Source: Elusimicrobiota bacterium (GTDB lineage Bacteria > Elusimicrobiota > Elusimicrobia > UBA1565). Taken from it: a DNA stretch of 39,701 nt. The notes below the pieces were generated by a model. The model ran no database searches and had not been told where the DNA came from. It saw only the letters and a list, made by a program, of their open reading frames with translations. The translations under genes were made by a program, and so were the position numbers. The DNA lies in NCBI GenBank assembly GCA_043827405.1, contig JBDRPD010000084.1, positions 1-39,701 on the forward strand. Reading direction: 5' to 3'. The stretch's first letter is position 1, and the number at the start of each line of letters is the position of its first letter. Shown piece after piece: positions 1-39,701 of this stretch.

Positions 1-68
1 GGCCTGTTTCGCGGGCGGCAGGGCGGGGGCGCGGTTGAGCCTGGGTGCGAGGCACAGTGGAATTAACT

Positions 69-671
69 ATGTCTAAAAAAAGTGAATTCTTAAATCCTGC
101 ACAAATAGAGTTATTGAGGAAATCCGTGGGAGAAGAGTTCTTCCGCATCTTCGCGCACAATGCCTCCCTTAGTGCGGATACGTCGGTGGTAGAGTCCTCC
201 GGCATTACAATCGAAATCAATAAGCCTCAGAGCGCGCCTGAGTGCCCACACATTGGTTTTGAATATTGGGAGGATGAAGAAGATGAGGATCATTATCGGC
301 TTATCGTTCAAGAAACTAACTCCTACGTTCACCCCGTGACAGCAGCATGGAGTGAAGCGCGAGATAGAATTGTCAAGAAAGATAAAACCCCTAAAGAATT
401 GGATGCACCTCAATACCAGGACGACTTTTATATGGGCGTTTACTTTTTTAACAAAGGCGCACTGGTGTCGATTGACGTTTACCGAGGAAGCCCGAATGGG
501 GATGAGCCCGATCCAATTTCAGATACATTGCTGATTTTTAATCATGCGGCAGGGAGTACTTTTGCAATCAAAGTTTCGGCGTGTGGGATGCAGGGTTTAA
601 TGATTTCATTCTCGAAGGAAATTATATGCGAATGGAAAAAAGACTATTCAAAATTCGACGTGCTTAGTTAA
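69..671 (+). CDS. Hypothetical protein, AT-rich cargo gene
   Basis: Uninterrupted ORF (track 45..671; ATG at 69, MSKKSEF). Visibly more AT-rich than the housekeeping genes. No family recognised. Confidence 0.7.
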   Translation: MSKKSEFLNPAQIELLRKSVGEEFFRIFAHNASLSADTSVVESSGITIEINKPQSAPECPHIGFEYWEDEEDEDHYRLIVQETNSYVHPVTAAWSEARDRIVKKDKTPKELDAPQYQDDFYMGVYFFNKGALVSIDVYRGSPNGDEPDPISDTLLIFNHAAGSTFAIKVSACGMQGLMISFSKEIICEWKKDYSKFDVLS

Positions 672-741
672 TGGCGTCTAGTAATCCCTTTAGCCGCCAA
701 TCCGAAGGAGAGCTACCAAATGGCGGCTGAGCGTAAGCGTT

Positions 742-1229
742 GAAGCTGTAGGAAAACCCCCTCTGTCGACGACATAAGCGCTAAAATAGGCTCATCCTGA
801 TTTAGGAGGCCTTCCGATGGCGCGCTATAAGCCCACCAATTACGCCCAAGGTCAGTTCATCTCGATCGCGTTCGAACACCAGATCCTGCCCGGCACTTTC
901 GAACACGCCCTCAACTACATCGTCGACAACAAGCTGAAATTCGAGCGCCTGGATGCCGCCCGCAAGAACGACGACGGCGGCGCGCCGGCCTACGATCCGC
1001 GCATAATGCTTAAGATCGTTTTGTTCGCGTACTCTCGCGGCGTCGTTTCCAGCCGAGAGATCGAGACCGCCTGCAATCAGAAGGTGGTAATGATGGCTCT
1101 CTCGGCGAACTCGCGCCCGCATTTCACGACGATAGCGCAGTTCGTCCGGGAACTCGACAATGCGATTAAAGACCTTTTTGTCGACGTGCTCCTGTACTGC
1201 GATGAGTTGAACCTGATCGGCAGGGAGAG
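742..1229 (+). mobile_element. Truncated IS1182-family insertion sequence (left end plus 5' part of transposase)
   Basis: GAAGCTGTAGGAAAACCCC at 742 resembles IS1182-type termini and is followed by a transposase N-terminus at 817. Boundaries are approximate. Confidence 0.6.
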
Positions 1230-1302
1230 AAAAGCTGGTGTCCAAAAAGTGTCCATCCGGGACACAAAACGGTCAATATCCATACAAACAGACACCAAAT
1301 GA
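817..1302 (+). pseudogene. IS1182-family transposase fragment (DUF772-type N-terminal domain only)
   Basis: Motifs GAPAYDPRIMLKIVLFAYSRGVVSSREIE and PHFTTIAQF are typical of IS1182 transposases. Similarity stops at LNLIGRE, just before the expected first catalytic 'IDG' motif; the remainder is read-through into non-coding DNA. Confidence 0.85.
1238..1296. repeat. GTGTCC/GGACAC short repeats resembling integrase arm-type sites
   Basis: GTGTCCA at 1238-1244 and 1249-1255 (11-bp period), an inverted GGACAC at 1260-1265, and GACACC near 1291-1296. Confidence 0.5.
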
Positions 1303-1347
1303 AAAACCCGAATTCCTCAGGTTTCCCCGACAGAATTCGGGTTTTTC
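1301..1347. terminator. Perfect 15-bp inverted repeat, probable bidirectional terminator or att-associated hairpin
   Basis: GAAAAACCCGAATTC (1301-1315) and GAATTCGGGTTTTTC (1333-1347), with A/T tracts at the outer ends. Confidence 0.6.
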
Positions 1348-1383
1348 GACGACGAATCAGTCCGGCGCTTTTTGCGCCTTTTC

Positions 1384-1424
1384 CGTTTATGAAACGCCCG
1401 CTCTAACCCCTGAGCTACCGCGCC
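1384..1424 (-). pseudogene. 5' half of a tRNA with CAT anticodon (probably elongator Met), truncated after the anticodon loop
   Basis: Minus strand reads GGCGCGG TA GCTC AGGGGTTA GAGC G GGCGT TT CAT AA ACG and then diverges (expected ACGCC). No T-arm or acceptor 3' strand follows. Confidence 0.85.
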
Positions 1425-1434
1425 AACCAGATAT

Positions 1435-1443
1435 ATTGTAGCA
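1435..1443 (-). promoter_or_regulatory. Extended -10 promoter element for the tRNA(CAT) fragment
   Basis: TGcTACAAT on the minus strand, 10 nt upstream of tRNA position 1. Confidence 0.55.
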
Positions 1444-1461
1444 ATTGATCCTGACGGCGCC

Positions 1462-2463
1462 TCAGGCGCCGCGGACCTTGTCGATCTCGGCGCAGATCGC
1501 CGGAACAACCTTGAATACGTCGCCCTGCACCGCATAGGTCGCCAGCTTCATCATCGGGCAGTCTGCGTCCGTATTGATCGCGACGATGGTGCCGCTCGCG
1601 TTCATTCCCGCGAGATGCTGGATCTGTCCCGATATGCCGCAGGCGAAATAGAGCTTCGGCCTGACCGAGCGCCCGGTGAGCCCCACCTGGTTCTTGTAGG
1701 GAATCCAGCCCGCGTCCACGGCCGCGCGGCTCGCGCCGATGGCCGCGCCGAACTTCTTCGCCAGCTCGCGGATGACCTGGAAACCCTCGGCATTGGCCAA
1801 GCCCCGGCCCCCGGCGACGATCCTCTCGGCGCCCGACATATCGACCTCGTCCGACTCATCGGCCGCAAACTTTACGTACTCGGTCCGCAGCTTCCACGCG
1901 GAAGGGTCGACCGCGAAGTCCGCGATCTCGGCCTTCTTGTCGCCGGCCGCCGCCCGCTCGAACGCCATCGGCCGCACCGTGGCGATCTCCGGGTTCGACT
2001 TAAGCAGAACCTTCGCGATGACATTGCCCGCATAGCAGCTGCGTTTGACGACGAGGCGCTTCTCCCCGTCGAGCTCGAGATCGACCGCATCCGCCGCCAG
2101 CCCGGCCTTGAGGGCCACCGCCAGCCGGGGAGCCAGCGACCGTCCGTACACCGAGGCCGGGAATAGTATGGTCTTCGGTTTCTCGGCTTCGGCCGCAGCT
2201 TTGAGGGCCGCGGCATAGGCTTCATCCACGTAGTCCTTCAGCGACTCGTGCTCAATGACGAGGACCTTATCGGCCCCTTTGTCGGCGGCTTCGGCCGCCT
2301 GCTCCTTTACGCCGGGACCGCCGATCAGCACGGCGGTAAGAGGTTCGCCCCTCTCGTCCGCGAGCCTGCGGCCGGCCGTCAGCAGCTCAAAGAGCGTCGA
2401 GGCCAGCTTGCCGCGCCGACTCTCGGCGACGCACCATATTCCTTTGCCTGCATAATCTGCCAT
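1462..2463 (-). CDS. etfA: Electron transfer flavoprotein subunit alpha
   Basis: IVAGGRG, GASRAAVDAGW, QVGLTG and GISGQIQHLAGM motifs; start MADYAGK at 2463. Confidence 0.95.
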   Translation of the reverse strand: MADYAGKGIWCVAESRRGKLASTLFELLTAGRRLADERGEPLTAVLIGGPGVKEQAAEAADKGADKVLVIEHESLKDYVDEAYAAALKAAAEAEKPKTILFPASVYGRSLAPRLAVALKAGLAADAVDLELDGEKRLVVKRSCYAGNVIAKVLLKSNPEIATVRPMAFERAAAGDKKAEIADFAVDPSAWKLRTEYVKFAADESDEVDMSGAERIVAGGRGLANAEGFQVIRELAKKFGAAIGASRAAVDAGWIPYKNQVGLTGRSVRPKLYFACGISGQIQHLAGMNASGTIVAINTDADCPMMKLATYAVQGDVFKVVPAICAEIDKVRGA

Positions 2464-2479
2464 AGGAGTATCTCCTGCC

Positions 2480-3286
2480 TCAAATAAACTTCTGCTCTTT
2501 GAGCTTCTCGACAAGCGCTTTGGCCTTGTCCTCGGCGGTCTCGCCCGCGATCACCATCCCCGCCGAACGGCTGGGGATCGCCGACATCTCGATAACCTCA
2601 GCGAGAGCGCCGGCCTTGCCGACCGCCGCCGCATCCACGGAGAGGTCCGCGGCGCCCCATTTGAGGACCGTGGCTTTCTTGGCGCCCATCTTGCCTTTTA
2701 GCGACGGCAGCCGCGGCTCATTGATCTCCTTGGTCACTCCGACGACCACCGGGAACGTGTACTTGAGCGTATCGGCGCCGTCCTCGGCCAGGCGCTCGAC
2801 CGTAAGCCCCGCTTCCGAGATTTCGCTGATCTTTCGCACCACGGTGGCGCTCGGCCACTCGAGCCAGGCGCCGACCTGCGCGGTCATATGTCCCGATTCC
2901 CCGTCGTTGGTCTGCTTGCCGAACAGCACGAGCTGGACCTCGCCGTCGGTCGCGCTGATCTTCTTGATCGCCTGCGCGAGGATATAGGAGGTCCCGTACG
3001 TGCACGACCCCGCGAAGGCGGCGTCGGAAACGAGCACGCCTCCGGTGGCGCCGAGCGCGATTCCGGCGCGGATCACCGCGTCCGCCTCGTCGGTACCCAT
3101 CGACAAGATGGTCACCTTGCTGTCGGCGATCTTCTCCTTGATGCGCAGCGCCTCTTCGACGGCGTACTCATCGAGGGGATTCATCGCATGCGGTACGCCC
3201 TCGGTCTTGACCTGGCCGGAAGCGTCGATGGCGATTCCCGTCGACGCCGGCGTTCTCTTTACGCAAACGACGACATGGAGTCCCAT
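2480..3286 (-). CDS. etfB: Electron transfer flavoprotein subunit beta
   Basis: VVCVKR, MNPLDEYAVEEALRIKE, GKQTNDG and INEPRLPSLKG motifs; adjacent to etfA. Confidence 0.95.
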   Translation of the reverse strand: MGLHVVVCVKRTPASTGIAIDASGQVKTEGVPHAMNPLDEYAVEEALRIKEKIADSKVTILSMGTDEADAVIRAGIALGATGGVLVSDAAFAGSCTYGTSYILAQAIKKISATDGEVQLVLFGKQTNDGESGHMTAQVGAWLEWPSATVVRKISEISEAGLTVERLAEDGADTLKYTFPVVVGVTKEINEPRLPSLKGKMGAKKATVLKWGAADLSVDAAAVGKAGALAEVIEMSAIPSRSAGMVIAGETAEDKAKALVEKLKEQKFI

Positions 3287-4530
3287 TAGGCTGCTCCGGC
3301 CTGCTTCGCCGAAGAGGCCGCCTCCTTGACGATCATCATCGCGATCTCGTTGCGCTGCACCTGATTCGCGCCCTCATAGATCTGCGTGATCTTGGCGTCG
3401 CGCATAAACTTTTCAACGGGGAAATCGCGCATATAGCCGATTCCGCCGCACATCTGCACGCAGTCGGTCGTGACCTTCATCGCCATATCCGAGCAGAAGA
3501 CCTTGACCATCGCCGATTCCTTGGTCCAGCGCGGGACCTTCATTTTCTTCTGCGCGTCGTAGACGGTGATCCCCTCCTTGACGGCCATCTGCACCGACGG
3601 GAGGAGCGCATCGTCCATGCAGCGGACGGCCACGTAGAGCAGGGCGCGCGCCGCCTCGATCTGTGTTGCGCAGTCGGCGATCATATGCCCGATCGCCTGG
3701 AAGCTCGAGACCGGCACGCCGAACTGCGTGCGCTGGCGGGTGTAGGACAGGACTTCGTCGAGAGCGCCCTGCGCGATGCCTACGGCCTGCGCGCCGACTC
3801 CCGGCCGCGACAGGTCAAAGGTCCCCTGCGCCACGAACAGCCCGAAGCCCTCGCGATAGAGCAGGTTCTCCTTGGGCACCCGGCAGTCCTTAAAGACCAG
3901 CTCGTACGTGGAGTTGGCGCGGATACCCATCTTCTCTTCCTTTTTGCCGAAAGTGAAGCCGGGAGTGTCCTTGTCCACAACGAAGGCGCTGATCCCGCGG
4001 GCGCCTTTCGACGGGTTGGTGCTGAAGAAGACGACATAGGTATGCGCTTCCTTGCCGGAAGAGCAGAAGTTCTTGATGCCGTTTAGGATGTAATGGTCGC
4101 CGTCCTTTTGCGCCGTGGCGATCATCGATGTGGCGTCCGAGCCGGCGCCCGGCTCGGTGATGCAGAAGGCTCCGAGCTTCTCGCCGCTGGCCAAAGCCGG
4201 GAGGAAACGCTTGCGCTGCTCCGGGCTGCCGAACAGCAGGATCGGGAGGGCGCAGAGAGACGAGGTGGCCACGCTCAGCGCGATGCCGCCGCAAGCCCGG
4301 GAAAGCTGCTCCATCGCGATACAAAGCTCAAAGTTGCCGCCGCCCATGCCGCCGACCTCTTCCGGAAGATAGACGCCGAAAAGGTCCGCCTTGCGTATCT
4401 CTTCGACGATCTCCCACGGGAACTCTTCGGTCTTGTCGTAATGCTCGCGAACCGGCTTAATCTTCTTCTCCGCGATTTCATGCGCGATATTCACGATTTC
4501 CTGCTGCATTTCCGTAAACTTATGATCCAT
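3286..4530 (-). CDS. Acyl-CoA dehydrogenase (butyryl-CoA dehydrogenase-like)
   Basis: GAFCITEPGAGSDA, KEEKMGIRA and RDAKITQIYEGANQVQR motifs; translationally coupled to etfB. Confidence 0.93.
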   Translation of the reverse strand: MDHKFTEMQQEIVNIAHEIAEKKIKPVREHYDKTEEFPWEIVEEIRKADLFGVYLPEEVGGMGGGNFELCIAMEQLSRACGGIALSVATSSLCALPILLFGSPEQRKRFLPALASGEKLGAFCITEPGAGSDATSMIATAQKDGDHYILNGIKNFCSSGKEAHTYVVFFSTNPSKGARGISAFVVDKDTPGFTFGKKEEKMGIRANSTYELVFKDCRVPKENLLYREGFGLFVAQGTFDLSRPGVGAQAVGIAQGALDEVLSYTRQRTQFGVPVSSFQAIGHMIADCATQIEAARALLYVAVRCMDDALLPSVQMAVKEGITVYDAQKKMKVPRWTKESAMVKVFCSDMAMKVTTDCVQMCGGIGYMRDFPVEKFMRDAKITQIYEGANQVQRNEIAMMIVKEAASSAKQAGAA

Positions 4531-4567
4531 AGTCTCCCCCCTAAAAATTTCCCTATGCGTCCGTCGC

Positions 4568-5254
4568 CTACGCCTCGCCGCCGTCCGCGGATCGCGGTAT
4601 CTGCTGCAGCGCGTCCTGTGCCGCCGCCTGCTCCGCCTCTTTCTTCGTCTTCCCGGTCCCGATTCCCATCATGCGCGAACCCAACCGGACCTTTACTGTA
4701 AAGGTCTTGTCATGGTCCGGACCGGTGGTCTCCACCAACTCATAGTTGGGCGGGACCTTGTGCTGCTTCTGCACGATCTCCTGCAGGCCGCTCTTGTAAT
4801 CGCTCTCCTCGATCAACTCATTATGATCAAGGAAGAGCCGGTGCAGGAGGCTGCGCGCCTTCTCGTAACCGCCGTCCAGGTAGACGGCCCCGATAATGGC
4901 TTCCATGGCATTGGAGAGGATGCTCGGGCGGTCCCTTCCGCCCGTCGTCTCCTCTCCGCTGCCTAGGAAGACATACCGGCCGACTCCGATATCCTCGGCC
5001 CACCGGGCCAAGGTAGCCCGCGACACGAGGCTGGACTTGAGCTTGGATAGATGCCCCTCATCCCGCTTCGCGAAGCTAAGGAAGAGGTGATGCGCAACGA
5101 CGACAGCCAGTACACTATCGCCCAGGAACTCCAGGCGTTCGTTATGCCTTTCCGTTCCTTGTTCGAAGGCGTACGACTTGTGCGTCAGAGCCTCCTGGAG
5201 GAGCTCGGCGTCCGTAAAACGGTAGCCGAGCACCTCTTCTATTGAGGCTTCCAT
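4568..5254 (-). CDS. rnc: Ribonuclease III
   Basis: HNERLEFLGDSVL signature and C-terminal dsRBD (DYKSGLQE...GKTKKEAEQAAA). True start is MEASIEE at 5254; the ORF track over-extends into acpP. Confidence 0.96.
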   Translation of the reverse strand: MEASIEEVLGYRFTDAELLQEALTHKSYAFEQGTERHNERLEFLGDSVLAVVVAHHLFLSFAKRDEGHLSKLKSSLVSRATLARWAEDIGVGRYVFLGSGEETTGGRDRPSILSNAMEAIIGAVYLDGGYEKARSLLHRLFLDHNELIEESDYKSGLQEIVQKQHKVPPNYELVETTGPDHDKTFTVKVRLGSRMMGIGTGKTKKEAEQAAAQDALQQIPRSADGGEA

Positions 5255-5273
5255 CCGGGCACGCGTCCCGACG

Positions 5274-5519
5274 CTACTTTTTCGCGTTGGCCTTGATGTA
5301 GTCGATGGCCTGTCCGACGGTCTGAATCTTTTCGGCCTGCTCGTCCGGAATCTCGGTATCGAACTCCTCTTCGAGCGCCATAACCAGCTCGACGGTGTCC
5401 AAAGAATCCGCACCCAGGTCGTTGACGAAATGCGCCGCCGCCGTAACTTCGCCGGCATCCACACCCAACTGCTCGACGATGATCTTCTTAACGCGCTCTT
5501 CGTAGTTGTTGTCAGCCAT
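5274..5519 (-). CDS. acpP: Acyl carrier protein
   Basis: [20 protein letters not shown] phosphopantetheine attachment motif. Confidence 0.98.
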
Positions 5520-5551
5520 GATATTCTCCTGTGTTGTGATGTACGGACGAT

Positions 5552-6340
5552 CTAAAGGTTCATTCCACCGTTAACGCCGACGACCTGTCCCGTAATATAG
5601 GACGCATCTTCCGACGCCAGGAACATCACCACGCCGGCGATCTCTTTGGGCTCCGCCATGCGGGGGATCAAGCAGCGCTGAAGCATCCGTTCCTTCGCTT
5701 CTTCCGAAACAGCGTCCGTCATGCGGGTCTTGACGAAGCCGGGCGCGATCGCATTGACGCGGATATTGCGGCTCGAGAACTCCTTGGCGCAGGCCTTGGA
5801 GAAGGCGATCAGGCCGCCCTTGGACGCCGCGTAGTTCGCCTGTCCGATATTGCCTTCCTGCCCGACGACAGAGGCGATGTTGATGATGCTGCCCGCCTTA
5901 TTCTTGAACAACGGACGCACGCACGCCTTGGTAATATTGAAGGCACCCTTGAGGTTCACGGCCATGACCACGTCCCAGTCCTCCTCAGACAGCCGCATCA
6001 CCAGGTTGTCTTTAGTGATGCCCGCGTTATTGACGAGGATATCGACTCGGTCGAACTTCTCAACTACAGCCTTAACCGCATCCTGACACGCCTTTCCGTC
6101 GGTGACATCCGCCGCCAGGCCCAGAGTCTCGGATCCTGCACAGAGATTTTTAATCTCGTCCGCCGTAGCCTTCGTCTGCCCCTCATCCAAGTCAATGACG
6201 CAAACCTTGGCGCCCTCTAGTATAAACCTCTCGGCGATCGCCCGGCCGATCCCTTGGGCCCCGCCCGTGATGATCGCGACCTTATCCTTAAGTCTTTGCG
6301 CGCCCAACGTCGTTGTTGCGGCTTTCTCCTCTACAGTCAT
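5552..6340 (-). CDS. fabG: 3-oxoacyl-ACP reductase
   Basis: [16 protein letters not shown] and YAASK SDR motifs; start MTVEEK at 6340 with an upstream GGGAGA RBS; directly upstream of acpP. Confidence 0.93.
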
Positions 6341-6368
6341 GATCTCTCCCTGGTTAGTGCGCTCCCTG

Positions 6369-7412
6369 TTAGATCGCGCGGGCGACTTCCATGTCGGACT
6401 GCATGTCCTCCAGACGGCCCTTAATCCGCTCGTGGACATCCGAATTCGCCAGCGCCGCTGCGGTACGAATCGACTCTCCGACCGCGTCCGGTAAATCTGT
6501 CCGGCGGCAAAGCACCACCGGCTTGCCGATCCCGAGGATCGGGCTCCCCCCTGTCGCGGCAAGCTGCAGGCGATGAGAAAAGCGGTTCAGCGTGCCGTTG
6601 AGCGCCGCCGCTCCCAACCGGCCGAGTGCGCTTGCTGCTGCTTCCGATTCTAGCATTTCAAAATACGTCCAAGACAAGCCCTCAAAGAGGCCGCGGCAAA
6701 TATCGCCCGTGCACCCATCGGTGACGATGACGTCAGTTTTTCCGGCCGCCAGCTCCTCGCCGCGGATCATGCCGCGAAATTGGATCCCGGCATACTTCAG
6801 CAGCGGCAGGCTCTCGCTCACCAGGTCGCAGGCGCCGCCGCCTTCCATGCGCGGCGCCAGAAGGCCGACGCTGGGCTCTTCGATGCCGTACATGTGCTTG
6901 GCATAAAGCGAACCCATCAGCGCGAACTGCAGGATATGCCACGGCTTGCAGTCATAGTTCGCGCCGGCATCCAGCAGCAGCGACGTCCCGCGCGGAGTGG
7001 GGAGAGGACTGACAAGTACCGGGCGAAGAACGCCGCGCAAGCGCTTGAGATGCCACAGCGCGCCCGCCACCGAAGCGCCGATACCGCCGGTCGCTATCAG
7101 AGCTTGGGCGTTGTTGGCGGCGACCGCCTCCGCCGCGCGCAGGATAGACGCGTCCGGCTTCTCACGGCAGGCGGCCTGAGGGTCCTCGTCGGCGGCGATA
7201 ACCGTCGGCGCATCAACGATCTCGATATCCGCGTCGCCGTAGAGGCCCAGCCCGCGGAGCTCCGCCTCCAGGGCTGAACGGTGACCGACGAACAGCAGTT
7301 CGATTCCCTGCGTCCGCGCGCACTCGACCGAGGCCTCGACAAGCGTATGCAGGCCCGAGGATGTTCCGGCCTCGGCGCCGCCGACGTGCGCCGCCTCGAC
7401 GGCAATACGCAT
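6369..7412 (-). CDS. plsX: PlsX-family phosphate acyltransferase, divergent
   Basis: Lies after rpmF; LKRLRGVLRP, LLDAGAN, DVIVTDG and GGSPILGI motifs. Several canonical motifs are altered. Confidence 0.75.
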   Translation of the reverse strand: MRIAVEAAHVGGAEAGTSSGLHTLVEASVECARTQGIELLFVGHRSALEAELRGLGLYGDADIEIVDAPTVIAADEDPQAACREKPDASILRAAEAVAANNAQALIATGGIGASVAGALWHLKRLRGVLRPVLVSPLPTPRGTSLLLDAGANYDCKPWHILQFALMGSLYAKHMYGIEEPSVGLLAPRMEGGGACDLVSESLPLLKYAGIQFRGMIRGEELAAGKTDVIVTDGCTGDICRGLFEGLSWTYFEMLESEAAASALGRLGAAALNGTLNRFSHRLQLAATGGSPILGIGKPVVLCRRTDLPDAVGESIRTAAALANSDVHERIKGRLEDMQSDMEVARAI

Positions 7413-7642
7413 CAGCTATCCTCTTCCTTAGTCTCCTTTCCCTTCGCGCTTTTGCTCTTTTTGTCCTTTTTTGCGATCACGAGCTTGCCGTTGTAAAAGC
7501 CGCAGCTCGGACACACCGTATGCCCGGGACGCGCCGCGCCGCAGTTGGAGCAGCTGCTCGTCGCCTCGACTTTCAAGCTCCAGTTCTTATTGCGGCGGCT
7601 CATCGTCCGATGCCGCGTCTGTCTTCTTTTGGGATTAGCCAT
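7412..7642 (-). CDS. rpmF: 50S ribosomal protein L32
   Basis: MANPKRR N-terminus with CSNCG...HTVCPSCGFYNG zinc ribbon. Confidence 0.95.
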   Translation of the reverse strand: MANPKRRQTRHRTMSRRNKNWSLKVEATSSCSNCGAARPGHTVCPSCGFYNGKLVIAKKDKKSKSAKGKETKEEDS

Positions 7643-7654
7643 TCGAATGCCTCT

Positions 7655-8161
7655 TTAATCTTTCGTCTTGAATTTCTTAAGTGCGGCAAATGGGGACTTC
7701 TTCTGCTCCTCGTCCAACGGCAGCGGCGCCGGCGGCGGGCAGCCGCATGCCCCCTCGTTGAGGTTGATGCCGCATACCGCGCACAGTCCCTTGCAGTCCG
7801 TGCGGCACAAGGAGCGCTGCGGGACCTCCGTCAGCACAACGTCGCGCAATTCCGGTCCAAGGTCGATCGTCTCCTGGTCCATCGGGTAGGTCTCTTCGGT
7901 AACGGCGCTGAAACCCGCCCGATGCGCGACCAAGCATCGGCTGCATCCGGTGAGCCAGGCGCCCGTCAGCGTCGCCTGCAGCAGGATAAGGTCCCCCCCG
8001 ACGGAAAAATCCAGAACCGCCGTGACCGGATCAGCCAGCTTCGCATCCTCCACGGGCTCGATCATGAGATCGTCGGAGGTCAGCGCCAACTCCGTGAACA
8101 TGCCCTGACTCTCGCGTATCTCCGCAACCGAGAAAGTAAGCCCGCCGGCATCCTTGCTCAT
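7655..8161 (-). CDS. yceD: YceD/DUF177 family protein
   Basis: CSRCL and LCRTDCKGLCAVCGINLN motifs, C-terminal SPFAALK; upstream of rpmF. Confidence 0.9.
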   Translation of the reverse strand: MSKDAGGLTFSVAEIRESQGMFTELALTSDDLMIEPVEDAKLADPVTAVLDFSVGGDLILLQATLTGAWLTGCSRCLVAHRAGFSAVTEETYPMDQETIDLGPELRDVVLTEVPQRSLCRTDCKGLCAVCGINLNEGACGCPPPAPLPLDEEQKKSPFAALKKFKTKD

Positions 8162-9153
8162 TCAAAGCCCGCCTTCTCACGCACGAAGTAGATGGGCTTT
8201 TCGCGGACGTCGTAGTAGATGCGCGCCAGGATTTCGGCCAGCAAACCCATCAGCAGCAGCTGGAACCCGATCAAGCAGAAAAAAATCGACACCAAAAACA
8301 GCGGTTGGTCCTTAACATACACTTCCAGCCAGTACTTGTTGTAGAGCGTAACGCCGCCCAAAACCGCACCCGCCCCCAGCATACAGAAGCCGCCGCCGCC
8401 GAACAGATAGCTGGGTTTGGTCAGGTATTCGTTCATGAACTTCACGGTAAAGAGATCCAGCAGCACCTTAAAAATGCGCATGAGGCCGTACTTTGACACG
8501 CCCCGCGTACGCGGCCGGTGATGCACGACCATCTCCGCGATTCGCGCCCCGAGGAATCCCGCCAGCGCCGGGATGAACCGGTGCATTTCCCCAACGATGC
8601 GCAGGTTCTTCAGAAAAGCCGAACGATAGACTTTAAGCGTACAGCCGTAGTCATGCAGCCGGACGCCGGTCATACGGGATATCAGGGCGTTGGCGATCTG
8701 CGACGGCAGGCGGCGCGTCAGCCAGGTGTCCTGACGGTTCCTGCGCCAACCGCTGACGACATCGTACCCCTCTTCAAGGCGCTCGATCATTTTCGGTATA
8801 TCACGCGGATCATTCTGCAGATCCGAATCGATGAGGGCGATAAGCTCGCCGCGCGCGTGATCAATAGCGGCCGCGGTCGCCGCTGTTTGACCGAAGTTTT
8901 TGCCCAGCCGGACGGCGCGAAAGCGCGTCTCGGACGCCATCAGCTCCTGCAGCTTCTGATACGAACCGTCGGTCGACCCGTCGTCGACGAAAATTACCTC
9001 ATAGTCCAAGGCGGACAGCGCCTCACGGATCTCGCGCCCGAGATCCGCCAGGTTCTCTTCCTCATTGTAGACCGGGACTAGAAGGCTCAGCCGCGGGGCT
9101 GATTTCTCGGCCGCGGAGCTTTCCTGTCGGTTCATTCGTTCGGAAACGGCCAT
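8158..9153 (-). CDS. Glycosyltransferase family 2 (ArnC/GtrB-like polyprenyl-phosphate glycosyltransferase)
   Basis: VPVYNEEEN, VDDGSTD, NFGQTAA, DSDLQNDP and GEMHRFIP motifs; two C-terminal hydrophobic helices. Confidence 0.9.
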   Translation of the reverse strand: MAVSERMNRQESSAAEKSAPRLSLLVPVYNEEENLADLGREIREALSALDYEVIFVDDGSTDGSYQKLQELMASETRFRAVRLGKNFGQTAATAAAIDHARGELIALIDSDLQNDPRDIPKMIERLEEGYDVVSGWRRNRQDTWLTRRLPSQIANALISRMTGVRLHDYGCTLKVYRSAFLKNLRIVGEMHRFIPALAGFLGARIAEMVVHHRPRTRGVSKYGLMRIFKVLLDLFTVKFMNEYLTKPSYLFGGGGFCMLGAGAVLGGVTLYNKYWLEVYVKDQPLFLVSIFFCLIGFQLLLMGLLAEILARIYYDVREKPIYFVREKAGFE

Positions 9154-9289
9154 TGATCGCCGCTTATGCCGCCGCGGCTTCCAGTACGGGATCCATGTGC
9201 TTGACGATTTTCTCTAAAGCGCCTAAAAATACGCTGAATAATACGTTCGATTTTATCTTTTTCCAGCGTATTCCGTAAAGTCCTGCCGC

Positions 9290-11551
9290 TTAGATAGTCT
9301 TGCTTGGTTCAGGCTGAGGGGAACGCATCGCGTCGAGTACCGCATTGAAAGCGGCGCTCGGCCGCAGGGCTTTCTCTGCCTTGGCGTCATCGGGCAGATA
9401 GTAGCCGCCGATATCCACCGGCCGGCCCTGGGCGGCGATAAGATCTTCGCAGATCTTGGACTCATTGGCCGCGAGCTCTTTGGCGACCTCGTGAAAGCGC
9501 GCCTGAATGGCCGTGTCCTTGGTTTGCGCGGCCAGAGCCTCGGCCCAGTAAAGCGCAAGGTAGAAGGCGCTGCCGCGGTTATCGAGCTCATTGACCTTGC
9601 GCGACGGCAGCCTGCCGTTTTCCAGATATTTACCAATGGCTTGGTCGAGGGTCTCGGCATAGACCGCGACCTTTTCATTTCGGGTGCTCTTGGCGATCAT
9701 CTCAAGGGATGGGACCAAAGCGCAATACTCGCCGAGGGAATCCCAGCGCAGATGGCCTTCCTTGAGGAACTGCTGGACATGCTTGGGCGCGGAGCCGCCG
9801 GCGCCGGTCTCGAAGAGTCCGCCGCCGTTCATGAGGGGCACGATGGACAGCATGCGGGCGCTGGTGCCGAGCTCAAGGATCGGGAAGAGATCGGTCAGAT
9901 AATCCCTGAGAACATTGCCGGTGACGGCGATGGTGTCCTCGCCCTTGCGGATTCTCTCAAGCGAGAACTTCATGGCTTCGACAGGCTTCATGATCCGGAT
10001 ATCGAGGCCGGAGGTGTCATGGTCCGGCAGGTACTTTTTGACCTTGGCGATGATCTCCTTGTCGTGTCCGCGGCGCTCATCGAGCCAGAATAAAGCCGGC
10101 ACGCCGGAGGCCTTCGCTCTCGTCACGGCGAGCTTCACCCAGTCCCGTATCGGCGCGTCTTTGACCTGGCACATCCTGAAGATGTCGCCCGCTTCGACGG
10201 CCTGCTCGAGCAGCGTCCCGCCTGAGTCGTCGACGATGCGGATCACGCCTTTGCCGGGGGCCTCGAAAGTCTTGTCGTGTGAGCCGTATTCTTCCGCTTT
10301 CTGCGCCATCAGGCCGACGTTGGAGACGCTCCCCATTGTCGATGGATCAAACTGCCCGTTGCGTTTGGCGTCCTCAAGTATCTCCGCATATATGGTCGCA
10401 TAGGAGCGGTCCGGGACCATGGCGATGCAGTCCTGCAGCTGGTCCTCATTGTTCCACATCCTGCCGCCGTCGCGCACGACATTGGGCATGGAAGCGTCAA
10501 CGATGATGTTATTGGGGACATGCAGGTTGGTGATGCCTTTGCGCGAGTCGACCATGGCGAGCGCGGGACGGGTCTTGTAGGTCGCTTCGATATCCGCCTC
10601 GATCTCGGCCTTCTTGTCGGCGGGCAGCCGGCTCAGTTTCTCCAGAACATCGCTGAGACCGTTGTTGACATTGGCTCCGATCTCCTTGAGCACGCCGGCA
10701 TGTTTATCGAGAGCATCCTTGTAGTAGACGGAAACACAGTGGCCGAACATGATGGGATCGGAAATCTTCATCATGGTCGCCTTGAGGTGCAGCGACAGCA
10801 AAACGCCGTCTTTCTTCGCCTCGTCGATCTGCTCGGCATAAAACTGGCGCAGCTTCGCCACCTGCATCACGGCGGCGTCGATCACCTCGCCCGCGATAAG
10901 ACTGACCCTTTCCTTAAGCACCGTTGGCGCGCCGTCATCCCCGGCATACTCGATCCTCACGTCGCCGGGCTTGCTCATGGTCATGGATCTTTCGGTGGCG
11001 AAGAAGTCCCCGTCGCTCATGTAAGTCACCCGCGCCTTCGACCCGCTCTTGGGCCAAGGCCGCATCATCTTGTGCGGATTCTTCTGGGCGAACTTCTTCA
11101 CCGAAGCCGCCGCCCGGCGGTCGGAGTTTCCTTCACGCAGCACCGGGTTGACGGCTGAGCCGAGCACTTTGGCGAATCTCTTTTGCAGCGTCTTCTCGGC
11201 GTCGTTTTTCGGCTCTTCCGGATAGTCGGGGATGGCGTAGCCTTTCCCCTGCAGTTCCTTGATCGCGGCCTGCAGCTGGGGGATGGATGCGCTGATGTTC
11301 GGCAGCTTGATGATATTAGCTTCGGGCTTCTTGGCAAGCTCGCCGAGCTGCGTCAGAAAGTCGGGGATCTTTTGCTCGGGCTTGAGCTTATCAGGGAAAT
11401 TCGCGATGATCCTGCCGGCCAGAGAAATATCCCTGGTATCCACATCGACACCGGAGCCTTGCAGATAAGCCTGCAGAATGGGGAGCAGAGAGTATGTCGC
11501 CAGCGCGGGCGCTTCATCAACTTTGGTCCAGAGGATCTTAGATGTAGTCAT
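9290..11551 (-). CDS. icd: Monomeric NADP-dependent isocitrate dehydrogenase
   Basis: 753 aa; [40 protein letters not shown] and [12 protein letters not shown] motifs. Confidence 0.97.
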
Positions 11552-11742
11552 AGCTTGGCCTCGATTTTAATGGATATCCCGGATACTTTAGAAAATGACA
11601 GGCAGCTGCGACTACTCTCTCTCATTTCGCGGCCTCTCACCGCACCCGAAATTACCCATGGAACTGAAACGCCTCTCCGATCGTAATAAATGGCAGAGGA
11701 CATTTGAACTGTTGCCGGCAACAGTTCGGGAGGGTGAGCGTC

Positions 11743-12696
11743 ATGGACTGTTCCACTATGAACGATGTCCGTTTGACCGAAAAACTTGAGAAGTCTGTTT
11801 CTCGGGAAACCAGGGATACCGCAGAAGTCGTCGCGCTGCTGGCCGAATTCGATAATCGAGAACTCTATGCCGATCGAGGGTATCCATCGCTGTTCGCATA
11901 TTGTACGGAAAAGCTCGGATACTCCGAGGGCGGAGCGTACAGGAGGATCCGCGCCGCCCGGTCCTCACGGCGGTTCCCGGAGATTTTCGAACTGCTTGTG
12001 AGGGGAGAGCTGCATCTGGAGGCCGTCGCGCTTCTAACGCCGTTTCTCAATGCGCAAAATGCGGAAAGCCTCCTTGCCGCCGCCCGCGGGAAATCTAAAC
12101 GCGATCTGCAGTGTCTGCTTGCCGAGCTGTTCCCGCGCGCGGATGTCGCTGACTGCGTGCGCAAAGTCCCCATCGAACCCGCGCAAAAAATTGAGCCGCT
12201 GTCGACGGAAAGGGTCCTATGCCGTTTTACGGGCAGCGAACAGTTGCGCCGGGACATCGAGCGCGCGCGCGAGCTCTTGCGGCATAAATATCCGGAGGGA
12301 CGCCTGGAAGACATCTTCAGCGAAGCTTTGGAATGCCTGCTCGACAAGAAAGATCCCGAACGGAAAGTTCATGCAAGAAGAAATGGCGGCACACGGCCGC
12401 GCGACCCGCGGCCTTCAGGAACCAAGCCGGAAGGCAGCATCCTATGCCGCCGCTATATACCGCGCTGGGTGCGGGACACTGTCTGGCGCCGCGATAAGGG
12501 CAAGTGCCGGTTCGAAAGCGCGGAGGGGAAGGTCTGCGGCGAGCGCGGCGGCCTGGAATTCGACCATATCGTCCCATGGGCTATGGGAGGGCCTTCCAAT
12601 GATCCCCGCAATATCCGCCTCCTGTGCCGCGCGCACAATAAGCTGCAAAGCCGCCGGTATTTCGGCAGCCGCACGGCGCGGCATAGCGGGCCCTAG
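11743..12696 (+). CDS. HNH endonuclease with DUF222-like N-terminal helical domain
   Basis: N-terminal LAEFDNRELYADRGYPSLFAYC...LGYSEGGAYRRI; C-terminal RDKGKC...LEFDHIVPWAMGG...NIRLLCRAHN HNH motif. Start uncertain (11704, 11743 or 11758). Confidence 0.85.
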   Translation: MDCSTMNDVRLTEKLEKSVSRETRDTAEVVALLAEFDNRELYADRGYPSLFAYCTEKLGYSEGGAYRRIRAARSSRRFPEIFELLVRGELHLEAVALLTPFLNAQNAESLLAAARGKSKRDLQCLLAELFPRADVADCVRKVPIEPAQKIEPLSTERVLCRFTGSEQLRRDIERARELLRHKYPEGRLEDIFSEALECLLDKKDPERKVHARRNGGTRPRDPRPSGTKPEGSILCRRYIPRWVRDTVWRRDKGKCRFESAEGKVCGERGGLEFDHIVPWAMGGPSNDPRNIRLLCRAHNKLQSRRYFGSRTARHSGP

Positions 12697-13571
12697 CCTA
12701 CGTCCGGCAGCAGGTAGGTGCTCGGATCGATCATCAGACAGTCCGCGTCGTGCGCCCCATGATAAAGCGCCGGGATGCAGCGACGGCTGGTAAAATCAAG
12801 CGCGGAGTAGTCGAGGCGCCGCGTCGGATAGAAGCGGAAGATGCGGGGCCGGGGCTTGAGCCTCTGCAGGGGCATTAGACCCGTCGTGATAGCCTCCTGC
12901 AGTCCCTCCCGAGCGCACTGCAGCTTGCGTGAGAATAAGCCTAATGAAGGTTTTCGTCCCACTTCATCCGGCCGCGCCATCTGCAGCACCAGGATGTCCC
13001 GGCAGTCTCTCAGCGCGCTGAAATTAAAGCCGTCTTCACCCTTCACCCCGCCGTCGATATAGGTCCGCAGGCACCGTTGATCGCGGATTTGCACCGGGGG
13101 AAATACCCGCGGGATGGAGCAACTCGCGACCAGACGCGCCGTCATCGGACCATCCCACCCCTCATAGCCGCCCGGGCTGAAGCGCGAATAGCGGTGTTTG
13201 CGTGTTTCCACGCAGTAACTCATGGTCGTTAAGTTGCAGCGCGCCTTGCGCTGCGCCTCCTCTTCGCTGCCGACATGACGCATGAAGTCCCAAATGGCGC
13301 CGCTGCTGTAGACGGAAAAAGGGAACAGCCGCGGCCGCAGCCTCAGGACTTTGTGTCCGCTGACGTTCTTCCATATCGCGATCAGCTTTTCCATCCGGTT
13401 CAGGCAGTAGGCCGTGCCGGTCAACGCGCCGATACTAAAGCAGAGCACATGATCGAACTTGAGGCCGTACTGATTATGCAGCCGCTCAACGACGGCCGCC
13501 TGCCAGGCGCCGTGCGCACCGCCGCCGGCGAGAACCAGGCCAAAAGGCTTGCGGAACAGCCTTGAGGTCAT
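12693..13571 (-). CDS. Patatin-like phospholipase
   Basis: LAGGGAHGAWQ oxyanion loop, CFSIG nucleophile elbow, ASCSIP and DGG motifs. Confidence 0.85.
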   Translation of the reverse strand: MTSRLFRKPFGLVLAGGGAHGAWQAAVVERLHNQYGLKFDHVLCFSIGALTGTAYCLNRMEKLIAIWKNVSGHKVLRLRPRLFPFSVYSSGAIWDFMRHVGSEEEAQRKARCNLTTMSYCVETRKHRYSRFSPGGYEGWDGPMTARLVASCSIPRVFPPVQIRDQRCLRTYIDGGVKGEDGFNFSALRDCRDILVLQMARPDEVGRKPSLGLFSRKLQCAREGLQEAITTGLMPLQRLKPRPRIFRFYPTRRLDYSALDFTSRRCIPALYHGAHDADCLMIDPSTYLLPDVG

Positions 13572-14722
13572 CCGGCCAGCTCCTGGTAGAGGTCCTGCTG
13601 CCGCCGGACCATCTCGTCGATATCGAACTCGGAGCCGATGGAGTCCGCCGCCGCCTTTCCCAGGCGTACGCGCAGATCTCTACTGCCCAACAGCTCGGAT
13701 ACCCGGTCCGCCGCGCGCTTCCAATCCTCGGGCGCGACGGCATAACCGTTCTCGCCGTCACGCAGGACATCGCGGACCCCGTCGACTGCGTAGGCGACGC
13801 AGGGCAGCCCGCTCTTCATCGCCTCCACCAGGGCACGCGGCAGCCCCTCCCACAACGAAGTCAGCAGGAAAACATCCGCCGCTGCCAGGATTTCCTTCAC
13901 GTCGTCGCGCCAGCCCAGTAAAACGACCCGGCCGCGCAAGCCGCGGCTCTCGATTTCTGCCGCGAACTCCCGCCGCAGCGGCCCGTCTCCGACAAATACA
14001 AAACACGCGCCGGAAGCTCCGCGGCACACCTCCTGCGCGACTTTCAGGAAATCTCCGCAGTTCTTTTGCGGCTTCATATTGCCGACGCTGACGACGAGCG
14101 GCGTCCCGCGCTGCGCTCCGATGGATTGCCGTTTCTCCTCCGCGTCGCTCAACGGCGCGGGAAGATCGGCCAGCCGAACGCCGCTGCGTATCAGCCGGTA
14201 TTTGTCCGCATCGCCGATGCCGCACTCGCGCGCATAGTCCATATTGGCGCGGGACACGAAGATAAGACGGGTACTGCAGGCGGCGACCGCCCGCTCGGCC
14301 ATGATAAAAAACGCGCGCAGCAGCGCCGGCATCCGTTCATGGAAGCCGAAACCGTGGAAAGTATGCAGAATCACCGGCACCCCGGCGAGCCGTGCGGCTA
14401 AACGGCCGACCACTCCCGCCTTGGATGAGTGCGTGTGCACGATCGCGGGCCGGATTTCGCGCAGCAGGCGGTAAATCTTCAGCAGGGCGATGAGATCACG
14501 CAGCGGTGATACTTCACGCACCAGGTCATCAATGAAGCGGATGGGCACGGGCATCTCGCGCCGCGCGAGCGCTGCGGTACGCTGATCGAGACGCCCCCCG
14601 CGGCCGCAGACCAGATATGCCGCAAAACGGTTGGGATCCAGCGCGCTGACCGTATGCAGCGTATTTTGCTGCGCGCCTCCGTAATCGAGGCGGGTGATAA
14701 CGTGCACGACCTTTATGCGCAT
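13568..14722 (-). CDS. Glycosyltransferase family 4
   Basis: HVITRLDYGGAQ, HTHSSKAG and EGLPRALVEAM motifs. Confidence 0.92.
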   Translation of the reverse strand: MRIKVVHVITRLDYGGAQQNTLHTVSALDPNRFAAYLVCGRGGRLDQRTAALARREMPVPIRFIDDLVREVSPLRDLIALLKIYRLLREIRPAIVHTHSSKAGVVGRLAARLAGVPVILHTFHGFGFHERMPALLRAFFIMAERAVAACSTRLIFVSRANMDYARECGIGDADKYRLIRSGVRLADLPAPLSDAEEKRQSIGAQRGTPLVVSVGNMKPQKNCGDFLKVAQEVCRGASGACFVFVGDGPLRREFAAEIESRGLRGRVVLLGWRDDVKEILAAADVFLLTSLWEGLPRALVEAMKSGLPCVAYAVDGVRDVLRDGENGYAVAPEDWKRAADRVSELLGSRDLRVRLGKAAADSIGSEFDIDEMVRRQQDLYQELAG

Positions 14723-14747
14723 GCCGGCATTCTATAAATTAGCCGAT

Positions 14748-17006
14748 TTATTGGGAAGGCGGGCGACGCCGGCGCTTGCGGGGCGGACGACTTTTGCTAC
14801 CGCCGGCGGCAGGCTCCGCCTTAACGGCCGCGGTGGACTTGGCTTCTTTCATGGGCGAGGGGCCGCTGCGCATGCTCGTCCTGGGGCGGCGCCGCTTGAC
14901 GCGCTTGCGTACCTGAACGGGCGTTTTCTTCGGCAGCGCAAGCAGGGACTGCGGCACGCCCCTGAATTCGACCCCCGGGAAGTAATGGCGGATAATCTGC
15001 GGGAACTGGATACCCGCATGTGCTTGTCCCAGGGTTCCCGCGATGCAGAGGCCGCGCCCGTGCCCGGTGCCCGCTCCCCATATCACAAGCCGAGACAGCT
15101 CCCGGCCGTGATAGATCGGCTGCAGCGTAAACAGCGTCGAACGCAATGATCCGGGCGATAGGAAATCCTGGATTTCATCCGCGCCTTCAATCTCCATTTC
15201 CCCCCGCCCGCCGCGGATCCGCAACGACAGTACGCGTCCCGTTCGGTCGCGGCGGGTGACGGCGATATGATGGATGGGACCGATATGCCGCACTCTCTCG
15301 ATGTTGGTGCGCAGTTCCTCCGCGTCCAGAACACGCACCCAGCGATTCCAAATCTGCGGCACGTCCGCGGACAGCTCGCTGAACTGCTCCGGGGCCGGAT
15401 AATCGTGCAGCAGCTGTTCCAGATCGAACGGGTGACGAAGGACGTGCGGCGGGTCAGGGCGGTCCTGAATGCCGTCCGCCGTCTGCCATCCGCAGGCGAG
15501 GTGATGCTCGAAGAGCTTCCCCTGCGGCAAAGACACCGTCATCCCCCGGGTCTCGCGAACCGCCTGCGTGGCGCGCTCCCGCTCCCGCGTCAGCCCCTTA
15601 TAAGGCAAACAGAAGTCCGAATCGCAGGTATGGCTGCGCTCGGGGTTGGGCGCGGCGGTGCGCATTATCTCGAGGGTCCTGCTGCGCAGCAGCAGCGAAA
15701 CGACCTTGTAGGCCTCCATCGGGATGCGCTTAATCTTGCGCATCTCATCGCGCGGAAGAGACTGGCCGATCGCGGAAAAAAGGTATTGGTCCACGGGAAG
15801 TTCGTTAACAAGATGAAATCCGAAAGGCGTCGGTAAAATCTCCAGTGAGCCGCGTAGCTCCCGGTCGCTGATATCCATCCCCCGGATATCCGTAAGCTGC
15901 GCATTCTTGATCAGGACCGTATGTCCCGGCACAACCGCGACCAGACGAAACGGCTGCTTCGTAACATAAACGATTTGACCGGCGGTATCGCGGATCTCGA
16001 TAACGCGATTATCGGGACGGTAGACGATCTCCCATTGCGTAAAGTTCGTCGCGGTCTGCACCTCCTCTTTCAGGTTCATGTCTTCGAGGATGGTCCGGCT
16101 GCTGCCCATCACGTAAAACTTCGTCAAATGGCGCGGGCGTCCGTCCGGACCCGAGAACATCGCTACGCGGATCGGCGGGGAGGCCCCGTCCTGCGCCGCC
16201 GCAGCGTCAGGACTGCGCATCATCGGCCGGGCCAGGCGGACCACCGGCAGCGAGTCGGAGGGATTGCCGGGGATATAGCGCTCCATCTTCTCCAGGTGCT
16301 TAAGCGCGTACGAATCCTCCGGCGACATATCCAAAGCGAACTTAAAAGCCTGCCATGCCGCCTGCGCCTGATTAGTCTTCTCGTAGACTTTCCCCAGCTG
16401 ACGGGCCACCTCGACCTGCATGGGATCCCGGCTTAGCGAGGATACGAGGTATGGAGCAGCTTTCGCGTGGTCGCGCTGCTGGATCTTGATCCGCCCCAGT
16501 TCTGCTTCTGCGGCGGCGCGCAGATAGGGATTGCCCCGCGCGAGCGCCTGGCGCAGAGAGTCGCTCGCCGCATTCAGGTTGCCGTCGATAGAATCCGTGA
16601 GTCCCAAACCGAACAAGGCTTCGGAACCATAAATACTGGCCGTGGAGTGCACGACGGCTCTCTTGAAGGAATCGCGAGCTTCACGAAAGCGGGAAAGCGC
16701 TAAATAGTTCCATCCCCGCGCGTTCCACAAAAAGGGATCGTTTTCGCGCAGAAGCGTGGCGCGAAACCACTGCGCCGCCGCCATCTGCGGTTCGCCCGCG
16801 GCGCGGTGGACCAGCGCCAGGTCGGCATTGGGCAGAGGATCCTGTACTCCCAAAGTAACCACATACTCATATTCCGCGGCCGCTTTCTGATAGTCGCCGG
16901 CCAGATAATGGTCATAAGCGGAACGATAGGTATCGGCGACCTCTCCCGCCCAGGCCGCCGGAACCGCAGCGCTCACGATGAGCAGGTATAGCGCGCCCGC
17001 GATCAT
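14748..17006 (-). CDS. Exported TPR + SpoIID/LytB-domain protein
   Basis: Signal peptide ending AWA, TPR-like helical repeats, then LVNELPVDQYL, CDSDFC, LRSTLF and GTGHGRGLC...ILRHYFPG-like SpoIID motifs; basic tail. Confidence 0.85.
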   Translation of the reverse strand: MIAGALYLLIVSAAVPAAWAGEVADTYRSAYDHYLAGDYQKAAAEYEYVVTLGVQDPLPNADLALVHRAAGEPQMAAAQWFRATLLRENDPFLWNARGWNYLALSRFREARDSFKRAVVHSTASIYGSEALFGLGLTDSIDGNLNAASDSLRQALARGNPYLRAAAEAELGRIKIQQRDHAKAAPYLVSSLSRDPMQVEVARQLGKVYEKTNQAQAAWQAFKFALDMSPEDSYALKHLEKMERYIPGNPSDSLPVVRLARPMMRSPDAAAAQDGASPPIRVAMFSGPDGRPRHLTKFYVMGSSRTILEDMNLKEEVQTATNFTQWEIVYRPDNRVIEIRDTAGQIVYVTKQPFRLVAVVPGHTVLIKNAQLTDIRGMDISDRELRGSLEILPTPFGFHLVNELPVDQYLFSAIGQSLPRDEMRKIKRIPMEAYKVVSLLLRSRTLEIMRTAAPNPERSHTCDSDFCLPYKGLTRERERATQAVRETRGMTVSLPQGKLFEHHLACGWQTADGIQDRPDPPHVLRHPFDLEQLLHDYPAPEQFSELSADVPQIWNRWVRVLDAEELRTNIERVRHIGPIHHIAVTRRDRTGRVLSLRIRGGRGEMEIEGADEIQDFLSPGSLRSTLFTLQPIYHGRELSRLVIWGAGTGHGRGLCIAGTLGQAHAGIQFPQIIRHYFPGVEFRGVPQSLLALPKKTPVQVRKRVKRRRPRTSMRSGPSPMKEAKSTAAVKAEPAAGGSKSRPPRKRRRRPPSQ

Positions 17007-17530
17007 TATTGTGCCGACTCCCCCTGGTCTCTGTTTGAGCTCGGACGCCGCTGCTTCTTGCCGCCCCGCCGGCGCTTGCTCCGCGGCTGCACTTTCTTGG
17101 CCCTGCCTTTGACGTCCGGCGTCATCCCCTCGTTGTGGTCGTACGCGCCGGCTGGAAGGACCTTTTCATGGTCCCGGGGTATGCGTACCACAATAGTGTT
17201 CAGGTGGATCTTCGCGAAATAGAGCTTGCCCTCCCGCAGCAGCCGCGCGACCCGGGGCATCTTCCGCTTGAGCCACTCTACGTCCTTGCCCTCGCTCTCC
17301 GCTTTGACGAGCAAGCGCTGAACGCGCTGATACTCCCGCGCCACTTCGTTATAGCGGCGCAGCTCGATATCCTTCTTCAGCGCCCCGGACAGGTCCGACT
17401 CCGTATTGATCGGGGGATAACGCCACTCTTCATACTTGCGCACAAGCAGCGGCCGGTTCTGGACGACGACCCAGACTGCGCCGGCCGCCCCTAATACAAC
17501 GGCGGCGATAATAGCGACAAACCTCGTCAT
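17006..17530 (-). CDS. Hypothetical membrane-anchored protein
   Basis: N-terminal hydrophobic helix and basic C-terminus; stop abuts the start of the SpoIID gene. Confidence 0.7.
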   Translation of the reverse strand: MTRFVAIIAAVVLGAAGAVWVVVQNRPLLVRKYEEWRYPPINTESDLSGALKKDIELRRYNEVAREYQRVQRLLVKAESEGKDVEWLKRKMPRVARLLREGKLYFAKIHLNTIVVRIPRDHEKVLPAGAYDHNEGMTPDVKGRAKKVQPRSKRRRGGKKQRRPSSNRDQGESAQ

Positions 17531-17575
17531 CTCGTCAAGCTACCGCATTTCAGGAATGCGGTCAAGTGCCCGTAC

Positions 17576-19978
17576 TCAGGGCTTGGGGATGCCGGGAAGG
17601 AGGAGCTCATCCAGCGTCAGTTCCTCGCGGGATTTCGTCGGCGCAGAATGGCTGCGGGACCGGCGCTTCCCGGTTGTTTTCTTCGGCTCGGGCGCTTCGT
17701 CCGCCGCCTCAGCAGGCGGCAGCTGCGTCTCATCGGCCTCCATGTAGGAGTCGCTCGGTTCCGGCGCCTTGCGCTCAGCGCGCGACGGCGGGGCCAACGG
17801 CTGCGGTTCAGAGTCCTCGTCAAGCAGCGAACTTAGGGGATCCGCGAGCAGGCCGGAATCCTGCACCTGACGGGGGCGCTGGCGCGGCCTGGGCTTGCGG
17901 CGCCGGGAAGTCCTTGAACTTGCGGCCTTGACCGCCGGCTTGGCCGCCTGCTTCGCGGGCACCTCGCCGTCAAGCACCGCCTGGCTTTTCGCGTTCAGCG
18001 CACTGAGCGTTCCGGTCTTCATCCGCGCCTCGAACTGATATGTAGGCACGCGGCTGCGGAAGCCGTTCTTCGATTCATAGAAATTGACTTTATACCGATC
18101 GCCGCCCAAAGTGTCGACCGTCCATGGCTCGACGCCCGGCTGCGGGTGGGTTTCCAAAACCATCTGCAGCGTCTTCCCGGTTCGACCGCTCGCATAGCCC
18201 TTGGCGAGCTCGATAGCGGCCTGGCTCTGATCAGGCATGCCCACCTGCGGATCGACGCCGTCGGCATCCGGCGACGCCGCAGCGGAATGGCCGTCCTTCG
18301 GCAAATCCGCCGACGGCCCCGTCTTCTTCTTGATCACCGGAGCGCTGTCGGCGGCGTCTTTGGCCCCGATCTTGCCGCCGGTAAGCGCGGCGATATCGAT
18401 AAAGCCCATATAGACCGCAGCCGCGACGGCGCCCGCCGCGATAATCAGCAGCAGCAGCACGAGGACGAGCTTGCCTTTCTTTTTGGGCGCCGCGGCCTGC
18501 GCGACGGCATCGGTGGAAAGCTCAACCAACCCTTCCGCGCTCGCCGCGTCCGCCGCCACCCCCGCCATATCGGCGGAAGCGCCCGGAGTCGCGTACATAT
18601 CGATCATGCCGTCAGCGGCGGGCGCCGGTGCTCCGGGAAAGGGCGTCGCACCCGGCGTCATAAACGGTTCCGGTCCAGCGCCGGGGCCGGCGGTGTCTCC
18701 CATCATCGTATTCGGAATCTCACCCGCGGGAGCGAAGCCGCCGGGCGCTCCGAACTCCTGCAGTGCCGGCGTCGGCTCACCGCCGATGGCCATGGGATCG
18801 AAGGCCATCGGTGCGGGCTGCTCGCCGAAGGCCGGGACCGCGCCGCCGGGAGCCGGCGGCGTGTTTTCAAACGGCGAAACCAATCCCGGCGGGACAGCCT
18901 CCGCATCCCCGGCAGAAAGATCCAAAGCCGGTATGCCGGCGGCCGGCGCCATGGGATCCGCCAACGCCTCGAGCGCGGACGGTCCTGCAAATGAAGGCGC
19001 GTCTAAAGCGGGAACAGCGTCGCCCCCGACAGCGGTCGGATCGGGAAAGGACTCCAACGCGGGCGCCGCGACGTCGCCAAAGGGTTCGGGAGCGTCTCCG
19101 ATTTCCGGCAGCGGCTCCAATCCGGGAGGCGCATCGGCAGCCGGAACGGCGTCGCCTTCCAAGACGGGAAAAGGATCCGGCTCGGGGGCGGGAGCTTCGA
19201 GATCGCCCCCCGGCTCGCCCAAGGCCGGCTCACCCAGCACGCCTTCCTCAATAGGTCCGGCCTCCAGCTCGCCGATCGGTCCGGCCTCCAGCTCGCCCGG
19301 CGGCGGTTGTGCGCCGTCGGCGAAAGGCTCCGGGGAGTCGACGGGAACGCCGAGAGCCGAGGAGAGCTCCGGCGAGGCCGCGGCGACGACCGCCGCCTGC
19401 TTCGCTTCGCTGCGCACCTGATCGATCTCGCCGCGAAAGGATTCAATTTGACTGCGCAAATCGTCAATGGTCTTGGCCTGTTCGCTGGTATCCGTACGCG
19501 CCTGATTGAGATCTTCCTTAAGCGACTGCGCATCCTTAAGCTGCGACTCGAGCTCACCGACCTTGCCCTCCAGGCTCTCAGCATCCTGCTTCTTCAAATC
19601 CAGATCGGCCTTCAAGGCGGAAACCTCATCATCCCGCGTGCGCAAATCCTCCTGGAACTGGTTGAGAGCGTTTTCCAGGAGATTAACCTTCTCTTGCAGC
19701 GTTCCCAGTACGGCCAGGTCGCGCAGCGTCGGCTCGGGAGGCAGCAGGCTGCCGCCCATCTCACCTCCCGGAACCGCGCCGGCAGGAATGCGCGCCTTCT
19801 TAAGCAGCGTCTCCGCGAGCTCGGAGATTACACCGGCCCGCTGCCAGTCGCCCATGGATGTCCCGCGACGGCCTTCCGGACATACCAAAGATTCCGGCGA
19901 GAAGCTATCGATCTCCAGCATAGCTTCCCGGTCGTATGGACCTTCCACCTGGTTGTCATGAAAAAGCCAGTATTTCAT
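17576..19978 (-). CDS. Hypothetical bitopic protein: GYF_2-like N-terminus, coiled coil, Pro/Ala/acidic linker, TM helix, C-terminal domain
   Basis: Start MKYWLFHDNQVEGPY at 19978; heptad-rich segment; long low-complexity region; KKKGKLVLVLLLLIIAAG TM segment. Confidence 0.75.
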   Translation of the reverse strand: MKYWLFHDNQVEGPYDREAMLEIDSFSPESLVCPEGRRGTSMGDWQRAGVISELAETLLKKARIPAGAVPGGEMGGSLLPPEPTLRDLAVLGTLQEKVNLLENALNQFQEDLRTRDDEVSALKADLDLKKQDAESLEGKVGELESQLKDAQSLKEDLNQARTDTSEQAKTIDDLRSQIESFRGEIDQVRSEAKQAAVVAAASPELSSALGVPVDSPEPFADGAQPPPGELEAGPIGELEAGPIEEGVLGEPALGEPGGDLEAPAPEPDPFPVLEGDAVPAADAPPGLEPLPEIGDAPEPFGDVAAPALESFPDPTAVGGDAVPALDAPSFAGPSALEALADPMAPAAGIPALDLSAGDAEAVPPGLVSPFENTPPAPGGAVPAFGEQPAPMAFDPMAIGGEPTPALQEFGAPGGFAPAGEIPNTMMGDTAGPGAGPEPFMTPGATPFPGAPAPAADGMIDMYATPGASADMAGVAADAASAEGLVELSTDAVAQAAAPKKKGKLVLVLLLLIIAAGAVAAAVYMGFIDIAALTGGKIGAKDAADSAPVIKKKTGPSADLPKDGHSAAASPDADGVDPQVGMPDQSQAAIELAKGYASGRTGKTLQMVLETHPQPGVEPWTVDTLGGDRYKVNFYESKNGFRSRVPTYQFEARMKTGTLSALNAKSQAVLDGEVPAKQAAKPAVKAASSRTSRRRKPRPRQRPRQVQDSGLLADPLSSLLDEDSEPQPLAPPSRAERKAPEPSDSYMEADETQLPPAEAADEAPEPKKTTGKRRSRSHSAPTKSREELTLDELLLPGIPKP
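19251..19298. repeat. 24-bp tandem duplication encoding GELEAGPI twice
   Basis: ATAGGTCCGGCCTCCAGCTCGCCG followed by ATCGGTCCGGCCTCCAGCTCGCCC. Confidence 0.85.
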
Positions 19979-20147
19979 CGTCGAAGCGCGGCGCTCCCTC
20001 GCCCCGGCCGGCGGGGCGCATTTCGGCCACTCGATGGAATTATAACAGCAGCACCTAGCGTTTTCAATGACGTGCATGTTACAGGAACGCGAAGGAAATA
20101 CGAAGGAAATTTGCTACCATGCACGACAGTTGCGGCGTTCACTTCCC

Positions 20148-20219
20148 GGGCCATTAGCTCAATGGTAGAGCAGACGCCTCTTAAGCGTAAGGTTACAGGT
20201 TCGAATCCCGTATGGCCCA
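20148..20219 (+). tRNA. tRNA-Lys(CTT)
   Basis: GGGCCAT/ATGGCCC acceptor stem, D-arm GCTC/GAGC, anticodon loop CT-CTT-AA, GGTTCGAATCC T-loop; CCA not encoded. Confidence 0.93.
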
Positions 20220-20229
20220 CATCTTCTTA

Positions 20230-20865
20230 ATGCGATACGCTGCGCTGTTTGTCGTAGTCGCGTGCGGCGTTGCGTCCGCTCGGCCGCCGGCCGGAAACGG
20301 AGTCGAACTGCTCGACATTTCCGCCGGTACGTTGCTGTCGGTCGAGCTGGTGGACCCGATTCATACGGGCAAGAACGCCGTCGGCGATGTTTTTCGCTGC
20401 CGCATTCTGGAAGGGGTCTGGTCGAAAAACCGCGTAGTCATCGCGCCGGGGACGACCGTCCGCGGCGAGCTGACGGAAGTGGAGCGCTCCGGCCGGATCA
20501 GCAAGCGCGCCAAGCTCGCACTGACGCTCAATTCGGTGCAGGTCGACGGCTCGACGATCCCGCTGCATACGGACACGCTGTCGTACGTCGGCGACAAGCA
20601 CGCCGGGAAGAACACGGGGTCGCTGCTGAGCGGCGCGCTGCAGGGTGTTTTTTTCGGCCTGCTCTTCGGCGGCAAGACGGGAGCCGGTGTCGGAGCGGCC
20701 GCGGGTGCGGGCGCCGGAGCGGTAAGCGGACTAATTAAAGGAAAGCAGGATATTGAGTTCGTCCAGGGCGCGAACCTGCTGTTCGAAACGACGCAGAAGA
20801 TTACGGTGCCGGTCTATCCGGAAGCGCCGAAGAAGGATGAGAAGGCGGTAAAGCCTTCCAGTTGA
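20230..20865 (+). CDS. Exported protein with TrbI/VirB10-like beta domain and glycine zipper
   Basis: Signal peptide from ATG 20230; AGTLLSVEL...GDVF...IAPGTTVRG pattern; GxxxG zipper near the C-terminus. Confidence 0.7.
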   Translation: MRYAALFVVVACGVASARPPAGNGVELLDISAGTLLSVELVDPIHTGKNAVGDVFRCRILEGVWSKNRVVIAPGTTVRGELTEVERSGRISKRAKLALTLNSVQVDGSTIPLHTDTLSYVGDKHAGKNTGSLLSGALQGVFFGLLFGGKTGAGVGAAAGAGAGAVSGLIKGKQDIEFVQGANLLFETTQKITVPVYPEAPKKDEKAVKPSS

Positions 20866-20891
20866 ATTTTCAGAGCCGGACGCGAACAGGC

Positions 20892-20972
20892 GGCCGGGTG
20901 GCGGAATGGCAGACGCGCACGCCTTAGGAGCGTGTGCCGCAAGGCGTGGGGGTTCGAGTCCCCCCCCGGCCA
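20892..20972 (+). tRNA. tRNA-Leu(TAG)
   Basis: GGCCGGG/CCCGGCC acceptor, CACGC-CT TAG GA-GCGTG anticodon arm, long variable arm GCCGCAAGGC, GGTTCGAGTCC; usual position upstream of tig. Confidence 0.95.
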
Positions 20973-21001
20973 AAATCAGCAGCTCGCAGGAGGATGATGT
21001 T

Positions 21002-22279
21002 ATGGCAATTTGGACGCCGTCGCAAAAAACCAAGACCAAGGAACTCAAGAAGGATGGCTGCAGGCTCAGCTATGAAGTCGAAGTCCCGGCTTTACGCATC
21101 CAGGAAGAGATGGAGAACGTTTTTCTCCGGCTGCAGCTGCAGGCGAAAATCTCCGGCTACCGGCAGGGCAAAGCCCCCCTGGAGCTGATCAAGCGGCAAT
21201 ACGGCGGCGCCGCTCACTCCGAAGCCGCCGAGCAGGTAATCCGCAAGGTCATCCCTGAAGTCATCAAGGATCTGGACCTGCGGCCGATCGCCGTGCCGGA
21301 GGTGGGCGAGCTCCAATACTCCCCCCAACAGCCGCTGAAGTTCGAGCTGCACGTCGAGACCGCCCCGTCCTTCACCCCGACCGGCTACAAAGGCATCGCC
21401 GTCACCCGCAAAGAGACCGCGGTCAAGGACGAGGAAGTGGAAGCCCGGCTCAAACAGCTTCAGGACGGCAACGCGCGCCTGGAAAAGGCGGACAGCGAAA
21501 CGGTGGGCAATGACCATTACGTCGTCATGGACTTCGAGATGCTTCGGGACGGCGCCCCGCTTGAAGGCATGCGCGGCAAGAACGAGCTGGTCGACATGTC
21601 CTCGGACCAAACCGTGGACGGGCTCACCGCCAGCCTGCTGGGCATGAAGCGCCAGGAAACCAAGGAATTCGAGGTAAAGATCGACAAGAAGCCCGCGGTC
21701 TGCAAGGCCACGGTGCACGAGATCAAGGTTAAAATCCTGCCCAAGCTGGACGAGGAGTTTGCCAAGGACATGGGCCTGGAATCGCTGGCCAAGCTGAAGA
21801 GCGAACTGACGTCGATCATCGAGAAGGAGAACGCCGAGAACACTGAGCGCGACGTCTCCGCGCAGATCGAGCAGGCGCTGTTGAAAGCCAACTCGTTCGA
21901 GGTCCCGCCCTCCCTCGTCGAAAGCCAGCTCAAGCATATGATGGCGCGCCTGGCCAGCCGTCTGGTCGGTCCCAACCAAACCTTGCCGGAGAAGCAGGCG
22001 GCCGAGCTGGGCGAGAAGCTCCGCCCGCAGGCCGCGGACCAAGTGCGGCTGCAGTTCATCCTCAACGCAATCGCCAACGAGGAGAAGATCGAAGCGACCG
22101 ACGAGGACTTCAAGCAGGAGCAGGAAAAGGCCGTCAACGGCGCTCACGACGACAAGGAAAAGGAAAAGGCCCGCGAGTTCTTCGCCAAGAACGGGGACGA
22201 CATCCGCGCCGCGCTCAAAGAGCGCAAGGTTATCCAGCTGATGCGCGATACGGCGAAGACGAAGGTCGTTAAGGAGTAA
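21002..22279 (+). CDS. tig: Trigger factor
   Basis: ISGYRQGKAP ribosome-binding loop (GFRxGxxP variant), FKBP-like middle, LPKLDEEFAK; ATG 21002 with GGAGGA RBS. Confidence 0.93.
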   Translation: MAIWTPSQKTKTKELKKDGCRLSYEVEVPALRIQEEMENVFLRLQLQAKISGYRQGKAPLELIKRQYGGAAHSEAAEQVIRKVIPEVIKDLDLRPIAVPEVGELQYSPQQPLKFELHVETAPSFTPTGYKGIAVTRKETAVKDEEVEARLKQLQDGNARLEKADSETVGNDHYVVMDFEMLRDGAPLEGMRGKNELVDMSSDQTVDGLTASLLGMKRQETKEFEVKIDKKPAVCKATVHEIKVKILPKLDEEFAKDMGLESLAKLKSELTSIIEKENAENTERDVSAQIEQALLKANSFEVPPSLVESQLKHMMARLASRLVGPNQTLPEKQAAELGEKLRPQAADQVRLQFILNAIANEEKIEATDEDFKQEQEKAVNGAHDDKEKEKAREFFAKNGDDIRAALKERKVIQLMRDTAKTKVVKE

Positions 22280-22283
22280 GGGA

Positions 22284-22703
22284 CTAGGCCGCCGCGTCCA
22301 GTTGGCCCCGCAGGCGGCTTAACGCTTTCTCTCTTTCCTTATTGAGCTGCTGCTCAAGCATGGGCAGCAGCATCTTGTACACCATGCTCTGGGCCGTCAT
22401 CTCGACGGCCAGCGTGATGCGGGTGCCCGTTCCTTCCTCTTCAAATCGCATTGACAGCTTTGTCGGCAGGTCCTTTATATCGAAAGCGCGGACGCATATC
22501 CGGGGCGGCTCCCATTCCGTCGTCCGGCAGACAACTTCCTGCATGCCGGGGAATTCGGACTTAAAAACGTGCTGCCGGCCGTCCGCTGACGGCTGTATGG
22601 AGACCTTCCCTTGGCTGAGCTCCGCCAACTTCTCCATATCCGTCAGGTGCGCGAAAACCTTGTCGCGCGGCTGCTTTACCGAAAAAGTGAACTCTTCCTT
22701 CAT
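22284..22703 (-). CDS. SRPBCC/polyketide cyclase-like protein
   Basis: PRDKVFAHLTD...TEWEPP...EEEGTGTRITL pattern; 139 aa. Confidence 0.75.
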   Translation of the reverse strand: MKEEFTFSVKQPRDKVFAHLTDMEKLAELSQGKVSIQPSADGRQHVFKSEFPGMQEVVCRTTEWEPPRICVRAFDIKDLPTKLSMRFEEEGTGTRITLAVEMTAQSMVYKMLLPMLEQQLNKEREKALSRLRGQLDAAA

Positions 22704-22781
22704 GGCAACAGTCTACAAAATTGCCTGATTTATCCATTGACTTAGGGCATTTTCCCGGCTAAATACTTGATTGGAGACGCT

Positions 22782-23792
22782 ATGCCGAGAATATCCCGTT
22801 GGCATGATATGTATGCCTTTCTCTGCGCCTGCAGTCTAGCACTGCTTCCTTCGCTGTCCGCGGCGAGTCCCGCAGGCTTCGCCGAAGCGAGCGCCTATAA
22901 AGCCAAAATGCGCACGACAGTGGGCCAACGCCCTGACAACAGCCAAGGCGTCGGAGTCGACCTCAACAGCATGCTCATGGAAGCCATGAGCATCCGACAA
23001 AACGGCGCGCCGCGCTTCAACCGAATCTACGTCGACGGTGTCGACCGGGATCTCGGCAGCGAAGGCCGGACGATGACGCTTCGTGACTTCATGTTCGACA
23101 CCGTACTCAACGACACGCATGAATGCCGGCGCCTCAACAACCAGCTCAACACGCAGATATACGCCCATCTGGCCGGCACGGACGCACAAGGCCTGAACCG
23201 CGCCTACAACGAGGCCGAAGCAGATGACGTCTCATTCCGCAATCCTCTGAGCGGGCTGGCCGTTTCCGACCGAAACTCTCCAAACGTCAGGCCGTCGGAG
23301 CTGAACTTTACGGCCAGATGGAAATCAACGGCAGATACCGTGGATGTGACGCTCTACGCTTGGGGTGGGGAAGGCGACGGCCAGAAGGAATGGACTACGG
23401 AGAGAAGCCTGCGCTTTCCTATCCGCAATTTCGACCCCACATCACAAAAGTGCCTGACGGCGCCGGTGCTCGCTGGAGTCAAGAGCTGCCGGTGGCTGGA
23501 GAAGGGCAGACCCGAAGGAAAACACAGCGCCAACGCGAACGTTTTCATCGGCTCGATGGAGTGCCAGCCGCTAATCAACGCCGGAGAGAACGAGTCGACG
23601 CCCCCCGCCCCCTTACAGGTCAAGCGCATCTCCTGCCATGAGAACTTCGCGGCTGAGGGGAAGGAACAAGAGTGCCTGAAAGACTCTTTTATGGGTGCCG
23701 CCGGGACCTTTATCGAAGGGCGCCCGATGGATTCGGGAGGACACCCGGAATGGGAAGCCTCCTGGAGACGCTCCCATGCTCTTGAGCGTTAG
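22782..23792 (+). CDS. Hypothetical exported protein, Cys-containing
   Basis: Long ORF with signal-peptide-like LCACSLALLPSLSAA and several cysteines; start uncertain (22767, 22782 or later). Confidence 0.65.
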   Translation: MPRISRWHDMYAFLCACSLALLPSLSAASPAGFAEASAYKAKMRTTVGQRPDNSQGVGVDLNSMLMEAMSIRQNGAPRFNRIYVDGVDRDLGSEGRTMTLRDFMFDTVLNDTHECRRLNNQLNTQIYAHLAGTDAQGLNRAYNEAEADDVSFRNPLSGLAVSDRNSPNVRPSELNFTARWKSTADTVDVTLYAWGGEGDGQKEWTTERSLRFPIRNFDPTSQKCLTAPVLAGVKSCRWLEKGRPEGKHSANANVFIGSMECQPLINAGENESTPPAPLQVKRISCHENFAAEGKEQECLKDSFMGAAGTFIEGRPMDSGGHPEWEASWRRSHALER

Positions 23793-23837
23793 TCCATAGG
23801 CGCTATCCCGCCTCACGGCGGGACGACGCGCCTCGAT

Positions 23838-24743
23838 TTAGTCCATAGGCGCGTCGGCTTCCAGCCAGTTAAACTCCACCCGCCGGTTCATCTTGCGCCC
23901 TTCATCGGTATTGTTTGAAGCGATAGGCCGCGTGTCGCCGAATCCCTCCGCCCGGATGCGGCGGTGGTCCACCCCGCGGCCGACCAAATAGCGCCGCACC
24001 GCCTGCGCGCGGCTGCGCGAGAGCTTCAAGTTGTACTTCTTGGAGCCGATTTCGCAGGTGTGGCCGAACACCTTCAGCTTAACGTGCGAATAATCCTTCA
24101 TCACCTTGGCGATCATCTCCAGGGTTTTGAGCGAGTACGAACGCAGCACTGCTTTATTGAACTCGAAATGGATCGGCGGGGCGATCTCAAGCTCAATCTG
24201 GTCCTGCAGCTGCTCGATGGCGTCGCGGGCCGGGCCGCAGGCGACCCCAACAAGCTGTTTCGGCGCCTCCTCATCGGCGGCCTGCCAGAGGACTAGGTTG
24301 CCCAGCTCCTGCAGCCCGCCGCGCAGGACGGAGACGTCCTTGAACCCGCGCCGGATGAGCGCGCCCGCCGCCGACTTGATCCCGTCGCAGCAGCATTCAC
24401 CGCAGTAGAGCACCAGCGGATGTCCGCGGCGGATCGAAGCGTCCAGCGTATGGTTGTAGGGGATATTGCGCGCCCCCGCCAGGTGCATGCGGTTGAACTC
24501 GTAGTCGGCCCGGATGTCGATAAGCTCAACGAACATCGCCTTCATATCCTGTTCGACGGCGTAGGGCGAGACCAGCGGGATGCGGATACGGCTCGCCGCC
24601 TTGGCCTGCTCCTCGGCCGTCTCGCACTGCGGCCAGACCAGGATATCGTCTCCGATGCTGTTGTCCCAGTACTGCGCCTGCGCGCCGACCGCGCGCGCAA
24701 ACAGAACGGCGCAAACCCACAAAAGCAGCATATGCCTCCGCAT
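23838..24743 (-). CDS. Exported rhodanese-like + OmpA-C (peptidoglycan-binding) fusion
   Basis: Signal peptide; LIDIR...HLAGARNIP...LVLYC...VSVLRGG rhodanese motifs; IHFEFNK...GHTCEIG...NLKLSRSRA...NRRVEF OmpA motifs. Confidence 0.85.
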   Translation of the reverse strand: MRRHMLLLWVCAVLFARAVGAQAQYWDNSIGDDILVWPQCETAEEQAKAASRIRIPLVSPYAVEQDMKAMFVELIDIRADYEFNRMHLAGARNIPYNHTLDASIRRGHPLVLYCGECCCDGIKSAAGALIRRGFKDVSVLRGGLQELGNLVLWQAADEEAPKQLVGVACGPARDAIEQLQDQIELEIAPPIHFEFNKAVLRSYSLKTLEMIAKVMKDYSHVKLKVFGHTCEIGSKKYNLKLSRSRAQAVRRYLVGRGVDHRRIRAEGFGDTRPIASNNTDEGRKMNRRVEFNWLEADAPMD

Positions 24744-24830
24744 AGCATTACTTTAGGATGAAAACGGGATGATTTCAACTCGCGGTCGCGCGCGGCTGGC
24801 ACCGGGGATGATTTTTCGTATAATTAGGGC

Positions 24831-25451
24831 ATGATAATACCTACGATTCTTGAACGCTGGACCCAGGGCTCCGCGATCGGCTACGACATTTATTCGCGCC
24901 TCCTCAAAGACCGCATCATTTTTGTCGGAGGGCAGGAAGGGATCATCACGACCGATTCGGCGAACCTGCTCATCGCGCAGCTGCTGTACCTCGACGCCGA
25001 GGACCATGAACGCGACATCTATCTTTACATCAACTCTCCCGGCGGCATGGTTTCGGCGGGGCTCGCGGTCTACGACACCATGCAGTACGTAAAAGCGCCG
25101 ATCACCACCATCTGCATGGGCATGGCGATGTCGTTTGGCTCCATGCTGCTCGCGGCCGGCACGCAGGGCCAGCGCCTGGCGCTGCCCTATTCCCGCATCA
25201 TGATCCATCAACCCCTGATCGGCGGAATCAGCGGCCAGGCCTCCGACATCAAGATCGAGGCGGAAGAGATGGAAAAGACCAAAAAGCAAATGATCCACCT
25301 TCTCGCCATCCATACCGGGCAGAAGGACAGCAAGATCGAGCAGGACATGGACCGCAACTACTACATGTCCGCCGTGGAAGCGAAAGAGTACGGCATCATA
25401 GACAAGGTCATCGAATCCCCCGTCGGCCCGTCCGACGGCAAGAAAACCTGA
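24831..25451 (+). CDS. clpP: ATP-dependent Clp protease proteolytic subunit
   Basis: YDIYSRLLKDRIIF, YINSPGG, GMAMSFG (Ser), IMIHQP (His) and DRNYYM motifs. Confidence 0.97.
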   Translation: MIIPTILERWTQGSAIGYDIYSRLLKDRIIFVGGQEGIITTDSANLLIAQLLYLDAEDHERDIYLYINSPGGMVSAGLAVYDTMQYVKAPITTICMGMAMSFGSMLLAAGTQGQRLALPYSRIMIHQPLIGGISGQASDIKIEAEEMEKTKKQMIHLLAIHTGQKDSKIEQDMDRNYYMSAVEAKEYGIIDKVIESPVGPSDGKKT

Positions 25452-27883
25452 TGCCGCAGCAGGAAGCAGCGAAGCAGCTCCGGCCCGAAAGCCTGCCGCT
25501 GCTCGCGGTACGCGATATCGTCATCTTCCCGCACATGGCGCTGCCGCTCTCGGTCGGGCGCGAGCGCTCCATAAAGGCGCTCGAACAAGCGATGAAGCAG
25601 GGCAAGCTTGTGGCCGTGACCTCGCAAAAAAAGGCGGCCACCGAAGACCCGAATGATTCGGAGTTCTACAAGCTCGGCGTACTAGCCGAAGTCGTGCAGT
25701 TCCTGCGCATGCCCGACGGCACGCTCAAAATATTCCTGCAGGGGCTCGCCCGCGCCAAGTTCAAATCGGTGCGGCTCAATGCCAGCGGCTGGTGGCAGGC
25801 GGACATCATTTATCCCGCGGAGAAGCGTGAAGATTCCAAGAAGGCGGAGGCCTCCAGCCGCCAGGTGCTTGAGCTCTATGAGAAGTATCTAAAGCTTACC
25901 CGCCGGCAGCCTCCGGAATCCATCGCCTCCCTGTCGCAGCTTAACGACCCGTCGCGGCTCGCCGACTCCGTCGCGTCCATCTGCGTCAACAAGATCGCGG
26001 ACCGCCAGGAGCTGCTGGAGACCCTCGATCCCATCAAGCGCCTGGAGAAGCTCACGGAATTAATGTCGGCCGAGCTGGAAATCCTCGCCATCGAGCGCCG
26101 GATTCACTCGCGGGTGCGCGGGCAGATTCAGAAGACGCAGAAAGAGTATTACCTGACGGAACAGATGCGCGCGATCCAGAAGGAGCTCAGACAGAAAGAC
26201 GACTTCGGCAAGGAGCTTGACGAGCTGCGCGACAAGATCAAAAGCGCGAAAATGCCGAAGACGGCTGAAGAGACGTCCATTAAGGAAGTCGCGCGCCTTG
26301 AGAAAATGATGCCGTACTCTCCCGAAGCGACGGTCTGTCGAAGCTATCTCGAATGGATGATCGCCCTGCCATGGTCGAAAAAGACCCGCGACATGCTCGA
26401 CATCCCGCGCGCGCACAAAATTTTGGAAGAGGACCATTACGGGCTAAAAAAGGCGAAGGAACGCATCCTGGAGTACCTTGCCGTCTGCAAGCTGACCAAG
26501 AAGCTGCGGGGACCGATTCTGTGCTTCGTCGGCCCGCCCGGAGTCGGCAAAACCTCCCTGGGCCGTTCAATCGCGCATGCGATGAACCGCGAGTTCGTAC
26601 GCATATCCCTGGGCGGAGTCCGCGACGAAGCCGAAATCAGGGGCCATCGCCGGACCTATATCGGTTCGCTCCCCGGCCGGATTATCCAGTCGCTGCGCCG
26701 CGCGAAGAGCCGCAACCCCGTCTTTCTGCTCGACGAGATCGACAAGATGGGAAGCGATTGGCGCGGCGACCCGACCTCGGCGCTGCTCGAGGCGCTCGAC
26801 CCGGAGCAAAACAGCGCCTTCATGGACCATTACCTCGATGTCGAGTTCGACCTGTCCTCGGTGCTTTTTGTCTGCACGGCGAACGTCCTCAGTGAAATCC
26901 CGCCGACGCTGCGCGACCGCCTGGAGATCATTCGCTTTTCGGGCTACACCTACGACGATAAGGCCCGGATCGCGCGCGGATACCTCATCCCCAAACAGGT
27001 CAAAATGAACGGCTTGAAGCCGTCCCAGATCACCTTCAGCGACGACTGCCTGGATCGCATTATCGAAGAGTACACGAGCGAAGCGGGCGTCCGGACGCTG
27101 GAGCGAAGAATTGCCGGGGTCTGCCGCAAGGCGGCGCTCGAAATCGTCGAGAAGAGCAAAAAGCTCGTCTCCGTATGCGCGGACAATCTGCAGGCATTTC
27201 TGGGCATCCCCAAATACAAGCCGGATGCCAAAACCCACAATGAAATCGGTGTCGCGACGGGGCTGGCCTGGACGGAAGTCGGCGGCGTCCTGCTGGCGAT
27301 CGAGGTCCTGACCTATGCCGGCAAGGGCGGCATCCTGCTGACGGGAAAGCTCGGCGACGTCATGCAGGAATCCGCGAAAGCCGCGCTGTCCTACATAAAG
27401 GCCCATGCGGAGGAGCTCGCGGTGCCGGATGCGCTCTTCAAGAAGATCAGCTTCCATGTACACGTGCCGGAAGGGGCGACGCCGAAGGACGGCCCATCCG
27501 CGGGCATCGCCATCGCGACCGCCCTGGCGAGCCAGGTCACGCGGCGACCGGTGCTTCCCGGCATCGCGATGACCGGCGAGATCACACTGCGCGGCCGGGT
27601 GCTGCCGATAGGCGGGCTCAAAGAGAAAATCATGGCGGCGTACCGCTCCGGAGTCAAGACCGTGCTGTATCCGGAGCAGAACCTCAAGGACCTTGAAGAC
27701 GTTCCGGAGGAAATCGTCGCGGCGCTCAAGCTCGTGCCGGTCAAGCATATCAGCGAAGTGCTCGCGTTTGCGCTCGCCCCGGCCGACGAAAAATCGCGAG
27801 CCGGGGTTAGCTGGAAACCGCCGCTTCCGGAACTGGCGGGAGACGACGCCGAGCACGGCTACCCGACACCCCCGCAGGCATGA
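25451..27883 (+). CDS. lon: Lon protease (LonA)
   Basis: N-domain, Walker A GPPGVGKT, LLDEIDK, PKDGPSAG (Ser) and IGGLKEK (Lys). Confidence 0.98.
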   Translation: MPQQEAAKQLRPESLPLLAVRDIVIFPHMALPLSVGRERSIKALEQAMKQGKLVAVTSQKKAATEDPNDSEFYKLGVLAEVVQFLRMPDGTLKIFLQGLARAKFKSVRLNASGWWQADIIYPAEKREDSKKAEASSRQVLELYEKYLKLTRRQPPESIASLSQLNDPSRLADSVASICVNKIADRQELLETLDPIKRLEKLTELMSAELEILAIERRIHSRVRGQIQKTQKEYYLTEQMRAIQKELRQKDDFGKELDELRDKIKSAKMPKTAEETSIKEVARLEKMMPYSPEATVCRSYLEWMIALPWSKKTRDMLDIPRAHKILEEDHYGLKKAKERILEYLAVCKLTKKLRGPILCFVGPPGVGKTSLGRSIAHAMNREFVRISLGGVRDEAEIRGHRRTYIGSLPGRIIQSLRRAKSRNPVFLLDEIDKMGSDWRGDPTSALLEALDPEQNSAFMDHYLDVEFDLSSVLFVCTANVLSEIPPTLRDRLEIIRFSGYTYDDKARIARGYLIPKQVKMNGLKPSQITFSDDCLDRIIEEYTSEAGVRTLERRIAGVCRKAALEIVEKSKKLVSVCADNLQAFLGIPKYKPDAKTHNEIGVATGLAWTEVGGVLLAIEVLTYAGKGGILLTGKLGDVMQESAKAALSYIKAHAEELAVPDALFKKISFHVHVPEGATPKDGPSAGIAIATALASQVTRRPVLPGIAMTGEITLRGRVLPIGGLKEKIMAAYRSGVKTVLYPEQNLKDLEDVPEEIVAALKLVPVKHISEVLAFALAPADEKSRAGVSWKPPLPELAGDDAEHGYPTPPQA

Positions 27884-28971
27884 CGCGGCGCGACTATATC
27901 CTGCTCACTCCCGGACCGACCCCGCTGCCGCCGTCCGTATACCAGAAGCTGTCGCAGCCCATCATGCATCACCGGACCCGGGAATTCAGCGCGGTCTTCA
28001 CGCGCATGATCGAGGGGCTCAAATACGTCTACCGCACAAAAAACGACGTCCTTGCGGCGGCCTCCTCCGGGACCGGCGTTATGGAAGCCGCGGTCGCGAA
28101 CATCCTTTCACCCGGAGACAAAGTGCTCGTACATTCAACCGGCGTCTTCGGCGACCGCTTCGCGGCGATCGCGCGCGCCTACGGGCTGGAGACGGTTCTG
28201 CTCGCTGAGGAGTGGGGCCGCGCGGCGGATCCCGATAGGCTGCGCGGGGCCCTGCGCGAAAACACGGACGTGCGCGCCGTCTTCCACCAGCACACCGACA
28301 CGTCCACCGGCGTGGTCAACGATCTCAAGACGCTGGCCGCGATCGTGCGCGAGCATTCGGACGCGCTGACCGTCGTCGATGCGATCTCGGGACTCGGCGG
28401 AGAGGAGCTCGAGACCGACGCCTGGGAGCTCGACGTCGTTGTGAGCGCTTCGCAAAAAGCGCTCATGTGTCCCCCGGGGCTCGCCTTCGTCGCCGTCTCG
28501 CAAAAGGCTTGGCGGGCCGCCGACGCCGCGGAGCTTCCCCGGTTTTATTTTGACTGGCGCATGGCGCGTCAGGCCGCGGTACAGAACCAGACCCCGTTCA
28601 CGCCGGCGGTGACGCTGATTCCGGCGCAGGAGGATGCGCTCCGCCTCATCCGCGAGGAAGGCATCGAGAACGTATGGAAGCGCACCGCCGAACTGGCCGC
28701 ATGGACCCGTTCCGAGATTCGCGGCCTCGGGCTTGAGCTGTTCGCCAAGAACCCCGCGGCCATCCTGACCCCGATAATACTGCCGGCGGATGTCGACGGC
28801 AGGAAGCTCGTCAAGGACATCCTGGCTGAAGATCGAATCTCAATCGCGGGCGGACAGCTGCAGCTGGCGGGACGTATTGTGCGCATCGCCCATATGGGCT
28901 ATATTAAGAGAAGCGACATCGAGGCAGGTATCGAAGCGCTGGCCAAGAGACTTTGCCTGACAAAGACGTAG
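27880..28971 (+). CDS. Class V PLP aminotransferase (alanine-glyoxylate/serine-pyruvate family)
   Basis: LLTPGPTP, SSGTGVMEA, VDAISG, SQKALMCPPG and RIAHMG motifs. Confidence 0.92.
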   Translation: MTRRDYILLTPGPTPLPPSVYQKLSQPIMHHRTREFSAVFTRMIEGLKYVYRTKNDVLAAASSGTGVMEAAVANILSPGDKVLVHSTGVFGDRFAAIARAYGLETVLLAEEWGRAADPDRLRGALRENTDVRAVFHQHTDTSTGVVNDLKTLAAIVREHSDALTVVDAISGLGGEELETDAWELDVVVSASQKALMCPPGLAFVAVSQKAWRAADAAELPRFYFDWRMARQAAVQNQTPFTPAVTLIPAQEDALRLIREEGIENVWKRTAELAAWTRSEIRGLGLELFAKNPAAILTPIILPADVDGRKLVKDILAEDRISIAGGQLQLAGRIVRIAHMGYIKRSDIEAGIEALAKRLCLTKT

Positions 28972-28992
28972 ACTGCGGCGAGGTTTGCATGT

Positions 28993-29751
28993 ATGGCAGA
29001 ACCGGTTCTCGACTACCAGGAAGTCGTTAAGGAGTACACCAGCTCACATCTTGGACGCGTTACTCGCTCACGCGGCCTGGAAGGCTTCACGCTGACGCTG
29101 CGTAAAGGCGAGATCTTCGGCCTGCTCGGCCTCAACGGCAGCGGCAAAACCACCGCCTTCAAGCTCGCGCTCGGCCTCTTGCGGCCGACCGAAGGCGAGG
29201 TTCGCGTCGCCGGGCACGCCCCCGGCACTTTGGACGCGCTCGCCGAAGTCGGCTATCTGCCCGAACTGCCCTATTTCTATCCTTACCTGACGCCGCGGGA
29301 GTCTCTGGATTTCTACGGGCGGCTGTCTCAGATGCCGGCGGCGGAGCTCCACGCACGCCGCGAGGAGGTTCTGGAAAAAGTCGGGCTGCGCGACGCGGCC
29401 GGGCGCGAAGCCAAGGGCTTCTCCAAGGGCATGCTGCAGCGCCTCGGCTTGGCGCAGGCGATCCTGCACCGCCCCAATATCATCATTCTGGACGAACCCG
29501 TAAGCGGGCTCGATCCGTTGGCGATCCACGATATCCGCATACTCCTCAAGGAGCTCAACGACGACGGCCGGACGCTCCTCATGTCGTCGCACAGCATCTC
29601 TAACGTCGAGAACCTGTGCCATCGCGTGGGCATCCTGGTCGAAGGGCGGCTGGTCCGGACCATCGAGCAGGCGGAGTGGGCAGGACAGCCGGGATCGCTC
29701 GAGCGCATATTCGTGGACACCGTCCGGCCGCGCCGGGAGGTGAAAAGATGA
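28993..29751 (+). CDS. ABC transporter ATP-binding protein (PilH-like)
   Basis: GLNGSGKT, FSKGMLQRLGLAQA, ILDEP and SSH motifs. Confidence 0.93.
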   Translation: MAEPVLDYQEVVKEYTSSHLGRVTRSRGLEGFTLTLRKGEIFGLLGLNGSGKTTAFKLALGLLRPTEGEVRVAGHAPGTLDALAEVGYLPELPYFYPYLTPRESLDFYGRLSQMPAAELHARREEVLEKVGLRDAAGREAKGFSKGMLQRLGLAQAILHRPNIIILDEPVSGLDPLAIHDIRILLKELNDDGRTLLMSSHSISNVENLCHRVGILVEGRLVRTIEQAEWAGQPGSLERIFVDTVRPRREVKR

Positions 29752-30515
29752 GCAGCCTCTGGATTCTATGCTGGAACTCCTGCCGGGAGCAGCTGCGCAG
29801 CCGCTTCTTCCCCGTTTCGCTGATCTTCGCGGGAGTGGCGATCTATATCAGCACCCTGCTGGGAATCCTGGCGGCCGACGAAGAGCTGCGGGTGCTGCTG
29901 GATTTCGGCCTCTCGTTTATCGAGCTTATGGCCTCGACCGCCGTCGCCTTTACCGTCGCCAGCGGCCTGGTGCGCGAGATGGAGACCAAGACGATCTACC
30001 TGATCCTCACGCGCCCGGTTTCGCGCGGCGTCTATCTTGTCGGGCGCTACCTGGGCACCATCGCCGCGGCCTACTGCGCGATCGCGGTCATGGCGGGCAT
30101 CCACCTCTCGCTGCTGTTCGCCAAGGGCTGGGCCTGGCAGCCGGGCTACCTCTTCGCCTTGCTGGGGATCGCGCTGAAGCTCATCGTAATCGCCGCCGTG
30201 GCGACCTTGCTGGTAATGATCTCCACCTCGGTGCTGTCGGCGCTGTGCATGACGTCGATCGCTTGGATGCTCGGCCACTTTACCGGCGAAATCCGCTTCC
30301 TGATCAGCCAGCAGGGCGGGGTCTCCGCGCTGCTGTTCAAGCTGCTCATCTCCATCGTCCCAGACCTGCAGCTGTTTAACTTCCGGGACCGTCTGCATGT
30401 GCCCGAGAGCATTTTGCTCGCGGAGCCCGTCTGGATCGCCGTCCTCTACGCTCCGATCTACGCCGGTGCCTGCCTGGCTTTCACTATGGCGCTGTTCCGC
30501 AAACGAGAATTCTGA
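29748..30515 (+). CDS. ABC-2-type permease (PilI-like)
   Basis: Start ATG 29748 overlaps the upstream stop; DFGLS...REMETKTIYLILTRPVSR...GRYLG; about six TM segments; ends FRKREF. Confidence 0.88.
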   Translation: MSSLWILCWNSCREQLRSRFFPVSLIFAGVAIYISTLLGILAADEELRVLLDFGLSFIELMASTAVAFTVASGLVREMETKTIYLILTRPVSRGVYLVGRYLGTIAAAYCAIAVMAGIHLSLLFAKGWAWQPGYLFALLGIALKLIVIAAVATLLVMISTSVLSALCMTSIAWMLGHFTGEIRFLISQQGGVSALLFKLLISIVPDLQLFNFRDRLHVPESILLAEPVWIAVLYAPIYAGACLAFTMALFRKREF

Positions 30516-31306
30516 TGCTCCGCGTCCTGCTGGCGGTGTCCACGATTGCCGTTCTGGCGCTCAACCGCGCCGGCATACAGCTGCGCAGCCTGCCCTTCCC
30601 TCCGCCCACGGAACTGCGCCTCGCCGCGGACGATGCGGTAACCAACGCCTCGCTGCTCACCCTGGGCATGCGCCGCCTAGCGACCGATATCATGCTCATC
30701 CGCACCATGGTGTACTACGGGACCAAGGAAGAAGAAATGTCCCTGGAGTACCGCAAACGGGTCGGATTGCTGCAGCATAAAAGCATCGAGCACGATCATA
30801 ATGACGGCCATGATCACGGGCATCATCATGGAGACGGCGGCGATCCGCGCTTCGAAAAGATCGGGTACCTCACCAGCCGCGGCGTCTACCCGGAGCTGCA
30901 GCCGAAGGGGCTGCGCATGCTGGGCATGGATCCCTACTGGAAGTACCCGGTGCTTTTCGTCGCCGGCGCCCTGGCATTCAATCAGGACCGGCCGCATGAG
31001 GCGGTGGAACTGCTGCGCGCAGCGCGCCGCTACATGCCCGATGAAGACCGCTATCTGGCCTATACCGCCGCCATCGCTTTCCACAAGAAGGGCGACATGC
31101 AGGAAGTCATCAACGAGTTGTCTCCGCTGCTGGCCGATGAAGACACCCCCACCATGATTAAAAACATGGTCGCCTACATGAACGTCCGGCTGGGCGACAA
31201 GAAGACCGCCATCCGGCTCTACAAGGAAATCCTCAACTCGCGCGATGATAGATACCATTCCGTCGCGCGCGGCGCGCTGACCAAACTAGGCGTCGCAACG
31301 AATTGA
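30515..31306 (+). CDS. Membrane-anchored TPR-like accessory protein (PilG-like) with His-rich insert
   Basis: N-terminal hydrophobic helix, LGMRRLATDIMLIRTMVYYG, DPYW, helical repeats; HDHNDGHDHGHHH segment. Confidence 0.65.
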   Translation: MLRVLLAVSTIAVLALNRAGIQLRSLPFPPPTELRLAADDAVTNASLLTLGMRRLATDIMLIRTMVYYGTKEEEMSLEYRKRVGLLQHKSIEHDHNDGHDHGHHHGDGGDPRFEKIGYLTSRGVYPELQPKGLRMLGMDPYWKYPVLFVAGALAFNQDRPHEAVELLRAARRYMPDEDRYLAYTAAIAFHKKGDMQEVINELSPLLADEDTPTMIKNMVAYMNVRLGDKKTAIRLYKEILNSRDDRYHSVARGALTKLGVATN

Positions 31307-31500
31307 TCTAAATCATATTTATCGACGTACAACCCTGTTCCCCGCATAATTCCCCGGTGCGAAATCCGCTTGCCCTATAGGTCCAAAAGGCCTGATTTCT
31401 TTGGGCCTATTTTCAAATGAATTATGCCCATGCGGCCCACGCAAATATTCAGTCCATGGCCTAATATATCGTCATGGACGCATTGATGAGGGAACAAAAT

Positions 31501-34500
31501 ATGGCGAACCTCGAAAATATCGGAAAGAAATCTTTGGCCGCCGCGTTATCCTTGGCGCTCTTATGCACCTCGGCGTTCTCGCCGGCCTGGGCCGTCTACA
31601 GCGTGCCCACCAGCGTCGGCAACGCGAATATCGGCAGCAGTGCGCGCGTCGGCGCCGCCGGAGCCGGCGCCCAGCTCCTCAATATCGGCCAAATCCAAAC
31701 CTCCAATGTCGGCTCCCGCCTCTCCCTCGGCGGCACGCTGACCGGAGTGGAAAACCTGCAGGTGGCAGAGACCCGGCACGAGATCGCCCCCCAGCAGCTG
31801 GCGCCGGTCGTTGAGCGCCACCCGGTTCTCAATATCGTCAACGACCTGCAGAAAGCCGGCATCCAGATTCAGAACATGCCGAGCAGCGCCGAAGAGTACC
31901 AGGCATTGGAAGATGCGATCCAGCGCAACGTCCCCGAAGGCCGCGCCAAAGTCAATATGCTGGCCTTCGCCAAGTCGCTTTCCATGGGCGGCGCCGGGCA
32001 CTCCAAGATGGCCGAAGCTTTCGACGGCGGCATGCGCGACGGCAAATACGTCATGCCGGTGACCGAGACCGCCAGCCCAACAGGCTTCTGGAACTGGATG
32101 TCGCACCGCAAGCGCGGCTGGTTCGGCTTGAAAAAGTATGCCGCGGAAAAAACGGAAACGCAGCGCAGGAAGGCTCCTCTTATCAACAAGGATGCCCTCA
32201 GGGTCCCGATCGAGAGGCTGCGCTGGGTCCCAGATGCCAAGGATTTGCCGGAGAAGCTGACCGATCTCAAGGGCGGCAAAAGCGGTATCGTCGGCCAGGA
32301 CCGGGCGCTCAAATCCATCGATTTCGGTCTCGAGATGGATGATCCCAGATACAACCTGATCGTCACCGGCGCCGACGGCACCGGCCGCGAGACGGCCCTG
32401 CGCTATGCGCTGGCCAAGCTCGCGCCCACTAAGGAGACCCCGCCCGACATCGTCTCAGCGACCAACTTCAGAGACCCCAGCAGCCCCATTATGCTGACCC
32501 TGGCGCCGGGCAGCGGCCGCGCCTTCCAGGGCGCCGTACGGCAGGTTATCGGCACGCTGAAGCAGACTTTACCGCAGCACCTCATGAGCGGCCCCGTAGC
32601 CGAGAAGATGGAACAGATGCATGAAGCGGTCGCGCAGGCCAAAGACGAGGCGCTGGCGAAGTTTGACGCCGAGGTAGACAAGGTTAAGAGCGGGCGCTAC
32701 GGCATCCGCTTTATCGACCAGGGCAAGGGGCGCTTCGCCGTCGCCGTAACCATCGACGGCAAGGCCGTAACCCCCGAGCAGCTCGACGCCATCATTGAAA
32801 AGGACGCCAATGACGATTCGGTAACCGACAAGGTCACGATGGAGAAGTTCGAAGCGGTCCAGAAGGAACTGGGCGGCGAGATCAAGCGCTTCGGCAAGCA
32901 GCTGCAGTCCGTTATGTCGCAGCTCGCCCAGATGGAAGGCCAGGTCCAGCAGCAGATGATGCAGCTGCAGTCCCAGGTCGTCCAGCAAATCCTGCAGCAA
33001 GTCGGCCAGACCCTGCTGCCGTTCACGCAGGACGAGGCGCACGCGGCTTTCGCCAAGCGGGCACTGCAGCGAAAAATGGCGCTCGACAAAGAAATATCCG
33101 AGATCGTCATTCTCGAGAAGTTCGGCCTGGAAATCAATATCGACGGCGGGAAGCTGATGGCCGCGCCGACTTGGACCGACCCGGCCATGGCCGAGAAGAT
33201 CAAAGGCATGGGCCCCCTGGCGCAGGCGCTCGGCCTCGGCGGAGGCGCGCAGGCGATCAGCGAGAAGGAATTCAATCAGCTCAAGGAAGCCGGCCAGCTG
33301 CCGGCAGATCTCACCTGGAAGCAGCTCTCGGCGGCGGTGGTCGCCAAGGCGAAGGAATTCCTCCCGAAGTTCCAGGCCATGGGCAAGGAGAACCAACAGG
33401 ACCAGGAGTCTCTCCCTCAACCCACTCCGGAAAGCCGCAAGGTGCTGGCCTACGTGAAGTCGATGCTCAATCACATGGGGCAGGCCTATCCGATCTTCAT
33501 GCCGCGGCAGAGCGACGAGACGAATTCCGAGCAGGAGCCGATCACGCCGGAGAAGCTCTACAAGGTGAGCGTGCTGACTTCCAATAAGCCCGGAGCCGGC
33601 GCGCCGGTAATCTTCGAGCACAACCCGAGCTTCCAGAAGCTCTTCGGCGCGGCCAATGACGCCAGCACCATCGGCCAGAAGAACGGGATGATGATCAAGA
33701 TGCAGACGCCGGGCGGCCCCAACCTGGAGGCGGGCTCCTTCATCAAGGCCAACGGCGGCTATCTGGTCCTCGACATGATGACCGTCCTGCGCGAGCCGGG
33801 CGTCTATCAGGCTTTGATGCAGATGATCCGCAACGGCCGGGCCGTTATCAGCGAAGGCGGCGCGATGAGCATGGTCACGCAGCAGGGCGACCAGTACGAG
33901 GTCCCGGCCAAGGTCAAGGTGATCCTGATCGGCTCCCCTCACCTGAAGATGCTGCTGAGCAGCCACGACGAGGACTTCGCCGGGCTGTTCCGCTCGGTCG
34001 CGGAGTTCGAGCATTCGCTGGAGATCGGAGCCGAGGCGATGACAGGCTACCTCTCCTTCATGCGCACCATGGTCGAGCAGAGCGCGGGCAAGATCATGGA
34101 CTTCGCCAAGGGCGCGATCAGCGGCGTCTTTGAGATGGCGGCGCAGCTGGCGGAAAGCAACGTCGAGATGACCGCGCAGTTCGGCGCCATGCGCGGCCTC
34201 ATGCTGGAAGCCACCTACTGGGCCAAGAAGAACGGCCACGATATCGTAGAGCGCACGGACCTCGATCAGGCCGTCAGCGAGCGCGTCGAGCGCGTCGGCG
34301 GCATGCGGGAGCGGATCAAGAAGATGTACACCTCGGATTCCTTCCACATCGCCATCGAGGGCAAAGAGATCGGCCAAATCAACGGCCTCGCGGTGATGGG
34401 CGACTTCGGCGTCCCCGCCCGCATTACCTTCGAGAACCGCGTCCGGCCGGGAGCCGACTTCGTCGTCTCAGCCGACCAGATCGCGCACGCCACGGGCGGC

Positions 34501-35031
34501 AGCTTCGACAAGTCGCTGGCCAACATCAAGGGCTTCATGGGCAAGCTCCTGGGCCGCAACCGCACGGTACCGTTGGAGGTCTCGATCTCCTTCGAGCAGA
34601 ACTACGGCGGCATCGACGGCGACTCGGCCACCCAGACCATGATCTACGGCATCATATCGTCGCTCTCCGACACGCCGATCAACCAGGGCATCGCCATCAC
34701 CGGCTCGGCCGACCAGAAGGGCAACGTGCAGGTCATCGGCGGCGTCAACCACAAGATCGAAGGCTACTTCGACGTGGTCACCGAGAAGCTCAAGCGGGAA
34801 GGCCGCACGATGGAGGGCAAGCAGGGGATCATCATCCCTTCCGGCAACGTCAAGGACCTGATGCTCCGCCCCGACATCGTCGAGGCGGTCCGCCAGGGCA
34901 AGTTCAACATCTACGCGGTTGATCATATCAGCCAGGGCGTGGAGCTCCTGATGGACACGCCTTACTCCGAGGTGCTCAAGAAGGCCAACGAGCGCATCGA
35001 CCAGGTATGGGCGTCGGCCAAGGGCAAGTAA
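31501..35031 (+). CDS. LonC/LonB-like S16 protease with N-terminal signal peptide and extension
   Basis: IVGQDRAL, degenerate Walker A GADGTGRET, GAPVIFEHNPS, GSFIKANGGYL, KVILIG, GQINGLAV, FEQNYGGIDGDSA (Ser) and GGVNHKIEGYF (Lys); ATG 31501 with GAGGGA RBS. Confidence 0.9.
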   Translation: MANLENIGKKSLAAALSLALLCTSAFSPAWAVYSVPTSVGNANIGSSARVGAAGAGAQLLNIGQIQTSNVGSRLSLGGTLTGVENLQVAETRHEIAPQQLAPVVERHPVLNIVNDLQKAGIQIQNMPSSAEEYQALEDAIQRNVPEGRAKVNMLAFAKSLSMGGAGHSKMAEAFDGGMRDGKYVMPVTETASPTGFWNWMSHRKRGWFGLKKYAAEKTETQRRKAPLINKDALRVPIERLRWVPDAKDLPEKLTDLKGGKSGIVGQDRALKSIDFGLEMDDPRYNLIVTGADGTGRETALRYALAKLAPTKETPPDIVSATNFRDPSSPIMLTLAPGSGRAFQGAVRQVIGTLKQTLPQHLMSGPVAEKMEQMHEAVAQAKDEALAKFDAEVDKVKSGRYGIRFIDQGKGRFAVAVTIDGKAVTPEQLDAIIEKDANDDSVTDKVTMEKFEAVQKELGGEIKRFGKQLQSVMSQLAQMEGQVQQQMMQLQSQVVQQILQQVGQTLLPFTQDEAHAAFAKRALQRKMALDKEISEIVILEKFGLEINIDGGKLMAAPTWTDPAMAEKIKGMGPLAQALGLGGGAQAISEKEFNQLKEAGQLPADLTWKQLSAAVVAKAKEFLPKFQAMGKENQQDQESLPQPTPESRKVLAYVKSMLNHMGQAYPIFMPRQSDETNSEQEPITPEKLYKVSVLTSNKPGAGAPVIFEHNPSFQKLFGAANDASTIGQKNGMMIKMQTPGGPNLEAGSFIKANGGYLVLDMMTVLREPGVYQALMQMIRNGRAVISEGGAMSMVTQQGDQYEVPAKVKVILIGSPHLKMLLSSHDEDFAGLFRSVAEFEHSLEIGAEAMTGYLSFMRTMVEQSAGKIMDFAKGAISGVFEMAAQLAESNVEMTAQFGAMRGLMLEATYWAKKNGHDIVERTDLDQAVSERVERVGGMRERIKKMYTSDSFHIAIEGKEIGQINGLAVMGDFGVPARITFENRVRPGADFVVSADQIAHATGGSFDKSLANIKGFMGKLLGRNRTVPLEVSISFEQNYGGIDGDSATQTMIYGIISSLSDTPINQGIAITGSADQKGNVQVIGGVNHKIEGYFDVVTEKLKREGRTMEGKQGIIIPSGNVKDLMLRPDIVEAVRQGKFNIYAVDHISQGVELLMDTPYSEVLKKANERIDQVWASAKGK

Positions 35032-35052
35032 GCCGCTAAGAGTTCTAATAAA

Positions 35053-35084
35053 ACCCCCGGCCGCGAGGCCGGGGGTCTTTCTTT
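35053..35084 (+). terminator. Rho-independent terminator
   Basis: ACCCCCGGCC-GCGA-GGCCGGGGGT stem-loop followed by CTTTCTTT, just after the LonC-like gene stop. Confidence 0.9.
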
Positions 35085-35122
35085 GACGGAACTTATCATC
35101 TCTCTGATCGTAATATGTTAAT

Positions 35123-35545
35123 ATGAGGAACAACCGTGATGGTTGCGGTAATATCCGGCGTAGCTCAGCGGTAGAGCAATCGGCTGTGAGCAAGCGCCGG
35201 CGTGACGCTCGAACGTACCGCTCACGTGCCGAATACCTAAAGCGTAAGGTTTCGGAGCGGCGGAAAAGACTGAGACGGCAGTCAATTGATCATCTTGGCG
35301 GCCGCTGCGCAGTCTGCGGTTATGTCCGATGCGACGGAGCCTTGGAGTTTCATCACCGGGATGCGGCAGCGAAGAAATTCGGCATCTCGAAGTCCGGGGT
35401 AACGCGTTCTTGGCGGAAGATCGCGTCAGAGTTGGACAAATGCGTCCTGCTTTGCGCGAATTGTCACCGGGAGATTCACGCCGGCATAACGCAGCTTCCA
35501 CCGGCAACGGTGGTTGAAAAATCGGGTGAATTCAGGGAAGCCTAA
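35123..35545 (+). CDS. Intron-encoded HNH (putative homing) endonuclease
   Basis: LGGRCAVCGY..C..ALEFHHRD...KF.IS...ELDKCVLLCANCHREIH zinc-binding HNH motif with a basic N-terminus. Start is either ATG 35123 (upstream of the tRNA) or GTG 35186 (spanning the splice site). Confidence 0.88.
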   Translation: MRNNRDGCGNIRRSSAVEQSAVSKRRRDARTYRSRAEYLKRKVSERRKRLRRQSIDHLGGRCAVCGYVRCDGALEFHHRDAAAKKFGISKSGVTRSWRKIASELDKCVLLCANCHREIHAGITQLPPATVVEKSGEFREA

Positions 35546-35749
35546 ACCGGCGACGGCAAGGTAATCCTGAGCCAAGCCCCTCGAATCGAGGGGAAGGTGC
35601 AGAGACTAGAGCGAAAGCTCGTACCTCGGACATGTTCCGCGGGAAGCGCCCGACACCCCTCGTGGGTGATGATATAGTCCAAGCCTCGGTGAAAGCCGAG
35701 GGGTCTTGTAACCGATGGGTCGTAGGTTCGAATCCTACCGCCGGAGCCA
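35154..35749 (+). tRNA. tRNA-Asn(GTT), split by an intron (exons 35154-35187 and 35709-35749)
   Basis: Joined exons give TCCGGCGTAGCTCAGCGGTAGAGCAATCGGCTGT|TAACCGATGGGTCGTAGGTTCGAATCCTACCGCCGGAGCCA: fully paired acceptor (TCCGGCG/CGCCGGA), anticodon stem ATCGG/CCGAT, loop CT-GTT-AA, G73 and encoded CCA. Confidence 0.95.
35188..35708 (+). ncRNA. Group I self-splicing intron (IC3-like core), 521 nt, at tRNA position 35/36
   Basis: Exon ends in U and intron ends in G. P1 is GGCTGT paired with GCAGCT (35491-35496, U.G at the splice site). P2 is CCACCG-GCAA-CGGTGG. P3 is TCGGGTG(35522)/CGCCCGA(35647). P is GAATTCAGGGAA, Q is AATCCTGAGC(35563), R is GGTGCAGAGACTAGA(35596), S is GATATAGTCC(35671). 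P7 is GACTA/TAGTC and P9 is CCTCGGT-GAAA-GCCGAGG. Confidence 0.93.
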
Positions 35750-37378
35750 ATTTGTACCTAGCGGGTAACCAGAGGTTTGGGCCGCTAGCAGTTCGGAGGA
35801 AACCTTTCCGAGGGTTTTCTCGTCGAGAACCGGGGTCTTTTTAGACCCCGGTTTTTGCTTAGGTGGGGCTGTTAACGGAAGGGTAAAAACGACTTTTGCC
35901 TCCAGCTTTCCGCTAACCACAATCTCCCTTACAAGGCACTGCATCAACAGGCGTTTGCGGCTCGGACGCCAGCTTTCAAAACTGTCCAAGGCCTTCAGCA
36001 AGGTCGCGGATACCCCCTCGGCCTTGGCGTCCTCACCCGCGAGGTCCCGCAAGCGCGAGTCGATTCCCGCCAGCCGACCGCGCAGCTCCTTGGCCCTATC
36101 GATCTGCTCCTCGATCTCCCGGCTGACCTCGGCGGAGACTTCCTTGCTGGGAACGTTCTCCACCATCCAACGGACCTTGTCCGCTTTCGACCGCTCGACC
36201 GCCTCCAGGCGCTTTTGCAGCGCCTTGCGCTCGTCTGAGAGCCTCTTGGCGGCTCCCTGGCACTCCTTGCGATGCTTGCGCAGGTACTGCTCGATCACTT
36301 TAGGATGGCGGGCTATCTCCTTGATCTCATGCGTGATGGAGTCCTCAAGGGCTCTGGCCGGGACGTACTTCATGTCGCAAGAGCCGTTCCTTCTCCTGGA
36401 AGCGCAGGCATAGTAATACTTCCCCTTTCCCTTGCCGGTCGTCATCTTCTTGCCGCAGCGCCCGCATTTGACCAAGCCGGTAAGGATGTTGGGACTGTGG
36501 AGCGCTTCGGAGGATATCGCGGTCCTTGCTTTGAGCATTTCCTGCGTCCGCTGAAAAAGCTCCTCGCTGATTATGACTTCATGCCGGGCCTTGACCGGCT
36601 TCCCGTCCATTATCATGAACCCGGCATAGACGGGATTGGTAAGCATCTGCCAAACCGTGGTGTTCTGCCAGCCCGTCTTCCGCCGACGGGTGGTCTTGTC
36701 CTCTTTCCGCATGGTCCTGGTGATCAGCTTGACCCCGATGTTTTCCTCGGTCAGCAGCCGGAAGACGCGCCGGACAAAAGGCACTTCTTCTGGCCGTACC
36801 TCCAGCACCCCATCCTTTGAGACCCGATAGCCGAAAGGCGGGAGACCGTTCCATTTCCCTTCTTTCAAGCGGCGGCGAAGCCCCATTCGAGTCCTCTCCC
36901 CGATCAGCTCCCGCTCGAACTGCGCGAAGGACCCCAGCATGTTGAACAGAAGCTTGCCGGGAGGCGTGGTCGTATCGAAGGGCTCGGTGATGGACCGGAT
37001 GCCGACGTCGATGCGCTCGAACATTTCCCCCAGCGAAACGAGGTCGCTCAGTTTGCGGGAAAAACGGTCGAGCTTGAAGACCAGAACGAGGTCGAACTTC
37101 TTTTTCCTGGCGTCCTCCAAGAGACGCCGCATGGCCGGGCGGTTGAGGTCCTTTCCCGAATAGCCGTCGTCCACATAGGCCGGCAGGAGAATCCATTTAT
37201 TGAATTGCGCCGTGCCCTCCAGCTTCTCGATCTGCGCCGCGATGGAGTAGCCCGTCTTGGCCTGCTCCTCGGTCGAGACGCGCACGTAGACGGCGGCGCG
37301 GAGGACCTTCTGCTTATCCTCCGAGTCGTTCGAGGAGCGCTTGCGGAAAGCTATGGGTGAGCGGCGTTTGCGTACCAT
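35735..37378 (-). CDS. Large serine recombinase (integrase)
   Basis: YVRVST catalytic Ser, DDGYSG...RPAM, KLDRFSR, AQFERELIGER, PFGY recombinase domain, CGRCG/YYAC zinc ribbon, coiled coil. Confidence 0.95.
   Translation of the reverse strand: MVRKRRSPIAFRKRSSNDSEDKQKVLRAAVYVRVSTEEQAKTGYSIAAQIEKLEGTAQFNKWILLPAYVDDGYSGKDLNRPAMRRLLEDARKKKFDLVLVFKLDRFSRKLSDLVSLGEMFERIDVGIRSITEPFDTTTPPGKLLFNMLGSFAQFERELIGERTRMGLRRRLKEGKWNGLPPFGYRVSKDGVLEVRPEEVPFVRRVFRLLTEENIGVKLITRTMRKEDKTTRRRKTGWQNTTVWQMLTNPVYAGFMIMDGKPVKARHEVIISEELFQRTQEMLKARTAISSEALHSPNILTGLVKCGRCGKKMTTGKGKGKYYYACASRRRNGSCDMKYVPARALEDSITHEIKEIARHPKVIEQYLRKHRKECQGAAKRLSDERKALQKRLEAVERSKADKVRWMVENVPSKEVSAEVSREIEEQIDRAKELRGRLAGIDSRLRDLAGEDAKAEGVSATLLKALDSFESWRPSRKRLLMQCLVREIVVSGKLEAKVVFTLPLTAPPKQKPGSKKTPVLDEKTLGKVSSELLAAQTSGYPLGTNWLRR
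35828..35856 (+). terminator. Hairpin, likely terminator of the tRNA-Asn transcript, embedded in the integrase CDS
   Basis: AACCGGGGTCT-TTTT-AGACCCCGGTT followed by TTT, about 80 nt downstream of the tRNA CCA. Confidence 0.65.
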
Positions 37379-37384
37379 AAAGTT

Positions 37385-37876
37385 TTATGCGTGGTGCAGC
37401 GCGTCCTCCCTTGTACGGACAAAGGCCAGGGCGTCCTCTTCCCGGATAAGCGACAGCCGCCCCACCCTCCGCGCGCGCAGACGCCCCGTGCGGATAGCCT
37501 TGCGGACCCCTTCGCGGGTGCAGCCTGCCATTTTCGCGACCTCTCCGGTCGTATGCTCCTTTTGCTCCCCCTCATCGGTAGAGAAACCCTCGACGACCTC
37601 CTCCTGCACGAGGTAGCCCTGCCGGATGCCGATCCGCTTGGACATATCCTCGCAGACCTGGTAGAGGGGCGTCTTGGAAAGAGGCCTTCCCAGGCGCTTG
37701 ACGTGAGCATGCAGGGGTGTGGAGGGAGCCATATACAAGTTCTCGAAATCCAGGTAGCTTACGCCCTCCTTCACCTTCTGCGTCAGCTTGCCGAGGACCC
37801 TGCGTTCCTCGACCGTAAGCTTCGCCAGGGATAACTGCGTCCCTTCCAGCGTCGTATATGCGCTCTTTCTCCCCAT
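37385..37876 (-). CDS. Protein with C-terminal excisionase-like HTH domain
   Basis: HTTGEVAKMAGCTREGVRKAIRTGRLRARRVGRLSLIREED; start MGRKSAY at 37876 with GGAG RBS; immediately upstream of the integrase. Confidence 0.8.
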   Translation of the reverse strand: MGRKSAYTTLEGTQLSLAKLTVEERRVLGKLTQKVKEGVSYLDFENLYMAPSTPLHAHVKRLGRPLSKTPLYQVCEDMSKRIGIRQGYLVQEEVVEGFSTDEGEQKEHTTGEVAKMAGCTREGVRKAIRTGRLRARRVGRLSLIREEDALAFVRTREDALHHA

Positions 37877-37895
37877 CTCAGCGGGCTCCATATTT

Positions 37896-37924
37896 AGTGT
37901 AACAGGAGGGTTATTGTTTGTCAA
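37896..37924 (-). promoter_or_regulatory. Sigma70-type promoter for HTH-integrase operon
   Basis: Minus strand TTGACA-17 bp-TACACT with extended -10 TG. Confidence 0.75.
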
Positions 37925-37959
37925 CCCATTGGTTTGCATGTGTCCGCCATCCATTTCCG

Positions 37960-38592
37960 TCACTCGCCCGCCGGGTCGCAGACGAAAACCCCCTCCCCTC
38001 TGACCGACAGATATATGATCTCCTGATCGCATTCCCTGCCTCCGTCGAATATCTCGTCCTTGATGAATCGCTCGACGCCGCTGACAACATCATCTGAACA
38101 GCAGTCGAAGATGAACATGTATGAAGCGTCTCTATCGAGCCGCCTTGAGGACACTTTCGGCAGCCATTCGCCGTAGACAAGAGCGACCTCATGCGACAGC
38201 CTTTTCCCGAGAGCCTTCCGAATCCCAGCCCACCGCTCCCGGGAGAACAGCGGACGCCGATAGCCCGACTCGTCTCTATTGGCGAGTTTCGGAACAAGGA
38301 AGAAGGCTCGATCGCTCCGCGGCCCCTTGGATGCGGCGATTAAGCCCGGTCTTTTGCAGCCCCATTCATCAGCCAAGCGTGCCAAGGCTGATTCCAAAAC
38401 GCGCACGCTTGTCTCATCAGGCAGCGCCACGATATAGCCGGTCCCATCCCCCGGCAGCAGGTCGGTCAGCGCTCCGGGACGGATCTCGGTGAACCCGCCG
38501 GCGAGCGCCAGCAGACAGTCCCGCAAGCGCCGGACCTTGCCGTGATCCCGCTCAGGATCAAGACCGCGAAAGCGGAAGTCGAATTCCTTCAT
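37960..38592 (-). CDS. Hypothetical protein
   Basis: Open frame co-oriented with the element genes; probable start MKEFDF at 38592 (track 38622). Confidence 0.6.
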   Translation of the reverse strand: MKEFDFRFRGLDPERDHGKVRRLRDCLLALAGGFTEIRPGALTDLLPGDGTGYIVALPDETSVRVLESALARLADEWGCKRPGLIAASKGPRSDRAFFLVPKLANRDESGYRRPLFSRERWAGIRKALGKRLSHEVALVYGEWLPKVSSRRLDRDASYMFIFDCCSDDVVSGVERFIKDEIFDGGRECDQEIIYLSVRGEGVFVCDPAGE

Positions 38593-38758
38593 TGTGTTCT
38601 GAGAACGTTCCATTCTTTTCAACCTCGATCATAGGCCTCCTGCAAAGGGACGCGAAAATGGCGATAGCCTGCTCCCGCTGGGATCGTTCCGCCAGTACGT
38701 ATTCCACTTCGAGCCGCATGACTTGAGGAGGCTTCTCGCGGCGACTTCGGCGCTTCAT
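38558..38758 (-). CDS. Small hypothetical protein
   Basis: ATG overlaps the upstream TGA stop (ATGA coupling at 38755-38758); G-rich RBS upstream. Confidence 0.45.
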   Translation of the reverse strand: MKRRSRREKPPQVMRLEVEYVLAERSQREQAIAIFASLCRRPMIEVEKNGTFSEHNEGIRLPLSRS

Positions 38759-39606
38759 TTGTGAAGGACTCCCCCCCTTCCGTTGCTGAAAGAAAAGCCG
38801 TCGTCTTCATAGAATCCGGCGAATTGGCATCGCCCCATAGATGAGCGGAAGTCCTTCAACTCCGCGAAATAGATAAAATCCATCTCCCACTCCCGCGCAT
38901 ACGCCGACAACTGCTTCTTCAGGCCCGGCGCATCCATCGTTAAATATAGGACAACGCCTTCCGGGAACTGCTCCAGCATCCGCTCTTTATACGCCTCCCA
39001 AATCTTCCGATACGCCGCCGCGGACTTCTTGGACCGCTCGACCTCAATTGCCCTCGGCCGCGGCCCATTAACAACCCACAGGTCAGACAGAATGAGCCGA
39101 TTATGGTGCGGAAGTCGCGCCAAACGCTTTACTTCAACCCGTTCCCTTTCCGTCGTAACCCGCAAGTCAAAGAGTTCCTGCAGGACCATCCCCACCGCGT
39201 TTACCGACATCTCATGGCGCAGAAAGTCCTCGGAAATGACCCGCGTAAAACCTACCTGAGAGGCCACCCCCCGCTGCTTCAGAACTTCATGACCAGACTC
39301 CGACAGACAGTAGAACTGCGGGTGATTCATAAACCGCAACGTACGAATAAGACCCGCCTCCCGCAAACGCAAAAGACGCTCGCCGCCGTACCTGTTATAG
39401 ATCCTACGATCCGCTTTATTGAAGAACCGATCCACACGTTTCTCCATCTCAATACCCCGCCAAAACAACAAACCTTCGCATTGTCCCAGCCCCAAAACTC
39501 CCCATTTCTCCAACGCCTTTAGTATCTCCAAGTCACGACTTTTCAACTTGATCCTCTCCAAAATTTCCCTTCTCTTCATCCGCTTAAAACCGCTTATCAT
39601 CCTCAC
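38755..39606 (-). CDS. Replication-relaxation family-like protein (wHTH + PD-(D/E)XK-like)
   Basis: RDLEILKAL...RLLRLREAGLI...YCLSESG...LRHEM...SDL...AIEVERSKKS pattern. Confidence 0.65.
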   Translation of the reverse strand: MRMISGFKRMKRREILERIKLKSRDLEILKALEKWGVLGLGQCEGLLFWRGIEMEKRVDRFFNKADRRIYNRYGGERLLRLREAGLIRTLRFMNHPQFYCLSESGHEVLKQRGVASQVGFTRVISEDFLRHEMSVNAVGMVLQELFDLRVTTERERVEVKRLARLPHHNRLILSDLWVVNGPRPRAIEVERSKKSAAAYRKIWEAYKERMLEQFPEGVVLYLTMDAPGLKKQLSAYAREWEMDFIYFAELKDFRSSMGRCQFAGFYEDDGFSFSNGRGGVLHK

Positions 39607-39701
39607 CTACCTTCCTCACTCATCACTCAAATCACACCACCATAAACCGCTGCCAACCGCCCCCCTGACTTCCCGACCCCGGCATCACAACCTCTTGGTT
39701 G

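Follow-up and report, generated by a model that had tools for sequence, protein, structure and literature searches.

An uncultured Elusimicrobiota bacterium most probably carries, in its sole tRNA-Asn(GUU) gene, a mobile group I intron of a widespread lineage specific to tRNA-Asn; we put the probability of this reading at roughly 85%. The gene lies near the end of the stretch of 39,701 nucleotides that was analysed as a whole (hereafter the window). The reading is built on the anatomy of the intron, the covariation of its helices, the assignment of the encoded protein to an HNH family, the sole-gene status of the tRNA and the mixed alleles observed in relatives. Splicing of the RNA, cleavage by the protein and mobility of the element are predicted from these observations.

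The split tRNA-Asn gene and its ribozyme

With introns allowed, ARAGORN called a tRNA-Asn(gtt) i(35,521) at 35154-35749, with a 521-nt intron between the anticodon positions 35 and 36 (Table 1). The joined exons make a 75-nt tRNA with the anticodon loop CTGTTAA. In a blastn search, bases 1-34 of the intronless tRNA-Asn of two relatives aligned to exon 1 and bases 35-75 to exon 2, with no other match in the genome. This split at 34/35 fixes both intron boundaries independently of ARAGORN, and the position and the spacing of the halves are those given by an earlier reading made from the letters alone (the sequence-only reading). The insertion site follows the fourth base of the anticodon loop, between CUGU and UAA, with a U at position -1 and an omega G at the intron end.

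The same reading had expected standard annotation to miss the gene, which proved to be the case: ARAGORN in its default mode returned only a tRNA-Lys and a tRNA-Leu from the window, and the Rfam tRNA model found these same two and nothing at the tRNA-Asn locus. In the whole genome (4.33 Mb, 108 contigs, 98% complete), ARAGORN with introns allowed found 52 tRNAs covering the remaining 19 amino acids and, for Asn, only the split gene. Neither ARAGORN nor blastn detected a second tRNA-Asn or a tRNA-Asn half in this assembly, in agreement with the earlier suggestion that Asn decoding may depend on splicing. On the paralogous recombinase contig C59, neither a tRNA nor an att-like repeat was present. 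Upstream of the gene, a terminator-like hairpin closes a Lon-like gene, so the pre-tRNA transcript most likely begins between this terminator and position 35154. A promoter scan of the region upstream of the tRNA-Asn returned no sigma-70-type site; the sequence TGTTAATAT at 35116-35124, read by eye, is a possible extended -10 element.

Table 1. Positions of the features in the window
Feature	Position	Strand	Detail or basis
Terminator-like hairpin and T-run closing the upstream Lon-like gene	35053..35085	+	
tRNA-Asn(GUU) exon 1: acceptor, D arm, 5' anticodon stem, loop C32 U33 G34 U35	35154..35187	+	ARAGORN -i; blastn, residues 1-34
P1 5' strand GGCUGU (exon), U.G pair at splice site	35182..35187	+	U.G in 15/15 aligned introns
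HNH endonuclease ORF	35186..35545	+	119 codons if GTG 35186-35188 is the start; stop TAA 35543-35545 in P5
Group I intron, first base after U35 to terminal omega G (35708)	35188..35708	+	521 nt; RF00028; ARAGORN -i
Internal guide GCAGCU, P1 3' strand	35491..35496	+	Also codes for conserved T-Q-L of the HNH protein
Ribozyme core	35498..35701	+	Helices laid out and counted on alignment A2
P2	35498-35513		GCAA loop
P3	35522-28 with 35647-53		
P4	35532-37 with 35565-70		
P5/P5a	35541-61		
P6/P6a	35571-98		
P7	35602, 35604-08 with 35675-80		Bulged A35603
Two extra hairpins between P7 and P3', P7.1/P7.2 position	35609..35643	+	35-nt insert: 35609-20 (GAAA loop), 35624-43
P8	35655-67		
P9	35684-35701		
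tRNA-Asn exon 2: U36 A37 A38, 3' anticodon stem, variable loop, T arm, acceptor, encoded CCA	35709..35749	+	ARAGORN -i; blastn

The Rfam model RF00028 (Intron_gpI) matched positions 35417-35701 with 87.2 bits (E 4.6e-21) against a gathering score of 50, and the whole-genome search with this model gave a single group I match, at 86.2 bits. The model lays its positions 1-46 on 35417-35497 as P1/P2, with the first hairpins at 35421-35456. We rejected this placement because the stretch codes for the HNH protein and the ORF-less relatives do not have it. P1 instead consists of six pairs between the end of exon 1 and the internal guide, which begins 303 nt downstream of the splice site, close to the 300 nt of the earlier estimate. 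The U.G pair at the splice site (U35187 with G35491) and the terminal G35708, both also part of that reading, are common to all introns of the alignment described below; the intron end TTG followed by TAAC was observed in 28 of 30 loci from the phylum.

The helices P1-P9 were evaluated on an alignment (A2) of 15 of the 21 tRNA-Asn intron sequences. The six omitted were L026 (identical to that of the relative G002), L017, L057 and L073 (of the class without insert, see below) and the divergent L112 and L117. Standard pairs were formed in 96.5% of 985 cells, and 26 of the 66 pairs showed compensatory change on both sides. Not one of 500 shuffled controls reached any of the five measures, and moving the partners by 1-3 columns lowered pairing to 30-48%. 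P1, P4 and P7 hardly vary in A2 and are uninformative for covariation. P1 is without compensatory change because the exon sequence is fixed, and the invariance of P7 is partly due to selection, this helix belonging to the pattern with which 12 of the A2 sequences were retrieved. The ribozyme of the window retains every core pairing.

The sequence-only reading had described the ribozyme as IC3-like with P1-P9. The helices were upheld by the covariation, but the subgroup label was not. An IC3 intron has a compact core, with no additional helices between P7 and P3', whereas the intron of the window possesses a 35-nt insert of two hairpins in this place. Helices in the P7.1/P7.2 position are a mark of subgroup IA. 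In A2, 6 of the 10 pairs of the insert (helices 11-13) showed compensatory change: 3 of 4 in helix 11, which was 100% paired, and 3 of 6 in helices 12-13. Because of these two covariation-supported hairpins we withhold the plain IC3 label; the ribozyme is a tRNA-type core with an insert in the P7.1/P7.2 position.

Two classes were visible among 100 split tRNAs listed in a pattern search (see below). In the first, free of insert, AGACTA runs directly into GACAC...CACCTAAAG; it includes the tRNA-Asn introns L017, L057 and L073 together with the Bacteroidales tRNA-Leu(TAA) introns. In the other class, either one long hairpin (tRNA-Gln, tRNA-Arg) or two (the tRNA-Asn class of the window) are present. 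The intron resembles those of subgroup IA by its two hairpins right after the P7 5' strand and before P3', and differs from them by a core sequence typical of tRNA introns. The two core motifs of the pattern also occur in 7 tRNA-Leu(TAA) introns among the matches listed. Since the sister tRNA-Asn introns L057 and L073 are devoid of the insert, it looks like a lineage-specific addition rather than a sign of IA ancestry. The accessible portion of PMC3984707 lists P7.1 and P7.2 among the elements that tell intron classes apart.

The HNH protein and the alleles of related genomes

The reading frame 35123-35545 is open for 140 codons, through exon 1 and upstream as far as the ATG at 35123. Within the intron, it fills the P1 loop and continues across the guide, P2, P3 and P4 into P5, as had been read from the sequence. 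Its last 18 or so codons (TQLPPATVVEKSGEFREA) are the guide, P2, P3, P4 and P5 read in frame. In the ORF-less introns, tblastn gave matches of 16-17 residues corresponding exactly to residues 103-119 of the HNH protein.

Of the 21 families that a PHROG search returned at E ≤ 1, most are annotated as HNH endonuclease; the best is phrog_2255 (E 8.4e-28). The Pfam HNH model scored 16.7 bits, under its cut-off of 21.4, and NCBIfam gave no meaningful match to the ORF. At E ≤ 0.001, 812 protein homologues were found, the best 70% identical. A few, from Uhrbacteria, Parcubacteria and WWE3, bear the name HNH endonuclease or McrA. These relatives fit the mention, in the sequence-only reading, of introns at position 35/36 of tRNA-Asn in Patescibacteria, but no paper reporting such introns was found.

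In an alignment of 50 sequences, the two CxxC pairs, the HH pair and the motif CANCHRE were invariant (C41, C44, H56, H57, C86, C90, N92, C93 and H94), and the last histidine, H98, was conserved in at least 90%. The ORF of the window keeps all 27 invariant columns. The PDB sequence search pointed to the En domain of a group II intron maturase (E 0.0026) and to McrA (E 0.039). In the AlphaFold (AF2) model (pLDDT 81.8), a single long helix at the N-terminus leads into a beta-beta-alpha unit; the C-terminus is disordered (pLDDT < 50 for residues 108-118). Foldseek gave no match in the PDB at E ≤ 0.001; its top weak matches were nearly all HNH nucleases (Cap5, Gme HNH, Cas9 HNH, ZRANB3, McrA). By its sequence, the product is a member of the HNH (beta-beta-alpha-metal) endonuclease family with an intact frame, and is predicted to cleave DNA. 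Residues Q103, invariant in the 50 sequences, and L104, nearly so, are both encoded by the guide GCAGCT, which suggests that essentially the whole protein clade resides in tRNA-Asn introns.

The survey of relatives shows that the intron is by no means a rarity. Eleven tRNA-Asn loci were examined from 40 relatives; nine were intronless and two, in G002 (234 nt, 88% identical over the core) and G013 (241 nt, 75%), both members of the same family as the organism of the window, held ORF-less introns at the same site. In these short forms, only a few bases separate the exon end GGCUGU from GCAGCU, and on alignment the ORF of the window stands in place of their 7-9-nt P1 loop. A ribozyme match at E ≤ 1e-8 was present in 33 of the 401 genomes of the phylum, that of the window included, and in 17 of the 47 genomes of one family of this sample. 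Among 30 fetched loci, 28 were tRNA-Asn genes split after CTGT, the intron ending in G before TAAC. Nine of these 28 carried a full HNH gene (window included), two had remnants of 28-31 residues and 17 were without. The Rfam gathering score was exceeded by 15 of 15 related loci and by 6 of 6 further ORF-bearing loci.

The element extends beyond the phylum. A metagenome scan with the protein confirmed only three loci out of 599 pattern matches; all three metagenome loci encoding relatives of the protein were tRNA-Asn introns, one of them miscalled by ARAGORN. The pattern made of two core motifs occurred at no fewer than 120 loci in one-per-species genomes, and ARAGORN placed 100 of the 120 loci listed inside split tRNAs. 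Among the matches listed, these were 48 Gln(CTG), 18 Asn(GTT), 12 Arg(CCG), 7 Leu(TAA) and 15 other calls, some of which are surely miscalls. The hosts among the matches listed were labelled Gammaproteobacteria, Elusimicrobia, Omnitrophota, Aminicenantes, Bacteroidales and others. Homologous HNH genes occupied the P1 loop of L057, L073 and L079, and wrecks of such genes were visible in L118 and L017. The tRNA-Asn intron, with or without its HNH gene, is thus widespread across Elusimicrobiota and several other phyla and is not a one-off. Such a coexistence of full, decayed, ORF-less and empty alleles is what one would expect a homing element to produce. Particular to the copy of the window are a non-CPR host with a 4.3-Mb genome, the extra pair of hairpins and the missing internal start codon.

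Expression of the intron and its gene

The proposed cycle is as follows. In the folding pre-tRNA, the exon strand GGCUGU would pair with the guide GCAGCU over a loop of 303 nt, and free guanosine would attack after U35. The terminal G would then occupy the guanosine-binding site in P7, and the exons would be joined, giving the anticodon loop CUGUUAA. The HNH product would most likely cut intronless tRNA-Asn genes near the anticodon, repair then copying the intron into the cut gene (homing).

One RNA contig of the sediment metatranscriptome X8 joins 35187 to 35709 exactly, at a depth of 2.8 and with 28 nt on the shorter side. X8 belongs to another study and the joint is not assignable to the organism of the window; it could stem from an uninterrupted gene in some other organism. 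Parts of the ORF are also covered, with 0-3 differences, by RNA contigs of X3 and X8. These may stem from carried-over DNA or from a different host, and establish no more than the occurrence of near-identical copies elsewhere. X21 and X22, the RNA runs of the source study, contain next to none of the words of the window; X21 has no cover of the intron and gives no evidence either way. A joint of 35177 to 35716 in X21 was rejected as a splice junction, as it contains 17 other letters and is that of another tRNA.

The start of the ORF requires separate consideration. The intron of the window begins with GAGCAAGCGCC, and no in-frame ATG, GTG or TTG precedes the zinc-binding CxxC inside it; neither an ATG, nor a leader, nor a Shine-Dalgarno sequence for the ORF was found within the intron. 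The region homologous to the N-terminus of the relatives (RDARTY) begins about 15 nt past the splice site. The only canonical starts in frame are the ATG at 35123, upstream of the tRNA and without a Shine-Dalgarno sequence, and the GTG at 35186-35188, which straddles the 5' splice site, being formed by G34, U35 and the first intron base. In the DNA of the relatives L134, L135, L136 and L073, the ORF has its own ATG 30-60 nt inside the intron, preceded in L135 and L136 by a TATAAT-like box. The eight other full-length copies in the phylum sample start with a leader rich in A, and in several of them an ATG occurs among the first bases listed. Among the best 120 of the 812 homologues, the start lies 3-6 residues before the R-x-Y motif in 88 and 7 residues before it in 3, and 12 have longer N-termini. 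In the protein sequences of three of these 12 (P0001, P0003 and P0022), the frame is open through a tRNA-Asn exon translated in the same frame as in the window, with no internal start; P0001 and P0003 are the two closest homologues of the window's protein. This leaves two readings, a start codon at the junction or a gene that has lost its start.

According to the second, the intron still splices and the endonuclease gene is silent or starting to decay, its leader and start codon gone, so that the element is no longer mobile. This agrees with the absence of an in-frame start ahead of the CxxC where relatives have one, and the remnants and ORF-less copies demonstrate that the lineage does undergo ORF loss. 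We nevertheless consider it a real but minority possibility: the frame is complete and keeps every invariant column, and the same arrangement in P0001, P0003 and P0022 favours a working alternative start over a fresh lesion. It is conceivable, if rather doubtful, that GUG at the junction is the initiation codon here and in these three homologues. Translation would then be possible only from the unspliced pre-tRNA, and a ribosome engaged there would block P1, making splicing and endonuclease synthesis mutually exclusive for each precursor.

Another explanation keeps the element of the main reading and adds a protein helper, without which the intron would not splice in the cell; the helper could be a chaperone of the host or the HNH protein itself in the role of a maturase. 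It is proposed because a P1 loop of 303 nt and translation through the core would hinder folding: P1 has to close across this distance, and the ORF overlaps the ribozyme from the guide through P5. HNH enzymes are not known to act as maturases, and the ORF-less copies have the same core with a P1 loop of 7-9 nt, typical of autonomous tRNA introns. A need for tight control of expression in ORFs that reach into the core, noted in the available part of PMC3984707, would speak for a helper. On balance, we regard this dependence as improbable.

That the gene is dead, a pseudogene, with Asn codons read by a tRNA encoded on an unassembled part of the genome, is hardly credible: an assembly of 108 contigs at 98% completeness could lack a tRNA gene, but the two exons are intact and match those of G002 letter for letter, the ribozyme has all its core pairings and no other tRNA-Asn half was detected by ARAGORN or blastn.

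Relation to known introns and significance

The number of types of bacterial tRNA group I introns was raised from 4 to 21 by Williams 2020 (bioRxiv 10.1101/2020.01.27.920355), who also noted that genes may be present in introns longer than about 400 bp. The string "Asn" occurs 0 times in the main text of that work, counted in the text only, its table and figures being images. The intron of the window resembles the introns described there by its site in the anticodon loop, the U at -1 in a U.G pair with the guide and the terminal G. Those introns were likewise found with Rfam Intron_gpI and ARAGORN, and escape ordinary tRNA finders. The core motifs TGAGCCAAGCC, GGTGCAGAGACTA and GATAGTCC are common to the window's intron and to introns of tRNA-Leu(TAA), Gln(CTG) and Arg(CCG). 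The differences are the host, a tRNA-Asn interrupted behind loop base four, the two extra hairpins between P7 and P3' and the HNH gene.

The tRNA-fMet intron of Synechocystis PCC 6803, encoding I-Ssp6803I, is comparable in that an endonuclease-coding group I intron interrupts a chromosomal tRNA gene within its anticodon loop; in the accessible sections of PMC1995217 and PMC3384342, this enzyme is described as targeting the anticodon region of the intronless tRNA-fMet gene. The sizes given there (655 nt and 150 codons) are similar to those of the window (521 nt and 119 codons). I-Ssp6803I is a PD-(D/E)XK nuclease whereas the enzyme of the window is of the HNH type, and the tRNA and the insertion point differ. 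In the available part of the 2007 compilation (PMC1995217), I-Ssp6803I is the sole tRNA-intron endonuclease, and HNH genes appear only in protein-coding genes of phages. The phage enzymes I-HmuI, I-BasI and I-TwoI share with the present case an HNH nuclease inside a group I intron, in the portions of PMC3384342 and PMC1995217 that could be consulted. Compared with them, the window's protein is much smaller (about 105-119 aa) and is encoded within a tRNA gene of cellular genomes. It possesses two CxxC pairs and one long helix at its N-terminus, and lacks the separate modules for DNA binding that these excerpts describe for I-HmuI.

In CPR genomes, group I introns hide tRNAs, according to the accessible part of PMC8172020. 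We set aside PMC5733544 as a precedent, since its "group I intron" designates inserts of 22-49 nt. Literature searches found no papers on tRNA-Asn group I introns or on HNH genes in tRNA introns. The intron described here is one more copy of a widespread and barely published mobile element.

The consequences concern first the annotation of this genome and of many uncultured bacteria, in which tRNA-Asn is wrongly reported as missing. Asn decoding in the organism of the window most likely hangs on the ribozyme. The tRNA-Asn intron and its small HNH enzyme provide a large series across phyla, with full, decayed, ORF-less and empty forms, suited to the study of the homing cycle. The enzymes, of roughly 105 residues, could supply compact site-specific nucleases. 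A start codon at the junction, should it prove real, would offer a selfish gene a simple means of coupling its expression to the unspliced RNA.

The neighbourhood of the split tRNA-Asn

The large serine recombinase downstream of the split tRNA-Asn lies on the opposite strand, and the end of its reading frame falls within the 3' exon of tRNA-Asn, in the final ~15 nt. The gene of an HTH_17 protein follows, and the contig ends 4 kb farther along. The arrangement resembles that of an integrative element whose insertion site is the 3' end of tRNA-Asn. A paralogue of the recombinase, 52% identical, is held by a 3.4-kb contig (C59) of the same genome, and at locus L139 a recombinase 29% identical to that of the window is located about 550 nt downstream of a split tRNA-Asn.

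Features beside the split tRNA-Asn and inside related introns
Feature	Position	Strand	Remarks
Lon-like protein, 1185 residues	window 31474-35031	+	LonB-like AAA, LonB LID and Lon_C protease domains
Large serine recombinase	window 35735-37378	-	Resolvase, Recombinase and Zn_ribbon_recom domains
HTH_17 protein	window 37385-38032	-	next after the large serine recombinase
TATAAT-like box region	L135:112-180		upstream of ORF, inside P1 loop
TATAAT-like box region	L136:1150-1197		upstream of ORF, inside P1 loop

In the same-family relative G002, a 41-nt copy of the tRNA-Asn 3' exon, 98% identical, was observed at C191:9475-9515, on a contig other than that of the intron-bearing gene. This copy may belong to a second gene, or it may be an att-type repeat that remains from an integrated element.

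Upstream of the tRNA, the N-terminal ~700 residues of the Lon-like protein have a signal-like start and precede its recognised domains. The domain search returned no family match for this part.

Possible expression signals of the HNH ORFs

TATAAT-like boxes (TGATATAAT and TGGTATAAT) precede the ORF within the P1 loop of two HNH-bearing tRNA-Asn introns, L135 and L136, which suggests a promoter internal to the intron and driving the endonuclease. The HNH homologues P0044 and P0067 start with M-A-V, resembling the reading ATG-GCT-GTN of the tRNA-Asn anticodon stem/loop as in loci L017 and L073 (...CATGGCTGT). Given this resemblance, an ATG carried by the exon may be used, or mis-called, as the HNH start in another sub-lineage.

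The same ribozyme core motifs in Gammaproteobacteria

The scan of genome contigs (L014-L133) found the same core motifs in at least 48 tRNA-Gln(CTG) and at least 12 tRNA-Arg(CCG) genes of Gammaproteobacteria, where the introns carry one long hairpin at the P7.1 position. Cultured hosts among these matches, including Lysobacter, Luteimonas, Rhodanobacter, Dyella and Granulosicoccus, would be convenient material for wet tests.
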